Below, one piece after another: positions 1 to 60,068 of a DNA stretch of 60,068 bases. Under the pieces are notes generated by a model. That model made no database searches. It saw only the letters and a list, made by a program, of their open reading frames with translations, and was not told the DNA's origin. How positions within the stretch are numbered: the first letter of the stretch is position 1; every line of letters starts with the position of its first letter. This DNA is from a phage. The stretch lies in the sequence record PZ445425.1. One strand, given 5' to 3'. Both the position numbers and the translations under genes were made by a program.

Positions 1-1560
1 ATGGAGCTAAACCGACAACCTGATAACATGCCGCGAGTTGTCTGGAAACCACATCCAGGTTCACAGACACTCGCTCTATCCTGCCCCGCTGATATTATCC
101 TATACCACGGAACTCGCGGTCCTGGAAAAACGGACTGCCAGCTTATGCGTTTCCGTAAGAATGTTGGTGTAGGGTACGGTAAATTTTGGAAGGGTATTAT
201 ATTCGACCGTGAATATAAAAACCTTGATGACCTTGTAACTAAATCCCAGCGTTGGTTTCCTGAATTTAAAGACGGGGCTAAATTCCTTAGCTCTAAGTCT
301 GATTATAAATGGGTTTGGCCTACAGGTGAAGAGCTACTGTTCCGCGTTGCTTGTAAAGAAAAGGATTACTGGTCTTATCACGGTCACGAATACCCATTTA
401 TCGGATGGAACGAATTAACAAAATATCCGGACGGGCGTTTGTTTGAAGCTATGATGTCCTGTAACCGTTCATCTTTCTTACCAGAAGATAACCCAATTAT
501 TAATCCAGATGGTACGGTCACATATTTACCGGATATCCCTCTTGAAGTGTTTGCTACCAGTAACCCGTTTGGTGCGGGGCATAACTGGGTTAAGAAACGC
601 TTCATTGACGCTGCACCGATGGGTAAAATACTCAGGAAGACTACGCGAGTGTTTAACCCGAGGACGCAGAAAGACGAAGATGTGGTTACGACGCAATGCC
701 ATATCTTTGGTTCGTACCGTGAAAACAAAAACCTAAGTCCAAAATATATTGCAGAACTTATGTCTATCACAGACCCGAACAAGCGTGCTGCATGGTTGGG
801 CGGGAGCTGGGATATCACCTCCGGCGGTATGTTCGATGATCTGTGGCGTAGCACTGTTCATAAAATACGCCCATTCCCAATCCCATCAAGCTGGAAGATT
901 ACACGTTCTTTCGACTGGGGTTCTTCAAAACCATTCTCCGTTGGCTGGTGGGCTATTAGTGACGGTTCGGATGTTGTACGTGAAGATGGTACTACCTTCT
1001 CAACTGTTCGCGGTGACTTGTTCCGTATTAACGAATGGTACGGCACTAACGGTAAAACAAACGAAGGCCTACATTTGCTGGACTCAGAGATTGCAAGCGG
1101 TATACTGGAGCGGGAATTGGCCTGGGGTATACACGACCGTGTAGTTCCTGGACCTGCGGATAACTCTATTTGGGATTTGGAGAACAATAACTCTACCGCC
1201 GCAACAATGGCGAAGAAAATCCGTCTTAACGGCAAGCTGTATAACGGTATCCATTGGAAGAGAAGTGATAAATCTGCTGGGTCGCGTAAACGCGGATGGC
1301 AGAAAATGCGTGAGTTTCTTAAAGCTGCATTGAGGGAAGATGCGAACGGTAAACCTTTGCCGGGACCACGTGAAAATCCAGCAATGTATGTTTTCGATAA
1401 CTGCAATTATTTCTTTGAACTGGTTCCAAGTCTTCCGCGCGATGAAGTAGATCAGGACGACGTTGATACGGAATGTGAAGACCATATGGGCGATGAAGTA
1501 CGTTATATGGTTCTGGATCAAGCTGTTTATACAGGTGTCGGTAAAACTATCGGTATTTAA
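1..1560 (+). CDS. terL: terminase large subunit
   Basis: 519-aa ORF with Walker A-like GTRGPGKT near the N-terminus; first gene of the structural operon, directly followed by portal. N-terminus may extend beyond window start. Confidence 0.8.
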   Translation: MELNRQPDNMPRVVWKPHPGSQTLALSCPADIILYHGTRGPGKTDCQLMRFRKNVGVGYGKFWKGIIFDREYKNLDDLVTKSQRWFPEFKDGAKFLSSKSDYKWVWPTGEELLFRVACKEKDYWSYHGHEYPFIGWNELTKYPDGRLFEAMMSCNRSSFLPEDNPIINPDGTVTYLPDIPLEVFATSNPFGAGHNWVKKRFIDAAPMGKILRKTTRVFNPRTQKDEDVVTTQCHIFGSYRENKNLSPKYIAELMSITDPNKRAAWLGGSWDITSGGMFDDLWRSTVHKIRPFPIPSSWKITRSFDWGSSKPFSVGWWAISDGSDVVREDGTTFSTVRGDLFRINEWYGTNGKTNEGLHLLDSEIASGILERELAWGIHDRVVPGPADNSIWDLENNNSTAATMAKKIRLNGKLYNGIHWKRSDKSAGSRKRGWQKMREFLKAALREDANGKPLPGPRENPAMYVFDNCNYFFELVPSLPRDEVDQDDVDTECEDHMGDEVRYMVLDQAVYTGVGKTIGI

Positions 1561-1571
1561 CTGGAGGGTAT

Positions 1572-3068
1572 ATGGGTATTGATGCAACTCACCCGCTATA
1601 TGACAAGTGGAAGGATGCATGGGTTAAGTGCAACGACTGCTATGAGGGTGAAGATAAAATTAAGGAAGAAGGTGTTAAATATCTACCACCTTTAGCTTCC
1701 ATGATTATTGATGGGATGAATAATCCTAATGATTTGGGCTTTCAACGTTGGCTCGCTTATCGTCTGCGTGCTAACTTCCCTGACGATTATTCAAGTGCGG
1801 TCACAAACAATTTAGGTCTGTTGCACCAGAAGCCTCCTACAATCCAGCTTCCCCCTGAAATGGAATACATGCGGGAGCTGTGTACTGCGGATGGTGAAGA
1901 CATTATCGCTCTACTACGTCGCATCAACGAAATGCAGTTAAAAAATGGACGTTTAGGCCTGCTTCTGGACTTGCCGAAAGGTGAGGATGTAAATAACAGA
2001 CCTTATATTAGCGTTTATGATGCTTTATCCATTATCAACTGGGATGATGGTAAAGATGAATTAGGCAATATCAACTTGAACATGGTTGTTCTGGATGAAA
2101 GCGGGCCTGTACGTGTTAATCAGTTTGACTGGAAAGAAGAGAAGCGTTATCGCGTTCTGCAATTAGGTCCGATGGACACAGATGAAGTTGCAGGTGGGGC
2201 GGTCTACTCCCAGCATTTATTTATCAACAATACCAATTATGATGAAGGACAAATGATTGCTCCTTATTATAAAGGTAACACGCTGGACGAAATACCTTTC
2301 CAGTTTGTTAATACAACAGATATTACACCAGCACCGGAAGCGCCTCCATTGTTGGGGCTAGCTAACATCTGCCTAAGCATGTACCGAAGCGACGCTGATT
2401 ACCGTCAAAGTCTGCATATGCAGGGTCAGGACACGTTAGTTGTTGTTGGTGGCTCGGGTGAGAATGGAGATAAAGCCCCTCAGCGCATCGGTCCCGGAGC
2501 GGTCATTAACGTTGCTCTTGGGGGTGACGCTAAATATGTAGGCGTTAGCGGTGATGGTTTGTCCGAGCAACGCCTTGCATTGGCAGCGGATAAGCAGGAA
2601 GCTCAGATTAAAGCTGGGCAGATGGTAAACAACACCAAGAGCACGCAGGAATCAGGCGAAGCTATGAAAACGCGTATTGCTGCGCGTACCGCTAGCCTGA
2701 TCCGAATTGCGTATACTGGTGCAGCAGGTTTGGAAAACTTGCTGAAGGTTTGTGCTAAATGGATGGGTGCTGATCCCGAGAAGGTTGTGGTTAAGCCTAA
2801 TCTTGAATTTACCAAGAGTATGTTCAATGGTCAGGACTTTGTTCAAATTATTACTGCACGCAACCTTAAGGCTCCGATCAGCTTGAAGTCTATTCATGGC
2901 TGGCTTGTTGATCAGGGCTTAACCACACTAAGCTTTGAAGAAGAAATGGCAATTCTTGAAGAAGAGCTTAAGAAGTGGCCTCTGCCCGATGATGCTAAGG
3001 CTGATTTAAACGCAGAGCAGCAAGTAAACAAAGATCCTAAGGAAGACGACGCTTCCGATAAAGAATAG
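1572..3068 (+). CDS. portal protein
   Basis: 498-aa ORF immediately after terminase; size and acidic C-terminus typical of portals; synteny. Confidence 0.6.
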   Translation: MGIDATHPLYDKWKDAWVKCNDCYEGEDKIKEEGVKYLPPLASMIIDGMNNPNDLGFQRWLAYRLRANFPDDYSSAVTNNLGLLHQKPPTIQLPPEMEYMRELCTADGEDIIALLRRINEMQLKNGRLGLLLDLPKGEDVNNRPYISVYDALSIINWDDGKDELGNINLNMVVLDESGPVRVNQFDWKEEKRYRVLQLGPMDTDEVAGGAVYSQHLFINNTNYDEGQMIAPYYKGNTLDEIPFQFVNTTDITPAPEAPPLLGLANICLSMYRSDADYRQSLHMQGQDTLVVVGGSGENGDKAPQRIGPGAVINVALGGDAKYVGVSGDGLSEQRLALAADKQEAQIKAGQMVNNTKSTQESGEAMKTRIAARTASLIRIAYTGAAGLENLLKVCAKWMGADPEKVVVKPNLEFTKSMFNGQDFVQIITARNLKAPISLKSIHGWLVDQGLTTLSFEEEMAILEEELKKWPLPDDAKADLNAEQQVNKDPKEDDASDKE

Positions 3069-3162
3069 TTGCAACTTCCAAATTGATTGGTTTATATTAA
3101 CGAACACGGGCTGGGACGGCTCAGCCCCAAAAACGTCACACGGGTGACAACGGAGATAAGAA

Positions 3163-4035
3163 ATGAAAAAGAGTTCTGTAGCTATTAGTGTTGGTTTTGC
3201 TCTAATTAATCCACGCGCTCGCGGTGAAGGTGATGTGGAACTGGAATACGAATATGCATCTGCGGAAGAGATCCCGGCAGAGTTTGCTGCTCTTTACGCA
3301 GAGCAGGGTGGTAAATACGTTCTTGCAAAAGTCAAAGGTGTAGCACCTGCTGATAGCGTTCGTCGTCTGGAAAGTGCATTAGCAAAAGAACGTAACGATC
3401 ATCGTCAGGTGAAGCAACAGATTAGCGCACTTGGGCGTCCGGTTGAAGAAGTTCTTGCGGACCTTGATCGTATCCCTCAACTGGAAGCTGCCGCTAACGG
3501 TAAAGGTACTCCGGAAGACATCGAAAAGATGGTTAAAGCCCGTCTTGCGCCGCTTGAGCGTCAATTGCAAACTGTTATCACCGAGCGTGACACGGTTAAG
3601 CAGGAAATTGAAGGCTACCGCACTCGCGAAACTAAAGCGAAGATTAAAGATGCAGTTATTGCCGCTGCTTCTGGTGCTAAATTGCGTCCATCTGCTATCG
3701 AAGACGCTGTAACTTATGCACAGTTGCAGATGACCGTCGACGAGAACGGCAATGTGGTTACGAAAGATGGGGCTGGTGTAACTCCTTACCTGACTCCGGC
3801 GGACTGGCTGAACGAAATCCTTCCGAAGCGTCCGCACTGGGTTGAAGGATCTGCTGGTGGCGGTGCATCTGGTCCGGGCGCTGGCGGCCATCACGGTGAA
3901 GACCCATACAGTCACGACGGCTGGAACATCTCTAAGCAGATGAACCTCTGGAAAACTAACCAATCTTTAGCTAAACGTTTAGCTGAAAAGAATGGCGTAG
4001 ACCCGCTGAAGCCTGTACGTCCTGCTAAGAAATAA
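3163..4035 (+). CDS. head scaffolding protein (putative)
   Basis: 290-aa charged, Ala/Glu/Lys-rich helical protein between portal and major capsid genes. Confidence 0.45.
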   Translation: MKKSSVAISVGFALINPRARGEGDVELEYEYASAEEIPAEFAALYAEQGGKYVLAKVKGVAPADSVRRLESALAKERNDHRQVKQQISALGRPVEEVLADLDRIPQLEAAANGKGTPEDIEKMVKARLAPLERQLQTVITERDTVKQEIEGYRTRETKAKIKDAVIAAASGAKLRPSAIEDAVTYAQLQMTVDENGNVVTKDGAGVTPYLTPADWLNEILPKRPHWVEGSAGGGASGPGAGGHHGEDPYSHDGWNISKQMNLWKTNQSLAKRLAEKNGVDPLKPVRPAKK

Positions 4036-4036
4036 G

Positions 4037-4082
4037 TTGACATCCCGACGTCCCTGATGTTAAGTTTCAACACATCAGGGAC
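4037..4082 (+). promoter_or_regulatory. TTGACA hexamer followed by an 11-bp-stem hairpin upstream of the capsid gene
   Basis: TTGACA at 4037-4042; inverted repeat gtccctgatgt/acatcagggac at 4050-4082; no T-run, so not an intrinsic terminator. Confidence 0.3.
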
Positions 4083-4157
4083 ACGGGTTCCTAAACAGCC
4101 TTCCACGGGGAAAGGCTACCAACAGTAAACAAATCAATCCTTTTCCTGGAGACAAGT

Positions 4158-5219
4158 ATGTCTAAATCTAAAATTATTCTACCATTTGGTCGTGGTGAAA
4201 CTGACCTGACTCGTTTGACGGATGTCATTGTCCCTGAAATCTTCACTGGTTATGTGCAGACGCAGACCGCTGAACTTTCTGCTCTGATTCAATCCGGTGC
4301 AGTTGTAATGGACGAGCGTTTATCTGCTAACCTTGCTGGTGCAGGTTTGACTTTTAACGAGCCGTTCTATAACGACCTGAAAGATGAAGACGAAGATATC
4401 GCGGTTGATAAAGGTAATCCGTCCAAACCGTCAAACATCACTACCGGATCTGAAGTTCAGGTTCGTATGAGTCGTTCAAAATCCTGGGGTTCTGCGGATC
4501 TGGTATCTGCTTTGATTGGTAACGACCCAATGACCGCTATCGGCAACCGCGTGTCTGCGTGGTGGGTTCGCCGTCTGCAAGCTGCATACATCGCAACCTG
4601 GAAAGGTGTATTTGCTAATGCGAAGAAATCCCATAAGGACGATTTGACTTTCGATATTTCCGGTTCTTCGTTTGTAAACAACCAGACCAACTTTACCGCG
4701 TCTAACTTCATCAACGCAACGGCAACGATGGGTGATGCTGCTCGTGGTCTGACCATGATTATGGTACACTCTACCGTCCGTAACCGTATGCGTCAGCTGA
4801 ACCTGATCGACTTCATTCCAGATGCTCGCGGTGAAACTCAGTTTGAGTATTATCAGGGCCTGCGCATTATCGAAGACGACTCCATGCCACATAATCCGGC
4901 TACTGGTGTCTTCGAAAGCTGGCTGTTCGGTCCGGGCGCGACTGCAATGGGTGCTGGTTCACCAAAAGTTCCGACCGCTGTGGTTCGTGACGAAGCTGCT
5001 AACAATGGCGCTGGTGAAGAAGTTCTTCACAACCGTGTTGAATGGATTCTGCATCCGGTCGGTCATGCTTGGGCCGCTGCCCAAACTGCTAAAGGTGGTC
5101 CGTCTAACGCTGCTACCACTAACAACCTGGCCCATGAAGATTCCTGGCGTCGTTCGTTCCCTGAGCGCAAGCAGCTTAAAGTCGCACGCCTGATCACTCG
5201 TGAGTATCAGGCTTCCTAA
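4158..5219 (+). CDS. major capsid protein (putative)
   Basis: 353-aa ORF after scaffold with good RBS and a strong terminator immediately downstream; synteny. Confidence 0.6.
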   Translation: MSKSKIILPFGRGETDLTRLTDVIVPEIFTGYVQTQTAELSALIQSGAVVMDERLSANLAGAGLTFNEPFYNDLKDEDEDIAVDKGNPSKPSNITTGSEVQVRMSRSKSWGSADLVSALIGNDPMTAIGNRVSAWWVRRLQAAYIATWKGVFANAKKSHKDDLTFDISGSSFVNNQTNFTASNFINATATMGDAARGLTMIMVHSTVRNRMRQLNLIDFIPDARGETQFEYYQGLRIIEDDSMPHNPATGVFESWLFGPGATAMGAGSPKVPTAVVRDEAANNGAGEEVLHNRVEWILHPVGHAWAAAQTAKGGPSNAATTNNLAHEDSWRRSFPERKQLKVARLITREYQAS

Positions 5220-5250
5220 GGCTTCACTCAACGCCGCGCTGTAGTATTTT

Positions 5251-5275
5251 GGGGACATTTATGTCCCCTCTTTTT
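5251..5275 (+). terminator. rho-independent terminator after capsid gene
   Basis: ggggaca-ttta-tgtcccc hairpin followed by TTTTT. Confidence 0.7.
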
Positions 5276-5287
5276 AGGAGAACAACC

Positions 5288-5611
5288 ATGCGTTATCAAC
5301 GTTATGAACGACATGACTTGATGGAAAAATCGTTGCAGGTGGAGCCAATTTCGATTACTCTCGATCCTGCTAAGATTGACACCACAACTTCAGAAGTAAA
5401 GACGGTTACTGTTAAAATAAACTTTGTCCCAGGCGGAACTACAAACAAAGCGTATAGCGCGTCAGTTGACGGTTCCTCTGCTACAATTAAAGACAACGGG
5501 GACGGTACAATTACCGTGACCACAACCGCAAGCAGTGGTACTTCAAACTTGACAGTAACGTCCAAGGCAAAGGATAGTGTTACTGGTACATGTGTTATTA
5601 ATGTGACCTAA
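5288..5611 (+). CDS. Ig-like (Big_2-like) domain protein, possible head decoration
   Basis: Thr/Ser/Val-rich beta-strand pattern; start moved to ATG 5288 (RBS AGGAGA) because the track start at 5249 lies inside the terminator hairpin. Confidence 0.45.
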   Translation: MRYQRYERHDLMEKSLQVEPISITLDPAKIDTTTSEVKTVTVKINFVPGGTTNKAYSASVDGSSATIKDNGDGTITVTTTASSGTSNLTVTSKAKDSVTGTCVINVT

Positions 5612-5628
5612 AAAATAAGGATTAAACA

Positions 5629-6282
5629 ATGAAGACATTAATTGAAGCATTGTTAGAACTTGATCCGGATAACCCGAATCATTGGACTAGCGACGGTCTA
5701 CCTAAAGTTGATGCTCTGCGTTTCGCTACTGCTAACCCGTCTTTAACCCGCGACGATATTACAACTGCTGCTCCGCTGTTTACCCGCGATAACCGCGTGC
5801 TGGAAGAGCCAGAGCCAGTGGAACCTGTTAAATCTGCTGATCCAGTTTTACATGAAGCTGTCAAACAGGAGAAAGCTCATGAAGAACAAAAGAAAGTCGC
5901 GGTTGCAACGATGCAAATCGAAGTTAAGATTAGCGAAGCACTGCGTGCTCTTCTGGAGCCGGAAAAAATCGGTGACACTTCCAGCCTAAGCGATGAAGAG
6001 CTAAAAGCGAAGCGTGAAAAGCTTAGCGATGTGGTTAAAGAGATTGCCCACACTAAGCACGCGCTGGAGCTTGCTATTGCCGACGTTCAAGCGGATCTGG
6101 ATAAGATTATCGTTGAGCAGGAAAGTCGTCGTCCTAAGTCCGGTCTTACTGCAACTCAGATGTATCTTGAAGCGCAGAAAAAACGTAAACCGGAAGACAT
6201 GCTTTCTGACCATCGCTTCCAGAACCCTATTGACGATCCGGTCGCCCGTATGGTTGCACGTAATATGATGCGTCGAGGTTAA
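5629..6282 (+). CDS. hypothetical head-module protein
   Basis: 217-aa ORF with RBS in structural operon. Confidence 0.5.
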   Translation: MKTLIEALLELDPDNPNHWTSDGLPKVDALRFATANPSLTRDDITTAAPLFTRDNRVLEEPEPVEPVKSADPVLHEAVKQEKAHEEQKKVAVATMQIEVKISEALRALLEPEKIGDTSSLSDEELKAKREKLSDVVKEIAHTKHALELAIADVQADLDKIIVEQESRRPKSGLTATQMYLEAQKKRKPEDMLSDHRFQNPIDDPVARMVARNMMRRG

Positions 6283-6335
6283 TCATGGAAATGAGCCATA
6301 GACAATATGTGTTGTGGCTCCTCCGACGTAATAGA

Positions 6336-6364
6336 AAACGGCGTCAAGAAGACGCCGTTTCTGT
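6336..6364 (+). terminator. hairpin, possible attenuator
   Basis: aaacggcgtc-aagaa-gacgccgttt stem followed by a weak T-rich tract. Confidence 0.3.
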
Positions 6365-6420
6365 TCCTGAAGAAGAGCTCCCGCTACTCATCCCTACAAC
6401 CATCGCAATGAGGAAGAAAG

Positions 6421-6927
6421 ATGGAGATTCCACTGATAGTTGAAGATGGTACTGGTGTACCGGACGCCAACAGTTATGTGACCATTGAACAAGTCCGCAT
6501 GTATGCCGCAATGCGAGGTATTGTACTTCCAAGTGAAGATGAAGATCTAAAGACAAAGATCTTCGACGCTATGGATTTTGTGGAAGGGTACGGTCAACGG
6601 TTTAAGGGTTACAAAATGGACCCACAGCAACCGCTAAATTGGCCACGCTACGGGGTGTTTGTGGATGGGTTCGAGCTACCCCAAAGCCCTTTGCCAAAGG
6701 CGCTTATAAACGCGGTTTGCCAGCTTACAGCGGACTCTGCATCTGGCGGTCCTCTTAACGGTAAAACTACAGCATATGCAGTCAAAAGAACTAAAGTGGA
6801 AGGGCTTGAGATTGAATATGCAACTGGTAGTACCGCGCAATCCGGACCAGCAAAGACTTACGATAAAGCAATGACGTTTTTATCACCTTTGCTGGGTTAT
6901 CAAATGGGTAACAGATTAATACGGTGA
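6421..6927 (+). CDS. head-tail connector protein (putative)
   Basis: 168-aa ORF; position between head and tail genes. Confidence 0.35.
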   Translation: MEIPLIVEDGTGVPDANSYVTIEQVRMYAAMRGIVLPSEDEDLKTKIFDAMDFVEGYGQRFKGYKMDPQQPLNWPRYGVFVDGFELPQSPLPKALINAVCQLTADSASGGPLNGKTTAYAVKRTKVEGLEIEYATGSTAQSGPAKTYDKAMTFLSPLLGYQMGNRLIR

Positions 6928-6930
6928 TTT

Positions 6931-7311
6931 ATGAGCTTTCCTTATGAGCAGTTAGTTGAAGCTGCAAAGCAAATGATCAACGACGCTGGCGTGAACTGTA
7001 CCCTTGTGGTCATGGAAAAAGGAGAAGGTCAAGATGAGTGGGACGATCCTAGTGTTGAAAAACGCTACCCATTTATCGGAGCTTTTCTTTCTCCGAAGGA
7101 AAAAATGATCGGTGGGAGCCTTGTTGCTACTGGCGAATTGAAAGTCTTAACCTATCCAATGACTCCACCATTGACACGAGATAAAGCAATGACTGCACGC
7201 ATTGAGCGTATGTCTCCTGATGGTGAGTTGGAAGTATGGACAATTAACGAGTTCGTTGATACAAGACCTGCTAATGTTTCTGTTCTTTATACTTTCAAGG
7301 TGACGCGATAA
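6931..7311 (+). CDS. head-tail adaptor (putative)
   Basis: 126-aa ORF tightly packed in neck region. Confidence 0.3.
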   Translation: MSFPYEQLVEAAKQMINDAGVNCTLVVMEKGEGQDEWDDPSVEKRYPFIGAFLSPKEKMIGGSLVATGELKVLTYPMTPPLTRDKAMTARIERMSPDGELEVWTINEFVDTRPANVSVLYTFKVTR

Positions 7312-7718
7312 TGGGATTCGGGGCGGATATACGGCGTGCAAGTCAAAAGGTGCTTGTCCAGACTGGGGAGCAAGCCAAAAAGGTTGTTGTCAAGTTCACG
7401 GAGAATGTAATCCAGGATACTCCTGTTAAGACCGGACGTACAAAAGGCGGTTGGCGTTCATCCATTGGTGCACCATATGCGACGGAAACTATCCGCCTCG
7501 ATCCTACTGGGGAATTAGCTAAAGCGGAAGCTAGGGTTATCGTAAGACAGTTGCCAGATGATAAAGACTGGACTTTCTACTTTAGCAACTTAACCCCGTA
7601 TGCTCCGAAACTTGAATATCTTGGTTGGTCGCAGCAAGCGCCAAATGGCATGGTGCGTATTAACGTAGCGAAGCTACCAATGTTGATACGCCAAGCTATT
7701 GTAGAAGGAAAACTATAA
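7311..7718 (+). CDS. neck/head-closure protein (HK97 gp10-like, putative)
   Basis: 135-aa ORF, start overlaps preceding stop; sequence pattern resembles gp10-like head-tail joining proteins. Confidence 0.35.
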   Translation: MGFGADIRRASQKVLVQTGEQAKKVVVKFTENVIQDTPVKTGRTKGGWRSSIGAPYATETIRLDPTGELAKAEARVIVRQLPDDKDWTFYFSNLTPYAPKLEYLGWSQQAPNGMVRINVAKLPMLIRQAIVEGKL

Positions 7719-8167
7719 TGCTGGGATACGATTTTATCAATGACGCATTTAATAAGATGCTACGCGAAGCCGTTGGACCGGATATAGGTATAGCGTGGAA
7801 GAACAAGAAGTTTACACCTAAAGCCAACCAGATGTGGTTAAAGGCAATCAATGCTCCCGCTTCCACTTACGCTGCAACGCTAGGTGATAACGGTCTGAAT
7901 GAAATTCCTGGCTTCTACCAAATCACAGTATATAGTCCTTTAAACACTGGAACGTCTAAGCAGAATCAAATCTTGGATTCTATTCGGAAAAAGTTTAAAC
8001 TGGGCTTGCGTATCCCGTGCCCGGATGACCACACGATACGAATTGTCAGCTTAGACTTTTCGCAGGGTGGACAAACTTCGCTGAATGATTTTACCAGAGG
8101 CGGGGTTGAAGACAACTGGGACGTTAACTTTATTACAATCTATTGGTCGGCTCGTGAGCCGAGGTAA
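7718..8167 (+). CDS. tail completion/terminator protein (putative)
   Basis: 149-aa ORF directly upstream of major tail gene. Confidence 0.3.
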   Translation: MLGYDFINDAFNKMLREAVGPDIGIAWKNKKFTPKANQMWLKAINAPASTYAATLGDNGLNEIPGFYQITVYSPLNTGTSKQNQILDSIRKKFKLGLRIPCPDDHTIRIVSLDFSQGGQTSLNDFTRGGVEDNWDVNFITIYWSAREPR

Positions 8168-8181
8168 GAGAGGATCTAAAT

Positions 8182-9105
8182 ATGGCTACAGGTTCACGTT
8201 ATTCGTGTTATTACGTCAAAGAAGATGTGAGCAACACAACTCCAGCAAGCGCGGAGTTTACCCCGTTTCGTGTAACGAGTTCCGGTCTGGATATTAACAT
8301 TGCGACGCTGGAGTCTGAAGAACTGCGTGATGACGCAGAAACCGCAGACTTCCGTCTTGGCGCTCGAAGCGTTGAAGGTACGGTAACGGGCGAAATGTCC
8401 TTCGGTACGTTTGACGACCTCATTGCGGCAGCACTGCGCGGTAAATGGCAGGACAACGTTCTTAAAGGTGGTATTGTCCGCCAGTCGTTTACTTTTGTAG
8501 ACTATAACGCAGATCTGCCATCAGGTAAATACACAATCTATCGCGGTTGTGAAGTTAACAGCATGACTTTCTCATTGTCTGCTGAAAACATGACCACAGT
8601 AGAGTTCGGCATTGTTGGTCGCTCGATGGAAATTGCGGAATCGCTTCCTGCTGGTGCTTCCATCAAAGCTCGTACAACTTCTTCACCGATGGACGGCTTC
8701 TCCGGTTGCTTGCTGGAAGACGGTCAAGAGATTAGCGTTATTACGGAAATCGGTCTTACCGTTGAAAACGATATCTCTCCGCGCTTCGTTGTTGGCTCGA
8801 AGTTCTCCATTGAACCGTCTGCTGGTCGTCGTGCTGTAACTGGTACAGCTAACGTTTACTTCCTGGATAACAAACTGCGTAAGAAGTATCTGGATGAAGT
8901 GGAAACTTCAATCGAGTTTGATCTGATTGACCCAAGCAACCCGCAACAAAAATACACTGTGGAAATCCCTCGCGTGAAATTCACTGAAGCTCCGCGTCCT
9001 ATTGACGGTGAAGGCGATATCATGCTTAATATGGGCTACCGCGGATTGCTGGACCCAACAACCGCAAGTTCCATCAAAATTACCCGCGTTTTAGCGGCAG
9101 CATAA
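8182..9105 (+). CDS. major tail (tube) protein
   Basis: 307-aa ORF immediately upstream of the chaperone/frameshift/tape-measure trio. Confidence 0.6.
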   Translation: MATGSRYSCYYVKEDVSNTTPASAEFTPFRVTSSGLDINIATLESEELRDDAETADFRLGARSVEGTVTGEMSFGTFDDLIAAALRGKWQDNVLKGGIVRQSFTFVDYNADLPSGKYTIYRGCEVNSMTFSLSAENMTTVEFGIVGRSMEIAESLPAGASIKARTTSSPMDGFSGCLLEDGQEISVITEIGLTVENDISPRFVVGSKFSIEPSAGRRAVTGTANVYFLDNKLRKKYLDEVETSIEFDLIDPSNPQQKYTVEIPRVKFTEAPRPIDGEGDIMLNMGYRGLLDPTTASSIKITRVLAAA

Positions 9106-9114
9106 GGATAAGAA

Positions 9115-9522
9115 ATGACCGACACCAAAAAAGGCAAAGTTGCAGTAGCTAAAAGCTTCCGTGATTTTAAAACTGTGAGCCGGGCAAACGACCCGGCAAA
9201 CACTAAGCCCATGAATGTGGTTATTCCTGGTGTAGGCGACACTGGCGAAAAACTCTACATTCGTAGCCGCTACTGCACAGAGTATCGTGACGCAGAATTG
9301 AAAGCACAGCGTCAACTGTTGGCGCTTATGCAGGGTAAAGACGGTGAAGTAACAGATGCTATGAAGGAAGACATCCTTACCCGTTCGCTGTGTAACCTTG
9401 TAGCAGGTTGGACCTTTGATGAGCCTCCAACCGTTGACAACGTGTTTGAATTCTTAACGGAGAACCCAACTGTTCGAGAAGACCTTAACGTATTTGCCGC
9501 TAAAGATAGTAATTTTTTCTAA
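9115..9522 (+). CDS. tail assembly chaperone (G-like)
   Basis: 135-aa ORF ending in NFF-stop with a slippery heptamer at its 3' end; upstream of tape measure. Confidence 0.6.
   Translation: MTDTKKGKVAVAKSFRDFKTVSRANDPANTKPMNVVIPGVGDTGEKLYIRSRYCTEYRDAELKAQRQLLALMQGKDGEVTDAMKEDILTRSLCNLVAGWTFDEPPTVDNVFEFLTENPTVREDLNVFAAKDSNFF
9513..9519 (+). promoter_or_regulatory. -1 frameshift slippery heptamer T_TTT_TTC
   Basis: TTTTTTC fits X_XXY_YYZ in the chaperone frame, 1 nt before its stop; the -1 frame is open from 9513 to the stop at 9918-9920. Confidence 0.6.
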
Positions 9523-9920
9523 AAGCGCGCAGACAGTTAATTGATAAGAAGATCCTCCAATGGGAACTAAATAGCAAAGTCCCCGGCGGGGGATCTTCTT
9601 TATTATCGCAACTGCAAAAGGTTGAGGAACAGTCTGGTAAGACGCCACCTAAGCTTAAAGAATATCGGGAAAAGGAAATACCGATTTGCTTTGAATACCT
9701 GTCTACTTTATTTGATGACATTTACACTGGAGGGGATTTTAGTTATACAGAATTGCACAGCTATCAGGTAACAATGGGCTTACATCTTCAACCGTACGAA
9801 TGCGAAATACTGCGACAGCTATGGCTTGAAAAGCGCGTGTCTGAAGCTGAACAAAATGCTAAACTCATGGAAAGTCAAATGCAGAATCTGAATAAAGGTA
9901 GAAGGAAAAGGAGAAGGTAA
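9513..9920 (+). CDS. -1 frame extension giving chaperone GT-like fusion
   Basis: Frame open 9513..9917 with no canonical start; ends in a KGRRKRRR tail with stop overlapping the tape-measure ATG. Confidence 0.5.
   Translation, partial: FFLKARRQLIDKKILQWELNSKVPGGGSSLLSQLQKVEEQSGKTPPKLKEYREKEIPICFEYLSTLFDDIYTGGDFSYTELHSYQVTMGLHLQPYECEILRQLWLEKRVSEAEQNAKLMESQMQNLNKGRRKRRR
9546..9600 (+). promoter_or_regulatory. long hairpin inside the frameshift extension
   Basis: aagaagatcc ... ggatcttctt inverted repeat about 26 nt downstream of the slippery site; possible frameshift stimulator or attenuator. Confidence 0.4.
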
Positions 9921-12900
9921 TGGCCGAAACTGCTTCGCTAGTAATCAGGGTTGACGCGAAAGGGATTAGCACAGCGGACTCCATGCTGCGTAACCTTGCG
10001 CGTACAGGTGACACAGCGGAGCGTTCCGCTCAACGTGTCACATCCAGCTATAAGACATTGTCTAACGCATCTAACGAACTTGCAACTGTCACAAGTCGTT
10101 TAGATGCTGCAATTGTAGGAATGATTAGCGTCGACACCATTAACCGTGTTATTTCGCTATCGGACTCCTGGACTATCCTCACCAACAAACTTGAACTGGC
10201 TCGTACGGGTAATGAAACCGTTGCGGATGCACAGCAACGCGTGTTTGATATTGCCCAGCGGTCACGTACAAGCTTGGAAGCAACTGCAACTCTATATTCC
10301 CGTCTCCAGCGTGCAATGAAGAATACTGGTATGACAGGTATGGAGCTCGTGCGCATCACTGAAACAATCAACAAAGCAATGATCGTTTCTGGTGCAACGT
10401 CCCACGAAGCAAGTGCTGCTCTTATTCAGTTTTCGCAAGCGATGGCATCCGGTGTTTTGCGCGGGGATGAATTCCGATCTGTTGCGGAACAAGCTCCGCG
10501 CTTAACTCAAATCATGTCCGATTCGTTAGGCGTTACCATTGGACAATTGCGTGAGCTGGCCTACAGCGGCAAGTTAACCTCAGATGTGGTTATCAAATCG
10601 TTGTCTGGTGCTGCGGATACAATTGATAAAGAATTTAGCCGCACTATGCCAACGTTCAACCAGCAATGGACAGTTGCAACAAACAACCTCACTAAGTTTA
10701 TGGGCGAATCCCAAAAGACTCAAGGTGCGGTTGCTGCATTGGGTCAGACGTTTGTTGCGTTATCCAAAAACTTAGGAACGGTTGTAACAGTTGGTTCAGC
10801 TTTAGCCACAGTAATTACCGCCCGTATCATTACGGCAATGCTTGCTAAGACTAAAGCGTCTATAGCTGCTGCAAAAGCATCGCAGATGGAAGCTGCACAA
10901 ACGGCGGCAACTACTGCGGTGATGCAAAGCTCTATTGGCGTTACCGCGCAGAAAGCGGCTGCGGATCGTGCTGCTTCTCTTGCAGCGTTACAGGTTGCTC
11001 GCGGGTCATTAGCGGTTGCTAAAGGTACGGCAGCGGAAGCAGGCGCACGTCTTGCGCTTATTAACGCTACCCGTGCGCATTCTGCGGCAATTATGGCGGA
11101 CGTGCAAGCGCGGCAAGCGCTCAATGCTGCACTTAATGCAACTGTACCAGCCGCAAGCCGGGCAGCTACAGCAATGAGCGTGCTGCGCGGTGCTATGGGG
11201 TTAATTGGCGGTCCTGTTGGTGTAGCAATGCTGGCAGCGGGTGCAATTTACTCTTATAAAGCATCGCTGGAAGCTGGTCGTGCGGAAAACAATCAGTTTG
11301 CGGATAGTGTTGATTCTGTACGCGAGAAACTGATGCAGATGACAGAAGCTCAGTTGGCAGCTAACGCAGTTAAAGCTCGCGCAATCCTCCCCGAACTTGA
11401 AGAGCAAATGAAGCGGGAGCAAACTGCTCTTAAATCTGCAACGGAAACGCAGAAGTTCTATGAAGCACAATTAAAACGTCGTGCTGCGTCCGGTCGCGAT
11501 ACAGCTAGTGCCGAGAAGAACTTACAAATTGCAACGGATAACGTTAAGCTTGCTGCCGAGCGTGCTGAAGAAGCTCAACGCCGTTATAACAATGTCCTAG
11601 AAATGACAAGCCCTGCTATCGAGAAGATAATTCCGTTAGCTCGTCAGCTTGCTGCTGATATGAAGGCTGTTCTTAACATTAAATCAGGTCCACTTATTGA
11701 CGAGAAAGTCCTTGACCGTTTTAAAGGTCGGCTAGGTGATGTCAACCGTGAGATTGATGTTAACACGGTTAAGGGTGCTGGCAATGCTCGCCAAGCTGCA
11801 ATCCTTAGTGGACTGTATCAGACGCTGGGCAAGGATGCGGATACATACGGAAGTCTTATTCGCAAAGTAGCTATGGGCCAGGACGTTAGCTCAGAGGCAA
11901 CAAGCGAATCCGCTAAAGAGCTTGTTAAATATGCTCAAGATTTAGCGCAAGCTCTTGGCAAAAACTACGATCTTGAAGAAGCAGAGAGAAACCGGACTAA
12001 AGCTACAAAAGACGGTATTAAAGCAGAACAACAGAACGCCAAAGTTATTGACGATTTACGCAACAAGCTTAACGAAGTAACCACAGGAGTTAAGGAAAAC
12101 GCCAAAGCAAAAGCTCAAGCTGTGGCTTTAAACAAGCTCAATACGTCTGCAACTGCCGCGGAAAAAGCAGAAGTTATGAGTCTTGCTGCTGCGATTTATG
12201 AAGCGGAAGAAGCTCAAAAGAAACTGGACGAGCGTAAAAAGAATCGTAAAGTTGCTCAAGGTCTGTTAGATGAAGGTATGACGGACTATGAAAAAATCGC
12301 GTATGAGCAAAATACTAAGATTGCAGATCTTAATGCAAAACAACGGGCGGATGATTTAGCTTACTATCAGCTTTACGAAGATGCTAAAACCCAAGTGCTG
12401 AAAAAAGCAAGCATGGAAAGGGAAAACCTGGATAAAGTTCTTATGAACCGAATGATATCCTTTTCTCAGGAATCCTTAGGCATTATAATGGATGGGCTGT
12501 CACAGGCTGTAAGCCAGCAGAACTTCTTTTATAAAGCTATGTTTGCAGCACAGAAAGCAATGCAAATCCCATCAATCCTTGCCAACACGGAAACGGCAGC
12601 ATCTGCGGCGCTTGCATGGGGTACACAGCAAGGCGGTGCCACGATGGGTGCAACAATGGCGGCTATAGTGAAAACTATGGGTTATGCGTCCGCTGCCACT
12701 GTGGGTGGCTTAGCGATTGCTGGTATGGCTCACGACGGTATTGATAACGTTCCGCGTGAAGGTACATGGTTGCTGGATAAGGGTGAACGTGTACTTAATG
12801 CTCCGTCTAATGACAAGTTAAATCGCTTCCTGGATAGCCAAGCTTCACAACAAGGTGGCGTGAATATGTCCGGTGGTGTTAGCATTGTTCAGTATATCAC

Positions 12901-13036
12901 GGTGCAAGGAAATGGTGATGCAGCACTCACACAAGCCATGCAAAAAGCGGCCCGTGATGGCGCTGAGCAGGGATATAATAAAGTTCTTAATGACTTTGCA
13001 TCCCGAGGAACAATTCGTAGAACTGCAATGGGGTAA
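9920..13036 (+). CDS. tail tape measure protein
   Basis: 1038-aa Ala/Gln-rich largely helical protein right after the chaperone pair. Confidence 0.85.
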   Translation: MAETASLVIRVDAKGISTADSMLRNLARTGDTAERSAQRVTSSYKTLSNASNELATVTSRLDAAIVGMISVDTINRVISLSDSWTILTNKLELARTGNETVADAQQRVFDIAQRSRTSLEATATLYSRLQRAMKNTGMTGMELVRITETINKAMIVSGATSHEASAALIQFSQAMASGVLRGDEFRSVAEQAPRLTQIMSDSLGVTIGQLRELAYSGKLTSDVVIKSLSGAADTIDKEFSRTMPTFNQQWTVATNNLTKFMGESQKTQGAVAALGQTFVALSKNLGTVVTVGSALATVITARIITAMLAKTKASIAAAKASQMEAAQTAATTAVMQSSIGVTAQKAAADRAASLAALQVARGSLAVAKGTAAEAGARLALINATRAHSAAIMADVQARQALNAALNATVPAASRAATAMSVLRGAMGLIGGPVGVAMLAAGAIYSYKASLEAGRAENNQFADSVDSVREKLMQMTEAQLAANAVKARAILPELEEQMKREQTALKSATETQKFYEAQLKRRAASGRDTASAEKNLQIATDNVKLAAERAEEAQRRYNNVLEMTSPAIEKIIPLARQLAADMKAVLNIKSGPLIDEKVLDRFKGRLGDVNREIDVNTVKGAGNARQAAILSGLYQTLGKDADTYGSLIRKVAMGQDVSSEATSESAKELVKYAQDLAQALGKNYDLEEAERNRTKATKDGIKAEQQNAKVIDDLRNKLNEVTTGVKENAKAKAQAVALNKLNTSATAAEKAEVMSLAAAIYEAEEAQKKLDERKKNRKVAQGLLDEGMTDYEKIAYEQNTKIADLNAKQRADDLAYYQLYEDAKTQVLKKASMERENLDKVLMNRMISFSQESLGIIMDGLSQAVSQQNFFYKAMFAAQKAMQIPSILANTETAASAALAWGTQQGGATMGATMAAIVKTMGYASAATVGGLAIAGMAHDGIDNVPREGTWLLDKGERVLNAPSNDKLNRFLDSQASQQGGVNMSGGVSIVQYITVQGNGDAALTQAMQKAARDGAEQGYNKVLNDFASRGTIRRTAMG

Positions 13037-13039
13037 TAT

Positions 13040-13624
13040 ATGCTCACTTGGCCCGAAGAAATTAGACCGTCTGAGATGGAATGGTATCTAGTTTCAAACT
13101 CTGTAGAATTTACAAGCCCCTTCAATGGGGCTTCCCAAACTGTGTCCTATCCTGGATCACGATGGGAAGCAACGTTGACATTTAGTAATTTAAATGACTG
13201 GCAATCCAGAAAGCTCGAATCGACATTAGCTAAGCTTGATGGTAAAGCTGGTCGAATTATGCTTCAAGATTTTGGTCGTTGGGGACGTGCACCGATTGGA
13301 TCACCTGTGGTTAACGGTGCAAACAATACAGGGACAACTTTATCAACTAAAGGTTGGACACCTAATAGAAAGGTTTTATGGGAAGGGGATTACATCGCAG
13401 TAAACGATGAATTAAAATTAATAACCGAGGATGCTTGGAGCGATTCTTCTGGCAACGTGATATTAAATATCGCCCCGATGCTAAGGACTATTCCACCGAA
13501 TGGAGCTAAAATCGAAACTCAAAAGCCACAAGGGGCTTTCCGGTTAGCGGAAAATACTAACGGGGTTAAGCGTCAGCCAGCTTTTAATAATTCATTCACT
13601 CTAAAATTCTCGGAGGCGTTCTAA
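13040..13624 (+). CDS. minor tail protein (putative)
   Basis: 194 aa, follows tape measure; synteny. Confidence 0.45.
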   Translation: MLTWPEEIRPSEMEWYLVSNSVEFTSPFNGASQTVSYPGSRWEATLTFSNLNDWQSRKLESTLAKLDGKAGRIMLQDFGRWGRAPIGSPVVNGANNTGTTLSTKGWTPNRKVLWEGDYIAVNDELKLITEDAWSDSSGNVILNIAPMLRTIPPNGAKIETQKPQGAFRLAENTNGVKRQPAFNNSFTLKFSEAF

Positions 13625-14208
13625 TGCTATTCAGTCCTTTCAGCGATACGCTTCTCAACGCAATGGAGCAGTCGAACGTTAGTCTGGTACTTGCTGCGGA
13701 AATTGACTTTCCTTCTGGTGTAACGCGTGTGCATACTGGGACAGGGGTTGTTGTTATTAATGGTCAGACTTTCCTTGGCGTTGGTACTCTTGGGGACGTT
13801 GGGTCAGTGACTGAGGAAAACAGCACTAGCTCCAGCACAATGTCCATGGCGCTTAGCGGTCTGGACATGAGTCTTGTTGGGGAGACATTAAATGAAGAAG
13901 TTATCGGGCGTAATGTTGTTTGCTATATTGCAGTGATGAACGATCAAGGTAACGTCATTGCTGCTAATATTTTATTTGAAGGTTTTATTACCGACACGGC
14001 ATTACAAGCTGGTCAACAGAATGCATTGAGTTATGTTATTTCCAACGTGTTTGAGCGTTGGTCACAAGGTTTACCGGATCGCTATACAGATGAAAGTCAA
14101 CAGCGTTTATATCCAGGCGACCGTTTCTTTAGATACATTGCACAAATGGCTGAACGTTCAATCTTTTGGGGGAGTAAGAAAGATGCGCCAGGGTTCTCCT
14201 ATGAGTAA
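13624..14208 (+). CDS. minor tail protein (putative)
   Basis: 194 aa, start overlaps preceding stop. Confidence 0.45.
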   Translation: MLFSPFSDTLLNAMEQSNVSLVLAAEIDFPSGVTRVHTGTGVVVINGQTFLGVGTLGDVGSVTEENSTSSSTMSMALSGLDMSLVGETLNEEVIGRNVVCYIAVMNDQGNVIAANILFEGFITDTALQAGQQNALSYVISNVFERWSQGLPDRYTDESQQRLYPGDRFFRYIAQMAERSIFWGSKKDAPGFSYE

Positions 14209-14617
14209 GTTGCCGGGCTGGCAGACACGTTTATTAACCACAGTAAAGGAGTTGTCATCGACTCCTTTTTCTTGGGGTGAGAATGATTGCTGCACCTTCG
14301 CGGCAAAATGTGTTGATGCTCAATACGGCACAAATATCTACGAACAAGTCGCTGGAAAATATAGTACAGAGCTTGGAAGTAAAAAGTTCACTATTGAAAG
14401 AGTTGGAACCGCTTACCTTCCATTGTTATTGGATACCTACCTCAGCGAACGCGTTGACAAGAACTATGCGCAAAGAGGTGATGTGGTTACATTTGAGGGA
14501 GCATTGGGCTTAACTGCTGGCATATTATGGACGGGATATGTATGGGCTATGGGTCCGAACGGTGTGGAAACATTCCCGCTTAATAAGATCAAAATTACGG
14601 ATATTTGGAGGGTCTAA
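14201..14617 (+). CDS. tail assembly protein, possible peptidase-like (K-like)
   Basis: Track ORF 14033..14617 trimmed to ATG 14201 (ATGA overlap with upstream stop); contains SWGENDCC motif. Confidence 0.35.
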   Translation: MSKLPGWQTRLLTTVKELSSTPFSWGENDCCTFAAKCVDAQYGTNIYEQVAGKYSTELGSKKFTIERVGTAYLPLLLDTYLSERVDKNYAQRGDVVTFEGALGLTAGILWTGYVWAMGPNGVETFPLNKIKITDIWRV

Positions 14618-17600
14618 TGCCACCAGCAATAATTGGAGCAGCGATAGCTTTAGGTGCGTCGGCTGCTGCTGCGGCTAGTATTATTTCGGCTACTACCGCT
14701 CTCGTTATCGGTATTGCTGCAACCGCGGCAGGTGCTCTTTTGTCTAAGACACCAAATATGAACTTTGATGCTTACAAGGGGCAGCAAGAGCGTAAACAGG
14801 TTCTGCGTGCAGCTACAGCGTCACGTTCTGTTGTATATGGCACGACTGTAGCGTCCGGACTATTAGCATTTGCGGAGGAAGAAGCTGGAGATCAAGATGA
14901 AGGTGAATGGATGCATCTTGTTGTCGTTCTTGCTAGTCATAAATTGGAAGGTATTGAAACGATTTGGTTGGGTGATGACGGAATTGATTGGTTTGGTGAA
15001 AACGCTACTTGGGAGTTCCATAACGACCGTCAGACTGTTGACCCATTCATGTTAAAACATTGTCCTTCCTGGAAGGAGGATATGATTGGCAAGGGTATTG
15101 CATGGCTACGTTTAAGCTTAAAGTTTGATGCTGAAAAATTCCCATCCGGTTTGCCAAACGTCAAGGTGTTGAAAAAGGGACGTAGAGTTTATGACCCACG
15201 TTCCGGTCAAACTGTCTTTAGCGATAACGCTGCTCTTGTTATTCTTGATTATTTCCGCACGTATTTAAAGCGCAAGGACGAGAATATTAACTGGGACCAA
15301 TTCAAGGAAGCTGCTAACATCTGCGATGAGTTTGTTACTAACGCAGATAATACTACGGAAAGACGCTATCGCATTAACGGTGAGTTTGAAGTGGACGAAG
15401 CACCTGCCAAAATCCTTGATGCTATGCTTGAAGCTTGCGGTGGGGAACTAACCTATATTGGCGGCAAGCATGGTCTGTTAGTTGGCGCTTATTACGGCCC
15501 AGCTACCATGACTTTGGATGAAAGCTGCATTGCTGGGGATATTAAAATAATCCCTGAGACATCTTATAAAGAGCGTACAAATACCATTACAGGTACATTC
15601 GTCGACCCGAAGCAAACATATGCTGAAGCAGATTTTCCTCCAGTTGTGGTTAAGGAATGGGTGGAAAAAGATGGCGGTGAAATAACGCAAGACATGGATT
15701 TCCGCTTTGTTACAAGTGAATATCAAGCTCAACGTCTTGCTAATATTATTTTACGTCGTAAGCGTGTTGGTCGAACAATTGAAGTGCCGTGTAACATGAA
15801 GGGGTATAAATTCCGCCCCGGCATGTATGTCAACGTAACCATTTCAAATATCGGAATGAAAAACGTTGAGATGCGCGTTACTAAATGGTCATTCGATCCT
15901 AAAGGTGGGATTAATCTTGTCCTTCGTCAAGATTTCCTGGAAATGTGGGACGACGCTATTGGTAAACCAATGGAGCGCCCGGATCTGGTAGACCTTCCGT
16001 CTGGTGCTATTGCTCAACCGCAAAACCTTCAGTATCAGGTATTGCAAATTAGCGATGTTGTGCAGGGTGTTTTAACGTGGAGCAATATTGGACAGGTGGC
16101 ATATAACCGCGTAGCCGTGCGACAGGGAGGTACAACGGTTTGGACCGCACAAGTCCCTGGCCAAAACGTTCGCGTTACTGGGCTGCTGCGGGGCGCGTAT
16201 ACAGCGCATGTTCAAGCGGTAGCTTATAGCGGGGCAATATCGCCTGAAGCATATCTGGAATTTAATATTCAGGCTCCGCCGCCACCAACATCTATTGAAG
16301 TACAACAGGGTTACTTTGCTATAAGCCTGATCCCTAAATCTGCGGACCTTGCAAACGTTAGCACGCAGTATGATTTTTGGACTTCCGGTGAAACAAGATT
16401 GTCATCTGTGTCTACAGACGTTGTTGAGCGTGAAGCAACTCGTAAAGGTATGGGCACAACCTGGACTTCGGAAGGTTTGAAGAATGACCACACTTATTAC
16501 TGGTATGTCCGCACCATTAACGCTTTCGGATCATCTGCATTTGTAGAAGTAGCTGCATTGTGCTTTACAACAGCTACAGATTTGATGCCACAAATTGATT
16601 CTGAATTCAAGAAGACGGAGACTTATAAAGAGCTCACTACTGAAATCACAGGTGTTAAAGATGGAGTTACTCAGCTTAGCCAAACTGTAGTGCAAACTGA
16701 AAAGCGTTTAAGTCAAAGCGTTAGCAATGTTCAACAAAGCGTTATCACTTTGGATGGTGTTGTTCAGGATCATGGCGTTACCATTAATAAACAAGGACAG
16801 CTCATCGATGCACAGGGTAAGTTGATTGACACTCAAGGTAAGACTATTGAAACGGTTAGCGCGACCGTGCAGGAGACAAGTAAAGCAGTTGTAGATCTGG
16901 AAGGTAATGTTAACGCTCAATGGGGTGCTAAAGTACAGGTAGATAGTAAAGGGCAAAAATACGTTGCTGGTATGCAGTTAGGTATGGAAGGGTCCGGTGG
17001 AGCTGTTCAGTCTTACTTCATGGTAAGCGCTAACAACTTTGCTATCTATAACCCGACAAATAGCGTAGCAGAACTAGCATTTGCTGTTAAGAACGGTCAA
17101 GTGTTCATGAAGGCTGCGTTTATTGAAAATGGTACTATTGACAGCGCTAAAATTTCAAATCAAATTCAGTCAACAAACTACGCAAACAATAGCGCGGGTT
17201 GGATGATTAACAAGAATGGTAGCGCTCAGTTTAACAACGTAACGATAAGAGGTACTGTATACGCTAGCAACGGATCTTTCACAGGCACAGTGAACGCAAC
17301 AAGCGGTAAATTCAAGGGTACTGTGGAAGCTACCAGTTTTGTGGGTGATGTTGCGAATATGTGTGTCATTGCTGAGTCTGCAATACCAAACACACAAACT
17401 ACAAGTTCAAGAACCTGGACAAAAACTTTCAAAGACTCATCTGGTTCAACATTATCTAAAGACTTTGTGTTGCTATTAAGTTATACTTTAACCGCATATA
17501 AATCAAATCAGGCAAGTCGTATAATTGTGACTGCTAACATAGGGGGGACATCAATTACAAGGAGGATTGAGCGAGCTGCTAATGGTCCTGCCATGGATGT

Positions 17601-17739
17601 AACCATACCTTTAGCAGTGAAAGGAAAGACAGCGTCGAGCGTAACAATAAGCGTTAAGGAGGAATATACGAACGTCTATGGGAGCTACTTGCGCCCGTCT
17701 GTAATATTAATGAGTCGCGGAACTGGTAGTTGGTCGTAA
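14617..17739 (+). CDS. central tail fibre / host specificity protein (J-like)
   Basis: About 1040 aa; start taken at ATG 14617 (RBS GGAGGG, TAATG overlap); hydrophobic N-terminus. Confidence 0.6.
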   Translation: MPPAIIGAAIALGASAAAAASIISATTALVIGIAATAAGALLSKTPNMNFDAYKGQQERKQVLRAATASRSVVYGTTVASGLLAFAEEEAGDQDEGEWMHLVVVLASHKLEGIETIWLGDDGIDWFGENATWEFHNDRQTVDPFMLKHCPSWKEDMIGKGIAWLRLSLKFDAEKFPSGLPNVKVLKKGRRVYDPRSGQTVFSDNAALVILDYFRTYLKRKDENINWDQFKEAANICDEFVTNADNTTERRYRINGEFEVDEAPAKILDAMLEACGGELTYIGGKHGLLVGAYYGPATMTLDESCIAGDIKIIPETSYKERTNTITGTFVDPKQTYAEADFPPVVVKEWVEKDGGEITQDMDFRFVTSEYQAQRLANIILRRKRVGRTIEVPCNMKGYKFRPGMYVNVTISNIGMKNVEMRVTKWSFDPKGGINLVLRQDFLEMWDDAIGKPMERPDLVDLPSGAIAQPQNLQYQVLQISDVVQGVLTWSNIGQVAYNRVAVRQGGTTVWTAQVPGQNVRVTGLLRGAYTAHVQAVAYSGAISPEAYLEFNIQAPPPPTSIEVQQGYFAISLIPKSADLANVSTQYDFWTSGETRLSSVSTDVVEREATRKGMGTTWTSEGLKNDHTYYWYVRTINAFGSSAFVEVAALCFTTATDLMPQIDSEFKKTETYKELTTEITGVKDGVTQLSQTVVQTEKRLSQSVSNVQQSVITLDGVVQDHGVTINKQGQLIDAQGKLIDTQGKTIETVSATVQETSKAVVDLEGNVNAQWGAKVQVDSKGQKYVAGMQLGMEGSGGAVQSYFMVSANNFAIYNPTNSVAELAFAVKNGQVFMKAAFIENGTIDSAKISNQIQSTNYANNSAGWMINKNGSAQFNNVTIRGTVYASNGSFTGTVNATSGKFKGTVEATSFVGDVANMCVIAESAIPNTQTTSSRTWTKTFKDSSGSTLSKDFVLLLSYTLTAYKSNQASRIIVTANIGGTSITRRIERAANGPAMDVTIPLAVKGKTASSVTISVKEEYTNVYGSYLRPSVILMSRGTGSWS

Positions 17740-17744
17740 TAAAT

Positions 17745-17775
17745 AATTAACCCCTCAAACGAGGGGTTAATTTTC
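17745..17775. terminator. bidirectional intrinsic terminator
   Basis: Perfect 12-bp palindrome aattaacccctc-aaac-gaggggttaatt with T-run; lies between convergent genes. Confidence 0.7.
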
Positions 17776-18007
17776 AATAAGCAATCACACAGTTTGAAGG
17801 TGAACCAATTCGTCGGTATTCATGATCAATCTCATGGCACCATTGCCCAGTCATTGGAAGCTTTTCGGTATCATAAATTAAAGAACCGTTACCATCACGG
17901 TCTAACGGTTTTGGAATAACGCCGGAATTAGGTTTACCCGTATTTAAACCGTTACCACATGCAGTGAGGGATAAAGTTAATGCCAGCATAATTAAAGCGC
18001 GTTTCAT
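17774..18007 (-). CDS. small lipoprotein, candidate receptor-blocking superinfection-exclusion factor
   Basis: 77 aa with signal peptide and lipobox LTAC; only minus-strand gene in the tail module, sitting between two fibre genes. Confidence 0.55.
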   Translation of the reverse strand: MKRALIMLALTLSLTACGNGLNTGKPNSGVIPKPLDRDGNGSLIYDTEKLPMTGQWCHEIDHEYRRIGSPSNCVIAY

Positions 18008-18089
18008 TGGGACTCCTTTGTGTTGTTGTCAAGGTTCAATTCTAATATACTTGTTGTGTTGAGTAAGTCAAATAAATGTGGGAGATATT

Positions 18090-21000
18090 ATGGCAACTCG
18101 TTTACGTGGTACTTTAGTTGATGGTTTAAATAAACCAATTGTCAACGCTACAGTTGCGCTTTTAGCGAAAGGGAATAGCTTATTGGTATTGTCCGGTAGT
18201 GAAGCTATCTTTAAAACAAGCGCAACCGGAACATATGATATTACCGTCCAAACAGGCTATTACAAGGTTATTATCGGTCCACAAGGTAGCGAGCCTTATA
18301 AAGCTGGTGAAATTGCTATTTACGCGGACAGTAAAGAAGGTACGCTGAATAACTATTTAACTTCCTGGGCGCCAGAAGAGTTAACTCCAGAAGTTATTGC
18401 ACAGGTTAAAGATTTAGTTTCACAAGCTGAGACAGCTAAGAATGCTTCAGCTTCGTCAGCTACTAAATCCGAGCAGGAGCGAGTTAAAGCAGAAGCTGCT
18501 GCTAAAAAGGCGGAAGACACTGCTAATGGTATGAAGGCGTCTATTGGTTTAACAAATAACCCTCGAGATTGTCCAGATATCTCCGGCAATCCTTCTTCCT
18601 TTTTAGGCTTTCTACGAATTATGGAAAGTGCAATTGGCTGGCCTTCTGTAGCTTCAGGTGAGCGTTATTTATCCGGTTTTATTTGCCCAACTTTAGGGAG
18701 CGATCCAACATTCACTGGGCTATTTATAGGGTATCTTACTGGTAGCACTTATACTTATAAATGGAACCCATCTAGCGGACCTTTGTGGTATAAACATATC
18801 AAGTCCTCGGAAATAGATAGATATAGTCAATTATCCGATTCCACTGCTATTTATAATGCATCAAAGAGCGCTAGCCTTGTCATAAAAGATACTAAAACTT
18901 GGGGAGCTTGGGACAATCAAACTTCCAAATATATACCTCTTGCAATAGCTCAGGGTGGTACAGGAGGAGTTACTGACGCGGATGCTCGTACTAACCTAGG
19001 ATTAGGGCGGAGTAGTTCACCCACATTTGGTCATTTAAATCTTCTTGTTGAAAGTGATTCAGCACTAGCTTCATCAGGAATGATTAATCAGTATTTACGT
19101 AATACTAATGGGACACAGAGGGCTCGTAGCAGAATTTATTCTGAAATAAGAGGCGACAATAAAGCGTGGTTAACACTTCATCTCCAATCGGATGCCGCGA
19201 CAAATAAATATGCCGGTTTAAGTATTGATGGTAACTTCCAGATTAATGGAAGCTTTATCGGTAGTGCTTTGAGCCTTACCGATGTTGCTACCTCTAAAGT
19301 AAATCTGCAAATTAATAGGTTTGTTCAGAACACTGGTGAAACTGATGTGGTTAACCATGCAGCGACAGCTCAAATTTTTATCACTGATAATAAAAATTGG
19401 GGGGCTTACGATAAAGAATTAAAACGACATATTCCGTTACCCGTTTCACAGGGTGGAACTGGAGCGGTTACTATTGGTGACGCTAAGACAAATTTACAAA
19501 TACCTTCTGTTGGTGCTGGAGACTGGTTGGAGATTGCTGCTCCTTCTGGCGTTGAAGCGGGGAAATATTATCCAATTGTAATCAAAGCTCAATATGCCTC
19601 TTTATATGCTTCTGGTTTCTTTATAGATATACAAACTAGAAGCTCTAGCGGTTCGGATCCTATGAACTGTTGTACATTTAACGGATTCATACGAACAGGT
19701 GGTTGGTCGGATAGGAAAGACGCTGGCTATGGATACTATAACCGATATGGTTCTAATGAGCTTGCTTTAAAATGCATATTGGTATCCGCTAAGAATGCTG
19801 AAGACAATATAGCTGTATATGTAGAAGGTAGAGCATTCCCAGTGAAAATGCGCATACCTCAATTTTGCACAGCTACGGCAGTCGCTTCAGCTTCTACATA
19901 TGGTGAAGTGACATTTGCTTGGGGTACATCCAATCCTGCTACAGATTCAGTTGGGGTAAATACCCTATTTGATTTCTCTTTAAATAGAGTTGGTTTTTAT
20001 CAAGCATCTACTGTAGGAAACTATTATATTGGTAACGGCCAACGTATAGTTCTTTCTAATGGGATGTCCGTAGGGGATGAATTAAGCTTAACCACACCTA
20101 AGATTACTTTCAGTGGCACAGTAGCAGCGGGTAACGGTTTTATTGCGGATGGGACGTCTGTATCCAATGCTACTTTTTATAGTCGTTATCGTGTCGGTGA
20201 TACTATTTACGGTGCGGAGTTCCGAGCTAGTGAGAATGCAGCTCAGGTTATTGTTAGAGATCCGACAGGAACTAACCATCAATTCTTCAACTTTAATCTT
20301 AACGGAAGCTTCAGTCCGCCAAACGGATTATTGTCTTCTACTGGTGTGGATTGGAACAGTCAAATTAATACCGTCAATAAGTTCTATGGAATTGCTGGAC
20401 AAGTTAACACACCAGAAAATAATGTGGTTTATGGTGGTATCCATGTAGGATTTAGCGGAAACTATGCCTTTCAGATATGCGGAAGAAATGGTAAATCATT
20501 CTTTAGAACAGTTGAGGCTGGACAAGAAGGGCAATGGAATAGGCTCCTTGTCAAAAACGACTATGGTGTAGGTTCTGTTGCCGAAAATCTGCCGAACGAC
20601 GCGTCTAGCGGTTTTTATTCGGACTCCAAAGCAATTTCTTGGGCTCCTGGTAGTGGAGCGGGCTTTCAGTCGTCCTATGATGCAAACAGAATATGGCAAT
20701 TTTGGTTAAACCAACAATCGCAAGCTCTTTTTCGTTATAACGATAGCGGTAACGCGCAAGCGTCTAAGACAGACAGACCTTGGACAACGCTTCAAGCTGC
20801 TGGTACATCTGATATTAATTTCAAGCGTGTGCACGGTGAAATGGACACAGATGTTGCGTTAGATAATATTAGCAAGCTTGAATTTGTTTATTTCAACTAC
20901 TTGTCCGATGGTCCGGAGCGTGACATTCGCAGAGGTATCATAGCGCAACAGGCCCAGGAAGTTGATCCTGAATATGTACATAGTGCTGAAACATCCGGAA

Positions 21001-21170
21001 AAATGACTTTGGATTCTAACCCATTGTTATTGGATGCATTAGCTGCAATACAATCCCTCAAGAAAAAGGATCAAGATAATAAAGACCGTATTAGTAAACT
21101 TGAGACTGAAGTCGAGGAACTTAAGACGTTAGTTGCTACGCTTGTTAATAAAGAGCAACCATTACCATAA
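18090..21170 (+). CDS. tail fibre with C-terminal intramolecular chaperone domain
   Basis: Start set to ATG 18090 (RBS GGGAGA); C-terminal region and final coiled-coil resemble self-cleaving chaperone domains of fibres and tailspikes. Confidence 0.7.
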   Translation: MATRLRGTLVDGLNKPIVNATVALLAKGNSLLVLSGSEAIFKTSATGTYDITVQTGYYKVIIGPQGSEPYKAGEIAIYADSKEGTLNNYLTSWAPEELTPEVIAQVKDLVSQAETAKNASASSATKSEQERVKAEAAAKKAEDTANGMKASIGLTNNPRDCPDISGNPSSFLGFLRIMESAIGWPSVASGERYLSGFICPTLGSDPTFTGLFIGYLTGSTYTYKWNPSSGPLWYKHIKSSEIDRYSQLSDSTAIYNASKSASLVIKDTKTWGAWDNQTSKYIPLAIAQGGTGGVTDADARTNLGLGRSSSPTFGHLNLLVESDSALASSGMINQYLRNTNGTQRARSRIYSEIRGDNKAWLTLHLQSDAATNKYAGLSIDGNFQINGSFIGSALSLTDVATSKVNLQINRFVQNTGETDVVNHAATAQIFITDNKNWGAYDKELKRHIPLPVSQGGTGAVTIGDAKTNLQIPSVGAGDWLEIAAPSGVEAGKYYPIVIKAQYASLYASGFFIDIQTRSSSGSDPMNCCTFNGFIRTGGWSDRKDAGYGYYNRYGSNELALKCILVSAKNAEDNIAVYVEGRAFPVKMRIPQFCTATAVASASTYGEVTFAWGTSNPATDSVGVNTLFDFSLNRVGFYQASTVGNYYIGNGQRIVLSNGMSVGDELSLTTPKITFSGTVAAGNGFIADGTSVSNATFYSRYRVGDTIYGAEFRASENAAQVIVRDPTGTNHQFFNFNLNGSFSPPNGLLSSTGVDWNSQINTVNKFYGIAGQVNTPENNVVYGGIHVGFSGNYAFQICGRNGKSFFRTVEAGQEGQWNRLLVKNDYGVGSVAENLPNDASSGFYSDSKAISWAPGSGAGFQSSYDANRIWQFWLNQQSQALFRYNDSGNAQASKTDRPWTTLQAAGTSDINFKRVHGEMDTDVALDNISKLEFVYFNYLSDGPERDIRRGIIAQQAQEVDPEYVHSAETSGKMTLDSNPLLLDALAAIQSLKKKDQDNKDRISKLETEVEELKTLVATLVNKEQPLP

Positions 21171-21187
21171 CCACATCTAACTTCAAC

Positions 21188-21211
21188 AGCGCGTCTTCGG
21201 GCGCGCTTTTT
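21188..21211 (+). terminator. rho-independent terminator after tail fibre
   Basis: agcgcgtc-ttcg-ggcgcgct hairpin followed by TTTTT. Confidence 0.75.
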
Positions 21212-21341
21212 ATTGGCTGTCAATCCCAATTTACAAAATCTTTACATTTGGATCATTGTAAAAAGCATGTTAAGGGCTATGCTTTACTTCGTAACCAGTT
21301 GGTTACATCCGCTTAACAAATCCATATATGGAGATTTTCCT

Positions 21342-21590
21342 ATGTCTGACATGACTCTTTTACCTACTAATCTCGGTGGCGACGGTTTCGGTGGTGAAGC
21401 TGGTGCGGCTGGTATCGGTGGCGCGATCGGTGGCTTAATTGGTTCCTGGATCGGTAATGGTTGGGGTGGCAATGGTGGTTGGGGTGGTCGCGGTAACTTC
21501 GCTGGTCCGGTGGAAGTGCAAGCTTCTGTTGATACCAACGCAATTCTGCAAGCTATCAACAACGGTACTCTTCAGACCATTCAGGGGTAG
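21342..21590 (+). CDS. glycine-rich protein ending at in-frame TAG
   Basis: Start ATG 21342 (RBS GGAG); GGxGG-rich sequence; stop TAG at 21588-21590 is followed by 153 further in-frame sense codons. Confidence 0.5.
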   Translation: MSDMTLLPTNLGGDGFGGEAGAAGIGGAIGGLIGSWIGNGWGGNGGWGGRGNFAGPVEVQASVDTNAILQAINNGTLQTIQG

Positions 21591-22049
21591 AACGGTACTA
21601 ACCTGACTGTTGAGCGCTCCGCTGCTTCTACCTATAACGGTATTACTCAGCAGAACACTCAGAACCTACTGGCTTCCGTTCAGGGCTTTGCTGGTCTGAA
21701 CACGCAAATCCAGGGCGGCACCAGCCAAGTGCTCGCGGCTCTGTGTAACAACGAAGCAGCTAACATTACCCGCTCCTTCCAGGCTCAGTTAGAAGCTCAG
21801 AAGTGTTGCTGCGAAACCAACCTGAACATCGAGCGTCAAGCAGAAGCTACTCGTGCTCTCCTGCGCGATCAGCACGCACAAGCGCAAGCTGTTCTGATCT
21901 GTGACCTGAAGTCCCAGTTGCAGGAAGCTCGCTTTGCAAACTCTCAGTTGGCGCAGACGGCTGGCCTTACCTGTAAAATCAATCAGGTTGAGCAGTTAGT
22001 TAACTTTAAACTGCCAACTCCTCCGACTCCTCCGACTGGCTGCTGCTAA
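21591..22049 (+). CDS. in-frame continuation after TAG (possible readthrough product or separate GTG-start ORF)
   Basis: Same frame as 21342..21590 with no stop until 22047-22049; similar N/Q/T/G-rich composition; first canonical start is GTG at 21729. Confidence 0.35.
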   Translation, partial: NGTNLTVERSAASTYNGITQQNTQNLLASVQGFAGLNTQIQGGTSQVLAALCNNEAANITRSFQAQLEAQKCCCETNLNIERQAEATRALLRDQHAQAQAVLICDLKSQLQEARFANSQLAQTAGLTCKINQVEQLVNFKLPTPPTPPTGCC

Positions 22050-22071
22050 TCGTTGAAGTGTGGTTAAACTA

Positions 22072-22105
22072 AAGCGCCTTTCGCTCCTCCGCTTGGGGCG
22101 CTTTT
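22072..22105 (+). terminator. terminator-like hairpin
   Basis: aagcgcc ... ggcgctt stem with TTTT. Confidence 0.35.
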
Positions 22106-22120
22106 AACAGAGGTAATATC

Positions 22121-22489
22121 ATGAGCCACATTAAAATTGCAACGATGGGAATGCCACGGGTCAAATTGCCTAAGGTTGCTTTACCTCGCATTAGCGTAGG
22201 TGAGCACCACCATGAACATGAGAAAGAGGAATATAAACATGCTCACTCTTATGCTCGAGATCATGAACATATGGCAGCTATGTCAAATGTTCTTGACCGG
22301 ATGGAAGAACCTCCGCATACGTGGGCGGCGTACCACGACAAGCCCGGCGGTATGATGTCCATTGTTGAAATGGAATACCGCGAATTAATGGAGTGTAAGA
22401 AAGAAGGCGACCGCGCAGGGATCATGAAAGAGTTGACTGATCTTGCCGCAGCTTGTACTTGTGCTCTTCAAAAAATGAAAGATATGTAA
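22121..22489 (+). CDS. His/Glu-rich protein, possibly MazG-like nucleotide pyrophosphohydrolase
   Basis: 122 aa; EEYxxxxE and ELTDL acidic motifs; weak assignment. Confidence 0.3.
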   Translation: MSHIKIATMGMPRVKLPKVALPRISVGEHHHEHEKEEYKHAHSYARDHEHMAAMSNVLDRMEEPPHTWAAYHDKPGGMMSIVEMEYRELMECKKEGDRAGIMKELTDLAAACTCALQKMKDM

Positions 22490-22504
22490 GAATAGGAAGC
22501 CGAC

Positions 22505-23035
22505 ATGCAAAACGTAAACGCAGGAATGGGCGTAACCCAGTTCAACGGGATGAAACCGAAAAACTCCATCAACATGGGCGGTGTTGATTGGACGTTACGT
22601 CGGGACGCTACCGATTCAACTACCATGTTCCCACACCAGAAGGTAAGCTGGCTTAATGCTGGCTGTGAACCTATGGGTGATGGAAGGGTTCATTACTGTT
22701 GGATTATGGGAGTGATACCGCCTACGCCGGGCACTATCGAACGACCCGTGAATGTGATGTATGTCGGCTTCCACCAGTTCAAGATTACAATTGCTCCAAA
22801 CTCCATTAGTCAGTCAGATCTTGATCGTATGCATGTTTACGTCAGCGATGGCACAGACTTCGCAGGGGATTTTATTAGTAAGTTTCTTGGTATGCAACCA
22901 GAGCAGCCTGTAGAAGCACGCGAGCATATTAGCCCGTGGCCACCCATGATTGATCAGGAAGTGCTGCAACCAAAGACCGCTCAAACGGTCCCTCAGAAAC
23001 CGGAGCAGAAGGTGAAACCAAATGACGAAGAATGA
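22505..23035 (+). CDS. hypothetical protein
   Basis: 176-aa ORF with RBS. Confidence 0.5.
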   Translation: MQNVNAGMGVTQFNGMKPKNSINMGGVDWTLRRDATDSTTMFPHQKVSWLNAGCEPMGDGRVHYCWIMGVIPPTPGTIERPVNVMYVGFHQFKITIAPNSISQSDLDRMHVYVSDGTDFAGDFISKFLGMQPEQPVEAREHISPWPPMIDQEVLQPKTAQTVPQKPEQKVKPNDEE

Positions 23036-23306
23036 AGGTATTGATAAAGTCGTTGAAGGGCTTTCTATTCGTGCTCATGTTATAGCAGACGAAGGTCATG
23101 ATCAACTTACAATTATGAAATCTGCATTCAGCGATTTTAAGTCTCTTGGAAACTTAAGCGGGTTAATGACTGTGGTGTCGACCGGAAAATTAACCCAGCA
23201 GCAAATCAGTCTAGCTCAGCGTATTGCTGTTAAAGTTATTGCGGTACTTGGGATGATTGAAGCTGAAAAGCCCAGTTCCAAGCAGGATAACGAAAGCGAC
23301 CTTTAA
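23022..23306 (+). CDS. hypothetical protein
   Basis: 94-aa ORF overlapping upstream stop. Confidence 0.45.
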   Translation: MTKNEGIDKVVEGLSIRAHVIADEGHDQLTIMKSAFSDFKSLGNLSGLMTVVSTGKLTQQQISLAQRIAVKVIAVLGMIEAEKPSSKQDNESDL

Positions 23307-23317
23307 GGAGGTCTACT

Positions 23318-23521
23318 ATGTGTGGTAATACTAACCGTTGCTGTCTAGGCAGTCCTGCAACACAAGCAGGTATACTTCAGGGGCAATTGGCTCAAGCAGC
23401 GTGTAATTGCAAAACTTTTCAACCAGTAGCGCCAACTCCTGTGTTTGTGAATGCTTTTGCACCGCCTGTTTTCAATACTTTTGGCGTATACCCATACGGT
23501 GCTTTCTTTCGTATATTCTAA
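23318..23521 (+). CDS. small Cys-rich protein
   Basis: 67 aa, RBS GGAGG; several Cys. Confidence 0.4.
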   Translation: MCGNTNRCCLGSPATQAGILQGQLAQAACNCKTFQPVAPTPVFVNAFAPPVFNTFGVYPYGAFFRIF

Positions 23522-23527
23522 GAAGAG

Positions 23528-23553
23528 AAAAGGGGCAGACGCCCCCTTTCTTT
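23528..23553. terminator. bidirectional terminator between plus and minus modules
   Basis: aaaaggggc-agac-gccccctttc; A-run and T-run flank the stem. Confidence 0.7.
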
Positions 23554-23833
23554 AACGCTTATGAAAAGCTGACAGGATTGCAAGTGTTACAGCACCCAAT
23601 CCGACGACGGTAGCATAAGTGAGTTGGGGTTGAACTTTAACAAAGCCATAATAGGTGCTAGGGATGTCTACAATCCCAAACGCCATAGCAAAGCTGGTCC
23701 CAAGTAGTGCTACAGCAAGGGCGCGTAATAACGCCCTGCTCATTGCTGTAAAGCCCTTCTCATTACTATCTCCGGTCATTATAACAACAATGATTAGAAA
23801 TAGCGAAACGACAACTAATAGATATTCCATCAT
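23552..23833 (-). CDS. small membrane protein
   Basis: 93 aa with two to three hydrophobic helices. Confidence 0.45.
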   Translation of the reverse strand: MMEYLLVVVSLFLIIVVIMTGDSNEKGFTAMSRALLRALAVALLGTSFAMAFGIVDIPSTYYGFVKVQPQLTYATVVGLGAVTLAILSAFHKR

Positions 23834-24036
23834 TTGCGTCTCCTGTACATGTATTGATCATACGCAGTCGCAATAATAGCGACTGGCCAGCAAGCGAGTA
23901 TACATAGAAGACTTACAATCTTCTCCCAACGTTTCTTATGGGCTAGCGCATAATCATAGTTATTCCAACAAAAGAAATAAGTCATTGCTGCAATAACTGC
24001 ACCAATTACAAAATACATAACCACATATTCATGCAT
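23830..24036 (-). CDS. small membrane protein
   Basis: 68 aa with hydrophobic helices. Confidence 0.45.
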   Translation of the reverse strand: MHEYVVMYFVIGAVIAAMTYFFCWNNYDYALAHKKRWEKIVSLLCILACWPVAIIATAYDQYMYRRRK

Positions 24037-24223
24037 CGGTAAACTCCCAAATCAGATTATAATTATTTCCCGCTGGTACATAGCGCCCTGGACGTGGATC
24101 GAAGCTTTTCACTGAAAACTCCAGCGTTCCAGCGCTATATAGTTGCACCTTTTGTCCGTCCCACGGTCCGCCGATCAATTTAAAAGTCTGTCGATAACCT
24201 TTTGCAGCTTTAGCCATGCTCAC
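24029..24223 (-). CDS. hypothetical small protein
   Basis: 64 aa; RBS AAGGAG upstream. Confidence 0.45.
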   Translation of the reverse strand: MSMAKAAKGYRQTFKLIGGPWDGQKVQLYSAGTLEFSVKSFDPRPGRYVPAGNNYNLIWEFTDA

Positions 24224-24230
24224 TCCTTAA

Positions 24231-24259
24231 ATACCCGCGCGAACGCGGGTATTATTTTA
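24231..24259. promoter_or_regulatory. intergenic hairpin
   Basis: atacccgcg-cgaa-cgcgggtat. Confidence 0.35.
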
Positions 24260-24475
24260 TTACGCTTCCGGTGTTTCCGGTGTTTCCGGTGATGGTTCAT
24301 CAGGAACAACAATAACGTCGGCTAAAACTTTTAACGCTTCTTGCTGCTCCGCGGTCATATTATTCCAGTAATAGACGTGAATGTAAACTACTGGTTTGTC
24401 ACCATGTTGCCACGGTTCGCGACTTACTACATCCGCAGCTAAATCGCTTGCTACGCTCTTTTCTTTACCAGCCAT
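24260..24475 (-). CDS. acidic small protein
   Basis: 71 aa with PETPETPE C-terminus encoded by a cggtgtttc tandem repeat. Confidence 0.4.
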   Translation of the reverse strand: MAGKEKSVASDLAADVVSREPWQHGDKPVVYIHVYYWNNMTAEQQEALKVLADVIVVPDEPSPETPETPEA

Positions 24476-24507
24476 GCTAATATACCCCTTTAAGGTTTTA
24501 CACGCGG

Positions 24508-24801
24508 CTAGCCCCCAAAAGTACCCCTATGATCAAGGGTTCTAATGCGCTGCTCCAGCCAACGTGCGTTCTTTTCAAAATGTTTATTGGTACGCGCTGC
24601 TTTGCACGCATCAATAATACCTAACTCACATCCAAGCTGCGTTTGTCCCATCACGTAAGAATGAGTTAACATGCTGGATACAAGGTCTTCACATTGTAAC
24701 TTAATAGGATGGTCTTGGCATAGTTTCTTTGCTGCATCTTTTAAATCCACACCTTGGACACCAGGCGCTATCAGCAAAGTTACGAGTAATAAACGTTTCA
24801 T
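24508..24801 (-). CDS. secreted/periplasmic small protein
   Basis: 97 aa with N-terminal signal peptide and four Cys. Confidence 0.45.
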   Translation of the reverse strand: MKRLLLVTLLIAPGVQGVDLKDAAKKLCQDHPIKLQCEDLVSSMLTHSYVMGQTQLGCELGIIDACKAARTNKHFEKNARWLEQRIRTLDHRGTFGG

Positions 24802-24902
24802 TATGCTTTCCCTTTACGACATAAGGCTTGAAGTTCCAGAAGCGCATCAATGTCTTCCTGTGGAGTTACACCAACGTGAATTGGATATTTAGCGCGACAT
24901 TC

Positions 24903-25085
24903 TTAGCCAACTTCAACAGTGTGGTTAATGTAGCCGTAAACACATCCACCAATAACAGTGAAGATAAGCGCAACAATCATTGTAAGGTATTTACCTTGTT
25001 TGCGTTCTTCATTTTGTTTATTAAGCTGACGGTTAAGTTCCACCGCGTCGATTTTACCTTTGTTGTAATCGTCTACTAAGCTCAT
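24903..25085 (-). CDS. small membrane protein
   Basis: Start moved to ATG at 25085 (RBS AGGAG); one transmembrane helix. Confidence 0.4.
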   Translation of the reverse strand: MSLVDDYNKGKIDAVELNRQLNKQNEERKQGKYLTMIVALIFTVIGGCVYGYINHTVEVG

Positions 25086-25116
25086 TTTGCATCTCCTCTT
25101 GTTGTATGCATATATT

Positions 25117-25139
25117 AAAACAGACCCGCGAAGGGTCTG
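25117..25139 (-). terminator. terminator after DNA polymerase gene
   Basis: cagaccc-gcgaa-gggtctg; T-run on minus strand. Confidence 0.55.
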
Positions 25140-25149
25140 CAAGTAGAAT

Positions 25150-27135
25150 TTAGGCATATCCCATGTCTTCGAGATACTTCTCTGCTTTAGCTATATAAGC
25201 ATCATAATCTATGTCGTCCGGTATTTTATCCGGTAGCGTCATGATTGGGACACCTCCCGCGCTACCAGCTACACGGTTGCCCGAGTTAGCATAGATTATT
25301 TCAGGGGTTTCTTCATTGGTGCTTAAATACCAGCGTACAACCTTACCCAAAAATTCGCCATTCCATACCGCGCCGCCTTTTACTGCACGTAGGATAATGA
25401 ATTTTCTAATATCGTTGCAATTGCGTATAGTACGAGAAACAGGCGTACCGTGGGCCAAACATTCACATACAGCTTCCATAATAATTTCACCAGTACAGTT
25501 CTTTTGAAGCCCTGTCTTGGCAAACCAGCCCTTACGCTTAACTTCAACGTTACCTTCTGCATCAGGTTCTTTGACAGCTACATAGTTGTTAACGTTCGCG
25601 CTATATAGCTTGTCATAATAAGTGGATTCCATTTCAAAACCTGTGACGGATTCCCACCACTTGATCATGTTATCAACGAAGTCCTGCATGTGGTCAGGAT
25701 ACTTAACCACAATACCATCCGTGTTAGCTGAAATTACTTTAACACCGTTTAGCTCGAATGCTTCAATAAGCATTAACAGTGATAGTTGCCCTGTGATAGT
25801 TACCTGTATCAACAATTGCGGAGCGTACAGTACGGACCACATTGAACCCAATTTACCAAACGATCCGTTAATTACGATCTTCAGCGTATTGGCTGTGTTC
25901 TTGTCCCCTGAGTGCTTAGCTGCAATACGTCGGTCTACAATGCTTTTATAAACACGAAGAAACGCTGGTCCCAACTGCTCAGGATACAAGCCCTGATTAA
26001 GAATAATCGAAGGGTAATAGGACGTTACGTCAATATCCCGCTTCTTGATTCCAGGCTCTTTACCGTGTCCAGCGCATTCTTCAGAGCTGTGCAAACCACC
26101 AATACCCATACGGTAAACACCGTCTGCAATTTTAATCTCCAGGCCTGATAACGCTGGGGGCAAGCTAACGCCACCGTTATCGCTAACAACAAAGCGGCAG
26201 TCCCGAACAATATCCAAAACACTATTCATCAGAGGTGTTTGAAAACGAATAAAGTCCGGTATGTTATATGCATATTTAGTTCCAGGATAAACTTGTGGAC
26301 GCTGCGGACGCACGCCCGTTAACGCTTGAATTTCGTGTTTAATCACGTCTTCTGCAATCTGCGCATCAGAACGTGAACGCAGATCCACACCGTATTCTTG
26401 CGACATAATTACACGAAGATGTAAAGGTTCCTGTAATGCAATAAAACATTCTTCCGTCTGTACAAGGTCGTTAATACAGTACCAGCGTACAATCAACATC
26501 TGGTCCTGCGTCAGCATTGTATTTGGCTTGAACGGTAAATCCTGCATATGGCGAGTATGTACACGTCCGCCATATTGTTTCAAACCACCGGACCCAGGCA
26601 GCACTTCCATAATATCAATGTGGTTAACGTTCTGCATACGCTTAAGGCGGTAACTCTTCAACACATCGGAAGGACGCCAGTCTTCCACGATTATCTTATC
26701 GGTTGCATCTTTAAGCTGAGCATTAGAGCATCCGTTAAGCGCAAGCGTAGCAATGGGCATATCGTACCCGTTACCGTTAAAGCTTACGATAAGGAAGTTT
26801 GTCATTACCCAGTTAAGTAACAAGCAATTCAAACTACAACCGTGATACATTTCAAAGTAAACAACTTTCTTAGTTCGTACTCCGCGAAATGCAATTAAGA
26901 AATAGTTTAGATAACATTCAATATCGTACACAAGCGGTTCGCGGTTAATCCATGCTTGAATAAGTTCGTCCTGCGTATACAGGTTGTATTGGAAGTTCCG
27001 CGCTTCTTCAAGGTTAGGCAGATAATCCGGGCGCTCCCAAGTGCGCTCCGGCGGTAAACGTTTAACCTTTTCTTTCTTTGCTTTTGGCTCAGGCGGTAAG
27101 TCCTGCCAAAAGAAACCAATAGCATCTGTCCGCAT
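25150..27135 (-). CDS. DNA polymerase with family-B-like motifs and 3'-5' exonuclease
   Basis: Exo motifs YDIECY, FNGNGYD, YCINDL; polymerase motifs DVTSYYPSII, KIVINGSFGK, NTDG; start set to ATG 27135, overlapping upstream stop as TAATG. Confidence 0.6.
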   Translation of the reverse strand: MRTDAIGFFWQDLPPEPKAKKEKVKRLPPERTWERPDYLPNLEEARNFQYNLYTQDELIQAWINREPLVYDIECYLNYFLIAFRGVRTKKVVYFEMYHGCSLNCLLLNWVMTNFLIVSFNGNGYDMPIATLALNGCSNAQLKDATDKIIVEDWRPSDVLKSYRLKRMQNVNHIDIMEVLPGSGGLKQYGGRVHTRHMQDLPFKPNTMLTQDQMLIVRWYCINDLVQTEECFIALQEPLHLRVIMSQEYGVDLRSRSDAQIAEDVIKHEIQALTGVRPQRPQVYPGTKYAYNIPDFIRFQTPLMNSVLDIVRDCRFVVSDNGGVSLPPALSGLEIKIADGVYRMGIGGLHSSEECAGHGKEPGIKKRDIDVTSYYPSIILNQGLYPEQLGPAFLRVYKSIVDRRIAAKHSGDKNTANTLKIVINGSFGKLGSMWSVLYAPQLLIQVTITGQLSLLMLIEAFELNGVKVISANTDGIVVKYPDHMQDFVDNMIKWWESVTGFEMESTYYDKLYSANVNNYVAVKEPDAEGNVEVKRKGWFAKTGLQKNCTGEIIMEAVCECLAHGTPVSRTIRNCNDIRKFIILRAVKGGAVWNGEFLGKVVRWYLSTNEETPEIIYANSGNRVAGSAGGVPIMTLPDKIPDDIDYDAYIAKAEKYLEDMGYA

Positions 27136-28088
27136 TAGACACGTTCTCCAATTAATACACCGCGAAGATTTTCCCCAAAGAATGCGCAAGGTTGCGGATA
27201 CAAACTAAAGTCCGCAGTCTTAACCACATTTTCAAGCAATAGCAGGATATCAATATTGTACACTCCCGTAATTGTCCGGTCCTGCAATACGAAGCTTGCA
27301 CCTTCCGCATCATCATAGTGAGTACGGGCTAGACCGTTTTCGATATATACACGCGGTCTGTCTTCTGCGAAAGGTTTGATTTTATGCAAGCCTTCAAAAA
27401 GACCTGGATCAACAGGATGTGCATTGCATGGAACATTTAAAATACGACGTATATCTGGCCACTCCGCATCAATAAGCTGTGTCCGCAACCAGCGACCTTC
27501 CGGATAATGAAACGTTACGTTATTTTTACTGACCTGAATATGCGTCGGGTTAGCTTTAATACGCAGTATTTCTTTAATTGCAACGGAAGGTATTATGCAA
27601 TCGATAGGGAACTGATTACCAAACCAGTATTCCGCAATAGTGACGTTATTTGTAGCAAACAGGCTACCGTTATTAATCAGGATACCGCAAGCCCACGGAC
27701 GGGAAGCATCGGACCCAACAAATGGAGCAACGGACTTTACACCATGCACGAAGCGAGCACCGTCTATCTCGTATAACTCCCCTTCAGGGAATACGTGAGG
27801 CGTTTCCTTGTCAATGCAGCGTATAGCAACACGAAACGGTCCGGACTTGATATTAAGTTTACCGTTAGCCATCATTGTTAACTGTACGGTTTCGTCACAG
27901 TTTGAAATAGCCTTAATCATTGGACCCGCTTCGGGCTTACAATCAATATCCAGCTCAATAGGACTACCCAGTGCAATAACACCGTTAAAGCCTTGTACCT
28001 GCCCGTCACGAATAAGAAAACTGGTAAGCCCTTCTACCAGTTCCTTTTTAGCAACAGAGCCTTGAACAAATTTAAGAGCGTCTAACAT
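27135..28088 (-). CDS. hypothetical protein (317 aa) coupled to polymerase
   Basis: Long ORF with no recognisable motif; recurring TTAACCACA box about 22 nt upstream. Confidence 0.5.
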   Translation of the reverse strand: MLDALKFVQGSVAKKELVEGLTSFLIRDGQVQGFNGVIALGSPIELDIDCKPEAGPMIKAISNCDETVQLTMMANGKLNIKSGPFRVAIRCIDKETPHVFPEGELYEIDGARFVHGVKSVAPFVGSDASRPWACGILINNGSLFATNNVTIAEYWFGNQFPIDCIIPSVAIKEILRIKANPTHIQVSKNNVTFHYPEGRWLRTQLIDAEWPDIRRILNVPCNAHPVDPGLFEGLHKIKPFAEDRPRVYIENGLARTHYDDAEGASFVLQDRTITGVYNIDILLLLENVVKTADFSLYPQPCAFFGENLRGVLIGERV

Positions 28089-28315
28089 TAGCGATCCTCG
28101 ATTGCTCTAATTGTGGTTAAATCTAATTCACAGGTTGGAGGGTATCCATAAAGTCCCATTTGTTTTCCTTGTGCATTAAACCATGTGCCTGACGGATCCT
28201 GCCACTGCTTAGGTGTCTTGTGGAGAAATACTACTCTGTTTTCACCGTAATAATTAATTCTTACGCCTGTGTGAGTATATTTACGTTTACTTTTTGGTCT
28301 TCTTAAGTTAGCCAT
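28088..28315 (-). CDS. hypothetical basic protein
   Basis: 75-aa ORF, stop/start overlap with neighbours. Confidence 0.4.
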   Translation of the reverse strand: MANLRRPKSKRKYTHTGVRINYYGENRVVFLHKTPKQWQDPSGTWFNAQGKQMGLYGYPPTCELDLTTIRAIEDR

Positions 28316-29235
28316 CAGAACAACTCCATTACACGATCACGGAACGTGCCGTCATGGGTAGCATTAATATTTGCAGCAATTACACCATACGCCCATAAAT
28401 TGAAGGCGGCACGTGATTCATAGATTGTTGATAAACGTTCGTAAGTAAAACCGTTTTGCTCAAGGTATTTAAGGACAGCGTCCTGTTCAATTTCAGTTAG
28501 CGTTGAAACATGCTTACCAAAATGGTGACGGTCTGGTGACTTATCAGATACGCGCATTGGGCCCCACGGAGGAGTAACCACACTTCCAAACGCTGCCGCT
28601 TGAATCCAGGAGGATGAGTCACAGCTATACCACGGGTAACGCTCCATAATGGTTGTGGAGGTGATACCAAATGCATGAAGCTTAATCTTAGGACGACCGC
28701 TACCGTCGCAGATGTATTTGTCCCACATGCGGTCCAGCCAAGTTTTAAGCGTGTCCGTTGAACGCCCTACCATGCCACCAATCGTGATATATTCGTAGTT
28801 CTTCATGTAATATTCAAGATAGCGGAAGTCCTCACCAAAGTGAAAGCACGGTAACGGTTTAGCACCGCGTGCTTCCATTTCAAGCTGGTTACGGTAGGTT
28901 TGCAGTGGATCACCGATACCATCAAGCACCGAGGCCATTACAGCACCATCTTCTACCCGCAGAATATCTTTATTGCGTTTGATGTACTCACAGTATTCAA
29001 CAATATCAATGTGAGCACCTAACGAGTGCGCGGAGAATGCACCAGAGTCGAGAAACACTTTAGCCCCATCCGCACGCATTTGATCAACATACTTCTGACG
29101 CCCAACGTAGTGGTAGGATTCCAAAATATGGGGCAGATTGCGCGTGATATTTTTCTCATGCTCAGACAGCTTTTCATAACGCTGCTGTCCAGGCATATAT
29201 CCGTTCGTGTAAACTGCTGCCATAAAAACGTTCAT
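28315..29235 (-). CDS. dpdA: DpdA-like DNA-guanine transglycosylase (TGT family)
   Basis: 306 aa; VFLDSGAFS motif resembling the TGT catalytic DSGGFQ; no zinc subdomain; co-located with preQ0 synthesis genes. Confidence 0.6.
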   Translation of the reverse strand: MNVFMAAVYTNGYMPGQQRYEKLSEHEKNITRNLPHILESYHYVGRQKYVDQMRADGAKVFLDSGAFSAHSLGAHIDIVEYCEYIKRNKDILRVEDGAVMASVLDGIGDPLQTYRNQLEMEARGAKPLPCFHFGEDFRYLEYYMKNYEYITIGGMVGRSTDTLKTWLDRMWDKYICDGSGRPKIKLHAFGITSTTIMERYPWYSCDSSSWIQAAAFGSVVTPPWGPMRVSDKSPDRHHFGKHVSTLTEIEQDAVLKYLEQNGFTYERLSTIYESRAAFNLWAYGVIAANINATHDGTFRDRVMELF

Positions 29236-29440
29236 TTTTGGAATGGTCCTCCAAACTGATCAATTAATTCTAAAGTACGCCAAGCTTCATTAAATGCTTC
29301 GTCCGCTCGATGTTTAGCGTCAATAAGCTGCTGCTTTAAAACATCTGTAGGCGCATCATTCTGTATTGCAGAGCAAGCATCCGCAGTACCTGCTTTAAGC
29401 TGGTAGAATGCTGTCTCTAAGATTAGTTGTCTTGACATAT
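29232..29440 (-). CDS. hypothetical small protein
   Basis: Start trimmed to ATG 29440 (RBS GGAGGA). Confidence 0.4.
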
Positions 29441-29453
29441 TTCCTCCAATGAC

Positions 29454-29490
29454 TAAAAAGCCCATACCAGTATTATGACCGATATGGGCT
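29454..29490 (-). terminator. terminator-like hairpin downstream of folE
   Basis: agcccata / tatgggct stem with 16-nt loop; TTTTT on minus strand. Confidence 0.45.
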
Positions 29491-29509
29491 TGATCTGTAA
29501 AGCTATCTA

Positions 29510-30103
29510 TTATTTACAAGCTTCAAGGAACTCCCGGCGCCAAGCATCACCTTTAAACGATGCAGCACCGCGGAAAGCTTTAGTAATGGTAGAGCTTCCG
29601 CATACCTGCTTAACCCCGCGCGATTCCATGCACATATGCTTAGCATCGATGTAAACGCACACAGCTTTCGGGTCTAAATGCTCCTGGATAGCATCTGCAA
29701 TCTGGTTAGTAAGACGTTCCTGAACTTGCAGTCGACGACTAAAAGCATCCACAACGCGAGACAGCTTACTAAGCCCAACGATCTTCCCATTGGGGACATA
29801 ACCCACAACAGCACGCCCGATAATAGGAGCCATGTGATGCTCACAATGACTGTATACAGGAATATCACGGACAATGACCATTTCATCCGTACCTTCCGCA
29901 CCATCTTCAAAGGTTTTAAACAATCCAGCGATATCTACATCGTAACCGCTAAACCACGTTGCATAAGCTTTCGCTACACGCTCCGGAGTTTCCTCCAGCC
30001 CTGGGCGCAGAACCGCGCTAACTTCAATTTGGGATAGTAAAGTACGCACAGCGTTAGCAATACGGAATTGAACACCTTCACTATTAATACTATATTTAGA
30101 CAT
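29510..30103 (-). CDS. folE: GTP cyclohydrolase I
   Basis: FolE-like sequence including SHCEHHM motif; alternative ATG at 30133. Confidence 0.8.
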   Translation of the reverse strand: MSKYSINSEGVQFRIANAVRTLLSQIEVSAVLRPGLEETPERVAKAYATWFSGYDVDIAGLFKTFEDGAEGTDEMVIVRDIPVYSHCEHHMAPIIGRAVVGYVPNGKIVGLSKLSRVVDAFSRRLQVQERLTNQIADAIQEHLDPKAVCVYIDAKHMCMESRGVKQVCGSSTITKAFRGAASFKGDAWRREFLEACK

Positions 30104-30134
30104 GGTTTGCAGTTTCCTTGTTAATGTGGTCATA

Positions 30135-30671
30135 TTACAGGCTATAGTTTACGTGGCATTTCGAAGTTTCTTCGATGGTGCATTCTACAAGTTGAACACC
30201 ATGTTCGTCAAGCAGTAGCGGACCAATTACTTCAACCATATATGCAGCTAGGTTTTCCGCAGTTGGGTTGAACGGCAAAGATACCAGTGAATCGTTAAAA
30301 GCTTTAAGATCTTCATCCCCTTCACCGAAAGTAGGCCAACCGCGTTCAGATTGAGTATCCGTTTCAATACAACATTGCAGTCCGTTGATCAACATATCCT
30401 TTTCCCAATGTAGAAACTTATGATCCCAGTTATCTTCTAGCCACTGGCAGAGCGTAGCTTTAACCACACTAAAGTCAATCACGCGCCCAACGCTGTCCAG
30501 ACCGTCCTCAATCAGCTTTCCTCGTGTCACTACTTTTCCGCATCCATGCTTCGGAGCAACCTTAAAGTGAAACTTATAGTTGTGACCGTGGAGGTGGCGA
30601 CATTTGCTTTCATGACCTACAACACGATGTCCGGCGCAAATTTCATGGGAACGAATTACTGTATAGCTCAT
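30135..30671 (-). CDS. queD: 6-carboxy-tetrahydropterin synthase
   Basis: CxxxHGH zinc motif (EICAGHRVVGHESKCRHLHGH). Confidence 0.8.
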   Translation of the reverse strand: MSYTVIRSHEICAGHRVVGHESKCRHLHGHNYKFHFKVAPKHGCGKVVTRGKLIEDGLDSVGRVIDFSVVKATLCQWLEDNWDHKFLHWEKDMLINGLQCCIETDTQSERGWPTFGEGDEDLKAFNDSLVSLPFNPTAENLAAYMVEVIGPLLLDEHGVQLVECTIEETSKCHVNYSL

Positions 30672-31258
30672 TTTAATACCTCTTTAGACTGTTCAATTTC
30701 TAATGCACGCTGTGCGGATGCAATAATGTCTTTCAAATCTTCTACCAGACTTTTATGACCACGTTCGCCCGGCTGCAACGCCTTTTTAATCAAATGTTGT
30801 AAAGCTGGGTTAGTTGTTTTCCAAGCTTCCAAGACATCATACACGTCCACGATGCATTTTACAACATTGCCGTTTTGATCTTTACCATAAATAATTTTCT
30901 GATATTTATTCATGGGAATTTTAGATGGTTCGTATTTCGTAAAAACTGCACCATTAAATGTATTACTTATGCTTATTTCACTAGAAGGGTGATGATACAC
31001 TCCGGAGCGAGTATTTTCCTGGGCTTGTTTGACGTAATCATCCGCAACGATATATCGCCAGGCTATAATATCTTGAATTTTATAAGGGCTATTCTCATCC
31101 ATAGCCGAACGCCCTTCTATAGCCCAGTCCCATCCATGTAATAGATTCTTAACGTGTGTGCCGTTGCGCAAACGAACTTCAAACTTTTCATTGCGAAGAA
31201 AGATTGGCATTCCTTTCCCATCGTGCTGGTGCCAAATTTTATTAAGATTATCTTTCAT
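30668..31258 (-). CDS. hypothetical protein embedded in deazaguanine cluster
   Basis: 196-aa ORF between queD and the transporter gene; no motif recognised. Confidence 0.5.
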   Translation of the reverse strand: MKDNLNKIWHQHDGKGMPIFLRNEKFEVRLRNGTHVKNLLHGWDWAIEGRSAMDENSPYKIQDIIAWRYIVADDYVKQAQENTRSGVYHHPSSEISISNTFNGAVFTKYEPSKIPMNKYQKIIYGKDQNGNVVKCIVDVYDVLEAWKTTNPALQHLIKKALQPGERGHKSLVEDLKDIIASAQRALEIEQSKEVLK

Positions 31259-31260
31259 TT

Positions 31261-31740
31261 TTACGCTCTCGCTGTACGTGAATGAACTTCATAAACAACC
31301 CAAAGGATGGCAGATGCTGTGAACTTACTTAAGCTCATTGCCACCATCGATCCCGGATTAACAATACCTATAATACTTAAGAACACAATGGAGTCAATTG
31401 GTACAGCTACCAAAGAGCTGATAAATACACGTTGATGAAACGGCTTCTTAGTAATCGTGTATACCGCATAGTCCGCAAACTCACTAAGCGCAAAAGACGC
31501 AACGGATGCAACTACAACCGCAGGATCCCCAAATGCCCAGCTAAGGATGCAACCCACAATCATTGCAGGGATAACGCCTTTGCCAGCGTTACGCTGTGCA
31601 TAATCCCGCAGGACAAAGATAATACCTACAAAGAAAGCCATCATGGGGACTACGCCAAGAGGCGTGTTAAGCATTGGAAGGTAGGAAAAGCCCAGGTTTA
31701 CGAATGTAATTGCAGCCAGATAAGCAACGATAAATTTCAT
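31261..31740 (-). CDS. YhhQ/Vut-family membrane protein (putative queuosine-precursor transporter)
   Basis: Multi-pass membrane protein; start set to ATG 31740; assignment from context and hydropathy. Confidence 0.4.
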   Translation of the reverse strand: MKFIVAYLAAITFVNLGFSYLPMLNTPLGVVPMMAFFVGIIFVLRDYAQRNAGKGVIPAMIVGCILSWAFGDPAVVVASVASFALSEFADYAVYTITKKPFHQRVFISSLVAVPIDSIVFLSIIGIVNPGSMVAMSLSKFTASAILWVVYEVHSRTARA

Positions 31741-31860
31741 ACTTTTGTTCTCCAGTTTTAACAGCGTTATTTGCTGGTTGTTGGGTTTAAAAGCTTTAGT
31801 AGTATAGTTGGGTTCCCGCACCCTAAACAATGCGCTAGCGGTGCGGTTTTCGCGGTAAGA

Positions 31861-32583
31861 TCAAACGTGTTTGCTGTAAGCGTTATCCATAAATTCAGTG
31901 TAACCCTTAGCACGGAGTTTACACGCCGGGCATTCCCCGCAACCGTATCCCCAGTCATGTAGAGTACGACGGACGCCGTTATAGCAAGTATGGGACTGCT
32001 CAATTACTGTGGTTAAGAAGCCAACCTTATCCGCCAGCTCAAACGTTTCTGCTTTATTTAAACGCATAAGCGGGGTAACGAAATGAATATCTGTTTCATA
32101 TCCAACGTTTAACGTAGCTTCAAGCAAGTCTACAAACTGCTGGCGGCAATCTGGATAACCGCTATAGTCTGTTTCACAAACGCCCGTAACCACATACCGA
32201 GCGCCAACTTTCTGTGCGTAGGCGTGCGCGGTAGTCAGGAAAAGAGCATTACGGTTTGGCACAAAGCTTGCTGGAAGGTTGTTGTGCTGTTCGTGATGTT
32301 CGTTAACATCACCTTCGTTCCCGATTAAAGCGCTATTGCCAATCTGTTTCAAAGCAGGTAATTCAAAGACAACAAATGGGACATCGTGCTCTTTACAAAT
32401 TTGATTAGCACAAGCCAGCTCAATGTTATGACGTTGACCGTATGCAAAACCAATAGCATAGACCTTATCATAGTTATTAAGTGCAAGACCTAAACAGGTC
32501 ACGCTGTCCTGGCCGCCAGACAGGACGACAACGGCGGAGTTATGATTTTTTACAGGGAATACCAGTTTATCTAATTTATTCAT
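31861..32583 (-). CDS. queC: 7-cyano-7-deazaguanine synthase
   Basis: PP-loop SGGQDS motif and C-terminal Cys cluster; start set to ATG 32583. Confidence 0.8.
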   Translation of the reverse strand: MNKLDKLVFPVKNHNSAVVVLSGGQDSVTCLGLALNNYDKVYAIGFAYGQRHNIELACANQICKEHDVPFVVFELPALKQIGNSALIGNEGDVNEHHEQHNNLPASFVPNRNALFLTTAHAYAQKVGARYVVTGVCETDYSGYPDCRQQFVDLLEATLNVGYETDIHFVTPLMRLNKAETFELADKVGFLTTVIEQSHTCYNGVRRTLHDWGYGCGECPACKLRAKGYTEFMDNAYSKHV

Positions 32584-32584
32584 C

Positions 32585-32773
32585 TTAGAACCCTTTAAGG
32601 CTAATATTAAGATTAATGACCACTTGTTCAACTACATCATCAGATGTCATCTGACGCTTATGAATTTCAAGCTCCGAATGTATGTTCTTGGATGCAGCAC
32701 GACAGATAGCGTCATTCAGCTCGTCTTGTAAACGTTGCATCTTCTGCATAAGAACCACAGTCTCTTCATTCAT
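32585..32773 (-). CDS. hypothetical small protein
   Basis: 62-aa ORF between queC and queE. Confidence 0.35.
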   Translation of the reverse strand: MNEETVVLMQKMQRLQDELNDAICRAASKNIHSELEIHKRQMTSDDVVEQVVINLNISLKGF

Positions 32774-32978
32774 CTTCTACACCTTTAATATTACAAGGAT
32801 TAATTGTTACATTTGACATCACAATTGGATGATTGCGTGCCCCGATTGTACTAACGTGATTAATATCTAATTCTACATGCACTCCCTGCATGGTAGCGTG
32901 AGCAATTGCAGAATTAAGTTTTTCTACCAGCTCAGTGATCATTTCCTGATGCTGTTTCGCTTCTTCTAAAGTGATCAT
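32766..32978 (-). CDS. hypothetical small protein
   Basis: 70-aa ORF between queC and queE. Confidence 0.35.
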   Translation of the reverse strand: MITLEEAKQHQEMITELVEKLNSAIAHATMQGVHVELDINHVSTIGARNHPIVMSNVTINPCNIKGVEDE

Positions 32979-33685
32979 TATTCCACCCCAATATATTTGT
33001 GAACCTGAAGCTGCAACGTGTACCCGTGTTTCATACAGCTTTGGACAACCGCTTGGATGTTACTGTGGTTAAGATCTTCATCCTGCTCGTCCATTGGCTG
33101 TAAATATATCTTACCCTTGAACCCCTTCGGAGGTCTAGCGATAAATGGCGTAGCTTGATGATCTAATGCTTGAAGAGGTAAACCGTCTTCCACGTTTACA
33201 CAGCACGCTTTAAGTACATATTTAAATGCATTAGCGCGGTACAGCACAGAAGGATGAATCTTTGAAGTCTTGGGACTACATACAATCACAGGTAACTGGG
33301 AAAAGTTCTTAGGTAAAGGCATAGACCCATTCGTTTCAATCTGTACAAGATACCCGCGCGATAACAGTTGTTCAATAAACGGGTTAATTTGCTGACGGAA
33401 CGGTTCACCCCCAGTAATAACCACAAGTGAGGTGCTATTGCCTGATTCCAGCTTACGGCTTTCGATTAAACGCATGATATCAACAATGTGGTAAAGAGAA
33501 CGACCAACAGTATAATCCGTGTCGCAGCCCGGGCATTGCAGGTTACATCCAGCAAGGCGCACAAATACCGCAGGTTGACCGCAGAATGGACCTTCACCCT
33601 GAATGGTAGAGAATACCGAATGCACGTCTAAATACATATCGTTTTCTTTAGAACGAGACTCGGGAGCTTGTTGATTAATATTCAT
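32978..33685 (-). CDS. queE: 7-carboxy-7-deazaguanine synthase (radical SAM)
   Basis: CNLQCPGCDT cluster typical of QueE. Confidence 0.8.
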   Translation of the reverse strand: MNINQQAPESRSKENDMYLDVHSVFSTIQGEGPFCGQPAVFVRLAGCNLQCPGCDTDYTVGRSLYHIVDIMRLIESRKLESGNSTSLVVITGGEPFRQQINPFIEQLLSRGYLVQIETNGSMPLPKNFSQLPVIVCSPKTSKIHPSVLYRANAFKYVLKACCVNVEDGLPLQALDHQATPFIARPPKGFKGKIYLQPMDEQDEDLNHSNIQAVVQSCMKHGYTLQLQVHKYIGVE

Positions 33686-33708
33686 CTTAAATCCTCTAGT
33701 GAAAAAGA

Positions 33709-33730
33709 AAGCGCCTCATTGGGCGCCTTC
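33709..33730 (-). terminator. weak terminator-like hairpin
   Basis: gcgcc / ggcgc stem with T-rich tract on minus strand. Confidence 0.3.
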
Positions 33731-33754
33731 ATTATAACGTGATATGTTTTGATA

Positions 33755-34567
33755 TTACAAGCCGTTCAAAGCTTCCGGTACTGGCACAGGTACGCGACCA
33801 GTTACACCATTAAATTTCTTCCAGCGTGCATATTGGGTTTTAACGGTATCTTCGTTCAGACCATGCCGACCAGCCAGGTTCAGAACATAAGAGATCGGAG
33901 CAGGCTGACCCAGCGTAGCGCTAATCTGGTCCATCAGAGCCCAGGCACGACCGCAGGAAGTTTCCGGTTGTGGGCGACGAACACCGTTCTGTTCCGGCAT
34001 ACGATTAGCTTCTTTTTCTTTCTCGCGGAGCTCTTTAGCGCGTGCTTTTTCCGCTTCTTTTTCTGCCTGTTTTGCAGCACGGATCTTGTCTTTGAAGCCT
34101 TTAATAGTAGCTTCCAGACCATCCACCAGACCCTGGGCAGAAGTTACAGCACCGGACAGGTCTTCACCTTTAGACTTCTTAACGACAGCTTTCAGCTCTT
34201 TCAGAGCTTCTTTAATGGTCTTCAGGTTTGCAGATCCCTGAGTTTCTGCTTCCGTGATTTGTTCAACAGTGCTTTCGTCGGTGACGGTAGCCAAAGAGTT
34301 TTTCAGGATTTCAGCAGCGTTAGCAATCGCATTAAATTTGTTTTCCGCTTCAGTGCGGATTTCAGCTTGTTTCTTTTCAGCGGCAGCTTTTTTCTCTGCT
34401 TCTTTTTTCTCTTTTGCTACGCGTGCAGCTTCAGCGGCAGCGGCTTTCTTAGCTTCTGCATCATTCACAGTAGCTTCTTTCTTTGCAGGTTTAGCAGATT
34501 TTGCAGCGGCAGCAGCGGCAGCAGCGGCAGCGGCTTTTTTATCTTCAATGTTGCTCATTCTCTTCAC
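33755..34567 (-). CDS. Ala/Lys-rich low-complexity protein, possibly histone-H1-like DNA-binding
   Basis: 270 aa with poly-Ala and AKKA/EKK repeats plus a C-terminal globular region. Confidence 0.45.
   Translation of the reverse strand: MKRMSNIEDKKAAAAAAAAAAAKSAKPAKKEATVNDAEAKKAAAAEAARVAKEKKEAEKKAAAEKKQAEIRTEAENKFNAIANAAEILKNSLATVTDESTVEQITEAETQGSANLKTIKEALKELKAVVKKSKGEDLSGAVTSAQGLVDGLEATIKGFKDKIRAAKQAEKEAEKARAKELREKEKEANRMPEQNGVRRPQPETSCGRAWALMDQISATLGQPAPISYVLNLAGRHGLNEDTVKTQYARWKKFNGVTGRVPVPVPEALNGL
34503..34534. repeat. GCN trinucleotide repeat (encodes poly-Ala)
   Basis: gcagcggcagcagcggcagcagcggcagcggc. Confidence 0.7.
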
Positions 34568-34685
34568 TCCGAATTGTTATGGGTTCGTTTGTTACCAACG
34601 GGGTTAAATGTACCAAAGGATTTTGTGACACGCAACCCCTTATCTGAATATTTTTAAAAATATTTTTGATCGAGCTTAGAACTTA

Positions 34686-35180
34686 CTAACTCTTTGCCCC
34701 TCTGCCCGGTGTCCATGCAGCTTGCAATGCGGGTTGCTCACAAACGACCCTGGCACCGGAAATAATACCACCCTCCCGTTCAGCATCGTATTTGACACGG
34801 GCAGGTTTCCAAAGTCCTTCATCCATTGACGGAACGTATTGCCCAATTTGAGGTGAGCAAAAGCCTTGGATATCGTATTCCACACAGAATTCGGCTTGTG
34901 CGCTGATTTGGGCGTGATCCATGATTGTTTCTGGAAGTTGCGTAAAGTAATCAAACAAAATGCGCTCAACGATTTCCCGTTCATAAGGTGCCGCTCCTAA
35001 ATTTTCTGTCAAGTTAATATAAAGCATTTGAAGATCAACATCTTCAAGATCGTGTAAATCGTCTACTGGTGTTACCAGTGTTGACTCAGGGCAACAAATA
35101 ATTCCAAGTTGGTGTAGTGTCAGCCAATTGGGGTGCTTTGCCAAGAGTTCAAATTTATCTGTATCAATTAGGACGTACAT
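34686..35180 (-). CDS. hypothetical protein
   Basis: 164-aa ORF; overlapping track ORF 34676..34984 judged spurious. Confidence 0.5.
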   Translation of the reverse strand: MYVLIDTDKFELLAKHPNWLTLHQLGIICCPESTLVTPVDDLHDLEDVDLQMLYINLTENLGAAPYEREIVERILFDYFTQLPETIMDHAQISAQAEFCVEYDIQGFCSPQIGQYVPSMDEGLWKPARVKYDAEREGGIISGARVVCEQPALQAAWTPGRGAKS

Positions 35181-35201
35181 TGCAATCCCCTATAAATAAG
35201 T

Positions 35202-35224
35202 AATGCCCCAATAGTAGGGGCATT
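35202..35224 (-). terminator. terminator/attenuator after helicase gene
   Basis: aatgcccc-aatagta-ggggcatt. Confidence 0.45.
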
Positions 35225-35239
35225 AGATGTTGAAGTCAA

Positions 35240-37216
35240 TTAGAACGGAACGTAATCTGGATCATCTACTTGTACAGGATTAACCACATTGTTCACTGTT
35301 ATACCTTGCGTATTCTGCGAAACAATATCATCCCAGCTCACATCATCGTTATAGCTTGGACCTTCGGTTGTTCCATCTTGCCCGTATACTTTAACCTGAA
35401 TAGCTTCGTCGTCCTGCGGTGCTTCAAACTTACCGAAACACGTACCATCATAATCATAGTTCAATATCTCAGGCCATTTCTTATTAGTATGAACTTTGAT
35501 GTATTTCGGTGTTTTGAGCATTGCAGCAACATCAAGAGCTTCTTCAATAGTTTGTGGTAAAGGAACATGCGTCCTTTTTTTCCACCATGCAACCGCTTTA
35601 CGACCAGCCCAGTCGCCATGCAGCAAAGCTACCCATTCGCTAAATATTTTACTGCCGCAATAATAAGTCACCTTCATTGTTGGAGGTTTGGAGCTGTCAT
35701 TGCGTTTAGTGTGCTTCGCATAAGTCACATGCGTAACTTTAAAGTCTTCAACTACCGGAATGTCCTGCTTGATTAATGCTTCGGTACTTGCTGCCTTTTT
35801 AAGTTTTGTCTGGAACTTAAACTCATGACCGCAAAATCCTTCTTTAACATAATCCGTTCCACGTAGTCTGAATCCCTTCAAATATAATTGTTGAACTTGT
35901 TCCTGTGTAACGCTGTCCATAGGGATTGGTGCAAAGCCACCGCAATAGCGAGCAGATGCATGATTATACGACCCGCACACATCGCATTCTTTAACCGGAG
36001 CAGTACCAGCACCTTTTTCGCCCGGGCGCTTAGGTTTAACAGGGTCGTTAATAGGCCCCAAACGGCGCGTATTACCGCTGAAATCCAGTACAAGGCAGTT
36101 CTGCTTAGGGCTTGCTGCAATAGCTTGCAAGCGACCTTCCTGCGTGGAAAGATCAAAGCCTTCCGCGTATACCGGACGCGTACCGCGACCTAGCATCTGA
36201 ACCCATAGCACAGCCGACGCAGTGGGGCGAAGCATGATAATCAGATCAAGCATTGGATGGTCGAAACCTGTGGTTAAGACGTTGTTATTCGTCAACGCTC
36301 GAAACTCACCACGCTTGAACTTTTCAATAATTTCATCACGCTCTTTTGCATCAAGCTTTGAGTGAATACATCCGCAACTAATACCCATATCGTTCAGCAT
36401 ATCACACGCATCTTTAGCGTGTTCAATACCAGAACAAAATATAAGCCAGCTTTGACGGTCTTCACCACATTCAATGGCTTCCTCAAGTGCGCGGAGTGTT
36501 GCGTCGTCGCGGTTTACCGCACTTTGCAGCTCACTCTGGATAAACTCACCGCCTCGTTTACCTACCCCGTTGAGGTCCAGTTCCATCTTTGTACGCTTTG
36601 GCACAACCGGAAGCAGATACCCTTGCTCCAGGAACCAGTTAAAGGCTTCAGGGGTAGTTGCATCAAACGTTACTTTATCAAATAAAGCATCATCGTCTTC
36701 GTTTTCCTTAACAATTGAGCCGTAACCCAGTCGATAAGGTGTAGCGGTAAGACCGATAATTTTTAAATACGGGTTAACTTCACGCAATGCTGCAAAGAAC
36801 TTCTTATACATTGTTGCATCACGCGGACTAATAAGGTGCGCTTCATCCACAAAAATTAGATCAACCTTGCCGAACTTTTTAGGATGCTTAGCGACAGATG
36901 CAATCCCCGCAAATGTGATAAGATTATAAACTTCTTTACGCTTCAAACCTGCGCTGTAAATACCTGCTGGCGCTTCGGGCCAGACTTTCATTAATTTATC
37001 ATAGTTTTGTGCAATTAACTCTTTGACGTGAGTTAACATCATTACGCGCTGGTTTGGATACCATTTGTAAAGCAGATCGAGGAACCCCGCGATAACGAGC
37101 GATTTTCCTGTCCCTGTTGGTAACAGGATCAAAGGGTTCCCCGCGTTACCCTTTTCAGCATCAAAATAGCGGAATACGCTATAAACTGCTTCCTGTTGAT
37201 AATCGCGGAGTTGCAT
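35240..37216 (-). CDS. superfamily-2 DEAH-box DNA helicase
   Basis: Walker A LLPTGTGKS, DEAH box, motif VI QMLGRGTR, C-terminal Cys-containing region. Confidence 0.75.
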   Translation of the reverse strand: MQLRDYQQEAVYSVFRYFDAEKGNAGNPLILLPTGTGKSLVIAGFLDLLYKWYPNQRVMMLTHVKELIAQNYDKLMKVWPEAPAGIYSAGLKRKEVYNLITFAGIASVAKHPKKFGKVDLIFVDEAHLISPRDATMYKKFFAALREVNPYLKIIGLTATPYRLGYGSIVKENEDDDALFDKVTFDATTPEAFNWFLEQGYLLPVVPKRTKMELDLNGVGKRGGEFIQSELQSAVNRDDATLRALEEAIECGEDRQSWLIFCSGIEHAKDACDMLNDMGISCGCIHSKLDAKERDEIIEKFKRGEFRALTNNNVLTTGFDHPMLDLIIMLRPTASAVLWVQMLGRGTRPVYAEGFDLSTQEGRLQAIAASPKQNCLVLDFSGNTRRLGPINDPVKPKRPGEKGAGTAPVKECDVCGSYNHASARYCGGFAPIPMDSVTQEQVQQLYLKGFRLRGTDYVKEGFCGHEFKFQTKLKKAASTEALIKQDIPVVEDFKVTHVTYAKHTKRNDSSKPPTMKVTYYCGSKIFSEWVALLHGDWAGRKAVAWWKKRTHVPLPQTIEEALDVAAMLKTPKYIKVHTNKKWPEILNYDYDGTCFGKFEAPQDDEAIQVKVYGQDGTTEGPSYNDDVSWDDIVSQNTQGITVNNVVNPVQVDDPDYVPF

Positions 37217-37217
37217 A

Positions 37218-38126
37218 TCAATCTTTCCCGTAATAATTAGCTACTTGATAGTTTTGACAACCAACTTTCTGTCCTTGCGTATCCACTGCAACGGAATGGA
37301 AATTGCAATACCATGTTCCATCTTCTTTTGGTTCAAGGAATTGGCATGTGCGGCAGTTTACTTCCGGCATAGTTTTACGCCAGCATAGTGAGGAGTGATC
37401 GCACCATTTACATTCGAAGAAAGTGGAATCTTTAAATGCGCGGTCCGGAATATCTGTAGCAATAGCAATCTGCACACCACGATCAATATACATGTCCGCG
37501 GTAACAGGATCAAACGGAATAATTTCTGCGTAAACTTCATCGTCATTCTTGTTTACAGCAAGATATAACGCTGCGCCAAGACCTAGTTTTCGCATGTACA
37601 CGTTCATCTGTACATAGTGCTCAGGTTTAGCTTCTTTGACACCTTTAGCTTTCAGCTTTTTAAAAGACTTATCGTTATGCGTCTTCATTTCGGTAAGCAC
37701 AGGCATCCCAGGCTGCACGTCCGGACAACCTATAACCACACCATCGCAGGAACCGCCAAAGTGTCCGCCAGCTTCGCTAATACGGAACTGGTGTCCGTTT
37801 TCGTCCTGCTGGTAGACCTGCATACCTGCCGCGAGAAGCATAGCAATAAAACGGGCTTCTTCCAGATGTCCGCGGTTAAACAATCGAAGCTGGCGTCCGT
37901 CAAACTCTTTGCGTGTGGCCCAGCGATATCCATAGAAAAGCTTGCGTGCGCATTGCTGCCCAATAAGGGAAGCGCCTAAGTGACTGCGGTTACCGCTTTC
38001 AGGGCGATAAGCGTCTTCAATTGTGGGAATAACTACGCCAAGATACTTACGGTAAGTCCCACCCTGATCTTTTTGCACACCGTCATTGATCGCTTGAAGT
38101 GTTTTTTCTGCAATATAAATAGCCAT
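37218..38126 (-). CDS. Cas4/RecB-like PD-(D/E)XK exonuclease with Cys cluster
   Basis: Nuclease-like core (SCDGVV ... TEMK) plus C-terminal CxxC-rich segment. Confidence 0.45.
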   Translation of the reverse strand: MAIYIAEKTLQAINDGVQKDQGGTYRKYLGVVIPTIEDAYRPESGNRSHLGASLIGQQCARKLFYGYRWATRKEFDGRQLRLFNRGHLEEARFIAMLLAAGMQVYQQDENGHQFRISEAGGHFGGSCDGVVIGCPDVQPGMPVLTEMKTHNDKSFKKLKAKGVKEAKPEHYVQMNVYMRKLGLGAALYLAVNKNDDEVYAEIIPFDPVTADMYIDRGVQIAIATDIPDRAFKDSTFFECKWCDHSSLCWRKTMPEVNCRTCQFLEPKEDGTWYCNFHSVAVDTQGQKVGCQNYQVANYYGKD

Positions 38127-38145
38127 TGGAATACCTTAGAAAAAT

Positions 38146-38165
38146 AAGCCGTCTTTCGACGGCTT
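38146..38165 (-). terminator. intrinsic terminator
   Basis: aagccgtc-tttc-gacggctt with TTTTT on minus strand. Confidence 0.55.
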
Positions 38166-38191
38166 AGGGACACTACAGAGGGAGGGTTAAC

Positions 38192-39079
38192 TTACTGCTG
38201 CCACGGCGGGACTGCTGCTTGTGCCGGATGCGGTTCAGCTTGCTGCTGCGGCTGAGCTTGCTGCTGAGGTGCTGCTGCCTGGCCAGGCTGTGCTACCTGC
38301 TGCGCCCACGGCTGCTGAGCTGCTTCCGGTGCTACTGGCTGTTGTACCGGAGCTTGTTGCACTGGCTGCTGTGGTGCTGCGTTTTGAGCAGGATTATCCC
38401 ACGGCTGCGGTGCGGCATTCTGCCACGGTTGTGCTGCTGCACCCTGCTGTGGTGCTGGTTGCTGCTGCACAGGCTGCTGAACTGGCTGCTGTTGCTGCAC
38501 CGGAGCTTGCTGCTGTACAGGCGCTTGCTGTTGCTGAGCAAACGGGTTAGCTGCTGGTTGCTGTGGTGCTGCGCCCGGGAAAGCTGGCTGCTGTGCTGGC
38601 GCACCTGCACCGAACGGGTTAGCTACTGCCGCTTGAGCACCCATTGCTGGAGCACCTGCTTCTTTTTCTGCATACTTAACCGGATCGTTGATGTTAGCAT
38701 AACCGTTAGGCTCGTTGCTGTCTTCATAACCTTCCTGAGAACGAACTTTCAGACGCAGGTTCAGCGGAATGTTATGCAGTTGAGCAGGAGTATCCCAGCG
38801 AATTACGCCAACCGCATGGGAAAGCGCGCCCAGTTGTTCGTATGCGATACGCACAGTATCTTCGTTGTCGTTGATAACGTTGTAACGAGCAAAGATTTTA
38901 CGACCTTTAGCAAAACCATCAATGATGCTAAACGTTACCTGGATCGCCATACCGCCATTTTTGGTCGGTTTAAATTCAGATGCTTCAATCACTGCTTTAT
39001 ACCAACCTTTCGGCAATGCGCCGTAAGAAGGTGCTTGATAGCTGCTCGCGTCAAAGTGGAAATTAGTTGGCATAGTCAT
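38192..39079 (-). CDS. ssDNA-binding protein (DUF669-like) with Q/P/A-rich tail
   Basis: Directly downstream of a Sak4-like ATPase; C-terminal poly-Q/P low-complexity region. Confidence 0.45.
   Translation of the reverse strand: MTMPTNFHFDASSYQAPSYGALPKGWYKAVIEASEFKPTKNGGMAIQVTFSIIDGFAKGRKIFARYNVINDNEDTVRIAYEQLGALSHAVGVIRWDTPAQLHNIPLNLRLKVRSQEGYEDSNEPNGYANINDPVKYAEKEAGAPAMGAQAAVANPFGAGAPAQQPAFPGAAPQQPAANPFAQQQQAPVQQQAPVQQQQPVQQPVQQQPAPQQGAAAQPWQNAAPQPWDNPAQNAAPQQPVQQAPVQQPVAPEAAQQPWAQQVAQPGQAAAPQQQAQPQQQAEPHPAQAAVPPWQQ
38207..38580. repeat. CTG/CAG-rich low-complexity DNA
   Basis: Repeated ctgctg/gctgct units; produces a spurious antisense ORF. Confidence 0.6.
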
Positions 39080-39807
39080 TAGTTAATACCTTTCATTTTG
39101 TTGATAACAGAACCTAAGTGTGGGACTTCAACCGCATCTAAACGTCCCGAACGATCCTTAGCGATTGTATTAAAGTCCGGTTGAGTTTGCAAGTAACGAT
39201 ACGAGTTACCTTGCTGATCCTTATTTACATTCAGACGAAATACTTCGTCGAAGAAGTAAGGGAGCATTTGCCCCAATTTGGATCCAGGCATAGATGGAGC
39301 ATACGCGGTAACACCGGAGACTTCATCTTTGTCTTTGCCCATTTTAGCAGACATATAAACATGTTTGCCAGGAATATCGCGAAATTTACGGATCAGATCT
39401 TGCATCTTTTCAAGCAAAGTACCATAAGCTTGACGAGGATCTTTCGTTCCCTTTTTCGCGTTGTTTAAACATTGTTCAGCAATTTCGCTCAAGCTGTCAA
39501 GCGCAATAGAATCGAAATACTGCTGGTTAGCTGGAGTTACGCACCACTGATAAGCCGCTTCAACGTCTTCCAGACATTTCACTTCAATTACCGGAATATC
39601 GTAAACGATGGGCAAACCCATGTTACCATAAACACGGTTAAGGTTTTCCGCTGCAATAGACAACAGACCGGATTCTGCGCTGATTAAAATTGGTTTAGGT
39701 AATGTGGCTACAAGGCTGGTTTTACCCATACCTGCTTCACCGTAAACCAGAATTTTGACACCTGTGTCCTGCACAACTTGTGAAGACATTTTAATTTCAA
39801 TGGCCAT
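39079..39807 (-). CDS. Sak4-like RecA-family ATPase
   Basis: Walker A GEAGMGKTS; 242 aa. Confidence 0.6.
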   Translation of the reverse strand: MAIEIKMSSQVVQDTGVKILVYGEAGMGKTSLVATLPKPILISAESGLLSIAAENLNRVYGNMGLPIVYDIPVIEVKCLEDVEAAYQWCVTPANQQYFDSIALDSLSEIAEQCLNNAKKGTKDPRQAYGTLLEKMQDLIRKFRDIPGKHVYMSAKMGKDKDEVSGVTAYAPSMPGSKLGQMLPYFFDEVFRLNVNKDQQGNSYRYLQTQPDFNTIAKDRSGRLDAVEVPHLGSVINKMKGIN

Positions 39808-39872
39808 TTAACGCCTCTCTTTTAAGTTCACGCTCATTGTAACGTAATATACTTTGAACCCTCAATTACTTT

Positions 39873-40793
39873 TTAATCTAAAGCCTGATCACTTTCATCG
39901 CGGAAATGCATAAAGTTTGCAAAACGCGGTTTATCTTTCACGCCATGAGGGAAGTGTTTATATGAAATAGTCCGACCTTTAATTTTGTCAGGGTTATTCC
40001 AATAATAAATCTTATCCTCTTGCGTTAGTTTACCAGGACTAACGTTGATTGTATTGCCCGTCTTAACGTCTTTACAAACCAACGTCCCGATCATACCGTT
40101 AGGAACTTTATTTTCCTGATGTGAAGATCGTGTAGTCCTGCCCAGCTCGTTAACAGTAGCTTCATTAAGGTTAGTTTCACCCTCAATAATATCAAGGACA
40201 ATAGCGTCTTCCTGAATAAAGCGTTTAATACGAAGATATCCACCTTCACGAACTGTGCCGCGCCCATGTTTATAAGGCTTGTCAGGATCACGGATAATAA
40301 TACCTTCATAACCCATATCAAGCCAGATGTTTTCCCAGTAGAGCAACTCTTCTAAAGACTTAACCACATACATTGGCACAACTTGCAGGTCGAGCAATTC
40401 ACCTTTCGCGTGCTGTGTGGTTATAAAATCTTTCATCATGTTGTAGCGGGCTTCATAGCCCAGCTCTGCAACACTCTCAGCGCACAGATCAAAGATGTGC
40501 CATTTCAGAAACGGTTCACCTTCAATTGTGTTTACCGCACTGGTTGTTTTACGACACAGGTCTGGATCTGTTTCCACCCCTGCCGCAAGCTCACCGTCAT
40601 AGCCCATGTATTGAGAACCGCTGAAAATTGCGCTGGTATGGCGGTTTTTAAACAGCTTTAAGCTTCGCCCTACTATCTGCCCGTCCGGATTTAAACCGCG
40701 TACACCGTCGATTTTAGGCAGTATACAGCATGGAAACTTAATCTTTTCTTCAACCGCGTCAGTTGCTAAATGTGGTTTAAATGCCATTTGCAC
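39873..40793 (-). CDS. ATP-dependent DNA ligase
   Basis: KIDGVR adenylation motif. Confidence 0.7.
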   Translation of the reverse strand: MQMAFKPHLATDAVEEKIKFPCCILPKIDGVRGLNPDGQIVGRSLKLFKNRHTSAIFSGSQYMGYDGELAAGVETDPDLCRKTTSAVNTIEGEPFLKWHIFDLCAESVAELGYEARYNMMKDFITTQHAKGELLDLQVVPMYVVKSLEELLYWENIWLDMGYEGIIIRDPDKPYKHGRGTVREGGYLRIKRFIQEDAIVLDIIEGETNLNEATVNELGRTTRSSHQENKVPNGMIGTLVCKDVKTGNTINVSPGKLTQEDKIYYWNNPDKIKGRTISYKHFPHGVKDKPRFANFMHFRDESDQALD

Positions 40794-41439
40794 CTCTATT
40801 CATAAAAGAATGTACGAATTTTAATTTACGAATACGCTCATTACGTTCTGCAACAGCTTTATCGTCTTCTGAACGAGCAGCCAAAAAAGCTTTCTCTTTC
40901 ATACGGGTATTACGACGTAAATGCCCGCTACCCTTTTTAGGTCTGTTTTCCTTTTTCTTTGCTTCGGAAATAAGCTCTTTGCATTCCTGCAAACGGATCT
41001 TGCTTCTTTCCAATCGCATAGCAGAACGCGCACGTTCATCACAAAATCTTTGAGCTTTGCTACGCTGGTCCTGATTACTTGTATGACCTTTAACGTGGCG
41101 AAACTCAATAGTAAGGTTATATTTACGAAGTTGATCGTTCAACCATTTGAAAGCTGTACCTTCCTGTTCGCTTTTCCAGCTTGCCTCTTTATACACTTTA
41201 ATAGCTGTTGAACAATCTGTTTGCACAATTAAATGATCACCCGATTGAATTAAATTAGCTTTCAATCCTTCCCAAATAACATTACAGATTGCCATTGTTT
41301 CAGCTGCATTGTTATCCGGAGCACCGCGTAATGGACCACCGTTAGCATTATTTCCACGGTTACAAACTACCCATCCACCATATCCCGCGGCTTTTGTATT
41401 TGGGCAAAAACTTGCATCAGAAATAATTGTTACTCTCAT
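40777..41439 (-). CDS. ribonuclease H
   Basis: RNase HI-like catalytic residues in order (DASF, AE, TDC, HVKGH). Confidence 0.65.
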   Translation of the reverse strand: MRVTIISDASFCPNTKAAGYGGWVVCNRGNNANGGPLRGAPDNNAAETMAICNVIWEGLKANLIQSGDHLIVQTDCSTAIKVYKEASWKSEQEGTAFKWLNDQLRKYNLTIEFRHVKGHTSNQDQRSKAQRFCDERARSAMRLERSKIRLQECKELISEAKKKENRPKKGSGHLRRNTRMKEKAFLAARSEDDKAVAERNERIRKLKFVHSFMNRGANGI

Positions 41440-41482
41440 TGTTTTTCCTTAATAAAAAGGGATCGAAAGACCCCCTTGTAAG

Positions 41483-41713
41483 TTATGCAGGAATAGATTC
41501 TTCCGGTTCTTCAGGGATCACGATTTCAATCTCTTCTTCATTTTGGAAGGTTAGACGGAAACCATCTCCTGGGCGCCCGAAAGCAAAGGTAAGGGCTATC
41601 GTATTATCCTGCTCGTAATGACAGATACTTTCTACTTTCATTTCGTTACCGTAAAAGTCACGGTAAATCATTCCAGGAAGCGCATCGGTCGCTTTGATCT
41701 TTCTTACAGCCAT
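41483..41713 (-). CDS. hypothetical small protein
   Basis: 76-aa ORF. Confidence 0.4.
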   Translation of the reverse strand: MAVRKIKATDALPGMIYRDFYGNEMKVESICHYEQDNTIALTFAFGRPGDGFRLTFQNEEEIEIVIPEEPEESIPA

Positions 41714-41724
41714 TATTCCCCCGT

Positions 41725-42516
41725 TTACAGTTTGTCTTTGAACTCTTCGATATATTGCTCGATCGGATACTGCTTACGCTTGAAACGATCAAACAAGATT
41801 TTAGCAGATTCTACGTCTTCGTCGCTCTCTTTACTTGCGCCCGGTGCCATAAAATCACGCCATGTAAAACCGTTCAGATTATGCATCTTAGCGATGTGTT
41901 TATTGTAACGACTTTCCCAGTCCACACGCGGACCTTCCATCTTGCGTAAACCGCGCCCAAGCACCTGTACATATAAATCTTTCTGACGTTGTACAGCTTC
42001 GCCATTATAAGGTCCGGTTTTAAACTCAACAACACTACCGTTAAGATCTGCACCATCCGCAAAGTTGTGTAGCATAGTTTCAATAACGTCATTCAATGTT
42101 GGAACCGTCACTTTGCCCTGGGCAATACCTGCCAAATAACCGACATTTTCTTCACCGTACAACTCGATCAGTTCTTTCTTGGTCGCTTCTGCTTCTTTGT
42201 TTGCGGACAAAGCCAACATCTGTTGTTCGAACATGTGTTCCTGTTCCAGGAAGTGAGCATAGCGCTCTTCATCCACTTTGCATACAATCCATTTATATTC
42301 AACATCCTTGCTGAAGTCCGGATACTGATCCACTTCTACTACTTCCGTAGTAAAGAACTTGCCGTTATATTGAATAACAACAGTATCGCCCGGCTGTAAT
42401 TCGTCGCTTTCCAGGGCACGGTAGGTATAAAGACGACCACCTGCTTCAAACTTAACTTTGACAGTTACAACACCTTTTAACAGGGCATGATAAGCTTTCT
42501 GAAATTCTTTACGCAT
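41725..42516 (-). CDS. hypothetical protein
   Basis: 263-aa ORF preceded by TTAACCACA box, hairpin and RBS AAGAGGAAA. Confidence 0.55.
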   Translation of the reverse strand: MRKEFQKAYHALLKGVVTVKVKFEAGGRLYTYRALESDELQPGDTVVIQYNGKFFTTEVVEVDQYPDFSKDVEYKWIVCKVDEERYAHFLEQEHMFEQQMLALSANKEAEATKKELIELYGEENVGYLAGIAQGKVTVPTLNDVIETMLHNFADGADLNGSVVEFKTGPYNGEAVQRQKDLYVQVLGRGLRKMEGPRVDWESRYNKHIAKMHNLNGFTWRDFMAPGASKESDEDVESAKILFDRFKRKQYPIEQYIEEFKDKL

Positions 42517-42557
42517 TTTAGTTTCCTCTTGGGCGGATCAACCGCCCGTTAATGTGG

Positions 42558-43028
42558 TTAAGCTTTATTTGGAACAATTTCCAGTGACGCAGATCCAACT
42601 TTAGATTCAACGCACTGGTTGAAGACTGCGGCTTGCTCCGCTGTAAGTTTACGCCAAGCCGCAACTTTCAATACAGGTTTATTTTCCACAAGCTGATCAA
42701 CGTTAACACCAACTTTAATCAGATCGCCCAGGATTCCGTTAAGGCTTGGAAGATCAATCTTACGATCAATCTTGTGGGTCATTTTCATAACCCCGCCAGT
42801 AATTTCAACTTTATTAGTCCCCTCAGACGGCGCTGGAAAATAGGACTTAATAATCTTATCACGGAGTGCTCGCTCACGAGCTTGCAGCTTCTGCAATTCC
42901 GCTTTAGTTTTATACCACTCAATTACATCTGCTTCTGTTGCTTGTACTGCTTTATCTGCGTCGAACATTTTTCTGTCCTCTGTTGTGTTTCGATGTATGT
43001 ATAGTAGCACATCCATGTGCTTAGGCAA
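42558..43028 (-). CDS. hypothetical protein
   Basis: 156-aa ORF; true start may be an internal ATG. Confidence 0.45.
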   Translation of the reverse strand: MPKHMDVLLYIHRNTTEDRKMFDADKAVQATEADVIEWYKTKAELQKLQARERALRDKIIKSYFPAPSEGTNKVEITGGVMKMTHKIDRKIDLPSLNGILGDLIKVGVNVDQLVENKPVLKVAAWRKLTAEQAAVFNQCVESKVGSASLEIVPNKA

Positions 43029-43031
43029 GAC

Positions 43032-43622
43032 TTATTTTTTATCTAAATGACGTGAAGTCATGATCGGATGCGTAGCAGCTTCTTCCTCTGCTGTAACCAC
43101 ATTGGCAGATGTACCAGTGGACCCAAAGCCATTAGCACCGCGCTCAGTAGTCTTAAGCTCGTCCACTTCTACCAGTTGCACGCAAGGCACCTTAATAAGC
43201 ATAGCTTGCGCAATACGGCTACCGTGCTCAACAATGAAGCCTTCTTCATTATCAATGGTAAGCTTAATCTTAACTTCCCCAGTGTAATCGCTGTCAATAA
43301 CGCCCACGCAGTTAGCTAGTCGCACGTCATTTTTAAATCCGTGCCCGCTACGGGAATAGATCATAAGCGCGTAGCCTTCAGGGATGTCAAATGCTAATCC
43401 TGTGCGAATAACTTCACTTTCTCTGAAGTACACCTGATTATACCCATCCGCACGTAAATCCGCGTGCAGGTCAAAGCAAGCTGCCCCGGCAGTGGCGAAC
43501 GCTGGTAGAATTGCCGTATCAGTTAAGCGCTTCACACCGACAGGAATTGTGCTTAATGATGCGGCAAATTTTTCAACATCAATTGCAAAAGAATTTTTTG
43601 TGATATTTAATACGTCAGTCAT
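43032..43622 (-). CDS. dut: dUTPase
   Basis: Motifs AGxDL, RSG, GVIDSDYTGE and C-terminal GFGSTG. Confidence 0.75.
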   Translation of the reverse strand: MTDVLNITKNSFAIDVEKFAASLSTIPVGVKRLTDTAILPAFATAGAACFDLHADLRADGYNQVYFRESEVIRTGLAFDIPEGYALMIYSRSGHGFKNDVRLANCVGVIDSDYTGEVKIKLTIDNEEGFIVEHGSRIAQAMLIKVPCVQLVEVDELKTTERGANGFGSTGTSANVVTAEEEAATHPIMTSRHLDKK

Positions 43623-43631
43623 AATTTCACC

Positions 43632-44111
43632 TTATTGAATTGAACCGCGATCAATTAACCATTGTTTCGCGTGCGCTTTAAAAATAATGCGATAGTCATC
43701 AAGACTAATCTCCGCGCGGATGGAATCTTTAACTTCGTACCACTGCCACTCACCATTGCTAAAGACGACTGGATTGAGCGGTAGAACAACCTTCCATCCT
43801 TTACGTTCTATTTTATACATCAGAACTGGATATCTTCCAAGCTCTTTAGCCGATTGAACAGTCTGCTTCCACCATGTGTTTACTTGTGGCGTAGCGTGGT
43901 TTTTTACTTCAACTGCATGGTGGCATGTATTGCTAATGTCGCAACCACCGACCGCACTTTGATTCTGGTTACGCTGAGCAATAGGTTTCTCCGGTAACTG
44001 CATCCCCAGCTCTGCGTAGATTTCGGCATAAATTGCATTAAAGAAATCGCATACTTCCCGCTCACCGCGTTGACCTTTAGCGCGAATATTTACTGCCATG
44101 TTTGTCTCCAT
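43632..44111 (-). CDS. PD-(D/E)XK nuclease, possible Holliday-junction resolvase
   Basis: GQRGEREV ... CDIS ... EVK pattern; start set to ATG 44111 because the track start at 44189 overlaps the terminator hairpin. Confidence 0.35.
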   Translation of the reverse strand: METNMAVNIRAKGQRGEREVCDFFNAIYAEIYAELGMQLPEKPIAQRNQNQSAVGGCDISNTCHHAVEVKNHATPQVNTWWKQTVQSAKELGRYPVLMYKIERKGWKVVLPLNPVVFSNGEWQWYEVKDSIRAEISLDDYRIIFKAHAKQWLIDRGSIQ

Positions 44112-44172
44112 AACTTTAATGTAAAACACTTCATAAAGAATTTTATATTGAAGTTCTGTTGATCTCAAGGAA

Positions 44173-44204
44173 CAAAAAAGCCCAGGCATAAGGATTCCTG
44201 GGCT
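44173..44204 (-). terminator. intrinsic terminator
   Basis: agcccagg ... cctgggct hairpin followed by TTTTTT on minus strand. Confidence 0.6.
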
Positions 44205-44485
44205 CTCTTGATTGTCGGATAGCTTACTTTGACTGCCGTCTTCGTCTATCCTGGCCTACTTGTACAGCCTCGCCAAAGGCTGGTGACGGTTTGGTACATC
44301 TGGCGCCGTCGCGTTAAACATCGTTCACATCGTTCAGTAAGTTGCGGGTTTATCCTGTCCGCTCCAGGAAGCCCAGCGAAAGTAGTTGCTGTAAGGAGGT
44401 ACAGCTACCGCTTTCAAGGGTTTGAGTTAAGCATCGTTCACTAAGTTAATGTTGTTAAATTGTTAAACCTCGTTAACTGTGGTTA
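44205..44485 (-). ncRNA. candidate non-coding RNA or structured leader
   Basis: About 280 nt without a plausible ORF, bounded by a TAACCACAGTTAAC box (44471-44485) and the terminator; contains ATCGTTCA(C) direct repeats. Confidence 0.25.
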
Positions 44486-44516
44486 TCTTAAAGGATGCAG
44501 TCTTGAATGGCAAGCT

Positions 44517-44834
44517 TCAATTTTGCGCGGTTCCCTTTGCCGCTTTTGGTGCTAAAGTACCATCATTTAACATCAACTCAAAACCTGTTACTTGATCGGT
44601 TGGAACAATAGGGTAATTCATAATAGCCATGTGGATACGACACCCTCCATCACATTCGTCGATGTATTCACTACCCCAATAGTATAAATGACCATCTCTT
44701 CGAATATCCATTGCTGTAGGGAAATCTACAAGAATTCTTTTGATTTCTTTTCGTCCTTCTTTATGCAGATTAGTTTCAATACGGATAAGCTCCGCATAAA
44801 TTGCTTCACAGATAGTGTTTACAATTCCCATCAT
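44517..44834 (-). CDS. hypothetical protein
   Basis: 105-aa ORF. Confidence 0.45.
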   Translation of the reverse strand: MMGIVNTICEAIYAELIRIETNLHKEGRKEIKRILVDFPTAMDIRRDGHLYYWGSEYIDECDGGCRIHMAIMNYPIVPTDQVTGFELMLNDGTLAPKAAKGTAQN

Positions 44835-45202
44835 TTACCCCTTAAGTTTTGAATCATTCTATCGCAGGCAGCTTTTACAGAAGAGTTCTGCCAGTCTTCT
44901 TCAATTTGTGAAGGTTCTTCAGGCGAATAAGCAGCACTAATTAAACACTGATTATAACCTTCAATATAAGCCTGTTTTGCGGTATCTACTATTGCTTGTA
45001 AAGCAATATTAAATAATTGTTGATCCATCTCACACCTCACAGAATGTACATAAACCAGAAATAAGCAGCTACGAAAATAGCACCCGCAAATAATTTTAAA
45101 AGCTCGAACATTGTTCCCTCCGTTAACTTTATGCTGTAAGTATAGCACGACTTGCGATGTGTGCAACAACTTTAGACTTGAAATACATCTATAAAATAGC
45201 AC
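44831..45202 (-). CDS. hypothetical protein
   Basis: 123-aa ORF; start uncertain. Confidence 0.35.
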   Translation of the reverse strand: MLFYRCISSLKLLHTSQVVLYLQHKVNGGNNVRAFKIICGCYFRSCLFLVYVHSVRCEMDQQLFNIALQAIVDTAKQAYIEGYNQCLISAAYSPEEPSQIEEDWQNSSVKAACDRMIQNLRGK

Positions 45203-45269
45203 GATTTGCCTTTACCTCTGATCCGTCTAGCTGTACTATTAACCCATAAAGAGAGCGGAGGATTACAAA

Positions 45270-45494
45270 ATGGTCATGCTGAATAAAGTATATAGCACAA
45301 TGGGCTCGGATTATAAAGTTGTACGTCACCCGCGTACTGGTAAATTTGAAGCATACATCCGTCCAATGGGTGAAGGTTGGATGTATTACGGTACTTATGA
45401 TGACGCTGAGCAAGCTTATAAAGAAGCGGAAAGTGTAGCGGAAGCATCCGAAATTATGGCAAGGTACGACGTCGATGATTACTACCTTAACTAA
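45270..45494 (+). CDS. hypothetical small protein (lone plus-strand gene in minus module)
   Basis: 74 aa with RBS GGAGG; followed by a terminator. Confidence 0.45.
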   Translation: MVMLNKVYSTMGSDYKVVRHPRTGKFEAYIRPMGEGWMYYGTYDDAEQAYKEAESVAEASEIMARYDVDDYYLN

Positions 45495-45498
45495 CAAT

Positions 45499-45525
45499 AA
45501 AGGGCCAAATAGCCCTTTATTTATT
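45499..45525. terminator. bidirectional terminator
   Basis: aaagggc-caaata-gcccttt followed by a T-run. Confidence 0.65.
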
Positions 45526-47863
45526 CCTCTTCTCCTAAGTTTGCCATAATACCTTCAACATCTTGCGTAATGCGCCAAGCTGCGCCAGTGAATCCCAGTT
45601 TGATAGTCTCCTCCCGTGTTACCGGAACAAGCGCACCCATAGCAACCATCTCTTTGATCGTAGACTCAATTGCCGCGGACAATCCGTGGTGATAGTTTTT
45701 AAACGCGGACTTACTTGCAAGACGAGTAGTAATATCACCCCGCGTGATAATGCCTTCCTTACGCAGATCTACACGTTTAACTTTCACCCAATCTTTAGTT
45801 AGATAATTCACACAAACCTGGCACATAGTACGGATACGAGCTTCGTCATTAGTACCGATACCCCCACTATGCCATTCCTTCATAATGATATCCTGTCCAT
45901 GACGCACAAAGTCCAAGGCCCATTGAACATGATAGGTCTGCACAACCGGATTGATCCAGTTTTCTCCCACAGCTAACAGGGCGGATAGACGTAACACCTT
46001 CAGGTGAGCACGGTTCCAGGGCTGACGGATTGCTTCGTCTTTGGTTGCGTTAATATTACGGTCACATTCGTCGTTAAACTGATCACATAATGCTTCCGCA
46101 TCCGGACTAAACTGCACTTCAATACTTTGATGCTTTGCCATTGCGACTAAGGTGTGGTTAACAAGATGGCACACCATATCCCGCAAATGCTGATCCATTG
46201 TAGTCTGCTGGTTCTTGTTTAAAGGTGGTCGATCCCCTTCATAGCGGACAACATGGAAACGGGATAAGAAACCGTCCTCCATCATTTCACGGGTTAATGC
46301 TTCAAAGAACGTATCCGGTGTCGTTTCACCCATGATGCTATAGGCCACACCTTGTTGAGCTTCCGTATTATTAGCCTTATCAGAATAAGACATACCACCG
46401 ACAATAGACATCTGACCGGACTTTTGATAAACATCGGTAAGGTCGTTCTTGAAGCTTTGCATCGGTGAACCTGCTGGCGCCGTTGCCATCGCTTTAATAA
46501 TCTTACCAAACTCACCATTCAAGTTGATAAAAGATTGTTTGTCCGCAAAAGATTTACGCAGTGCGGAGCCGGAAGCACATCGGTCAAAAGATACAAAGCT
46601 ATGAATCTGCGGAAACGGTTCCTGAAGCTGGCTAACTATATTAGATAGCCCACTGTTCAACGTTTCTTTACCAACACCAGAACGAGCAATAAGGACGAAA
46701 TATCCATTAAGACCCGATTGCGGAATCTGCCAGACCTTCCCGCATACCCCAGCCATAAAGCCTAGCGCTGTCACAATAGAAATTTCTTTCACTGGTCGGA
46801 CGGAGGCTTTATAGATGTATTTCGCAAGCTCCCCAGCAAGCCCCGGCGGCCAGTCAATAGCGGTTGCATCAATAGATGTACTTTCTGCAACTACGGTCTG
46901 CCCCTGTGTTGTTTCAACAGTTACGGGCATTTCCACTACCTGTTGCATTGCACTGTGTGCCGCTTGCATACGGGCAGCATAATCCCGCGCCAGCGCCGCT
47001 ACGTTTTCCTGGGCAATGCGCTCACGCTCCATGCGACCGCGACACATACGCAAGCAACGGTCAATATGAACATTGTTCTTATTAGCCTTCTCACGTTTGC
47101 CCAGTGCGCTATAACGGAACAGACGACGACATTGCTCATTACTTTCCGTGTAAAATGCATACATAGAAATAAGGGCAAGATCTGCTTCAGACTGGGAAGG
47201 GAAACCCATTTCAACCCATTCACCATTGAATAACCGCGCATACTTATCGCCGTTATCCGCTTCAAGTGCACGCTGATGAATAGTTGCATCATCTTCTACC
47301 GGATCTTTTTCTACCAGTTCAATTTCATATGTCTTGCGCTGAAGATCAATTTCATTCACAAGCATAGTAAGGTAATGATCACGTTCTGCAACTGGTTTGT
47401 TATAAACAGGATTGCCCGTGCAAATAATAAAACGCTCCTGACTATAAACCTCGACACCATCACGTCGACGACCTTTACCGATGTTCCCTCTTAACCACAG
47501 GTGGACGCCCAAGCCTGAGCGACTTACTTCGGTGTAAGTATCGAACGCGGTCATGATCTGTTCGAAGCGGCGCAACTGTTCTGGCGTCGTGTGCTTCTTG
47601 GGATCCGGTTCGTTGGTTGCGTTCTTCACATCCAGGTCGATGCAGGTGAAAGGGTCTTGCGCAGTAAGCACGAAGCCTATATAAGGTTTGTTGAAATGCG
47701 CGGCGCAACCTTTGGCAGCTTCAAACGTCATTAGCATATCCGGATCGGTAACGTCCGCCGCCATAAGACGTCCGATATCGTTGTCCCATACGAGCGGCTT
47801 TTTATCCGCATCGGCGACCGCCCATTGTGGGAAAGCTTTAATTTCAGCGGGAAATAGTTCCAT
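45521..47863 (-). CDS. primase-polymerase / helicase-like replication protein
   Basis: 780 aa; N-terminal Prim-Pol-like region with IDLD motif, central P-loop-like GVGKET. Confidence 0.5.
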   Translation of the reverse strand: MELFPAEIKAFPQWAVADADKKPLVWDNDIGRLMAADVTDPDMLMTFEAAKGCAAHFNKPYIGFVLTAQDPFTCIDLDVKNATNEPDPKKHTTPEQLRRFEQIMTAFDTYTEVSRSGLGVHLWLRGNIGKGRRRDGVEVYSQERFIICTGNPVYNKPVAERDHYLTMLVNEIDLQRKTYEIELVEKDPVEDDATIHQRALEADNGDKYARLFNGEWVEMGFPSQSEADLALISMYAFYTESNEQCRRLFRYSALGKREKANKNNVHIDRCLRMCRGRMERERIAQENVAALARDYAARMQAAHSAMQQVVEMPVTVETTQGQTVVAESTSIDATAIDWPPGLAGELAKYIYKASVRPVKEISIVTALGFMAGVCGKVWQIPQSGLNGYFVLIARSGVGKETLNSGLSNIVSQLQEPFPQIHSFVSFDRCASGSALRKSFADKQSFINLNGEFGKIIKAMATAPAGSPMQSFKNDLTDVYQKSGQMSIVGGMSYSDKANNTEAQQGVAYSIMGETTPDTFFEALTREMMEDGFLSRFHVVRYEGDRPPLNKNQQTTMDQHLRDMVCHLVNHTLVAMAKHQSIEVQFSPDAEALCDQFNDECDRNINATKDEAIRQPWNRAHLKVLRLSALLAVGENWINPVVQTYHVQWALDFVRHGQDIIMKEWHSGGIGTNDEARIRTMCQVCVNYLTKDWVKVKRVDLRKEGIITRGDITTRLASKSAFKNYHHGLSAAIESTIKEMVAMGALVPVTREETIKLGFTGAAWRITQDVEGIMANLGEEE

Positions 47864-47874
47864 GACTTATCCTT

Positions 47875-48090
47875 TTACAGAGAACCAACCATTGCACAAC
47901 CGATAGCAGCAAATAAGTGCTTCTTAGTCTCGTTGATCACTTTCTCTGCATCCAGATAGCTCTCATAATGTCCAAGGTAAATAATAGTCCCTGCAACCAT
48001 AATATAAGCTGTGCGGTAATGCATGTAATGCCCAATAAACCAACCCTGTTCCCGAAGCTTAGTTTGACCAAATTCATAAAGTACCATCAT
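47875..48090 (-). CDS. hypothetical small protein
   Basis: 71-aa ORF. Confidence 0.35.
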   Translation of the reverse strand: MMVLYEFGQTKLREQGWFIGHYMHYRTAYIMVAGTIIYLGHYESYLDAEKVINETKKHLFAAIGCAMVGSL

Positions 48091-48344
48091 GACCTCCGAC
48101 GCTTATCGCCTTGCATCTTTTCCAGAGCGGGCACTGCTAAAGAGCGTTTGTAGATGTACTGGTTAGCAATTCTGATAGCGCCCGGGATGCTGTCACGTAT
48201 GCGCGACATCTTAAACTTAGATATGCCATAACGGTCTTCGATTTCCGCTGCCGTTATGTAGTTCAAATCAAATTCCAATTCGTGATCCATAATACCCTCC
48301 GTTACAACCGTCCACACAATACACAGTAAAGCCTTACTTTGCAA
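48087..48344 (-). CDS. small HTH DNA-binding protein (putative regulator)
   Basis: 85 aa with helix-turn-helix-like segment and basic C-terminus. Confidence 0.35.
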   Translation of the reverse strand: MQSKALLCIVWTVVTEGIMDHELEFDLNYITAAEIEDRYGISKFKMSRIRDSIPGAIRIANQYIYKRSLAVPALEKMQGDKRRRS

Positions 48345-48355
48345 CTATTTTTGCA

Positions 48356-49099
48356 TTATTGCGGAGTTGTGATAATATGGTTACTAACTTCTAACATAAC
48401 GTCCTGCGGCTCCCTTCCCTGTCTTAAGCTAATAAGCCAATTATCAATGTTCGGAAGAATATTTTTAGCCTGCTCAGCATCCCTGTATAGTGCAAGGTCT
48501 ACCCAATGAGCGCCGAGCTTGACACGGATAGCGGTAGCGGTTTCATAATGGTGCAGGGAACAGGTAGGCCAGCGACCGCGATTATCCCAGTCCCGAACAT
48601 CGCCGCTCCGGCGCATCCTGTACCAACGATGTGTCAATTTATCCGCTTCCTTATCTGTCAGAGGATCCCCTTTGAGCAAGGCTTGGCGCTCTATCCATGC
48701 TTTAAGCTCGACGTTTTCCTTGCGTCCCGCCTTACCCTTATCTTCTTTTACCTTAAATGCTTCTTCATATGGGTCGTTACCCTTGCCCATGTGGTAATTG
48801 AATTTGCCCGTATAGCTGCGAAGCTCTTTGGCATCCAGATCATGACCCAGCTTATCGCTAACCCATGCAAGGAAAGCCGCCCTTTCTGCATCCAGCTTTC
48901 CCGCTTTTTGTCTTACAGCTTTTTTAACAGGCTGTTCCACATCTTCGTTGAAGTAATCCTCCACCATAGCAAGTGCCTGTGATTTGGTTGGCGCACCGCG
49001 CAACTGCGAGCAAGCTTGCACAACCCAGGCAGCAAAACACAAATCTTTAACCACAGTTTTAGATGTTAATGGTGCGGATGTGATAGTTTCTTCGCTCAT
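48356..49099 (-). CDS. hypothetical protein (possible replication initiation factor)
   Basis: 247-aa ORF immediately downstream of the iteron/AT-rich region. Confidence 0.45.
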   Translation of the reverse strand: MSEETITSAPLTSKTVVKDLCFAAWVVQACSQLRGAPTKSQALAMVEDYFNEDVEQPVKKAVRQKAGKLDAERAAFLAWVSDKLGHDLDAKELRSYTGKFNYHMGKGNDPYEEAFKVKEDKGKAGRKENVELKAWIERQALLKGDPLTDKEADKLTHRWYRMRRSGDVRDWDNRGRWPTCSLHHYETATAIRVKLGAHWVDLALYRDAEQAKNILPNIDNWLISLRQGREPQDVMLEVSNHIITTPQ

Positions 49100-49123
49100 A
49101 AATCCTCCTAGTCAACTGGTGAA

Positions 49124-49394
49124 GCCACTATAAAACAGACATTAGCTATTTGCAAGGATTGTTTTAATATAGTGCTTAGTGGCGTACATAGTGGGCAAAA
49201 TGTGTATAGTGCGCCGTTACTGGCTTTATAAAAGTTTGCCACTATAAACCACTATTCCACTATTCACTAATTTTTATTTTTGACACAGAGTAAAGTTTAT
49301 AAGTTTACGGTTTTCCCCTTATTACCCCGTTTTCAAACAAAGAATTAGTAGTAGTAGTGAAACATAGTGAATGCCACTATACCACTATACTATG
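49124..49394. repeat. iteron-like CACTAT/ATAGTG repeats
   Basis: At least 11 copies of CACTAT or its complement in both orientations, including GCCACTATAAACCACTATTCCACTATTCACTAA. Confidence 0.65.
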
Positions 49395-49429
49395 CATTTT
49401 ATGAAATCTCGGTTGGCTCGCTCCCTATA

Positions 49430-49560
49430 AACTTATAAACTTTCAGTCAACTAACTAAAACAAATATAATTAAACTAATAGTAAATAATAACTATAAATA
49501 TATATAAAATAAGGATTTATTATTAATGTATATATTACCTATTGGTATTATTTGACGAGT
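49430..49560. other. AT-rich tract (possible DNA-unwinding element)
   Basis: Over 80 percent A+T with tataaac and tatata repeats, adjacent to the iterons. Confidence 0.5.
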
Positions 49561-49767
49561 TTATGGTCATTATATAAACCATATAAAACTTCATAAACCT
49601 GAACGGATGCAGATCAAAAATGAGAAGTCAAGTGCTTTGAGGGAAATTTATTGAACTATTGTGATCGGAAGGTATATCAAGCTATAATGCGCTTAATCGC
49701 GGGATATTGGAGGAGGACTTTATTGAGCGGTTAACCGGACCAGTAGGAGGGCTGGCCCGGAAGTAGT

Positions 49768-50094
49768 TTAGAGCTGTACAGGTGTGAAGTGGGCTAGCGT
49801 ATCGTCGGACATAATACCCGACAGTTTTTCGCTTATCCAGTCGGACCAAATGCTATCCGCTTCCTGGCGGTGCACAAACCAGATTTCGGATGTGCCTTCT
49901 TTGCGCATCGGTTGCACTTCTACAAGGAACTTGTCCTGCATAAGGCGGGTGAAGCAGACGCTGGTCATTGGAACCGGCTTTTCGTCTTTATTGTAATAAG
50001 GGACCAATATTTTATTTCCGAAGTCGGCAACTTCATAAACCGTTCCTTTGCGAAGCCCTCTGATGTCTGTGTAAGAGCGGATGAATGTTCTCAT
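49768..50094 (-). CDS. hypothetical protein
   Basis: 108-aa ORF. Confidence 0.45.
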   Translation of the reverse strand: MRTFIRSYTDIRGLRKGTVYEVADFGNKILVPYYNKDEKPVPMTSVCFTRLMQDKFLVEVQPMRKEGTSEIWFVHRQEADSIWSDWISEKLSGIMSDDTLAHFTPVQL

Positions 50095-50096
50095 GT

Positions 50097-50273
50097 TTAT
50101 TTCCTTACGAATACAGAGCCGACAAATAATGTTGATTGAGTGGCAGCTTGCTCGATTAATTCGCCAACAAGCTGGGACTGCGTTAGAGGTTTAAGGCCTT
50201 CTTTGGCCCGTGCTTCATTTACACGGCGCTGAAGGTCTTTTAGGTATCGAGTTGCGAAGCTGTCTAATTGCAT
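50097..50273 (-). CDS. hypothetical small protein (58 aa, absent from ORF track)
   Basis: ATG at 50273 preceded by TAACCACATTAAC box, hairpin and RBS; translated by hand. Confidence 0.4.
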   Translation of the reverse strand: MQLDSFATRYLKDLQRRVNEARAKEGLKPLTQSQLVGELIEQAATQSTLFVGSVFVRK

Positions 50274-50326
50274 TTTCGTTACTCCTAGGGCTCCCGCAGA
50301 AGCCCGTTGGTTAATGTGGTTATAGA

Positions 50327-50941
50327 TTATGCGTCCAGTCCGTTATATTTGCGCCAGGCGTAGAACTGAATGGCGACCGTTGTCCCGTTGTAAGAAGGCA
50401 TTGCAGCTTTCATTTCTTTCAGCTCCGGCGTGCGGCCCAGTTCGGCTAAAAGTTTGTCGCCCATTGCCCACACTTCGGCGGTTTTTCCTTTCAGAGGCTT
50501 GCGAGCGCCATTTTTGAAATCACAGCGAGCAGCTTTTGCATCCTGTTTTGGCGCGGCAGCTTTTGGCTCTTCAATTTTGATTTCAGAAACCTGCGTGGCA
50601 GCTTTTGCATGTTTCATATCTTTCTCTTCCTCCTGCTCCAGAGCTTCGAGGCAGCTTTTGACAATTTCCGGATTTACCATCGGGCGAAGTACCGATACGC
50701 TGGCGGCTGGAGCGGCGGTCGGTGCTGGGACTTTCTGCTCGGGCTTTTGCGCTTTTTCGTGCTCGCGCAGTACCTGAAGCACTTCCTTTTCGACGATGTA
50801 AAAACCGATATCGCCCTGATGGATTAACTGTTCGTGTGCGTCGCGTGCAACCTGACCCCAGCGAGTTTTCAGAGCGCGGCGTGCATTCGTTTTCATGGTG
50901 TAACGCATTTTGTCCTGTTCGCGGTGAGTTACTTTAGACAT
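50327..50941 (-). CDS. hypothetical protein
   Basis: Start set to ATG 50941 with strong RBS AAGGAG. Confidence 0.5.
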   Translation of the reverse strand: MSKVTHREQDKMRYTMKTNARRALKTRWGQVARDAHEQLIHQGDIGFYIVEKEVLQVLREHEKAQKPEQKVPAPTAAPAASVSVLRPMVNPEIVKSCLEALEQEEEKDMKHAKAATQVSEIKIEEPKAAAPKQDAKAARCDFKNGARKPLKGKTAEVWAMGDKLLAELGRTPELKEMKAAMPSYNGTTVAIQFYAWRKYNGLDA

Positions 50942-51014
50942 GGTATAGCTCCTTTCGTTAATGTTAGTTTGCTTATTACTGCCCACCGTAATGATGAGCA
51001 GTGTATAAGAAAAC

Positions 51015-51263
51015 TTATTGCACAATTGCTACGAAATCGGCGGTTGCGATATCCATGCTTGCGAAAGCAACGATGCCATAGTCGGTGTCGTTCTCGGCGT
51101 TAAACGCTTTGAGGAACTGCTGTACCGCTGCTTTATGGTTAAGCGTTACGTCGATAGCATAGTCCCAGCTATAGACTTTGCGCTTGCCAAAACCTTTAAC
51201 TGCAATGCGTGCACCTTTGGTGTTAGTTGGTGCCAAAAATTTGGTGACGATAGAAGTAGCCAT
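51015..51263 (-). CDS. hypothetical small protein
   Basis: 82-aa ORF. Confidence 0.45.
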   Translation of the reverse strand: MATSIVTKFLAPTNTKGARIAVKGFGKRKVYSWDYAIDVTLNHKAAVQQFLKAFNAENDTDYGIVAFASMDIATADFVAIVQ

Positions 51264-51332
51264 GATGTATATCCTCGTTTTGTTTAAGTTGACTTATTAT
51301 TGCCCAGTCAGATCAACTAGGCAAGATATAAA

Positions 51333-51497
51333 TCAACTATTTTCGCTTACATAATCCAGTGCAGCTTCGAGGAAATAAAATTCTTCCTGCTTATATAAGC
51401 TGATTGCCCACTCCAGCTGAGCGCGGGTAAGGTGGCGATATTTGTTGTCGATGCAATAACTGCGACCGAAGTACATGATAGTGAAGTAACTAGACAT
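51333..51497 (-). CDS. hypothetical small protein (54 aa, absent from ORF track)
   Basis: RBS GGAGG 7 nt before ATG 51497; preceded by TTAACCACA box; track ORF 51347..51562 in another frame judged spurious. Confidence 0.4.
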   Translation of the reverse strand: MSSYFTIMYFGRSYCIDNKYRHLTRAQLEWAISLYKQEEFYFLEAALDYVSENS

Positions 51498-51814
51498 AAT
51501 GCGCCTCCAAGTGTGGTTAAAAAGTAGTACCGTGTTGCTATGGGTACATAATAGCGATGCATTGTGATATTGAATAGGCCAAACGTGCTATTTTGATCTT
51601 GTTTTGCATCTAGTGAAAATTATGCTTGTATCTCATATTTAGCACTAATGGCCTAACTAACATCACACGATCTGGTCTACGCGCGTGCATACATACATAT
51701 AAGGAGCGCCGGACAGGATCGGACCGACCAGGGGCGCACAACCGTCCCTATCTGCCCTGTAAACTGGTCCACGGACCAGTCCAAAATATTTTTATAAAAA
51801 GATGCAAAAAGGTG

Positions 51815-51843
51815 TAGACATATGATCAATCTAACCCTACTAT
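51815..51843 (+). promoter_or_regulatory. candidate sigma70-like promoter for the rightward small-gene module
   Basis: TAGACA, 17-nt spacer, TACTAT about 50 nt upstream of the first plus-strand gene. Confidence 0.25.
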
Positions 51844-51892
51844 ATACACATACCGCAAGGGTACTACAAATTAACTTAAAGGGGTTTACATC

Positions 51893-52096
51893 ATGTCTAT
51901 TCGTAACGTTATCTGTGTAATGGTTGCAAACAATAATTTTGGTTTCGTAGAAGGTGCACAGTATAAAATGGATCTTAAAACTCGTTGCATTATTAAAGGT
52001 GAAGAGGAATGGCGTGCAGTGGTAGAAGATCGCGGCAATATCTACATCTATAGTTCTGATACAATGAAAACTATTGCCGTCTTCGAATTTAACTAA
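51893..52096 (+). CDS. hypothetical small protein
   Basis: 67-aa ORF. Confidence 0.45.
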   Translation: MSIRNVICVMVANNNFGFVEGAQYKMDLKTRCIIKGEEEWRAVVEDRGNIYIYSSDTMKTIAVFEFN

Positions 52097-52164
52097 GCTA
52101 ACTTATACAATGGGCATTAGTACAGTGCCCATTAATAAGCTAACTAATTATAACGAGGTGTATT

Positions 52165-52350
52165 ATGTCTACGAACACTGTGAAGTCTGTAAATAATAGC
52201 AACAGAACATTTAAAGTTATGTGCTATGGCGAATATATCGGAGACGTTACAGCTCCCAGCCGCATCGCTGCGGAAGACTTCGTCCGTACAGAGATGGAGC
52301 TTGGAATCGCCGATTTTGCAGACCTTATCGAACTAGTAGAGGTGTACTAA
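52165..52350 (+). CDS. hypothetical small protein
   Basis: 61-aa ORF with RBS. Confidence 0.45.
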   Translation: MSTNTVKSVNNSNRTFKVMCYGEYIGDVTAPSRIAAEDFVRTEMELGIADFADLIELVEVY

Positions 52351-52351
52351 C

Positions 52352-52495
52352 ATGTCACGCAAATACACGCTTACACGCGCACAACATGCTTTATTATTGC
52401 AGGTTATGCGCATGGAGTACGAAGAGACTACATGGGCGCAAGCTATGCAGACAGGGCGAGAGTTCTACGCGCAACTAATAGCACAAAATGCCTAG
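52352..52495 (+). CDS. hypothetical small protein (47 aa, absent from ORF track)
   Basis: ATG 1 nt after upstream stop; translated by hand. Confidence 0.35.
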   Translation: MSRKYTLTRAQHALLLQVMRMEYEETTWAQAMQTGREFYAQLIAQNA

Positions 52496-52553
52496 ACAAC
52501 ATGATCGGTCTGGTGGATACTACACACATCAACCAAACAACGGGGTAAACAAA

Positions 52554-52781
52554 ATGCGTAGTTTCAAATGTGTAAGCGTAAATGCTACTGGTAACGGTCT
52601 GTTCACGGCAGGTAATGTATATGACTTCAACATGGAAAGTTATAAAGACACAACGCTTACAGGTGTAATGTTCGGTGGCGCTCGTGTCGTTCGCTGCCAT
52701 TTAAACAAGAACACGGAAAATGAATATACCCTTATCAGTCGCTACACGGGCGAGCCGTTAGCTGTGTTCCATGCAGCTTAA
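52554..52781 (+). CDS. hypothetical small protein
   Basis: Track ORF 52488..52781 trimmed to internal ATG. Confidence 0.4.
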   Translation: MRSFKCVSVNATGNGLFTAGNVYDFNMESYKDTTLTGVMFGGARVVRCHLNKNTENEYTLISRYTGEPLAVFHAA

Positions 52782-52807
52782 GCTATAACGCACACAGCGC
52801 CGCGCTA

Positions 52808-52930
52808 GCGAGCTAATGTACATAGGTAATGGTAATGCATTAGCTCGGGCGAAACAGGCGCACAGCGTCGCACACAGCTCGCACAGCGCACACAGACCCA
52901 CGCAGGCCCAGCCGCGCGACCCGACCCATC
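52808..52930. repeat. structured GC-rich repeat region
   Basis: 10-bp inverted repeat cgagctaatg / cattagctcg enclosing tandem ggtaatg; then repeated CGCACAG / CACACAG units. Confidence 0.55.
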
Positions 52931-53248
52931 CTTTTCCAGGTACTTGGATCGCTACGCCCTGCCCTGTCTATCCTGATAGTATCCTTGTTTGAAAATCTAA
53001 CTCGTCAACTATGTTGTTGCCGACATACACACCCATCACTTTACTATCCACCTACATACATGACCCCACCTACCTTCTTTTTGAATATATTGCGCTCATC
53101 CTTTCTAAATATATGGATTTTGGTAGTAAATTCTGAGTCGTCAACGTATAATTCGTCTTGTAGTTTCTCCATAGCTACCATCTTTAAGCGGATGCAACCA
53201 ATTTCTATCAATTCACACCTGTTTTAGAGCAGCAAGGAGGAGGTATTT

Positions 53249-53500
53249 ATGTGCGACACCCGTGCAAGCGCTGCACCCAGCACCTCCAGCAATGTGGTTA
53301 CAGAGGTAAATGCAATGCGATTAGGCCCATATCGCGGGTATTATGGTCGGGCAGCATGGAATGACGCTACTCAACGGTTTGAAGGCTGGATTATCTGTCC
53401 GGAACGTGTTAAATTTCATTCCGTAAAAGAGAAAAATATCGTTCTTAATTTTCAAAAATGTGTCACTAAATATGTAGAGGAGCAAGAAGAATGCGTGTAG
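53249..53500 (+). CDS. hypothetical small protein
   Basis: 83 aa, RBS AAGGAGGAGG. Confidence 0.5.
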   Translation: MCDTRASAAPSTSSNVVTEVNAMRLGPYRGYYGRAAWNDATQRFEGWIICPERVKFHSVKEKNIVLNFQKCVTKYVEEQEECV

Positions 53501-53781
53501 AAGAGATTGTTGAAGGTAAAGAGTATCGTTTACTGACCGATATTGGTGGTGTCGGATATACTCCTGATGATGCAGCTTGTTTTAACGTCCTTCCGCAAGG
53601 CGCTATCGTAACAGTTAACAAGGTTGTTACCGATTTATACAGCGTTCATGACGGCAGATGGCCACATGCAGTTATTGTTACCTTCGGTAAAGATGGATAT
53701 GTGGATCTTGACGGCGAAGATGACGCTTACGAAGTTGCTTATACAGGTCTTGTAAGCCCCAATTTCCTGGAAGAAGTATAA
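53491..53781 (+). CDS. hypothetical protein
   Basis: 96 aa, overlaps upstream stop. Confidence 0.5.
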   Translation: MRVEEIVEGKEYRLLTDIGGVGYTPDDAACFNVLPQGAIVTVNKVVTDLYSVHDGRWPHAVIVTFGKDGYVDLDGEDDAYEVAYTGLVSPNFLEEV

Positions 53782-53832
53782 TTATCAATCTATAATGGGC
53801 TCTACGGAGCCCTTAATTATCTGGAGGTTGTT

Positions 53833-54129
53833 ATGCTTTATTTAGGAATGGACGAAACTGGACACGCAATTCCTTCTGTTAACAAAGAGACACAAGTATT
53901 TACAAACTATTATGGGTCTGCTGTCCCTGTTGAGCCCTGGGCTAACTTTATCGCTGTAGATGCAGACGGTAAAGTTCATTGCTATGACGCCAAACCTTCT
54001 TGCTATGAATCTGGTAAGCAATGGATGCTTGGCATATACGGTTTGCATGTGCGCTACTGCGGTGAAGTTGACCGTGAAGGTAGTGACTGGCGTGATACGC
54101 TAAGGGAGATTAAACATGTCCGCGGCTGA
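53833..54129 (+). CDS. hypothetical protein
   Basis: 98 aa, RBS GGAGG. Confidence 0.5.
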   Translation: MLYLGMDETGHAIPSVNKETQVFTNYYGSAVPVEPWANFIAVDADGKVHCYDAKPSCYESGKQWMLGIYGLHVRYCGEVDREGSDWRDTLREIKHVRG

Positions 54130-54205
54130 AGTTACGACATTTATAATAGCTTTTGTAATTGCTTTATTTCTTCTAGCTAAGTTAGATTTATTTATGGGGT
54201 GACTC

Positions 54206-54430
54206 ATGCGATTACTTATGGTTATTGGCGTTATAGTTGCCGCTTTCGTCATATTTGCAATTGTAGACTTTAAAGAAATGGAGCGGCAAAATTGCCAACG
54301 CACTGGTAACAGCCGTGAGGATATCATTTGGCAATATATTTACGATGCAAAAGGTAATGTTATGTCAATGTATCCTCAGGTTATTACTGAGTATGAATAT
54401 AAATGCAATGACCGTAACAGGTGGAGATAA
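54206..54430 (+). CDS. small membrane protein
   Basis: 74 aa with N-terminal transmembrane helix. Confidence 0.45.
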   Translation: MRLLMVIGVIVAAFVIFAIVDFKEMERQNCQRTGNSREDIIWQYIYDAKGNVMSMYPQVITEYEYKCNDRNRWR

Positions 54431-54432
54431 TA

Positions 54433-54540
54433 ATGGAAGTTACTGAAGCTGCTAAACGCATGGTAAAATTCTATGTCGGTTCTGATGCACCTTTAATTCG
54501 CGCTTTTGGTCAGGAACTTTATGTTTTCCAGGGCGATTGA
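54433..54540 (+). CDS. small ORF ending at in-frame TGA
   Basis: 35 codons; stop TGA is immediately followed by GAGGAGG and 124 further in-frame sense codons. Confidence 0.3.
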   Translation: MEVTEAAKRMVKFYVGSDAPLIRAFGQELYVFQGD

Positions 54541-54912
54541 GAGGAGGCTGAAGAAATTGCTCAGGCAATCCTCGATCTGCAAGCAAAAGCGGATCGTGCG
54601 GAAGCCCTTGAAGCCGAATGGCGTGCTCAGGAAGAACGTGCCGAAAATGCTGAAACTAACCTTGTCGACATGCGTGCTGCTGAGCACGCTCTATCTGATT
54701 CTTATATTCGTTTGCGTCAAATTGTTGGTGCAATGAATCCGCCTGGTGTGAGCAGCGAAGAGGTGTGGGCGCATACCGAGAAGAAGGCTCAAGAGTTGCG
54801 TGATCGCTGCGAAGCTCTGGAAGCTATAGCAAAGGACTTCTTGCGTCGTAATAAATATGGTCCTTTGTTCTATCGTGATTTGTATAACCGTTTTAAGGAG
54901 ATTGTGAAATGA
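54541..54912 (+). CDS. acidic coiled-coil protein (start uncertain: ATT 54556, ATG 54670, or readthrough)
   Basis: Frame open from 54541; coiled-coil-like EEAEE...AEALEAEWRAQEERAE sequence continues across ATG 54670; stop overlaps next start (ATGA). Confidence 0.4.
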   Translation, partial: EEAEEIAQAILDLQAKADRAEALEAEWRAQEERAENAETNLVDMRAAEHALSDSYIRLRQIVGAMNPPGVSSEEVWAHTEKKAQELRDRCEALEAIAKDFLRRNKYGPLFYRDLYNRFKEIVK

Positions 54913-55178
54913 TTACTGCTCAAGAAGCTCGTGAATTAAGCGATAAGCTGGATATTAGCGAAGATATTGAATTTATCAGTGACAGCATTCGCGTAGCTGC
55001 TACAAAGGGATACAATAAAGTATCACTGGTGACCAAATACGGCGCTGTTGGCAATCCTGACACTCAAGACCCAACCACTATGAAGATTGCTAAATGGTTA
55101 GCCGATTCTGGTTTTACGGTGCTATATTATCCTTCCATGGACCAACGTGATAACGAGCGTACTGAGGTGGCATGGTGA
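54909..55178 (+). CDS. hypothetical protein
   Basis: 89-aa ORF. Confidence 0.45.
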   Translation: MITAQEARELSDKLDISEDIEFISDSIRVAATKGYNKVSLVTKYGAVGNPDTQDPTTMKIAKWLADSGFTVLYYPSMDQRDNERTEVAW

Positions 55179-55245
55179 TTGAAGAAAATATCAAATATTG
55201 GAAAGGCTTTATTGACGAAATGTTGAAACCATTGGAGAAGAAATA

Positions 55246-55638
55246 ATGCGATTAGTCGTCACCGGAGGTCGAGATTTTAAGCATGTGGAGTATATTTATG
55301 CTCAATTGGATAAGCTGCATATGCAAAGAAGGATAACCACACTTCGCCACGGTGACGCTGACGGTGTTGACCGGATTTGCGCACATTGGGCGGAGCGCAA
55401 CGGTATTAAGACAGAAGCGTTCCCTGCCCCGTGGGACAATCTTTCCTTACCAAATACCAAGATACGGTATAACGCCAAGGGTGCTTATAATGCACAAGCT
55501 GGCGCTTACCGCAATCAATTAATGCTGGATACCGATCCTAAACCGGATCACGCTATTGTGTTTCCTGGCGGAGCTGGTACTATGGATATGTACAGACGGA
55601 TTAAAGCATCCGGTATTCCTTACACTTTAGCGGAGTAA
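55246..55638 (+). CDS. Rossmann-like protein, possibly SLOG/DUF2493-like
   Basis: N-terminal VVTGGRDF Gly-rich loop and GDADGVD motif; weak assignment. Confidence 0.3.
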   Translation: MRLVVTGGRDFKHVEYIYAQLDKLHMQRRITTLRHGDADGVDRICAHWAERNGIKTEAFPAPWDNLSLPNTKIRYNAKGAYNAQAGAYRNQLMLDTDPKPDHAIVFPGGAGTMDMYRRIKASGIPYTLAE

Positions 55639-55641
55639 ATA

Positions 55642-56112
55642 ATGGCTGACGTTAAAACTATTGTTGATGCAATGGACGAATCCAAAGACTGCCAACTGAA
55701 GAAGTCGTTTGAAGTAAAACAGGTTACAGAGACTCAGTTGGTTTGCAATTTTGCGCGTTATTGTGGACTGGGGCGCGGGAAAGACTGGAACGGGCTTATT
55801 GTTATGCCCACATCACAGATCCTCGTTTACGTCCGCAACGTTGTAGAAGATGTTCTGCGTCTTCAGGTTGAAATCGGTGACGTAGAAATTAACATGACCG
55901 CGAGCTCTACCATTGTGGTTAAATGGCAGTCGGGCGAGACACTGCGTTTGGAAGCGTGCCATTGTGCTAAGAGCCTACACCACCTGCGCGGTTGTCATTA
56001 CCAGTTCGTTGGGTTTGTACATCCGCAAGGGTTAAGCGAGCGTACGGCGCTGGTAGCGCGTTTGCTGCTGCGTCCTTATAATAACGAGCCGGAAGTTATA
56101 TACGAGGCATAA
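55642..56112 (+). CDS. hypothetical protein
   Basis: 156-aa ORF. Confidence 0.45.
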   Translation: MADVKTIVDAMDESKDCQLKKSFEVKQVTETQLVCNFARYCGLGRGKDWNGLIVMPTSQILVYVRNVVEDVLRLQVEIGDVEINMTASSTIVVKWQSGETLRLEACHCAKSLHHLRGCHYQFVGFVHPQGLSERTALVARLLLRPYNNEPEVIYEA

Positions 56113-56113
56113 A

Positions 56114-56539
56114 ATGTCAGTAAATTTTGTCAAACAGCCAACTTTAAATACATGCGTTTCTGCGTGTTTGGCAATGATCCTTAATAAACCTGTTGAGAAG
56201 GTCATTGAGGAATTTCACAGTCGTTATTATAACAACTGGGAAATCACTATCAGCGAATATTTGACTAAAAATGGCGTCCAGCATCATTGTTCAGAAGGTG
56301 GTGGGCGTGAAACTTTGCATATGGGAGGTTTATTCCTGTGCACGGTGCCAAGTCTTAATATTCCTGGCGCATTGCACCAGATTGTGATTGATATGACGGA
56401 TCACAAGTTTATTGTGCATGATCCAATTAAAGGATGGGAAGGTAAAAAGTTCTATGTTGGTCCGGATCAAGATCCTGAGGAACCTGGAGCTTTTATCATT
56501 CATACTTGGGTCAAAGACGTTGAAATCCTGCCTTATTAA
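56114..56539 (+). CDS. papain-like cysteine peptidase (C39-like)
   Basis: QPTLNTCVSACLAMIL closely matches the C39 Q...C...ACLAMIL motif; downstream HQIVID His candidate. Confidence 0.5.
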   Translation: MSVNFVKQPTLNTCVSACLAMILNKPVEKVIEEFHSRYYNNWEITISEYLTKNGVQHHCSEGGGRETLHMGGLFLCTVPSLNIPGALHQIVIDMTDHKFIVHDPIKGWEGKKFYVGPDQDPEEPGAFIIHTWVKDVEILPY

Positions 56540-56601
56540 TTTTCTTGCTATCACATAACCCTTCATTGTATTGTGTACCCATCGAATAAGAGGGGTACAC
56601 A

Positions 56602-56787
56602 ATGACCAAACTATACGCCGGATTGTTTTTATTTGCGACGTTAATGTTCGCTGGACTTTATACCTATACAGTAGTCGAACAACCTTCCACGGTTATCCGA
56701 ATCTTTGCAAGTACAGGGCTTTGCATCTGTCTTATTCTATTTGTTTTATGCATTGTTATTATCCAAGACCAAAGGAAAGTTAAATGA
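56602..56787 (+). CDS. small membrane protein
   Basis: 61 aa with two hydrophobic helices; start codon follows a hairpin gtgtaccc...gggtacac. Confidence 0.45.
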   Translation: MTKLYAGLFLFATLMFAGLYTYTVVEQPSTVIRIFASTGLCICLILFVLCIVIIQDQRKVK

Positions 56788-57254
56788 CTGAAGAATGGAA
56801 AAGAATACCTTTATTTCCAAAGTATGAGGTTTCTACTTTAGGTAGAGTTAGGAGGGCTAACAACCACAAAATATTGACAGGCTGCATATTAGATGGTCGT
56901 AGACGTTATACTTTGCGTCACAATGGTAAGAAATACGGTGTTGATGCTGCAAGATTGATGTGTTACGCATTTCGTGGTCTTGTCGACGGTTATGAGAAAC
57001 TAGATGCACGACATCTTGATGGCAATCCTTTGAATAATGTATTATCTAACGTAGATTGGGGTACACGTAAGGATAACATGGTGGACATGGTTCATCATGG
57101 TAACGCTTGTCATTCGTTTACAAAGGAAGAAGTTCTAAGTATCCGGCAACGAGCAGATGCCGGGGAAAGTCAACACGCTATAGCAAGAAGTATTGGCAGA
57201 AGCGTATCCGTTGTTAACTGTATTGTATTAAGAAAGACTTATAACGAATATTAA
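56784..57254 (+). CDS. HNH homing endonuclease
   Basis: NUMOD4-like N-terminus (WKRIPLFPKYEVSTLGRV), HNH core HLDGNPLNN and C-terminal HTH-like segment. Confidence 0.7.
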   Translation: MTEEWKRIPLFPKYEVSTLGRVRRANNHKILTGCILDGRRRYTLRHNGKKYGVDAARLMCYAFRGLVDGYEKLDARHLDGNPLNNVLSNVDWGTRKDNMVDMVHHGNACHSFTKEEVLSIRQRADAGESQHAIARSIGRSVSVVNCIVLRKTYNEY

Positions 57255-57266
57255 TGGGGGTGGGTT

Positions 57267-57731
57267 ATCACTACTATTGCGTTCGATGGAAAAGTATTAG
57301 CTGCGGACCGTGGAGTTATGCGCGGGGAAGCTGTGACTGCTTATAAGAAAGTTCATAGCGTAAATGGACATCGTGGACGGTTTTTACTTGGCTTGTGCGG
57401 TTTGACGGCATTTACCGATCAGGTGTTGCGTTATTTTAATAGCGCGGAACCTGTTAAGTTCCCTGATATTAAACTTTACAGTAAAGATGATGATTACGGG
57501 CAAACTTGCGGTCTTGCTGTCACTCCGGAAGGTACTTGCCATTTTATTTATAATGATGGTACTTTGAGCGAGCCCATGCTGGATGGATGGGGATCTGAGG
57601 GTAGCGGTTGTGTGTTTGCCGCTGGTGCATTAGCCGCTGGTGCAAGCGCAAGCGAAGCTATTGAGCTGGCAATTAAACACACCACATGCGCATTCCTGGG
57701 AGTTGATACAATATCATTTGAGGGTTTTTAA
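57267..57731 (+). CDS. HslV/proteasome-beta-like Ntn-hydrolase peptidase, apparent non-AUG start
   Basis: Frame open from 57255; TTIAFDGKVLAAD, YKKV and GSEGSG segments align with HslV; no in-frame ATG/GTG/TTG precedes the catalytic Thr; ATC at 57267 follows a G-rich SD-like tract. Confidence 0.5.
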   Translation: MTTIAFDGKVLAADRGVMRGEAVTAYKKVHSVNGHRGRFLLGLCGLTAFTDQVLRYFNSAEPVKFPDIKLYSKDDDYGQTCGLAVTPEGTCHFIYNDGTLSEPMLDGWGSEGSGCVFAAGALAAGASASEAIELAIKHTTCAFLGVDTISFEGF

Positions 57732-57992
57732 ATGACTACATTCAGTCACCTGATCCCACCTGCTTATCATAGTAAGGTAGTTGACCACGGGACGCATGTT
57801 GTAATTGGTGGCGAAATCTTTATCACAGATAACGAGGAAATCGCCATTGCAATTATTGACAGCACTCAGCATGACTTTATGGTTATCCTGCAACACGAAC
57901 CCGATAACTTCACTTTTTACTCCAGCTACGGGGTCGATAAAGGTGGAAAAGGTCTTGTTGGCTGGTACATTAGCGAGTGGTTTGACGGGTAA
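57732..57992 (+). CDS. hypothetical protein
   Basis: 86-aa ORF starting immediately after HslV-like stop. Confidence 0.45.
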   Translation: MTTFSHLIPPAYHSKVVDHGTHVVIGGEIFITDNEEIAIAIIDSTQHDFMVILQHEPDNFTFYSSYGVDKGGKGLVGWYISEWFDG

Positions 57993-58074
57993 TTTTCTTA
58001 GATCAATTCTCCTTGCGCCGTATCAAGTTTCTCTGTTACCCTTGAGTGGTTCATGTCAAGCGGAGGAACTCGAT

Positions 58075-58512
58075 ATGGCACTTCAACCTCGTGGTATTCG
58101 TAATAACAATCCAGGCAATATTCGCTGGGGTGATAATTGGCAGGGCTTAGTTCCTGCTGATAAGCGAACCGATAAATCTTTTGCTCAATTCACGCAACCG
58201 ATTTACGGCATTCGTGCGCTAGCGAAAATCCTGACAAACTACACCAAACGTGAAGGCTTGCCCCATGTGGGTAAGAAAAACATCGACACTGTACGTGAAA
58301 TTATCGCTCGCTGGGCACCGCCTAACGAAAACGATACGGAAGCGTATATTCGCTCTGTTGCCAAAGCAATTGGTGTTCAACCTAACGATCCAATTAATGT
58401 CTTCGACAAGGCAATTATGTCAGGATTGGTGAAAGCAATCATTCGTCATGAAAATGGCATGATGCCCTATACCGATGACGTAATTAACCGCGCTATTGCA
58501 ATGGTACTTTAA
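58075..58512 (+). CDS. putative endolysin
   Basis: Track ORF 57805..58512 trimmed to ATG 58075 (RBS GGAGGA); first gene of holin-spanin cassette; conserved-looking GIRNNNPGNIRWG segment; enzymatic class unknown. Confidence 0.4.
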   Translation: MALQPRGIRNNNPGNIRWGDNWQGLVPADKRTDKSFAQFTQPIYGIRALAKILTNYTKREGLPHVGKKNIDTVREIIARWAPPNENDTEAYIRSVAKAIGVQPNDPINVFDKAIMSGLVKAIIRHENGMMPYTDDVINRAIAMVL

Positions 58513-58515
58513 CTG

Positions 58516-58539
58516 ACGGGGCGTTAGCCCCTTTTATTT
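58516..58539 (+). terminator. terminator-like hairpin
   Basis: ggggc-gtta-gcccc followed by TTTTATTT. Confidence 0.6.
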
Positions 58540-58548
58540 GGAGGGAAC

Positions 58549-58893
58549 ATGTTCAATTCACCCAACGAACATTGGACAGTTCTAGCGGGGTTTGCGTTTA
58601 TCTCCCTCATTGGGGGAGCTCTCGGTTATGTCATGCGTACAATAGACGCTGGTAAGAAAGTACGGGCAAGCATTGCGTTTCTTGAAGGCTTATCCGCCGC
58701 TTTCTTTGGCGTTATAATGTATGCGATCTACAGGGAGTTTAACATCAGCCTTTGGTTCGCTTTTGGCCTTGCTGGCCTATTTGCTTGGGCAGGTTCACGT
58801 GCTACGCTAAAAGCCCTAACGTCGCTTATAGCTTCACGGACAGGGATCAAACTCGATTCAGGGGACTGCAAACATGAAAACGATTCTAAATAA
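58549..58893 (+). CDS. holin (putative, three transmembrane helices)
   Basis: 114 aa with three hydrophobic helices and charged C-terminus, adjacent to spanins. Confidence 0.5.
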   Translation: MFNSPNEHWTVLAGFAFISLIGGALGYVMRTIDAGKKVRASIAFLEGLSAAFFGVIMYAIYREFNISLWFAFGLAGLFAWAGSRATLKALTSLIASRTGIKLDSGDCKHENDSK

Positions 58894-59350
58894 CTTCTTC
58901 AGTTTTATAAAAACTAAACCGCGTCTGTTTATCGAGTATTTGATGATCGGCGCGGTTGTGTTTTTATGCGGGGTGGCTGCATACTTGTGGTCACAGAACG
59001 AGCTCAGCAAAACTAATTTAAATCATGCTGAGCAAAGACTAACCGTTGTAGAACGGGACAATGCAAAGCTGGGCGAAGCTGTTGTATTTCTTGCATCCCA
59101 ACGGGAGAAGGATACTGAATCCTACCGAAAATTGGCTTCAGCAATTGAAAGTGAGCAACATAACCACAGGTTGCTTCAGGACAAATTAAAAGCACTGGAG
59201 AAAAGCAATGCCGACGTCAAAGCTTATCTTAATGAGCGTGTTCCTGATGATTTGCGCAGGCTGCTCGACGGAGATACAACCTCCACCACCGCCGCAGATA
59301 GTGAAGATAAAACTTCCGGCCCATCTGTTGGTAGAATGTCGGGAAGTTGA
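58874..59350 (+). CDS. i-spanin (Rz-like)
   Basis: N-terminal transmembrane helix followed by coiled-coil periplasmic domain; contains the embedded o-spanin start. Confidence 0.6.
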   Translation: MKTILNNFFSFIKTKPRLFIEYLMIGAVVFLCGVAAYLWSQNELSKTNLNHAEQRLTVVERDNAKLGEAVVFLASQREKDTESYRKLASAIESEQHNHRLLQDKLKALEKSNADVKAYLNERVPDDLRRLLDGDTTSTTAADSEDKTSGPSVGRMSGS

Positions 59351-59513
59351 TAAATATCCTTTGGTTTATACAAGGGACATTATCCAACGTTTGCAGGATA
59401 CAGAAACAGCTCTGACTGAATGTAAACTGAGGGTTAAGGAAATCATACGCTATGAAGCTGAAAATGTTTCGCTTGATTTTGTAGGATCAAGCAATTATAT
59501 TCAGCCTAAATAG
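59208..59513 (+). CDS. o-spanin (Rz1-like lipoprotein), overlapping i-spanin in another frame
   Basis: Signal peptide with lipobox-like ICAGC, proline-rich mature region; classic overlapped Rz/Rz1 architecture. Confidence 0.6.
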   Translation: MPTSKLILMSVFLMICAGCSTEIQPPPPPQIVKIKLPAHLLVECREVDKYPLVYTRDIIQRLQDTETALTECKLRVKEIIRYEAENVSLDFVGSSNYIQPK

Positions 59514-59533
59514 CAATAAGAAAGGGGGCTTCC

Positions 59534-60068
59534 ATGAACGGGGCAAGTCAAGAGCAATATGATCGTGACTGGACGAATTACATCCAGTATGCAAATAGCT
59601 TGTCCGCTGAAGAGATGGCAATACGTGACAAAGTTGTTGCTGAGTACATGTTCGACTACAATTGGACTAACGCTTGCATGAGATGCGGGTTCAATGCTAT
59701 GTTTGCACAGGAGCTTGGCCAACGCTTTGCCACGGACTGTTATGTTCGATGGAAGCTCAAGGAGATTGAAAGATCCCGTGTTCAACGTACTTCTGAGCAA
59801 GCTAACATTGAAGCAGACCTTGAGCGTCAGCATATCATTGAAGCATTAAAACGTGAAGCTCATTATACAGGACCGGGATCTTCTCAAGCTGCTAGAGTCG
59901 CCGCATTGGGCAAGCTTGCACAAATTTATGATTTGGATGCTCCCAAGAAGGCTAAGATTGATGTTACTAACAGAGGCGGCGTAATGATAGTCCCTGCTGT
60001 AGCAAATATTGACGAATGGGAAAAAACTGCATCCGAGTCTCAACAACGACTAGTTAAAGAGACTGAAG
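59534..60068 (+). CDS. terminase small subunit (putative), 3'-truncated by window end
   Basis: ATG 59534 with RBS; open to window end (178 codons, hand-translated); directly precedes terL in a circular or permuted map. Confidence 0.4.
   Translation, partial: MNGASQEQYDRDWTNYIQYANSLSAEEMAIRDKVVAEYMFDYNWTNACMRCGFNAMFAQELGQRFATDCYVRWKLKEIERSRVQRTSEQANIEADLERQHIIEALKREAHYTGPGSSQAARVAALGKLAQIYDLDAPKKAKIDVTNRGGVMIVPAVANIDEWEKTASESQQRLVKETE

What the first reader, a model, noticed from the sequence alone, without database searches (positions are those of the whole stretch)
54433..54912. Second frame split by one stop codon (TGA), with a strong SD and only an AUU nearby
ORF 54433..54540 ends with TGA, directly followed by GAGGAGG, and the frame stays open for 124 codons to 54912, encoding a coiled-coil-like acidic protein. 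The first ATG (54670) falls in the middle of that helix-like sequence with no SD, whereas ATT at 54556 sits 8 nt after GAGGAGG. Together with the HslV-like gene this hints that some genes here use AUU/AUC initiation or stop-codon readthrough (TGA is the leakiest stop).
Basis: seen in the sequence. Interest (0 to 1): 0.5.

Follow-up and report, generated by a model that had tools for sequence, protein, structure and literature searches.

The report
Premature stop mutation in phage gene
The "split frame" is one small phage gene of unknown function, intact in every related phage examined, that here carries a single C-to-T change turning an arginine codon into a stop; it is an ordinary nonsense mutation, not a special start or recoding signal.

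Summary
ORF 54433..54540 ends in TGA, GAGGAGG follows, the frame stays open to 54912, the first in-frame ATG is 54670, and ATT 54556 lies 8 nt after GAGGAGG.

The window is a complete Seuratvirus (Queuovirinae) genome. In Skure, SLUR75, KS_W4 and SA126VB the same 480 nt form one annotated 159-aa CDS. The window's TGA aligns with an Arg codon in 10 of 10 relatives that share this N-terminal module (CGA x7, AGA x2, CGC x1), and with TGT (Cys) in one further contig.

The supposed Shine-Dalgarno sequence is simply the Glu-Glu-Ala codons; it reads GAAGAAG in three relatives. The ATT is an Ile codon that is Val or Leu elsewhere. TGA is the normal stop of 17 other genes here. There is no tRNA, no downstream RNA structure and no Rfam hit.

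Best reading: a recent opal nonsense allele, or possibly a base-call error, in a dispensable, highly mosaic accessory gene. Any full-length product would come from passive UGA leak.

The same genome has two more single-base premature stops: a TAG shared with phage Skure, and a TAA. An HNH endonuclease insertion also removed the ATG of the HslV-like gene. These are lesions, not a shared decoding trait. Interest is low.

The parts
54433..54912 (+). Whole gene: ortholog of the 159-aa hypothetical protein of Skure, SLUR75, KS_W4 and SA126VB (Seurat gp78 family, VOG0753). Here it is interrupted at codon 36.
   Evidence: Gap-free alignment to single annotated 480-nt CDSs. tblastn gives 98.7% identity to SLUR75 with one in-frame stop.
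54420..54426 (+). GGTGGAG, the likely real ribosome-binding site of the gene, 6 nt before ATG 54433. The upstream gene ends with TAA at 54428-54430.
   Evidence: Sequence. An RBS is annotated at the equivalent place in phage Seurat.
54433..54540 (+). N-terminal fragment ORF of 35 codons plus the premature TGA. It encodes the small alpha/beta N-terminal module.
   Evidence: The AlphaFold2 model of the KS_W4 ortholog has helix 5-10 and strands 11-13, 20-24 and 27-30, with the long helix starting at residue 36.
54538..54540 (+). Premature opal codon TGA. A C-to-T change at 54538 relative to CGA (Arg36).
   Evidence: At least 30 nt on each side are identical to SLUR75 and slur01.
54541..54547 (+). 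GAGGAGG: codons Glu37 and Glu38 plus the first base of Ala39. It looks like a Shine-Dalgarno sequence but is not conserved as one.
   Evidence: It reads GAGGAAG or GAAGAAG in relatives while the amino acids stay the same. Genome-wide count equals chance.
54556..54558 (+). TTG at 54557-54559 overlaps it in the +1 frame.
   Evidence: It is GTC, GTT or CTT in KS_W4, WildeMaa, PLYYY01, ECP2304, phiG7 and STP-SP5. The +1-frame ORF is broken in slur01 and L017.
54541..54912 (+). Downstream 123 codons plus the native stop. They encode a long helical hairpin and the family's invariant C-terminal module (LEA.AKDFLRRN..GPLFYRDLYNRFKEI). There is one non-synonymous difference (L49M) and no synonymous difference from SLUR75.
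54670..54912 (+). The first ORF with a canonical start after the stop (80 aa, ATG). No Shine-Dalgarno sequence lies upstream.
   Evidence: This exact product is not on record in public assemblies.

Best explanation
A single C-to-T transition (CGA Arg36 to TGA) has introduced a premature opal stop into an otherwise intact small accessory gene of a Seuratvirus. Translation starts normally at ATG 54433 and mostly terminates at 54538-54540, releasing a 35-residue N-terminal fragment. The remaining 123 codons, a helical hairpin plus the family's conserved C-terminal module, are then largely untranslated.

The GAGGAGG and ATT that follow are ordinary Glu-Glu-Ala and Ile codons, not an initiation site. 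The change is very recent, because no further decay has accumulated downstream. It is tolerated because the gene is dispensable or plastic: relatives carry versions of 63 to 193 aa with swapped N-terminal modules and internal deletions.

Shown: the substitution, its uniqueness among the relatives examined, the lack of conservation of the putative signals, and the normal use of TGA as a stop in this genome. Inferred: the translational outcome, namely mostly termination with at most percent-level Trp insertion by host tRNA-Trp competing with RF2.
For: Searches show one 480-nt CDS at the same position in four relatives. Searches show the only differences from SLUR75 are C-to-T at 54538 and one L/M codon.

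Searches show Arg36 in 10 of 10 relatives with three synonymous codons. They also show synonymous drift of 'GAGGAGG' and replacement of ATT. Variable sites fall 32, 14 and 5 at codon positions 3, 1 and 2, so both halves evolve as one coding frame.

Searches give 25 protein clusters, none of them broken at this position; the 19 that carry this N-terminal module have R or C there. One search shows 17 genes ending in TGA. One search finds no tRNA. Searches find no significant RNA structure (z = -1.24) and no Rfam match.

Searches show family lengths of 63 to 193 aa, consistent with dispensability.

Searches show that nonsense alleles occur elsewhere in this genome. One of them, TAG at 21588, is shared with the independently deposited phage Skure. 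So such alleles do circulate in this group.
Against: Sequence alone cannot separate a real mutation from a consensus base-call error, and the TGA allele was found nowhere else. The total absence of downstream decay also fits continued use of the downstream part. The strong SD-like GAGGAGG 8 nt before ATT is, by coincidence or not, well placed for weak reinitiation after termination. UGA is the leakiest stop (PMC5289835).
Confidence: 0.85

Rival explanations
1. Consensus or assembly error, or another non-biological alteration. The phage really has CGA at 54538 and the gene is intact.
For: The allele is a singleton. It is absent from 33 related phage records, from IMG/VR and from JGI metagenomes, and the exact products are not on record. 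It is an isolated single-base change in a perfectly conserved context. The genome holds three such isolated stops, one each of TGA, TAG and TAA.
Against: One of the three stops, TAG 21588, is also present in the independently deposited Skure genome, with 5 synonymous differences around it. So the assembly is not simply error-ridden. The three changes are of different types (C>T, C>T, C>A). They do not share the GA/GGC context which, from my memory of work on CAjan (not checked here), marks 7-deazaguanine modification sites; this context argument is my inspection.
Confidence: 0.2
2. Passive UGA readthrough. Host Trp-tRNA occasionally decodes UGA36, giving a low level of full-length R36W protein that is enough for function, so the allele is effectively a knock-down rather than a knock-out.
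For: UGA readthrough in E. coli comes from competition between Trp-tRNA-Trp and RF2 and is readily measurable (PMC10570021). [quoted passage not shown] Position 36 tolerates Arg and Cys and sits at a domain boundary, the first residue of the long helix. There is no downstream decay.
Against: There is no stimulatory structure or context signal. The lack of decay is equally explained by the mutation being recent. No data on expression level or required dose exist.
Confidence: 0.15
3. Termination-reinitiation at ATT 54556, using GAGGAGG as Shine-Dalgarno. This would produce a 118-residue C-terminal protein beginning at codon 42, so the gene now works as two polypeptides.
For: GAGGAGG sits 8 nt upstream of ATT, and the terminating ribosome is released 16 nt upstream. 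AUU supports initiation at about 1-2% of AUG in E. coli and is the native start of infC and pcnB (bioRxiv 10.1101/063800). The cut falls between two predicted structural units.
Against: Neither element is conserved as a signal, so any such use would be accidental. The canonical TTG at 54557, in the +1 frame, shares the same SD and should out-compete ATT; canonical starts give 10-100% of AUG. That would yield an unconserved out-of-frame peptide.
Confidence: 0.07
4. Independent initiation at ATG 54670, giving an 80-aa protein that keeps the conserved C-terminal module, like naturally short family members.
For: It is the first canonical in-frame start. Natural short forms exist, for example the 97-aa P0020, whose homology begins about 10 residues upstream of this Met, and the 63-aa KS_A8 form.
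Against: No Shine-Dalgarno sequence lies upstream. The Met is an internal helix residue conserved in full-length relatives.
Confidence: 0.05
5. Programmed recoding of UGA: selenocysteine insertion, an alternative genetic code, or evolved readthrough as in Q-beta A1.
For: The UGA aligns with Cys (TGT) in two homolog clusters, the classic selenoprotein signature. UGA is the codon used for all of these mechanisms.
Against: The nearest relatives have Arg, not Cys. No hairpin stands out and no Rfam family matches downstream. Seventeen genes terminate at TGA and only this one has it in frame. There is no suppressor tRNA. The stop is not conserved in any relative.
Confidence: 0.01

Closest known systems
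Opal (UGA) nonsense mutants of phage genes, such as classical T4 rII or lambda nonsense alleles, and pseudogenised accessory genes in phage genomes
   Same: A single-base change from a sense codon (CGA) to a stop inside an otherwise intact ORF. The flanks are unchanged, and the gene is non-core and variable among relatives.
   Different: This one was found in a deposited or assembled genome rather than selected in the laboratory. Its phenotype and suppressibility are unknown.
Seurat gp78 / VOG0753 family of hypothetical proteins (Seuratvirus early-region gene between the gp77 and gp79 homologs)
   Same: 98.7% identical to the SLUR75 member over all 159 positions. Same position in the gene order. 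Same invariant C-terminal module.
   Different: The window copy is interrupted at codon 36. The family has no Pfam domain, no solved or predicted structural relative and no known function.
AUU-initiated genes infC and pcnB of E. coli
   Same: An ATT at suitable spacing (8 nt) from a strong SD-like sequence.
   Different: In infC the AUU is conserved and used for autoregulation. Here ATT is an internal Ile codon that varies to Val or Leu, and the in-frame sequence upstream is homologous coding sequence.
Programmed UGA readthrough (Q-beta coat/A1 protein) and bacterial selenocysteine insertion (fdhF-type SECIS)
   Same: An in-frame UGA followed by a long open frame.
   Different: There is no conservation of the stop, no downstream stimulatory element and no SECIS-like hairpin. 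The relatives encode Arg.

Membership tests
Seurat gp78 / VOG0753 hypothetical-protein family | Full-length sequence homology and conserved C-terminal module (L129 E130 A133 F136 R139 G143 P144 F146 R148 L150 Y151 R153 F154 invariant) | tested here: met
   tblastn gives 98.7% identity over 159 positions. Alignment of 26 sequences.
Seurat gp78 / VOG0753 hypothetical-protein family | Same position in the gene order (after the 74-aa membrane-protein gene, overlapping the start of the 89-aa gene) | tested here: met
   Annotated neighbourhoods of Skure, SLUR75, Seurat, KS_W4 and SA126VB.
Seurat gp78 / VOG0753 hypothetical-protein family | Uninterrupted reading frame | tested here: not met
   TGA at codon 36.
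Simple nonsense allele | The stop differs by one base from a sense codon that is conserved in relatives, with flanks unchanged | tested here: met
   CGA to TGA. At least 30 nt identical on both sides. Arg in 10 of 10 relatives.
Simple nonsense allele | The allele is confirmed in the reads or in the phage stock | not testable with these tools
   No reads are available. The allele is absent from all collections searched.
Non-canonical AUU initiation (infC/pcnB type) | The AUU and its Shine-Dalgarno sequence are conserved as nucleotides among relatives | tested here: not met
   ATT becomes GTC, GTT or CTT. GAGGAGG becomes GAGGAAG or GAAGAAG.
Non-canonical AUU initiation (infC/pcnB type) | The protein starts at the AUU, with no homologous coding sequence upstream in frame | tested here: not met
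   Upstream codons 1-41 are homologous, in frame, in all relatives.
Non-canonical AUU initiation (infC/pcnB type) | Initiation at the AUU is observed experimentally | not testable with these tools
   Needs Ribo-seq or N-terminal proteomics.
Programmed stop-codon readthrough | The stop codon is conserved at the same position in relatives | tested here: not met
   None of the 10 relatives with this module and none of the 25 protein clusters has a break there.
Programmed stop-codon readthrough | A stimulatory downstream RNA structure or context | tested here: not met
   MFE z-score of -1.24, with 22 of 200 shuffles folding as well. No Rfam hit with E < 0.69.
Selenocysteine recoding | A SECIS hairpin immediately downstream of the UGA | tested here: not met
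   No significant structure and no Rfam match.
Selenocysteine recoding | Cys at the aligned position in homologs | tested here: inconclusive
   Cys (TGT) in 2 of 25 clusters, but Arg in all close relatives.
Alternative genetic code (UGA as a sense codon) | UGA is frequent in frame, is not used as a terminator, and a cognate tRNA is present | tested here: not met
   Seventeen genes end in TGA and one gene has it in frame. Zero tRNA genes.

The most novel reading that the evidence does not exclude
This phage lineage may tolerate, and even keep under selection, genes interrupted by stop codons. Three conserved genes in one genome carry TGA, TAG and TAA, and the TAG is shared with phage Skure with only synonymous differences around it. 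That could reflect translation past stops during infection, or fission of the genes into two working polypeptides. For the gene studied here, it would mean termination at UGA36 followed by reinitiation at AUU42 using the fortuitous GAGGAGG.
Probability: 0.04. Interest if true: 0.55.

Novelty: already known. Interest (0 to 1): 0.1.

Why it matters
It matters mainly for annotation. The locus should be recorded as one disrupted gene (a pseudogene or opal allele of the Seurat gp78 family). It should not be recorded as two genes, an ATT-initiated gene or a recoding site.

If the allele is real, it gives a natural knock-down or knock-out of an uncharacterised, strongly mosaic early gene. That could be used to test whether the gene is dispensable.

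Tried and rejected
1. Other occurrences of the TGA allele. I ran an exact 28-mer and degenerate patterns against IMG/VR and JGI metagenomes. Only the CGA allele of slur01 was found. Exact-product look-ups of the 35-aa and 80-aa ORFs found nothing on record.

2. Function of the protein. There is no Pfam match and only a weak PHROG of unknown function. A PDB profile search gave only coiled-coil noise. The AlphaFold2 model (pLDDT 77.6) has no significant Foldseek match in the PDB. In BFVD it matches only its own slur01 homolog.

3. Selenocysteine or readthrough elements. The RNA fold and the Rfam scan were both negative.

4. A phage suppressor tRNA. None is encoded.

5. An overlapping +1-frame gene starting at TTG 54557. 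That frame is interrupted in slur01 and L017, and its changes follow frame-0 synonymous sites.

6. Sequencing artefact from 7-deazaguanine modification. The three stop-creating changes are C>T, C>T and C>A (gene strand) and do not share one G-context, so no single systematic error explains them. This rests on my inspection and on modification motifs recalled from memory, not tested.

7. The idea that the three stops are non-biological. This is weakened by finding the TAG allele in Skure.

8. A look-up of the HNH protein to fetch closer relatives. It is not on record.

Full report
**1. What the sequence shows**

- ATG 54433 is preceded by GGTGGAG and by the TAA of the upstream gene.
- It opens a 35-codon ORF that ends with TGA at 54538-54540.
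- The next seven bases are GAGGAGG.
- The same frame then runs 123 more sense codons to TGA 54910-54912, which overlaps the ATG (54909) of the next gene.
- The first in-frame ATG, GTG or TTG after the stop is ATG 54670.
- ATT 54556 lies 8 nt after GAGGAGG.

**2. What the window is**

The window is a complete genome of about 60 kb from a Seuratvirus (Queuovirinae).
- It is 94-96% identical to slur01, CAjan, KS_A8, SLUR75 and other E. coli phages.
- It starts at the terminase large-subunit ATG.
- It is not itself in the phage collection searched.

**3. The locus in relatives**

In Skure, SLUR75, KS_W4 and SA126VB, one annotated 480-nt CDS (159 aa, "hypothetical protein", VOG0753) occupies exactly the interval that corresponds to 54433..54912.

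The nucleotide alignment is gap-free. It places the window's TGA opposite CGA. SLUR75 differs from the window at only two of 480 positions: the C/T at 54538 and one Leu/Met codon.

Six more relatives carry the same N-terminal module: slur01, WildeMaa, PLYYY01, ECP2304, phiG7 and STP-SP5. With them, position 36 is Arg in 10 of 10, encoded by CGA (7), AGA (2) and CGC (1). That is selection on the amino acid.

The protein database returned 25 clusters, none broken at this position. Of the 19 that carry this N-terminal module, 17 have Arg there and two have Cys. One Cys case was verified as TGT on a 60-kb Logan contig.

**4. The putative initiation signals are codons**

- GAGGAGG encodes Glu37, Glu38 and the first base of Ala39.
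- It is GAGGAAG in SA126VB, and GAAGAAG in ECP2304, phiG7 and STP-SP5, with the protein unchanged.
- ATT (Ile42) is GTC, GTT or CTT (Val or Leu) in six relatives.
- Across the five full-length genes, variable sites fall 32, 14 and 5 at codon positions 3, 1 and 2. Both halves show mainly synonymous change, so the whole 480 nt evolves as one frame.
- GAGGAGG occurs three times in the genome, as expected by chance.
- The TTG at 54557, which would share this SD, opens a +1 frame that is not conserved.

**5. No sign of recoding**

- TGA terminates 17 other genes of the window.
- ARAGORN finds no tRNA.
- The 111 nt around and after the stop fold no better than shuffles: z = -1.24, with 22 of 200 shuffles as good.
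- A permissive Rfam scan gives only noise.
- The TGA allele was not found in IMG/VR or JGI metagenomes.
- The exact truncated products are not on record.

**6. The protein**

There is no Pfam family, only a weak unknown-function PHROG, and no PDB sequence relative.

An AlphaFold2 model of the KS_W4 ortholog (pLDDT 77.6) shows three parts:
- a small helix-plus-three-strand N-terminal unit (residues 1-30);
- a long helical hairpin (helices 36-100 and 108-140);
- a short C-terminal helix.

It has no significant structural neighbour apart from its own slur01 homolog. The stop falls at the first residue of the long helix, which is a domain boundary.

The family is strikingly modular.
- There are three alternative N-terminal modules: the one seen here; a Cys-rich one in Seurat; and a third in KS_A8, where the frame is open for 63 aa although only 40 aa are annotated.
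- Internal deletions lie between ALEA-type repeats.
- Lengths range from 63 to 193 aa.
- All versions keep an invariant C-terminal module of about 30 residues.

This plasticity argues that most of the protein is dispensable or interchangeable.

**7. Most likely mechanism**

Shown: a C-to-T point change created an opal codon in an otherwise intact gene. It is unique among the relatives examined and recent, with no downstream decay.

Inferred: ribosomes starting at 54433 mostly terminate at 54540 and release a 35-residue peptide.

A small fraction may read through with Trp. In E. coli, UGA decoding is a competition between Trp-tRNA-Trp and RF2 (PMC10570021), and UGA is the leakiest stop (PMC5289835).

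Reinitiation at ATT 54556 is conceivable but weak. AUU gives about 1-2% of AUG (bioRxiv 10.1101/063800). It would also compete with the overlapping canonical TTG in the wrong frame.

The next gene has its own AAGGAG (54896-54901) ahead of ATG 54909, so it need not depend on coupling.

I cannot tell a real mutation from a consensus error without reads.

**8. Genome-wide context**

I translated all 87 SLUR75 CDSs and all 103 KS_A8 CDSs against the window. Three conserved genes carry an in-frame stop. Each is a single-base change from the nearest allele.
- TGA at 54538, the subject of this finding.
- TAG at 21588 (Gln83, CAG to TAG) in a 235-aa protein of unknown function. One relative annotates its homolog as a putative lateral tail fibre chaperone.
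- TAA at 24903-24905 on the minus strand (TAC to TAA relative to KS_A8) in a 94-aa protein.

Against SLUR75 the window has 1602 synonymous, 243 non-synonymous and 3 nonsense codon differences. KS_A8 has 1718, 251 and 0.

The TAG is also present at the same codon in phage Skure. There the gene is annotated as two CDSs, and it differs from the window copy by five synonymous changes only. All other relatives checked have CAG or a single CDS. Skure also has one further interrupted gene relative to KS_A8.

So nonsense alleles do circulate in accessory genes of this phage group. This makes a real mutation at 54538 more likely than an error. It also shows these are scattered lesions of all three stop types rather than one decoding trait.

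**9. The HslV-like gene**

In relatives this gene starts ATG ACC ACA ATT, with its ATG overlapping the stop of the preceding gene.

In the window, a 156-aa NUMOD4/HNH_3/HTH homing-endonuclease ORF (56784..57254) is inserted there and uses that ATG. The HslV-family ORF now begins ATC ACT ACT ATT at 57267, with no in-frame canonical start after the HNH stop. None of 33 related records covers the insert.

This lesion is caused by an insertion and is unrelated to the TGA at 54538. Whether ATC is used as a start is a separate question. It would recreate the Met-Thr-Thr N-terminus; that an HslV-type Ntn-hydrolase needs this N-terminus is my background knowledge, not tested here.

**10. Verdict**

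- The feature is an ordinary opal nonsense allele, or possibly a base-call error, in a mosaic accessory gene of unknown function.
- Novelty: already known kind. Interest: low.

Noticed in passing
window 21342..22049 (+), stop at 21588-21590: A conserved 235-aa Gly-rich protein (phrog_9288; its KurtStettler homolog is annotated 'putative lateral tail fiber chaperone') carries an in-frame TAG where relatives have CAG (Gln83). The same TAG is present in phage Skure, which annotates two CDSs. The two copies differ by 5 synonymous and 0 non-synonymous changes, so this is a shared, inherited amber allele in a gene that still looks constrained.
   Followed up: partly
window 25085..24801 (- strand), stop at 24905-24903: A 94-aa hypothetical protein (phrog_26834) is interrupted at codon 61 by TAA. 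KS_A8 has TAC (Tyr) and SLUR75 has AAC (Asn) at that codon. It is intact in SLUR75, KS_A8 and Skure.
   Followed up: partly
window 56784..57254 and 57267..57728 (+): A NUMOD4/HNH_3/HTH homing-endonuclease gene is inserted exactly at the start of the HslV-family peptidase gene and has taken over its ATG and ribosome-binding site. The peptidase ORF now begins ATC ACT ACT (relatives: ATG ACC ACA) with no canonical in-frame start. None of 33 related phage records covers the insert. The altered bases look like a diverged copy of the target site.
   Followed up: partly
window 54433..54912; L016 5524..5715 (KS_A8); L003 829..1368 (Seurat): The gp78 family is a mosaic. It has three alternative N-terminal modules, internal deletions between short ALEA-encoding repeats (lengths 63-193 aa), and an invariant C-terminal module of about 30 aa. 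In KS_A8 the annotated 40-aa CDS is probably too short: the frame is open from an upstream ATG for 63 aa.
   Followed up: partly
window 54557..54736 (+1 frame): A canonical TTG overlaps the ATT and lies 9 nt after GAGGAGG. It opens a 59-codon +1-frame ORF. That ORF is interrupted in slur01 and in contig L017, so it is probably not a gene.
   Followed up: yes
window 18090..21167 (+): The side tail fibre gene is only about 45-55% identical at protein level to that of SLUR75, while its neighbours are 99% identical. This looks like a host-range module exchange.
   Followed up: no
window 55246..55638 (+): A 130-aa protein matches Pfam YAcAr (YspA/cpYpsA-related SLOG family, E = 5e-19). Relatives annotate it inconsistently as 'GTP-binding domain', 'phosphoribosyl transferase' or 'DNA binding protein'.
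   Followed up: no
L018 45633..46001 (Skure, - strand): Skure carries an in-frame stop in its homolog of KS_A8 CDS 45736..46107 (123 aa, 96% identity). This is another interrupted accessory gene in the group.
   Followed up: no
window 31861..32583 (- strand): The QueC homolog ends 5 codons later than in SLUR75 and KS_A8, because its stop is displaced. This is a small C-terminal extension, not a disruption.
   Followed up: partly

Follow-up and report, generated by a model that had tools for sequence, protein, structure and literature searches.

Stand-alone C39-like cysteine peptidases of phages (PHROG 4049) as candidate proteases of a host-encoded protein

C39 peptidases have long been viewed as exporter-attached clippers of leader peptides. 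What, then, would such an enzyme cut when a virulent phage encodes it on its own? We addressed this question for a gene in sequence record PZ445425.1, a stretch of 60,068 nucleotides (hereafter, the window). The initial annotation had proposed a stand-alone C39-like cysteine peptidase that could process a phage peptide, for example the Gly-rich product encoded at 21342, or cleave a host protein as counter-defence. In our analysis the proposed enzyme class stood, while the suggested Gly-rich substrate did not. The source phage is a Seuratvirus (Queuovirinae), and its peptidase region is 96-98% identical to phages CAjan and Seurat; in CAjan, gp84 is annotated as a 'hypothetical protein'.

The open reading frame lies where it had been placed, with an ATG start and 141 codons (Table 1), and QPTLNTCVSACLAMIL was read from the sequence as residues 8-23. 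It is a member of a co-oriented gene array. The upstream 156-codon gene (55642..56112) has its stop codon at 56110-56112, one base before the peptidase ATG, and given this spacing the two genes are probably co-transcribed and translationally coupled. A promoter and terminator scan of positions 52000-59500 produced no signal exceeding shuffle expectation. Against orthologues of 85% amino-acid identity, dN/dS was 0.07-0.08, with dS saturated at 1.3-1.5, and this low ratio indicates that the open reading frame is a real gene under strong purifying selection. Two BASEL phages encode the same peptidase, GottfriedDienst (100% identical) and KurtStettler (96%). We also observed an RNA hairpin (56569..56604, + strand) in the 62-nt spacer 3' of the gene, with a folding energy of -20.1 kcal/mol (z -3.6; equally stable shuffles, 0 of 200). 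The Shine-Dalgarno sequence of the following gene and its AUG (56602) are paired within the hairpin, which has no T-run after it and may be a translational control or RNA-stability element.

Table 1. Peptidase gene, ribosome-binding site and conserved codons in the window, with residue counts among 157 family representatives
Feature	Coordinates	Strand	Remark
Peptidase gene, 141 aa, stand-alone C39-like cysteine peptidase	56114..56539	+	PHROG 4049; CAjan gp84 orthologue
GAGG ribosome-binding site	56104..56107	+	Read directly from the sequence
Gln8 codon, predicted oxyanion-hole residue	56135..56137	+	Q in 152/157; pairs with LahT150 Q21
Cys14 codon, predicted catalytic nucleophile	56153..56155	+	C in 153/157; pairs with LahT150 C27
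Cys18 codon, second conserved cysteine (CxxxC)	56165..56167	+	C in 142/157
His88 codon, predicted catalytic base	56375..56377	+	H in 157/157; pairs with LahT150 H101
Asp103 codon, predicted third triad residue, in DPxxG motif	56420..56422	+	D in 156/157; pairs with LahT150 D117

Taken alone, the N-terminal motif is marginal as evidence for C39 membership. Pfam PF03412 matched the phage protein at E 0.037 and 14.3 bits (gathering score 22) over residues 3-25 only; homology to C39 is nevertheless likely on sequence grounds, though the curated Pfam threshold is not reached. Among 113 relatives, 32 matched PF03412 at E<=0.1, the best at 2.4e-06. A PDB sequence search with the single protein and two family profiles gave no significant match, and LahT150 appeared in it at E 0.87 with a full-length alignment that included the Gln/Cys/His/Asp tetrad. 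Using hhalign, we compared the 113-sequence family alignment with 20 LahT-type C39 domains, all of which carry PF03412, and obtained a match of 93% probability (E 3.5e-07, 104 columns). It pairs Q8, C14, H88 and D103 with the LahT150 residues listed in Table 1, which are invariant in all 20 domains. This profile-profile run superseded an earlier hhalign comparison with one LahT fragment, which had given 70% probability for the N-terminal motif only. The modelled structure has a papain-like alpha+beta fold with C39 domains as its nearest structural neighbours, and matches in BFVD were confined to uncharacterised members of the family. Structural neighbours, profile-profile homology and residue conservation are three independent lines of evidence that settle the assignment as a C39-like peptidase, very probably by homology to C39. 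Neither a non-peptidase fold nor the absence of a catalytic His was seen.

The representatives counted in Table 1 mostly share 30-40% identity with the query, and at both Gln8 and Cys14 three of the exceptions are alignment gaps. The Gln/Cys signature initially recognised is therefore real, its downstream His candidate corresponds to His88, and this Seuratvirus protein carries the complete Gln/Cys/His/Asp set in the order, and with the spacing, typical of peptidase family C39. Pro104 is kept in 156 of the 157 relatives, D103-P104 aligns with LahT150 D117-P118, and the DPxxG motif is conserved across the family. Cys14, at the N-terminus of helix 14-23, would serve as the nucleophile, with His88 as the base, Asp103 orienting the His and Gln8 forming the oxyanion hole. 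In StbD-CT, the equivalent of Gln8 (Gln177) contacts the substrate (StbD-CT paper), and Cys18 of the phage peptidase sits at C+4, the same place as StbD-CT Cys187. Papain-fold enzymes with Cys-His-Asp also include deamidases, acyltransferases and isopeptidases, which counts against reading the protein as a protease with a host target. A non-proteolytic enzyme that modifies its target (a deamidase, an acyl- or transglutaminase-type transferase, or a phytochelatin-synthase-like enzyme) is nonetheless distinctly unlikely, since the nearest relatives by structure and by profile are true C39 endopeptidases and the oxyanion Gln and DPxxG are conserved as in C39.

The protein belongs to PHROG 4049, which carries no assigned function (E 9.4e-58, 195 bits; residues 2-140 on profile positions 2-140 of 145). 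An exhaustive profile search of 1.84 billion cluster representatives identified 825 relatives (representative clusters at 50% identity) at E<=1e-3, of which 503 also passed E<=1e-10. Among the 150 relatives listed, nearly all were 130-180 aa long and a few were longer, with unrelated extensions; by eye, the extensions of two of these look MazG-like. The annotated database returned 64 relatives, all of them without a precomputed Pfam domain and without an informative name. A relative was encoded in 196 of 50,697 phage records, labelled 'hypothetical' in nearly all of them; three other labels were seen, 'papain-like cysteine protease', 'peptidase C39 family protein' and 'T3SS chaperone', each once. 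Among the carriers are Seuratvirus, Nonagvirus, Vibrio Queuovirinae, Kuttervirus/Ackermannviridae, the Vequintavirinae Certrevirus, Henunavirus and Mydovirus, Pseudomonas Samunavirus, phiVC8-like Vibrio podophages and some jumbo phages. The family extends to lambdoid prophages, and a profile search of genome contigs with a narrower alignment found seven prophage loci in Pseudomonas and Serratia. Several carrier lineages have non-canonical DNA (7-deazaguanines in Queuovirinae, hypermodified thymidine in Ackermannviridae, 2-aminoadenine in phiVC8-like phages), a link that may be coincidental, as lambdoid prophages carry the family too. In the literature we found no experimental work on the phage PHROG 4049 family, and a preprint on a phage accessory-gene screen was silent on it.

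The familiar C39 domains are the bacteriocin-processing ones of PCAT/AMS ABC transporters, such as PCAT1, ComA-PEP and LahT150 (PF03412). Unlike them, the phage peptidase is neither fused to nor located beside an ABC transporter, has no gene for a double-glycine leader substrate nearby, and is phage-encoded in variable accessory-gene contexts. Single-domain C39-like proteins are also known from Peptidase_C39_2 (PF13529, e.g. B. anthracis 3erv), a model that only 1 of the 113 phage-family relatives touched, at E 0.04; proteins of that family bear extra structural decorations and are still tied to transporter genes (PMC10318531). Stand-alone C39 toxins that cleave GyrB/ParE are represented by Cpe1 (T6SS, PDB 9l5u) and StbD-CT (CDI, PDB 8ssm/8ssk). 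Like toxins of the Cpe1/StbD-CT/EvpQ/TsaP type, the phage peptidase is free-standing and consists of a C39-type domain with a predicted Cys-His-Asp triad, whereas it has neither a PAAR/VgrG/Rhs/CdiA delivery module nor a cognate immunity gene. A delivery module is absent because the catalytic Gln is residue 8, with no N-terminal extension, and the gene downstream of the peptidase varies between lineages. To our knowledge, free C39 domains acting as toxins that cut folded topoisomerase subunits were shown only in 2025-2026. We regard PHROG 4049 as a clade of C39-like peptidases that are phage-borne and stand alone. The fold assignment itself is not new, as a few automated annotations already label relatives 'C39' or 'papain-like'; what is added here is how broad the family is, that its predicted active site is intact, that the gene behaves as an accessory one, and that the evidence speaks against the leader-peptide model.

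That model, in which the enzyme would be a leader peptidase maturing a phage double-glycine peptide such as the Gly-rich product at 21342, is in keeping with the C39 homology and the conserved tetrad, and the Gly-rich open reading frame does contain GG at residues 12-13. However, of the 234 positions in the phrog_9288 profile, this open reading frame covers only 1-80, and the open reading frame at 21729, in the same frame, covers 129-233. In phage slur01, gp61 is one 235-aa coding sequence directly after the tail-fibre gene. The corresponding gene after the tail-fibre gene of the window (21342..22049, + strand) has an in-frame TAG at 21588-21590 where slur01 has CAG, and past it the frame stays open to 22049. 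From the frame match and the single coding sequence of slur01, we conclude that the product at 21342 corresponds to the first 82 residues of a conserved, larger protein of 235 aa, truncated or amber-interrupted in the window, and not to a bacteriocin-like peptide; the TAG could be an amber mutation, the mark of a pseudogene or a sequencing error. Glycine is abundant at the N-terminus of the phrog_9288 protein, whose C-terminal end reads ...TPPTPPTGCC. At -4 and -6, double-glycine leaders carry hydrophobic residues compatible with a helix. In MSDMTLLPTNLGG, the N-terminus of the Gly-rich open reading frame, these positions are Asn (-4) and Pro (-6), a poor match to the consensus.

The two families also differ in the organisms that carry them: phrog_9288 occurs mostly in phages of Salmonella, Escherichia and Yersinia, T5-like phages and 50-kb siphoviruses among them, while the records of the peptidase family additionally include 53 from Vibrio and 18 from Pseudomonas. 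A heuristic scan for the GG-leader pattern returned no full match at any open reading frame start in the window, no ABC transporter was found in the neighbourhood of the gene there, and no peptide or transporter gene was conserved beside the peptidase across about 100 loci, whichever the lineage. The Gly-rich product was thus discarded as the substrate, and leader-peptide maturation, largely refuted by these differences, is highly improbable. More in line with the evidence is the plausible alternative that the enzyme would cleave a host protein or act in counter-defence.

We then analysed the genomic context of the family. All-against-all clustering of neighbouring open reading frames from 80 viral loci, whose representatives were also scanned against Pfam, found no conserved partner gene and only lineage-specific modules, such as nin-region genes. 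Lambdoid nin-type regions contain most of the metagenomic and prophage copies, which are flanked on one side by replication genes (DnaT-like, DnaB, IstB/DnaC-like) and on the other by NinB, NinG, Rha, Ead/Ea22 and dATP/dGTP pyrophosphohydrolase. Other loci have the gene downstream of a DNA polymerase A gene, between the genes for terminase and portal, or 5' of a lysis cassette; in Vequintavirinae, Samunavirus and Vibrio Queuovirinae it sits within long runs of small hypothetical genes. In the window its neighbours encode a YspA/SLOG protein, a 156-aa protein of unknown function, a 61-aa membrane protein, an HNH/NUMOD4 endonuclease and an HslV-family protein.

Three of these neighbours merit description in their own right. 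The YspA/cpYpsA-related SLOG-domain protein (55246..55638, + strand; PF10686, E 5e-19) is encoded two genes upstream of the peptidase, and its relatives are annotated as 'GTP-binding domain' or 'phosphoribosyl transferase'. SLOG domains are linked to the processing of nucleotide signals in conflict systems, and this protein could be another accessory or counter-defence candidate. A homing-endonuclease-like gene of the HNH/NUMOD4/HTH_38 type (56784..57254, + strand) is inserted between the genes for the 61-aa membrane protein and the HslV-like protein; CAjan, Seurat and most relatives lack it, and this accounts for the uniform 84% coverage of megablast matches. The HslV-family (Ntn-hydrolase-like) protein (57318..57731, + strand; phrog_1040) is a second putative peptidase of the small-gene module. 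It had no Pfam match, its gene is a conserved neighbour of the lysis cassette in Seuratvirus and Nonagvirus 9g, and its open reading frame has 137 aa in the window compared with a 154-aa coding sequence (465 nt) in CAjan.

Queuovirinae show a syntenic arrangement, with the peptidase gene upstream of the HslV-like gene and the lysis cassette in both the window and phage 9g. Between the two genera that these represent, only three genes of the module were detectable, namely the endolysin (64% identity), the holin (38%) and the peptidase (35%), and in Vibrio phage pVco-14 the peptidase was the sole module gene detectable (40%). This synteny and retention just upstream of the lysis cassette in Seuratvirus, 9g and pVco-14 weigh against a host target, as the protein could have a phage-internal role. 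One such role would be that of a lysis or cell-wall accessory, a peptidoglycan endo- or isopeptidase like PeiR and PeiW. Phage or archaeal cell-wall endoisopeptidases of the PeiW/PeiR type combine a papain-like domain with wall-binding repeats and membership in an export or lysis cassette, a combination that the phage peptidase does not show. It has no signal peptide, SAR/TM segment or wall-binding domain, and its catalytic residues start at position 8. Other lineages place the gene in replication, nin or structural-gene neighbourhoods, and the phage already has an endolysin, a holin and a spanin. A function in lysis or on the cell wall is accordingly very unlikely.

The sporadic, mobile and partner-less distribution among unrelated phages that share only Gammaproteobacteria as host class instead suggests that the substrate is supplied by the host. 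We judge it somewhat better than an even chance that the protein is a cytoplasmic stand-alone C39-like endopeptidase acting in trans on a host-encoded protein. The gene would be accessory to the phage, at least one lineage being able to do without it, and its product would be expressed inside the infected cell. As Gln8 and Cys14 are so near the N-terminus, there is no room for a signal peptide or a pro-region, and from this we infer that the enzyme would be active in the cytoplasm as synthesised. Judging from all characterised C39 enzymes, it would probably cleave next to small residues of the Gly-Gly type, and it would not be coupled to a transporter as leader peptidases are. The host target would be either a housekeeping protein, whose cleavage would serve takeover, or part of an anti-phage system.

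A specific version of this host-target reading is that the peptidase would cut host GyrB and/or ParE at the Gly-Gly motif of the ATP lid, thereby shutting down chromosome topology in the host as the phage takes over. A precedent by analogy comes from the interbacterial C39 toxins Cpe1 and StbD-CT, whose cleavage motif in GyrB/ParE is LHAGG|KF. In Salmonella phage Marshall and related Kutterviruses, the peptidase gene is wedged between the genes for phage topoisomerase II subunits (large/medium), with stop and start codons that overlap, and the phage topoisomerase II has LYAGSNF at the position of the GyrB cleavage motif. We considered this adjacency as guilt-by-association for a GyrB-type target and rejected it, because the junction proved to be an insertion polymorphism in a hotspot. 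A junction search found the peptidase gene in 39 of 283 Ackermannviridae records. In the remaining records (Cba120, Det7, Vi01 and others) the topoisomerase genes are directly adjacent, with flanks of about 76-97% identity, and in Dickeya phage phiDP10.3 the slot is filled by an AP2-domain gene. The junction is empty in most phages, and this polymorphism is good evidence for a dispensable and mobile peptidase gene and weak evidence for a topoisomerase link. Lambdoid phages need host gyrase, and no topoisomerase II homologue was found in the window. Together with the junction polymorphism, these points leave GyrB/ParE as only one candidate among others, and an unlikely one.

Counter-defence by deconjugation is another way in which a host-encoded system might be targeted. 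Here the enzyme would strip ubiquitin-like modifiers that end in Gly, such as the tail-fibre conjugates of Bil-type systems or the CD-NTases primed by Cap2 in type II CBASS, or it would cut another defence protein. The best structural matches, however, are C39 domains and not deubiquitinases. PADLOC gave no match for the peptidase, its neighbours or two distant relatives, and hence no tie to known defence systems; the literature yielded no such phage enzyme, and no evidence was found linking the family to hosts with Bil or type II CBASS. We consider this alternative quite unlikely.

A broader and more speculative proposal, which we hold to be doubtful but conceivable, is that PHROG 4049 constitutes a widespread group of phage-delivered 'intracellular C39 toxins' that are made early and cut a specific host protein at Gly-Gly, the target being GyrB/ParE or a Gly-terminated ubiquitin-like conjugate of an anti-phage system. 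If that proposal is true, these would be the first protease-based host-takeover or counter-defence factors of C39 fold in phages. Many unrelated phages that infect Gammaproteobacteria carry members of this large family of free C39-like proteins, in which the predicted active sites are intact. If its members cleave a host or defence protein, they would form a class of phage host-takeover or anti-defence factors that is mechanistically new, and could offer a compact sequence-specific protease tool; otherwise, the present assignment would still give the uncharacterised PHROG 4049 a correct functional annotation.

What the first reader, a model, noticed from the sequence alone, without database searches (positions are those of the whole stretch)
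56784..57254. HNH homing endonuclease directly upstream of, and in frame with, the HslV-like gene
The NUMOD4-like N-terminus and HNH core mark a free-standing homing endonuclease. It lies immediately before the HslV-like gene that has lost any canonical start, which is consistent with a mobile insertion having disturbed the neighbour's start region.
Basis: partly seen in the sequence, partly recalled or inferred. Interest (0 to 1): 0.4.

Follow-up and report, generated by a model that had tools for sequence, protein, structure and literature searches.

The report
Homing endonuclease displaced a protease gene's start
A selfish HNH homing-endonuclease gene has inserted exactly onto the start codon of a phage HslV-like protease gene, taking that ATG for itself and leaving the intact protease gene behind a strong ribosome-binding site and a rare ATC codon, which probably still starts translation.

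Summary
Window 56784-57254 is an intact 156-aa NUMOD4/HNH/HTH endonuclease, related to I-HmuI. It lies directly upstream of an HslV-like Ntn-peptidase gene that has no ATG, GTG or TTG before codon 18. The window is coliphage SeppeHuegi (Seuratvirus).

All 33 HNH-less relatives that I read have ATG-ACC-ACA (or ACA-ACC) at the peptidase start. All 15 HNH-bearing loci have ATC-ACT-ACT.

Two corrections are needed:
- The "in frame" relation is incidental. Five of the 15 loci carry one extra G that breaks the frame.
- The peptidase gene is not dead. ATC sits exactly where the ATG was, 6 nt after a GGGGG(G)TGG Shine-Dalgarno. That site pairs at -9.7 kcal/mol, in the top 0.5% of positions in the window. 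The ORF is intact in all 7 complete HNH+ copies, and 31 of 34 variable codons are purely synonymous.

The family needs a start codon directly before Thr or Ser (144 of 150 representatives). I therefore favour AUC initiation, which is inferred and not shown.

The HNH alleles differ by dS up to 0.93 with dN/dS about 0.08, while the flanks are 96-99% identical. The arrangement is therefore old.

Verdict: an ordinary free-standing homing endonuclease with one unusual, testable consequence.

The parts
56602..56787 (+). Upstream 61-aa small hydrophobic ORF (PHROG 22841). Its TGA stop overlaps the ATG at 56784 as ATGA. In HNH-less relatives that same ATG is the start of the HslV-like gene.
56771..56779 (+). 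AAAGGAAAG, the ancestral Shine-Dalgarno of the HslV-like gene, now serving the HNH gene (-5.6 kcal/mol to the anti-SD).
   Evidence: (annotated RBS in Seurat)
56784..57254 (+). HNH homing endonuclease gene, 156 aa. NUMOD4 at aa 3-45, HNH core at aa 57-100 (His77, Asn85/89, Asn98), C-terminal HTH at aa 113-144. It uses the ATG that belongs to the HslV-like gene in relatives.
56789..57271 (+). The 483-bp insertion relative to HNH-less Seuratviruses. The boundaries are ambiguous by the ATGAC/ATCAC repeat. Linked polymorphism limits the cassette to at most 7 nt left of the ATG and at most 12 nt right of the ATC.
57256..57263 (+). GGGGGTGG, a Shine-Dalgarno-like element brought in by the insert. 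It pairs with the 16S 3' end at -9.7 kcal/mol, with 6 nt between the G-run (57256-57260) and the ATC. The G-run is 5 G in this window and 6 G in 5 of the 15 HNH-bearing loci.
57254..57256 (+). ATG overlapping the HNH stop (TAATG). It is out of frame with the HslV-like gene in both the 5G and 6G variants and has no SD (+0.1 kcal/mol). It opens only a non-conserved 30-codon ORF.
57267..57269 (+). ATC at the exact position of the ancestral ATG. It is the proposed near-cognate initiation codon of the HslV-like gene.
   Evidence: AUC initiation in E. coli: bioRxiv 10.1101/063800
57270..57275 (+). ACT ACT (Thr-Thr). These are synonymous third-position changes (ACC ACA or ACA ACC in all 33 HNH-less loci) and are completely linked to the presence of the HNH. 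They are candidate target-site immunity or co-conversion markers.
57267..57731 (+). HslV-like Ntn-peptidase gene, 154 codons. It is intact and identical in protein sequence to Seurat gp84 apart from codon 1.
57318..57320 (+). First canonical in-frame start (Met18), the one used by automatic gene callers (137-aa product). It has a weak SD (-3.3 kcal/mol), and starting here would delete Thr1 and the conserved Asp.

Best explanation
A free-standing, I-HmuI-like HNH homing endonuclease cassette of about 483 bp sits exactly on the initiation codon of the HslV-like Ntn-peptidase gene of a Seuratvirus. The endonuclease ORF uses the peptidase gene's former ATG, its Shine-Dalgarno and its ATGA overlap with the upstream 61-aa ORF.

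The 3' end of the cassette supplies a replacement translation-initiation region for the displaced peptidase gene. This is a strong G-rich Shine-Dalgarno (GGGGG(G)TGG), followed 6 nt later by ATC at the exact place of the old ATG.

I propose that initiator tRNA reads this AUC as a near-cognate start. Ribosomes terminating at the HNH TAA 12 nt upstream may help. The product would be fMet-Thr-Thr-Ile..., and Met removal would expose the N-terminal Thr nucleophile, as in the HNH-less phages, but probably at a much lower level.

What is shown: the insertion, its sporadic distribution, the ATG-to-ATC change that is completely linked to it, the strong SD, the intact and constrained ORF, and the HslV fold.

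What is inferred: endonuclease activity and homing, AUC initiation, coupling to HNH translation, and the idea that the linked ATC/ACT/ACT changes protect the element's own genome from cleavage.
For: Insertion and mobility:
- 33 of 33 HNH-less relatives align across a clean 483-bp gap.
- The same cassette occurs in 15 loci on different backbones. Upstream flanks are 85-99% identical and group with different HNH-less phages. Both the F6 and Y6 alleles of the peptidase occur in HNH+ loci.
- The HNH is intact in every HNH+ locus read, with dN/dS 0.07-0.09 and dS up to 0.93. The adjacent genes have dS 0.02-0.22.
- The protein has NUMOD4, HNH and HTH domains and matches I-HmuI.

Start codon:
- ATC in 15 of 15 HNH+ loci and ATG in 33 of 33 HNH- loci.
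- SD to anti-SD pairing before the ATC is -9.7 kcal/mol. That is in the top 0.5% of window positions and stronger than 92% of gene starts. The value is +0.1 for ATG 57254 and -3.3 for Met18.
- The 5G/6G length change leaves the spacing from the G-run to the ATC unchanged but breaks any fixed frame with the HNH or with ATG 57254.

Need for a start at this codon:
- 144 of 150 family representatives, from an unbiased HMMER scan, begin with a start codon followed directly by Thr or Ser.
- Asp and Lys are conserved together with a Gly-x-Gly motif, usually GSG.
- The fold is HslV/BPH.

The gene is still under constraint:
- The ORF is intact in 7 of 7 complete HNH+ copies.
- 31 of 34 variable codons are purely synonymous.
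- All 4 variable codons upstream of Met18 are synonymous, and 2 of them were seen only in HNH+ genomes.

AUC initiation is known in E. coli. It runs at about 1-2% of AUG, and Met is found at the N-terminus (10.1101/063800).
Against: - There are no expression data of any kind.
- AUC is a poor start (0.02-3% of AUG) and is discriminated against by IF3 (established knowledge).
- The last ~60 nt and first ~45 nt of the cassette are conserved as a whole. The invariance of the ATC could therefore be hitch-hiking or recombinational homogenisation rather than selection on the codon.
- The purifying-selection signal in the peptidase gene could be imported by recombination with HNH-less phages, in which the gene is certainly expressed.
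- A small local hairpin can pair the G-run with the ATC-ACT-ACT region, but it is not significant (z = -1.0).
- Cleavage activity and the target site of the HNH are untested.
Confidence: 0.6

Rival explanations
1. The insertion effectively switched the peptidase off. The gene is either not translated or is translated only from Met18 (ATG 57318), giving a 137-aa protein without the Thr nucleophile. It looks intact only because recombination with HNH-less phages keeps refreshing it.
For: - There is no canonical start before codon 18.
- Gene callers annotate the 137-aa product in every HNH+ contig.
- AUC is about 50-100 times weaker than AUG.
- The flanks of the cassette are clearly recombining.
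Against: - Met18 has a weak SD (-3.3 kcal/mol), whereas a top-0.5% SD sits in front of the ATC.
- The HNH alleles are old (dS up to 0.93), yet no HNH+ copy has a frameshift, a stop or a changed residue in codons 2-17.
- Two synonymous changes in codons 4-5 were seen only in HNH+ genomes.
- A Met18 product would lack Thr1 and the conserved Asp.
Confidence: 0.22
2. Translation starts at the ATG that overlaps the HNH stop (TAATG, 57254) and reaches the peptidase frame by ribosomal or polymerase slippage on the G-run. This gives a short propeptide, MG(G)WVI, that is removed to expose Thr. The variable G-run would act as a phase-variable switch.
For: - The ATG overlaps the stop of the HNH, which is a classic coupling arrangement.
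- The G-run is length-polymorphic and has toggled between 5 and 6 in at least four HNH allele groups.
- A run of 4 or 7 G would put the ATG in frame.
- One distant homologue (L031) does carry an N-terminal extension before TTIAFDG.
Against: - The ATG is out of frame in all 15 loci. No locus has 4 or 7 G.
- The 5G and 6G variants would need slips in opposite directions (+1 and -1).
- There is no SD for this ATG (+0.1 kcal/mol).
- G5-6 is short for efficient slippage (general knowledge).
- 144 of 150 family members have no propeptide.
Confidence: 0.06
3. The HNH and the HslV-like protein are made as one fusion protein by read-through of the TAA, because they are in the same frame, and the peptidase then cuts itself free.
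For: The two ORFs are in the same frame in the window and in 10 of 15 loci.
Against: - The frame is broken by an extra G in 5 of 15 loci, spread over four allele groups.
- TAA is the most efficient stop codon in E. coli (general knowledge).
- No read-through signal was found.
- The residue before Thr would be Ile, not the Gly typical of proteasome propeptide cleavage (established knowledge).
Confidence: 0.02
4. The missing start is a sequencing or assembly error in a G homopolymer.
For: The junction contains a G5 run, and one G fewer would put ATG 57254 in frame.
Against: - Fifteen independent assemblies (isolate genome, NCBI, ENA and Logan metagenomes) agree on the junction, with 5 or 6 G and never 4.
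- The ATG-to-ATC difference is a substitution, not an indel.
Confidence: 0.01

Closest known systems
I-HmuI (Bacillus phage SPO1 intron-encoded HNH nicking homing endonuclease, PDB 1U3E)
   Same: It is the only solved structure matched at a significant E-value (E = 4e-6, residues 4-109). The order of modules is the same: an N-terminal NUMOD4-type DNA-binding strand region, the HNH (beta-beta-alpha-metal) core with a conserved His...Asn...Asn, and a C-terminal helix-turn-helix. The size is similar (156 vs 174 aa).
   Different: This gene is free-standing between two protein genes, not inside a group I intron. No intron-like structure was looked for or seen. Identity is low. Whether it nicks or cuts, and where, is unknown.
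Free-standing homing endonuclease genes of T-even and T5-like phages (Seg, Mob, F-Tfl enzymes); mobE, which splits nrdA in Aeromonas phage Aeh1 (own knowledge, not checked in the library)
   Same: It is an intergenic insertion next to a conserved gene, with sporadic presence among close relatives. Tightly linked polymorphisms sit beside the insertion point. It is expressed by piggy-backing on host-gene signals.
   Different: Here the element does not sit between two complete genes, and it does not split a gene. It takes the neighbour's initiation codon and leaves a near-cognate ATC in its place.
Non-canonical start codons of E. coli infC and pcnB (AUU)
   Same: A near-cognate AUH codon preceded by a functional Shine-Dalgarno, decoded by initiator tRNA and giving low expression. 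According to 10.1101/063800, these are the only two confirmed non-canonical starts in E. coli.
   Different: The codon here is AUC, not AUU. There is no evidence of IF3-linked autoregulation. It arose through a mobile-element insertion. It has not been verified experimentally.
HslV / BPH / proteasome beta subunits (Ntn hydrolases)
   Same: For the displaced gene: the predicted fold (TM 0.6-0.73 to HslV and BPH), an N-terminal Thr directly after the start codon, and conserved Asp, Lys and Gly-Ser-Gly.
   Different: It is about 20 residues shorter than HslV, with a shorter first hairpin. No HslU-like partner was seen in the neighbourhood. Pfam Proteasome scores below threshold (E = 0.012).

Membership tests
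HNH endonuclease (HNH_3 / I-HmuI-like) | Sequence match to the HNH beta-beta-alpha-metal core with the catalytic His and metal-binding Asn residues | tested here: met
   Pfam HNH_3 scores 24.5 bits against a cut-off of 24.8, which is marginal. PHROG 59 gives E = 8e-33. In the I-HmuI alignment, H77-L-D-G-N...N-N...N98 are conserved. These residues are invariant in the 17 proteins of the 90% cluster whose sequences I read.
HNH endonuclease (HNH_3 / I-HmuI-like) | NUMOD4 N-terminal DNA-binding module | tested here: met
   Pfam NUMOD4 scores 33.3 bits against a cut-off of 23.4, covering residues 3-45.
Homing endonuclease gene (functional class) | Sporadic presence or absence at one precise site among otherwise collinear close relatives | tested here: met
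   The gene is absent from 33 of 33 collinear relatives and present at the identical site in 15 loci on several backbones.
Homing endonuclease gene (functional class) | The enzyme cleaves the element-less allele near the insertion site, and the element is inherited at super-Mendelian frequency in crosses | not testable with these tools
   This needs an in vitro cleavage assay and mixed infections. The only indirect hint is three fully linked third-position changes at the junction.
HslV / proteasome-beta Ntn hydrolase (the neighbouring gene) | Ntn-hydrolase alpha-beta-beta-alpha sandwich fold of the proteasome-beta type | tested here: met
   The AlphaFold2 model has pLDDT 97.1. The best Foldseek PDB matches are HslV (6kui, 1m4y, 1e94) and BPH (5ovs), with probability 1.00 and TM 0.64-0.73.
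HslV / proteasome-beta Ntn hydrolase (the neighbouring gene) | N-terminal Thr nucleophile plus conserved Asp, Lys and a Gly-x-Gly motif | tested here: met
   Thr-Thr follow the start codon directly. In the two family alignments (17 and 70 sequences), Lys and the Gly-x-Gly motif (usually GSG) are invariant or nearly so, and Asp is invariant in the first and at least 90% conserved in the second. Of 150 representatives, 144 start with Met (or a Leu/Val start) followed by Thr or Ser.
HslV / proteasome-beta Ntn hydrolase (the neighbouring gene) | Curated family-model score above threshold | tested here: not met
   Pfam Proteasome gives E = 0.012, 15.7 bits against a cut-off of 22.4. The protein is therefore HslV-like, a separate phage family (PHROG 1040), and not HslV proper.
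HslV / proteasome-beta Ntn hydrolase (the neighbouring gene) | Works with an HslU-type AAA+ partner | not tested
   None of the six neighbouring ORFs that I screened matched an AAA+ family. The rest of the window was not screened.
Genes with a near-cognate AUH initiation codon (infC/pcnB type) | Experimentally mapped initiation at the AUH codon | not testable with these tools
   Only the context was tested: SD at -9.7 kcal/mol with 6-nt spacing, the exact positional equivalence to the ATG of relatives, and the family's requirement for a start codon before Thr.

The most novel reading that the evidence does not exclude
The HslV-like peptidase of SeppeHuegi-type phages is translated from a conserved natural AUC initiation codon that was created by, and travels with, a homing-endonuclease cassette. 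The selfish element would carry its own repair kit, a strong Shine-Dalgarno plus a near-cognate start. This would keep the host gene alive at reduced dosage, possibly dependent on coupling to translation of the endonuclease. The ATG-to-ATC, ACC-to-ACT and ACA-to-ACT changes would at the same time make the carrier genome immune to its own enzyme.
Probability: 0.4. Interest if true: 0.55.

Novelty: new member of a known kind. Interest (0 to 1): 0.35.

Why it matters
By itself this is one more free-standing HNH homing endonuclease in a coliphage. GenBank already labels the ORF "putative homing endonuclease".

The added value has three parts.
- It shows, at single-base resolution, how such an element can take over a neighbour's initiation codon without destroying the neighbour.
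- It gives a concrete candidate for a natural AUC start codon. Only two non-canonical starts, both AUU, are confirmed in E. coli.
- It flags an annotation problem. Gene callers truncate the peptidase to a 137-aa product that would lack its nucleophile.

The system is easy to test. The BASEL collection holds both the HNH-bearing phage (SeppeHuegi) and HNH-less sisters (GottfriedDienst, KurtStettler, WildeMaa, VogelGryff) on the same host.

Tried and rejected
- Sequencing error in the G-run: rejected. Fifteen assemblies agree.
- Read-through fusion because of the shared frame: rejected. The 6G variants break the frame.
- ATG 57254 as the start: it is never in frame, has no SD, and its 30-codon ORF is not conserved.
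- Close relatives of the HNH in the phage collection: none by DNA, and none above 36% protein identity.
- Paralogues in the window: none.
- More HNH+ loci by scanning collections for the junction pattern: IMG/VR gave none, and the JGI metagenomes returned only the contig already known.
- Promoter, terminator or significant RNA structure at the junction: nothing above the shuffled background.
- Literature searches for SeppeHuegi, for Seuratvirus plus HNH, and for homing endonucleases with non-canonical starts: nothing on this locus.
- PLYYY01 looked at first like an HNH-less phage with a start-less gene, because its annotation begins at Met18. Its DNA has the normal ATG.
- The unrelated HNH downstream of the peptidase gene in slur01-type phages shows no sequence similarity to this one.

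Full report
**Identity of the window.** The 156-aa product of 56784..57254 belongs to a 90%-identity cluster. One member of that cluster is QXV84550.1, "putative homing endonuclease [Escherichia phage SeppeHuegi]", on a contig of 60,068 bp, which is the length of this window. The flanks are 92-99% identical to Seuratvirus phages (Queuovirinae) such as SLUR75, Seurat and CAjan.

**Observation.**
- Its product matches Pfam NUMOD4 above threshold, and HNH_3 and HTH_38 just below threshold.
- It matches PHROG 59 "HNH endonuclease" at E = 8e-33.
- Among solved structures it matches only I-HmuI at a significant E-value (1U3E, E = 4e-6). His77 and the Asn residues of the HNH core are aligned.
- The HNH stop (TAA, 57252-57254) is followed in the same frame by TGG GGG TGG GTT ATC ACT ACT ATT GCG TTC GAT GG. 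This runs straight into the HslV-like coding sequence, with no ATG, GTG or TTG until ATG 57318.

**The downstream gene really is HslV-like.**
- It matches PHROG 1040 "peptidase HslV family" at E = 1.5e-30.
- A profile of 17 homologues hits proteasome beta5, BPH and HslV at E about 6e-7.
- An AlphaFold2 model built on 70 homologues has mean pLDDT 97.1. Its best PDB matches are HslV from S. aureus, T. maritima and E. coli, and BPH (TM 0.64-0.73).
- The Pfam Proteasome model itself is below threshold. I therefore call the gene HslV-like, not HslV.

Thirty-three phage records align to the flanks in two pieces that span 814-818 bp or 750 bp, against 1301 bp in the window. They all lack about 483 bp. 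A 34th record matched only the first 111 bases of the query, upstream of the locus, and was not read.

I fetched one copy of each of the 30 distinct phages among these records, plus three IMG/VR loci, and read the junction in all 33.
- All have ...AAAGGAAA[G/A]TTAA ATG ACC ACA ATT..., or ATG ACA ACC in three.
- All therefore have a canonical ATG that overlaps the TGA of the upstream 61-aa ORF.

I then recovered 14 further loci that carry the same HNH, from NCBI, ENA and Logan assemblies.
- All 15 HNH+ loci, counting the window, read TAA TGGGGG(G)TGGGTT ATC ACT ACT AT..
- ATG-to-ATC, ACC-to-ACT and ACA-to-ACT are thus completely linked to the insert.
- The refuting case, an HNH-less phage with a start-less gene, was not found.
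- One apparent exception, PLYYY01, is annotated from Met18, but its DNA has the normal ATG.

**What the insertion did.** In relatives, the ATG at the position of 56784 starts the peptidase (MTTIAFDGK...). It has an annotated RBS (AAGG in Seurat) and an ATGA overlap with the upstream gene. In the window the same ATG starts the HNH (MTEEWK...). The endonuclease has therefore taken over the neighbour's whole initiation region. Polymorphic sites that vary in both HNH+ and HNH- genomes lie 7 nt upstream of the ATG and 12 nt downstream of the ATC. The cassette is tightly delimited, and it includes the ATC ACT ACT.

**"In frame" is incidental.** The G-run at 57256-57260 has 5 G in 10 loci and 6 G in 5 loci. 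The 6G form occurs in four different HNH allele groups.
- The HNH and the peptidase therefore share a frame in only two thirds of the loci, which argues against a read-through fusion.
- The ATG that overlaps the HNH stop (57254) is out of frame in both forms. No locus has the 4 or 7 G that would put it in frame.

**How the peptidase is probably expressed.** Three lines of evidence point to the ATC at 57267.
1. *Position.* It is the exact homologue of the ATG. An unbiased HMMER scan of 1.84 billion representatives shows that 144 of the 150 best family members begin with a start codon followed directly by Thr (132) or Ser (12). This is what an Ntn hydrolase needs if its nucleophile is exposed by Met removal. 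Asp and Lys are conserved, together with a Gly-x-Gly motif that is usually GSG.
2. *Context.* The 15 nt before the ATC pair with the 3' end of 16S rRNA at -9.7 kcal/mol, with 6 nt between the G-run and the ATC. Only 0.5% of positions in the window, and 8% of its gene starts, do as well. The values are +0.1 for ATG 57254 and -3.3 for Met18. The extra G of the 6G variants lengthens the SD without changing the spacing.
3. *Constraint.* The peptidase ORF is intact in all 7 complete HNH+ copies. Of 34 variable codon columns, 31 are purely synonymous. The 4 variable codons upstream of Met18 are all synonymous, and two of them (ATA, GCA) were seen only in HNH+ genomes.

Published measurements show that AUC initiates in E. 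coli at roughly 1-2% of AUG (range 0.02-3%), with Met at the N-terminus. Only two non-canonical starts, both AUU, are confirmed in E. coli (10.1101/063800). I therefore expect a real but strongly reduced output, perhaps helped by ribosomes terminating at the HNH TAA 12 nt upstream. That last step is inference.

**Age and behaviour of the element.** The HNH genes fall into at least three allele groups in the long contigs, and the cluster contains further variants.
- Between groups, dS reaches 0.93 with dN/dS 0.07-0.09, so the enzyme is under purifying selection.
- For the same genome pairs, the adjacent peptidase gene has dS 0.10-0.22 and the upstream 61-aa ORF has dS 0.02-0.05. In a sliding comparison with L006, the HNH is an island of 81-86% identity inside flanks of 96-99.5%.
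- The upstream flanks of HNH+ genomes cluster with different HNH-less phages. HNH+ loci occur with both the Phe6 and the Tyr6 allele of the peptidase.
- The cassette is therefore old and sits on several recombining backbones. This fits a homing element but does not prove homing.
- No close relative exists elsewhere: there is no DNA match and at most 36% protein identity in 50,697 phage records, and the next-best proteins among 5.8 billion are at most 41% identical.

**Caveats.**
- Both ends of the cassette are conserved as blocks, so the invariance of the ATC is not independent evidence of selection on that codon.
- Recombination with HNH-less phages could import the purifying-selection signal.
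- Nothing here measures expression or cleavage.
- The main rival, a silenced gene or a Met18-truncated and therefore inactive product, keeps about 0.2 probability.

**Comparison with known systems.** As an enzyme, this is a new sequence family member of the I-HmuI-like NUMOD4/HNH/HTH endonucleases. As a genetic element, it behaves like the free-standing homing endonuclease genes of T-even and T5-like phages (my own knowledge). What is unusual is the geometry. It neither sits between complete genes nor splits one. It takes the neighbour's start codon and leaves a near-cognate one. The closest precedent for the proposed initiation is infC/pcnB (AUU).

**Verdict.** Two corrections apply: the shared frame is incidental, and the gene was displaced rather than lost. 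It is an ordinary kind of element with one unusual, cheaply testable consequence. Interest is 0.35.

Noticed in passing
window 57256-57260; L005, L008, L048, L049, L051 at the same place: The G-run between the HNH stop and the ATC is length-polymorphic: 5 G in 10 loci and 6 G in 5. It has toggled in at least four HNH allele groups, yet it is never 4 or 7 G, the lengths that would put the TAATG start in frame with the peptidase.
   Followed up: partly
L043 2251-2742 (SLUR76); also SLUR26, slur01, SHIN8 and SA126VB (L070-L073). The equivalent position in the window is 57731/57732.: Five relatives carry a different, unrelated 163-aa HNH endonuclease immediately downstream of the HslV-like gene, starting 1 nt after its stop. 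The same gene is therefore bracketed by two distinct endonuclease insertion sites within the genus. In SLUR76 the ORF annotated next after that HNH starts inside the HNH's 3' end.
   Followed up: partly
L031 2435-2962 (IMGVR_UViG_3300048813_000081): A distant homologue of the peptidase has no start codon before Thr-Thr. Instead it has a 22-residue extension, MHYKSLLLAVSMTLSSYMPAWS, that looks like a signal peptide with an A-x-S cleavage site directly before TTIAFDG. This suggests a secreted form whose Thr1 is exposed by signal peptidase.
   Followed up: no
window 56784-57254 compared with L006, L007 and L009: The HNH gene is an island of divergence: 81-86% identity and dS up to 0.93, inside flanks of 96-99.5% identity. 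This is the opposite of what a recent invasion would give.
   Followed up: yes
window 56802-56804 (HNH codon 7): Codon 7 of the endonuclease is hypervariable among otherwise near-identical alleles (Arg, Thr, Met, Ile).
   Followed up: no
L059 (phage PLYYY01) 385-849, and the gene calls in L003-L009: Annotation inconsistency. PLYYY01 annotates the peptidase from Met18 although its ATG is present. Automatic callers give a 137-aa product lacking the nucleophile in every HNH+ contig.
   Followed up: yes
window 57399-57542 (peptidase residues 45-92): This stretch gives weak hits to YVTN-type beta-propeller repeats: an S-layer protein, 1L0Q, at E = 0.04, and an 1870-aa representative matched in 20 stretches. 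This is probably a compositional or motif coincidence (GLAVTPEG...).
   Followed up: no
window 56114-56539: The 141-aa ORF two genes upstream has a faint N-terminal match to Peptidase_C39 (E = 0.037, below threshold). It might be a second peptidase-like gene just upstream of the lysis cassette.
   Followed up: no

What the first reader, a model, noticed from the sequence alone, without database searches (positions are those of the whole stretch)
57255..57731. HslV/proteasome-like peptidase gene lacking an AUG before its catalytic threonine
The frame beginning right after the HNH stop reads WGWVI-TTIAFDGKVLAADRGV..., which aligns with the N-terminus and later blocks of HslV (MTTIVSV..., KKV, GSGG). 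An Ntn hydrolase needs Thr at position 1 of the mature protein, yet the only in-frame ATG (57318) lies 15 codons past it. ATC at 57267 follows a G-rich SD-like tract (GGGGGTGGG) and would give M-TTIA, mirroring MTTIV of HslV. The same frame continues from the HNH ORF across one TAA. A phage proteasome-like protease with AUC initiation or readthrough would be unusual.
Basis: partly seen in the sequence, partly recalled or inferred. Interest (0 to 1): 0.7.

Follow-up and report, generated by a model that had tools for sequence, protein, structure and literature searches.

The report
Homing endonuclease stole peptidase's start codon
In this E. coli phage a selfish homing-endonuclease gene has landed on the start codon of a small proteasome-like peptidase gene and taken it over, leaving the peptidase with a strong ribosome-binding site and the rare near-start codon ATC, a tidy natural curiosity but not a new kind of system.

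Summary
Window 57267-57731 encodes a 154-aa member of the phage "peptidase HslV family" (phrog_1040). Profile and predicted fold match HslV and proteasome beta, and the catalytic-type Thr is at codon 2. No ATG, GTG or TTG precedes that Thr.

The window is Escherichia phage SeppeHuegi (Bas24, Seuratvirus). All 34 related phage records found lack the HNH gene. Every one I read at this junction starts the peptidase with ATG directly before two Thr codons, overlapping the upstream gene's stop.

Here a 483-nt cassette carrying an I-HmuI-like HNH homing endonuclease sits exactly at that ATG. The HNH gene uses the old ATG and ribosome-binding site. The peptidase is left with TAA-T-GGGGGTGGGTT-ATC-ACT-ACT.

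Seven independent assemblies share this junction, so it is not a sequencing error. The HNH genes differ by up to 17%, yet the 12-nt spacer and the ATC never change base (P about 0.001).

The most likely mechanism, inferred and not shown, is Shine-Dalgarno-driven initiation at AUC. It is probably coupled to HNH termination and would give Met-Thr, then Thr1. Readthrough and frameshifting are disfavoured by a 6-G variant. A silenced or weakly expressed gene remains a serious rival.

The parts
56602..56787 (+). Upstream 61-aa gene (phrog_22841; hydrophobic sequence, probably a small membrane protein). Its TGA stop overlaps the ATG at 56784 (ATGA).
   Evidence: The same ATGA overlap with the peptidase ATG is seen in Seurat and CAjan.
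56772..56779 (+). Ancestral ribosome-binding site of the peptidase gene (AAGGAAAG), now serving the HNH gene.
   Evidence: Identical sequence lies upstream of ATGACCACA in the endonuclease-free relatives. Anti-SD duplex energy -5.6 kcal/mol.
56784..57254 (+). Free-standing HNH homing-endonuclease gene (156 aa; NUMOD4, HNH_3 and HTH domains; I-HmuI-like). It starts at what is the peptidase's ATG in other phages.
   Evidence: Pfam; phrog_59 at E 8e-33; I-HmuI 1U3E at E 4e-6 with the HxDGNxxNN motif aligned. Absent from all 34 related phage records. GenBank QXV84550.1 'putative homing endonuclease'.
56784..57266 (+). The 483-nt inserted cassette: HNH ORF plus 12-nt spacer. It can equally be drawn as 56789-57271, because ATGAC and ATCAC flank it.
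   Evidence: Comparison with Seurat, CAjan, PLYYY01, RCIP0359, ECP2304 and phiG7.
57255..57266 (+). Cassette-borne spacer TGGGGGTGGGTT holding the new Shine-Dalgarno site (GGGGGTG, 57256-57262). It ends 4 nt before the ATC; the GGAGG-equivalent core ends 6 nt before it.
   Evidence: -9.7 kcal/mol, top 0.36% of 12-mers. No base substitution in six sequences whose HNH 4-fold sites vary at 43%, P about 0.0013; the only change is one G-run length variant.
57267..57269 (+). ATC, at the position of the family's start codon. Proposed near-cognate initiation codon.
   Evidence: Aligns with the ATG of Seurat and CAjan. Conserved in 7 assemblies. It is the only near-cognate codon between the TAA and the Thr codon.
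57267..57731 (+). HslV/proteasome-like Thr-nucleophile peptidase gene (154 codons plus stop).
57270..57275 (+). Thr-Thr codons ACT ACT. Endonuclease-free alleles have ACC ACA or ACA ACC. These silent changes always travel with the cassette. 57270-57272 encodes the presumed catalytic Thr1.
   Evidence: T2 is invariant in the family alignment.
57245..57285 (+). Predicted RNA hairpin enclosing the HNH stop codon, the SD site, the AUC and peptidase codons 2-6.
   Evidence: -12.7 kcal/mol, z -2.3 against shuffles. The same shape is predicted in all six variants at -8.3 to -12.7. The three cassette-linked substitutions raise its stability from -8.2 to -12.7. No covariation support.
57318..57320 (+). 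Internal ATG (codon 18), used as the start in GenBank (QXV84551.1, 137 aa). A product from here would lack Thr1 and Asp14.
   Evidence: This Met is Thr in the cluster representative P0020. In another endonuclease-carrying contig the caller chose a GTG at codon 23 instead (P0190).
57254..57346 (+). Out-of-frame 30-codon ORF starting at the ATG that overlaps the HNH stop (TAATG). Probably a decoy or irrelevant.
   Evidence: Its frame relation to the peptidase changes in the 6-G variant L010.
57732..57992 (+). Downstream 86-aa gene (phrog_23528). Its ATG abuts the peptidase stop (TAAATG).

Best explanation
A free-standing I-HmuI-type HNH homing-endonuclease cassette inserted exactly at the start of a phage HslV-like Thr-nucleophile peptidase gene. 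The endonuclease gene took over the peptidase's ATG, its ribosome-binding site and its ATGA coupling to the upstream gene. The cassette supplies a 12-nt spacer with a strong Shine-Dalgarno site at its 3' end, and the peptidase's own start codon now reads ATC. I infer that the peptidase is still made, at a reduced level. A ribosome, either recruited by the SD site or just released at the HNH stop 13 nt upstream after melting the hairpin that hides the SD site and AUC, would initiate at AUC with fMet-tRNA. Deformylase and methionine aminopeptidase would then expose Thr1, giving the same mature protein as in endonuclease-free phages. Shown here: the insertion, the family membership, and the conservation of the spacer, ATC and ACT ACT. 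Inferred: use of AUC, the coupling to HNH termination, and peptidase activity. The ATG-to-ATC change and the two silent Thr-codon changes may protect the carrier genome from its own endonuclease or stabilise the hairpin. That last point is speculation.
For: Relatives lacking the insert start the gene with ATG directly before two Thr codons: TAAATGACCACAATTGCG = MTTIAFDG in Seurat, CAjan, PLYYY01 and RCIP0359, and ATGACAACC in ECP2304 and phiG7. The left flank is identical up to ATGAC, and the HNH ORF begins at that ATG. Among the 166 family proteins examined, 149 start MT, 10 MS and 4 VT (a GTG start); the three exceptions carry an MTT or TT motif a few residues in, so there is no sign of propeptides. 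T2, D14 and G112/G114 are invariant and K28 nearly so, aligning with HslV's GD, KK and GSG blocks. The SD site is strong and well spaced. Seven independent assemblies share the junction. HNH alleles differ by up to 80 of 468 nt (46 synonymous against 19 non-synonymous codons), so the element is old and functional. Yet 57240-57277 has no substitution, and the probability that the 12 spacer sites stay invariant is about 0.0013. The 6-G variant changes the SD-to-AUC spacing by 1 nt. SD-driven initiation tolerates that; frame-dependent mechanisms do not. The 17 codons upstream of the internal ATG show 4 synonymous and 0 non-synonymous differences among carrier alleles. In E. coli AUC initiates at 1-2% of the AUG level, with an N-terminal Met confirmed by mass spectrometry (Hecht et al., bioRxiv 10.1101/063800). 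Thr is an accepted residue after Met for methionine aminopeptidase (established knowledge).
Against: There is no protein-level or ribosome-profiling evidence. AUC is a poor start codon, and the predicted hairpin would lower free initiation further. The intact peptidase ORF is weak evidence of selection in carrier genomes for two reasons. The look-up that found the contigs required an identical 137-aa protein. The HNH and peptidase histories are also decoupled, so the ORF may be refreshed by recombination with insert-free phages (window vs L009, HNH 3 differences and peptidase 17; L011 vs L009, HNH 78 and peptidase 5). Conservation of the spacer could serve the endonuclease's own biology, for example an RNA 3' structure or self-immunity, and not peptidase translation. 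A metagenomic contig (L015) lacks the peptidase start altogether, hinting that the gene may be dispensable.
Confidence: 0.5

Rival explanations
1. The insertion effectively silenced the peptidase or made it strongly hypomorphic. The gene is dispensable, and the ORF stays intact only because recombination with insert-free phages keeps refreshing it. Any product comes from the internal ATG 57318 and is a dead fragment.
For: No canonical start codon precedes the Thr, and AUC gives only 1-2% of the AUG level. A hairpin is predicted to sequester the SD site and AUC. HNH and peptidase histories are decoupled. The L015 contig has the first four codons deleted. GenBank annotates only the 137-aa fragment.
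Against: The cassette-specific spacer carrying a top-0.4% SD site at correct spacing is invariant across alleles that differ by 17%. A dead junction would be expected to drift. The codon before the Thr remains a near-cognate start in all seven assemblies. All changes in codons 2-17 are synonymous. The internal Met18 is not conserved.
Confidence: 0.33
2. Readthrough of the HNH TAA produces an HNH-peptidase fusion that cleaves itself before Thr, as proteasome beta propeptides do.
For: In the window and four other carrier contigs read through the junction (L009, L011, L013, L014) the HNH and peptidase frames coincide, since the cassette is 483 = 3 x 161 nt.
Against: L010 has six Gs, which puts the peptidase out of frame with HNH. 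UAA followed by U is a very efficient E. coli terminator (established knowledge). Among the 166 family members examined there is no sign of a propeptide. The residue before the Thr would be Ile, not the Gly typical of proteasome autoprocessing sites (established knowledge).
Confidence: 0.03
3. Translation starts at the ATG overlapping the HNH stop (57254, TAATG) and shifts +1 into the peptidase frame within the G-rich tract.
For: The ATG at 57254 is ideally placed for termination-reinitiation. The tract GGGGGUGGGUUAUC loosely recalls the SD-stimulated prfB +1 frameshift site (the resemblance is recalled from memory).
Against: There is no slippery codon or stop-codon pause. The product would be MGV...-TTIA with no way of exposing Thr1. 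The required shift changes from +1 to +2 or -1 in the 6-G variant.
Confidence: 0.02
4. Sequencing or assembly error: the true sequence has ATG at 57267, or a G-run length that puts ATG 57254 in frame.
For: The G-run is a homopolymer, and one contig differs in its length.
Against: An isolate genome plus six independent metagenome or read-archive assemblies all read ATC. Neither 5 nor 6 Gs puts ATG 57254 in frame.
Confidence: 0.01
5. The insert is a self-splicing intron, or an intein-like in-frame element, that is removed to restore ATG-ACT-ACT.
For: Joining ATGAC to TACTATT would restore MTTIA in frame. I-HmuI-type enzymes are often encoded in introns.
Against: 471 of the 483 nt are ORF, which leaves no room for a ribozyme core. 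No Rfam family matches, even at E = 10. The 3' boundary lacks the terminal G of group I introns (established knowledge). The in-frame TAA excludes an intein.
Confidence: 0.01

Closest known systems
HslV (ClpQ) and proteasome beta subunits (MEROPS family T1)
   Same: Predicted fold. N-terminal Thr directly after the initiator position. An Asp, Lys and Gly-Ser-Gly pattern aligned with HslV's D17, K33 and GSG. No propeptide, as in HslV.
   Different: Only 154 aa, against about 175. About 17-20% identity to HslV and proteasome beta chains. Below the Pfam PF00227 gathering score as a single sequence. I did not look for an HslU partner in the window. No activity has been tested.
Phage 'peptidase HslV family' (phrog_1040), e.g. 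Seurat gp84 YP_009152028 and CAjan gp86 YP_009196880
   Same: Same 154-residue sequence apart from the initiator codon, and the same position upstream of the lysis genes.
   Different: Those genes start with ATG overlapping the upstream stop. Here that ATG belongs to the HNH gene and the peptidase has ATC.
AUU-initiated E. coli genes infC and pcnB, and reporter data for AUC
   Same: A near-cognate AUH start codon read by fMet-tRNA and giving low output. AUC gives 1-2% of the AUG level with an N-terminal Met.
   Different: Those use AUU and are experimentally confirmed; infC uses it for autoregulation. Here the codon is AUC, it arose next to a mobile-element insertion, and its use is unproven.
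mobE inserted in nrdA of Aeromonas phage Aeh1 ('genes in pieces'), and other free-standing endonucleases of T-even phages (Seg and Mob; review PMC2988022, listed, not read)
   Same: A free-standing endonuclease gene inserted into or next to a host gene, using the host operon's expression signals. Presence/absence polymorphism among close relatives, with sequence differences flanking the insertion site. (This comparison is from my own knowledge.)
   Different: Here the insertion is at codon 1. Nothing of the host protein is split off; only its start codon and ribosome-binding site are taken, and the cassette brings a replacement SD site.
I-HmuI (PDB 1U3E), an intron-encoded HNH nicking endonuclease of Bacillus phage SPO1
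   Same: N-terminal NUMOD4-like and HNH region, E 4e-6, with the catalytic HxDGNxxNN motif aligned.
   Different: Free-standing, not intron-encoded. About 30% identity. The C-terminal HTH differs. Target and cleavage were not tested.

Membership tests
Proteasome/HslV N-terminal-nucleophile peptidases (T1) | Ntn-hydrolase alpha-beta-beta-alpha sandwich fold | tested here: met
   AlphaFold2 model with pLDDT 95.4 and pTM 0.90. Top Foldseek PDB matches are HslV, proteasome beta5 and BPH, probability 1.00, TM-score 0.6-0.68 normalised to the query.
Proteasome/HslV N-terminal-nucleophile peptidases (T1) | Sequence-profile homology to the family | tested here: met
   The family profile hits HslV chains at E 2.4e-9 and proteasome beta at 1e-5 to 1e-6. 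The single sequence against Pfam PF00227 scores only 15.4 bits against a cut-off of 22.4.
Proteasome/HslV N-terminal-nucleophile peptidases (T1) | Catalytic Thr at residue 1 of the mature chain, plus conserved Asp17, Lys33 and Gly-Ser-Gly equivalents | tested here: inconclusive
   T2, D14 and G112/G114 are invariant and K28 is at least 90% conserved in the family alignment, aligned to the HslV blocks. Whether Thr becomes residue 1 in this phage depends on initiation at ATC, which was not shown.
Proteasome/HslV N-terminal-nucleophile peptidases (T1) | Ring oligomer, and for HslV an AAA+ partner (HslU) | not tested
   No multimer prediction was made, and the window's proteins were not searched for an HslU homologue.
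phrog_1040 'peptidase HslV family' | Significant match to the family HMM over its full length | tested here: met
   E 1.5e-30, residues 2-152. Identical to the Seurat and CAjan proteins apart from residue 1.
Free-standing homing endonuclease gene | Endonuclease domains with an intact catalytic motif | tested here: met
   NUMOD4 E 5.7e-8, above cut-off. HNH_3 24.5 bits against a cut-off of 24.8 (borderline), and HTH_38 below cut-off. phrog_59 at 8e-33. I-HmuI at 4e-6 with HxDGNxxNN aligned.
Free-standing homing endonuclease gene | Presence/absence polymorphism at one precise site among near-identical genomes, and a history decoupled from the flanks | tested here: met
   Absent from 34 related phage records that are 93-98% identical in the flanks. 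Precise junctions. HNH and peptidase divergences are discordant.
Free-standing homing endonuclease gene | Cleaves the insert-free allele; the carrier allele is resistant | not testable with these tools
   Only the three carrier-linked substitutions next to the insertion point (ATG to ATC, ACC to ACT, ACA to ACT) are seen.
Group I intron with an endonuclease ORF | Ribozyme core detectable by covariance model; room for P1-P9 | tested here: not met
   No Rfam match at E up to 10 in 56400-57800. 471 of the 483 inserted nt are ORF.
Genes with a near-cognate (AUH) start codon | SD site at functional spacing, a conserved codon, and no canonical alternative that gives a functional protein | tested here: met
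Genes with a near-cognate (AUH) start codon | Protein N-terminus or ribosome initiation mapped to the codon | not testable with these tools
   No proteomic or ribosome-profiling data for this phage were found.

The most novel reading that the evidence does not exclude
The endonuclease cassette is an evolved 'take the start, give one back' module. It captures the host gene's ATG and ribosome-binding site for itself. It then restores host-gene expression through its own 12-nt SD adapter and termination-coupled initiation at AUC. The ATG-to-ATC change is maintained by selection because the G is a key contact of the endonuclease (self-immunity) and/or because the C closes the regulatory hairpin. 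This would be a naturally conserved, functionally required AUC start codon in a coliphage, created by conflict between a selfish element and its host gene.
Probability: 0.25. Interest if true: 0.55.

Novelty: new variant of a known kind. Interest (0 to 1): 0.4.

Why it matters
The peptidase family itself is already known and annotated. The interest lies in the junction. It shows base by base how a homing endonuclease can land on a start codon without obviously destroying the host gene, and it offers a natural, conserved candidate for AUC initiation in an E. coli phage. According to Hecht et al., only AUU at infC and pcnB is confirmed as a non-canonical start in E. coli. It also gives a clean experimental system, using the BASEL phages Bas24 (carrier) and Bas22 (KurtStettler, insert-free). 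These could be used to test whether target-site immunity can force a start codon out of the canonical set. On the practical side, the GenBank protein QXV84551.1 (137 aa) is almost certainly mis-started, and gene callers will repeat that error on every genome carrying the insert.

Tried and rejected
- **More carrier alleles and donors.** Two IMG/VR pattern scans for the junction and one protein-based scan for the HNH found nothing relevant. The GTDB genome scan found nothing. E. coli complete genomes gave no match. The metagenome scan returned only the contig already in hand.
- **An insert-free allele with ATG-ACT-ACT, or a cassette-deleted ATC allele.** Only chance matches in unrelated contigs.
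- **Contexts of the nearest distant HNH relatives** (P0002 at 41% and P0003 at 35% identity). They sit in unrelated neighbourhoods with no HslV-like gene.
- **Direct look-up of the other HNH cluster members** (P0009, P0012, P0013, P0016). I used the 137-aa fragment as a proxy instead, which biases that sample towards identical peptidases.
- **Intron hypothesis.** Rejected by Rfam and by lack of space for a ribozyme.
- **HNH paralogues elsewhere in the window**, sought as analogous junctions. None found.
- **NCBIfam.** No match for either protein.
- **Literature.** I found no description of this junction or of Bas24's peptidase.
- **Hairpin significance.** Modest only: z -0.9 for the 121-nt context and -2.3 for the 48-nt core. 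There are too few variants for a covariation test.

Full report
**1. What is in the sequence**

The HNH ORF (56784-57254) ends in TAA at 57252-57254. The same frame continues TGG GGG TGG GTT ATC ACT ACT ATT GCG..., giving WGWVI-TTIAFDGKVLAADRGV..., and runs to a TAA stop at 57729-57731. The mechanical ORF list puts the first ATG/GTG/TTG of that frame at 57318. That is codon 18 counted from ATC 57267.

**2. What the protein is**

- As a single sequence it only grazes Pfam Proteasome (E 0.015, below the cut-off).
- It matches phrog_1040 "peptidase HslV family" at E 1.5e-30.
- A search of 5.8 billion proteins gave close relatives at 63-97% identity, all in Seuratvirus-like phage contigs of about 60 kb, and a tail at 30-35% identity.
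- A profile of these 22 sequences finds 11,438 cluster representatives in the 1.84-billion-protein library, 7,883 of them at E ≤ 1e-10.
- The same profile hits HslV chains in the PDB (best 2.4e-9) and proteasome beta subunits and BPH (1e-4 to 1e-6).
- The AlphaFold2 model is confident (pLDDT 95.4, pTM 0.90). Its best Foldseek matches are HslV, proteasome beta5 and BPH (probability 1.00, TM-score about 0.6-0.68 normalised to the query).
- In the family alignment T2, D14 and G112/G114 are invariant and K28 is at least 90% conserved. They align with HslV's GD, KK and GSG blocks.
- Of the 166 family proteins examined, 149 begin MT, 10 MS and 4 VT (a GTG start). The three exceptions carry an MTT or TT motif a few residues in.

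The family rule is therefore an initiator Met directly before the nucleophile, with no propeptide, as in HslV. This gene is a small HslV-type Thr-nucleophile peptidase of a known and already annotated phage family.

**3. Why the ATG is missing**

The window is Escherichia phage SeppeHuegi (Bas24 of the BASEL collection; the genus is inferred from its near-identical Seuratvirus relatives). Its HNH protein is QXV84550.1, and its peptidase is annotated as the 137-aa QXV84551.1 starting at ATG 57318.

Megablast of 56700-58100 finds 34 related phage records. None contains the HNH gene, and the match splits into two pieces around it. In Seurat, CAjan, PLYYY01 and RCIP0359 the peptidase gene reads ...AAAGGAAA(G/A)TTAAATGACCACAATTGCGTTTGATGG. 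This encodes MTTIAFDG..., and its ATG overlaps the TGA of the upstream 61-aa gene as ATGA. ECP2304 and phiG7 read ATGACAACC at the same place.

In the window the left flank is identical up to ATGAC, then runs into TGAAGAATGG... The HNH protein (MTEEWKRI...) starts at the peptidase's own ATG. At the right end the cassette reads ...GAATATTAATGGGGGTGGGTT, followed by ATC ACT ACT ATT GCG. This parallels ATG ACC ACA ATT GCG codon for codon.

The inserted cassette is 483 nt: the HNH ORF plus a 12-nt spacer. Three substitutions lie directly after it. The start codon changes G to C, and the two Thr codons carry silent changes.

**4. The endonuclease**

- It has NUMOD4, borderline HNH_3 and HTH domains.
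- It matches phrog_59 at 8e-33 and I-HmuI (PDB 1U3E) at 4e-6, with the HxDGNxxNN motif aligned.
- No phage record encodes a relative above 36% identity.
- There is no Rfam match in 56400-57800 even at E 10, and 471 of the 483 inserted nt are ORF. It is therefore free-standing and not intron-borne.

**5. Not an error, and not recent**

The 90%-identity HNH cluster has 13 members from isolates, metagenomes and read-archive assemblies. I could read the junction in six other assemblies:

- PPYE01311188 (L007/L009)
- ERR14033104 (L008)
- SRR14307646 (L010)
- ERZ27227486 (L011)
- ERR15951206 (L013)
- SRR18751103 (L014)

All have TAATGGGGGTGGGTTATCACTACT, except that L010 has six Gs.

The HNH alleles differ from the window's by 3 to 80 of 468 nt. 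L011 has 46 synonymous and 19 non-synonymous codon changes. The element is therefore old and under purifying selection. Across the six aligned sequences, 43% of the 4-fold sites in the HNH gene vary, yet 57240-57277 shows no substitution at all. The chance that all 12 spacer positions stay invariant at that rate is about 0.0013.

HNH and peptidase divergences are discordant:

| Comparison | HNH differences (nt) | Peptidase differences (nt) |
|---|---|---|
| Window vs L009 | 3 | 17 |
| L011 vs L009 | 78 | 5 |

The cassette and its flank have therefore been reshuffled by recombination or homing. As a result, the intact peptidase ORF cannot by itself be read as selection acting within carrier genomes. 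The look-up that retrieved these contigs also required an identical 137-aa protein, which biases the sample.

**6. How the peptidase could be expressed**

- GGGGGTG (57256-57262) pairs with the 16S rRNA tail at -9.7 kcal/mol. This is in the top 0.36% of + strand 12-mers. It is stronger than about 91% of the sites upstream of the 56 long ATG ORFs in the window, and stronger than the gene's ancestral site at -5.6.
- It ends 4 nt before the ATC. The GGAGG-equivalent core ends 6 nt before it.
- ATC is the only near-cognate codon between the TAA and the Thr codon, and it lies exactly where the family's initiator lies.
- In E. coli reporters AUC initiates at 1-2% of the AUG level, and mass spectrometry shows an N-terminal Met (Hecht et al.).
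- Thr is an acceptable residue after Met for methionine aminopeptidase (established knowledge), so the mature protein would begin with Thr1 as in other phages.
- A hairpin is predicted at 57245-57285. It encloses the HNH stop codon, the SD site, the AUC and peptidase codons 2-6, at -12.7 kcal/mol (z -2.3). The same shape is predicted in all six variants at -8.3 to -12.7.
- The three cassette-linked substitutions each stabilise this hairpin: -8.2 with ATG ACC ACA against -12.7 with ATC ACT ACT.

This architecture is that of classical translational coupling. A ribosome finishing HNH would melt the stem and be released one base from the SD site and 13 nt from the AUC. This is an inference. The hairpin statistics are modest and there is no covariation support.

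**7. Rival explanations**

- **Readthrough of the TAA, and +1 frameshifting from the overlapping ATG 57254.** Both depend on a fixed frame relation, which the 6-G allele breaks. Readthrough would also need autoprocessing of a propeptide, and none is evident in the family.
- **Initiation at ATG 57318.** The product would lack Thr1 and Asp14. Met18 is not conserved: it is Thr in the cluster representative P0020, and in another carrier contig the caller chose a GTG at codon 23 (P0190).
- **Sequencing error.** Excluded by the seven concordant assemblies.
- **Intron.** Excluded as described in section 4.
- **Silenced or strongly hypomorphic gene.** This is the serious rival. It is compatible with everything except the conservation of the SD spacer and of the near-cognate codon. 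It is mildly supported by L015, a metagenomic contig in which a microhomology deletion (ATTGCG) removes the peptidase's first four codons together with two upstream genes.

**8. Why ATC and not ATG**

A crossover with an insert-free phage cannot restore ATG, because the codon abuts cassette-specific sequence. Only a C-to-G point mutation could. None is seen in alleles whose HNH genes differ by 17%.

Two testable reasons suggest themselves, and neither is shown here. First, all canonical start codons end in G. If that G is a key contact of the endonuclease, the carrier can escape self-cleavage only by moving to an ATH codon. The neighbouring silent ACT ACT changes would fit the same logic, which is known in principle from intronless homing in T-even phages (my own knowledge). 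Second, the C pairs with G58 in the hairpin.

**9. Verdict**

The peptidase is ordinary and already known. The unusual start is real, reproducible and explained by a homing-endonuclease insertion. Functional AUC initiation is the best-supported reading but remains unproven, at a confidence of about 0.5. I rate it a new variant of known phenomena (free-standing endonuclease insertion and near-cognate start codons), of moderate interest. It also implies a clear annotation correction for QXV84551.1.

Noticed in passing
L015 (JGI 3300076503, Ga0563954_02050), about 640-720; corresponds to window ~55950-57280: A metagenomic contig in which the gene homologous to window 55642-56112 is joined, at the shared ATTGCG, directly to peptidase codon 4. 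This deletes the C39-like gene, the 61-aa gene and the peptidase start. It is either a natural deletion mutant, which would suggest the block is dispensable, or an assembly chimera.
   Followed up: partly
L010 (SRR14307646), equivalent to window 57256-57260: The G-run in the spacer is six Gs instead of five, in an allele whose HNH gene differs from the window's by 39 nt. It shifts the SD-to-ATC spacing by one base and breaks the frame relation of the peptidase to both HNH and ATG 57254.
   Followed up: yes
window 57245-57285: The three substitutions that always accompany the cassette (ATG to ATC, ACC to ACT, ACA to ACT) each strengthen a predicted hairpin over the SD site and start codon, from -8.2 to -12.7 kcal/mol. 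This may be a coupling or regulatory element, or a coincidence.
   Followed up: partly
L003 / MZ911962.1 (phage PLYYY01), locus 1501-1965: This insert-free phage has the normal ATG-ACC-ACA start, yet its record annotates the peptidase from the internal ATG (137 aa) and omits the upstream 61-aa gene. This is an annotation error that looks like the carrier situation.
   Followed up: yes
window 56114-56539: The 141-aa protein two genes upstream (phrog_4049) has a weak Peptidase_C39 match at its N-terminus (E 0.037). It is labelled 'cysteine protease' in phage CSP1C. If real, two peptidase genes sit together just upstream of the lysis cassette.
   Followed up: no
window 55246-55638: The 130-aa protein carries PF10686 (YAcAr) in the precomputed hits for related contigs and is labelled 'GTP-binding domain' in Seurat and CAjan. 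I did not examine it.
   Followed up: no
family proteins P0079, P0085, P0112 and others; P0093: Ten of the 166 family proteins examined have Ser instead of Thr at position 2. P0093 is called as VAILTTIAF..., so its true start may be the Leu codon directly before TT. That would be another possible non-ATG start in the family.
   Followed up: no
H15, MH230177.1: 'Aeromonas phage SD04' (host given as Aeromonas schubertii) is 96.5% identical to E. coli Seuratviruses across this region, which is an odd host assignment.
   Followed up: no
window 57729-57734 and 56784-56787: The operon is packed for translational coupling: ATGA between the 61-aa gene and HNH, and TAAATG between the peptidase and the downstream 86-aa gene. 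Weaker peptidase translation in carrier phages could therefore also lower expression of the 86-aa gene, although that gene has its own GAGGG site.
   Followed up: no
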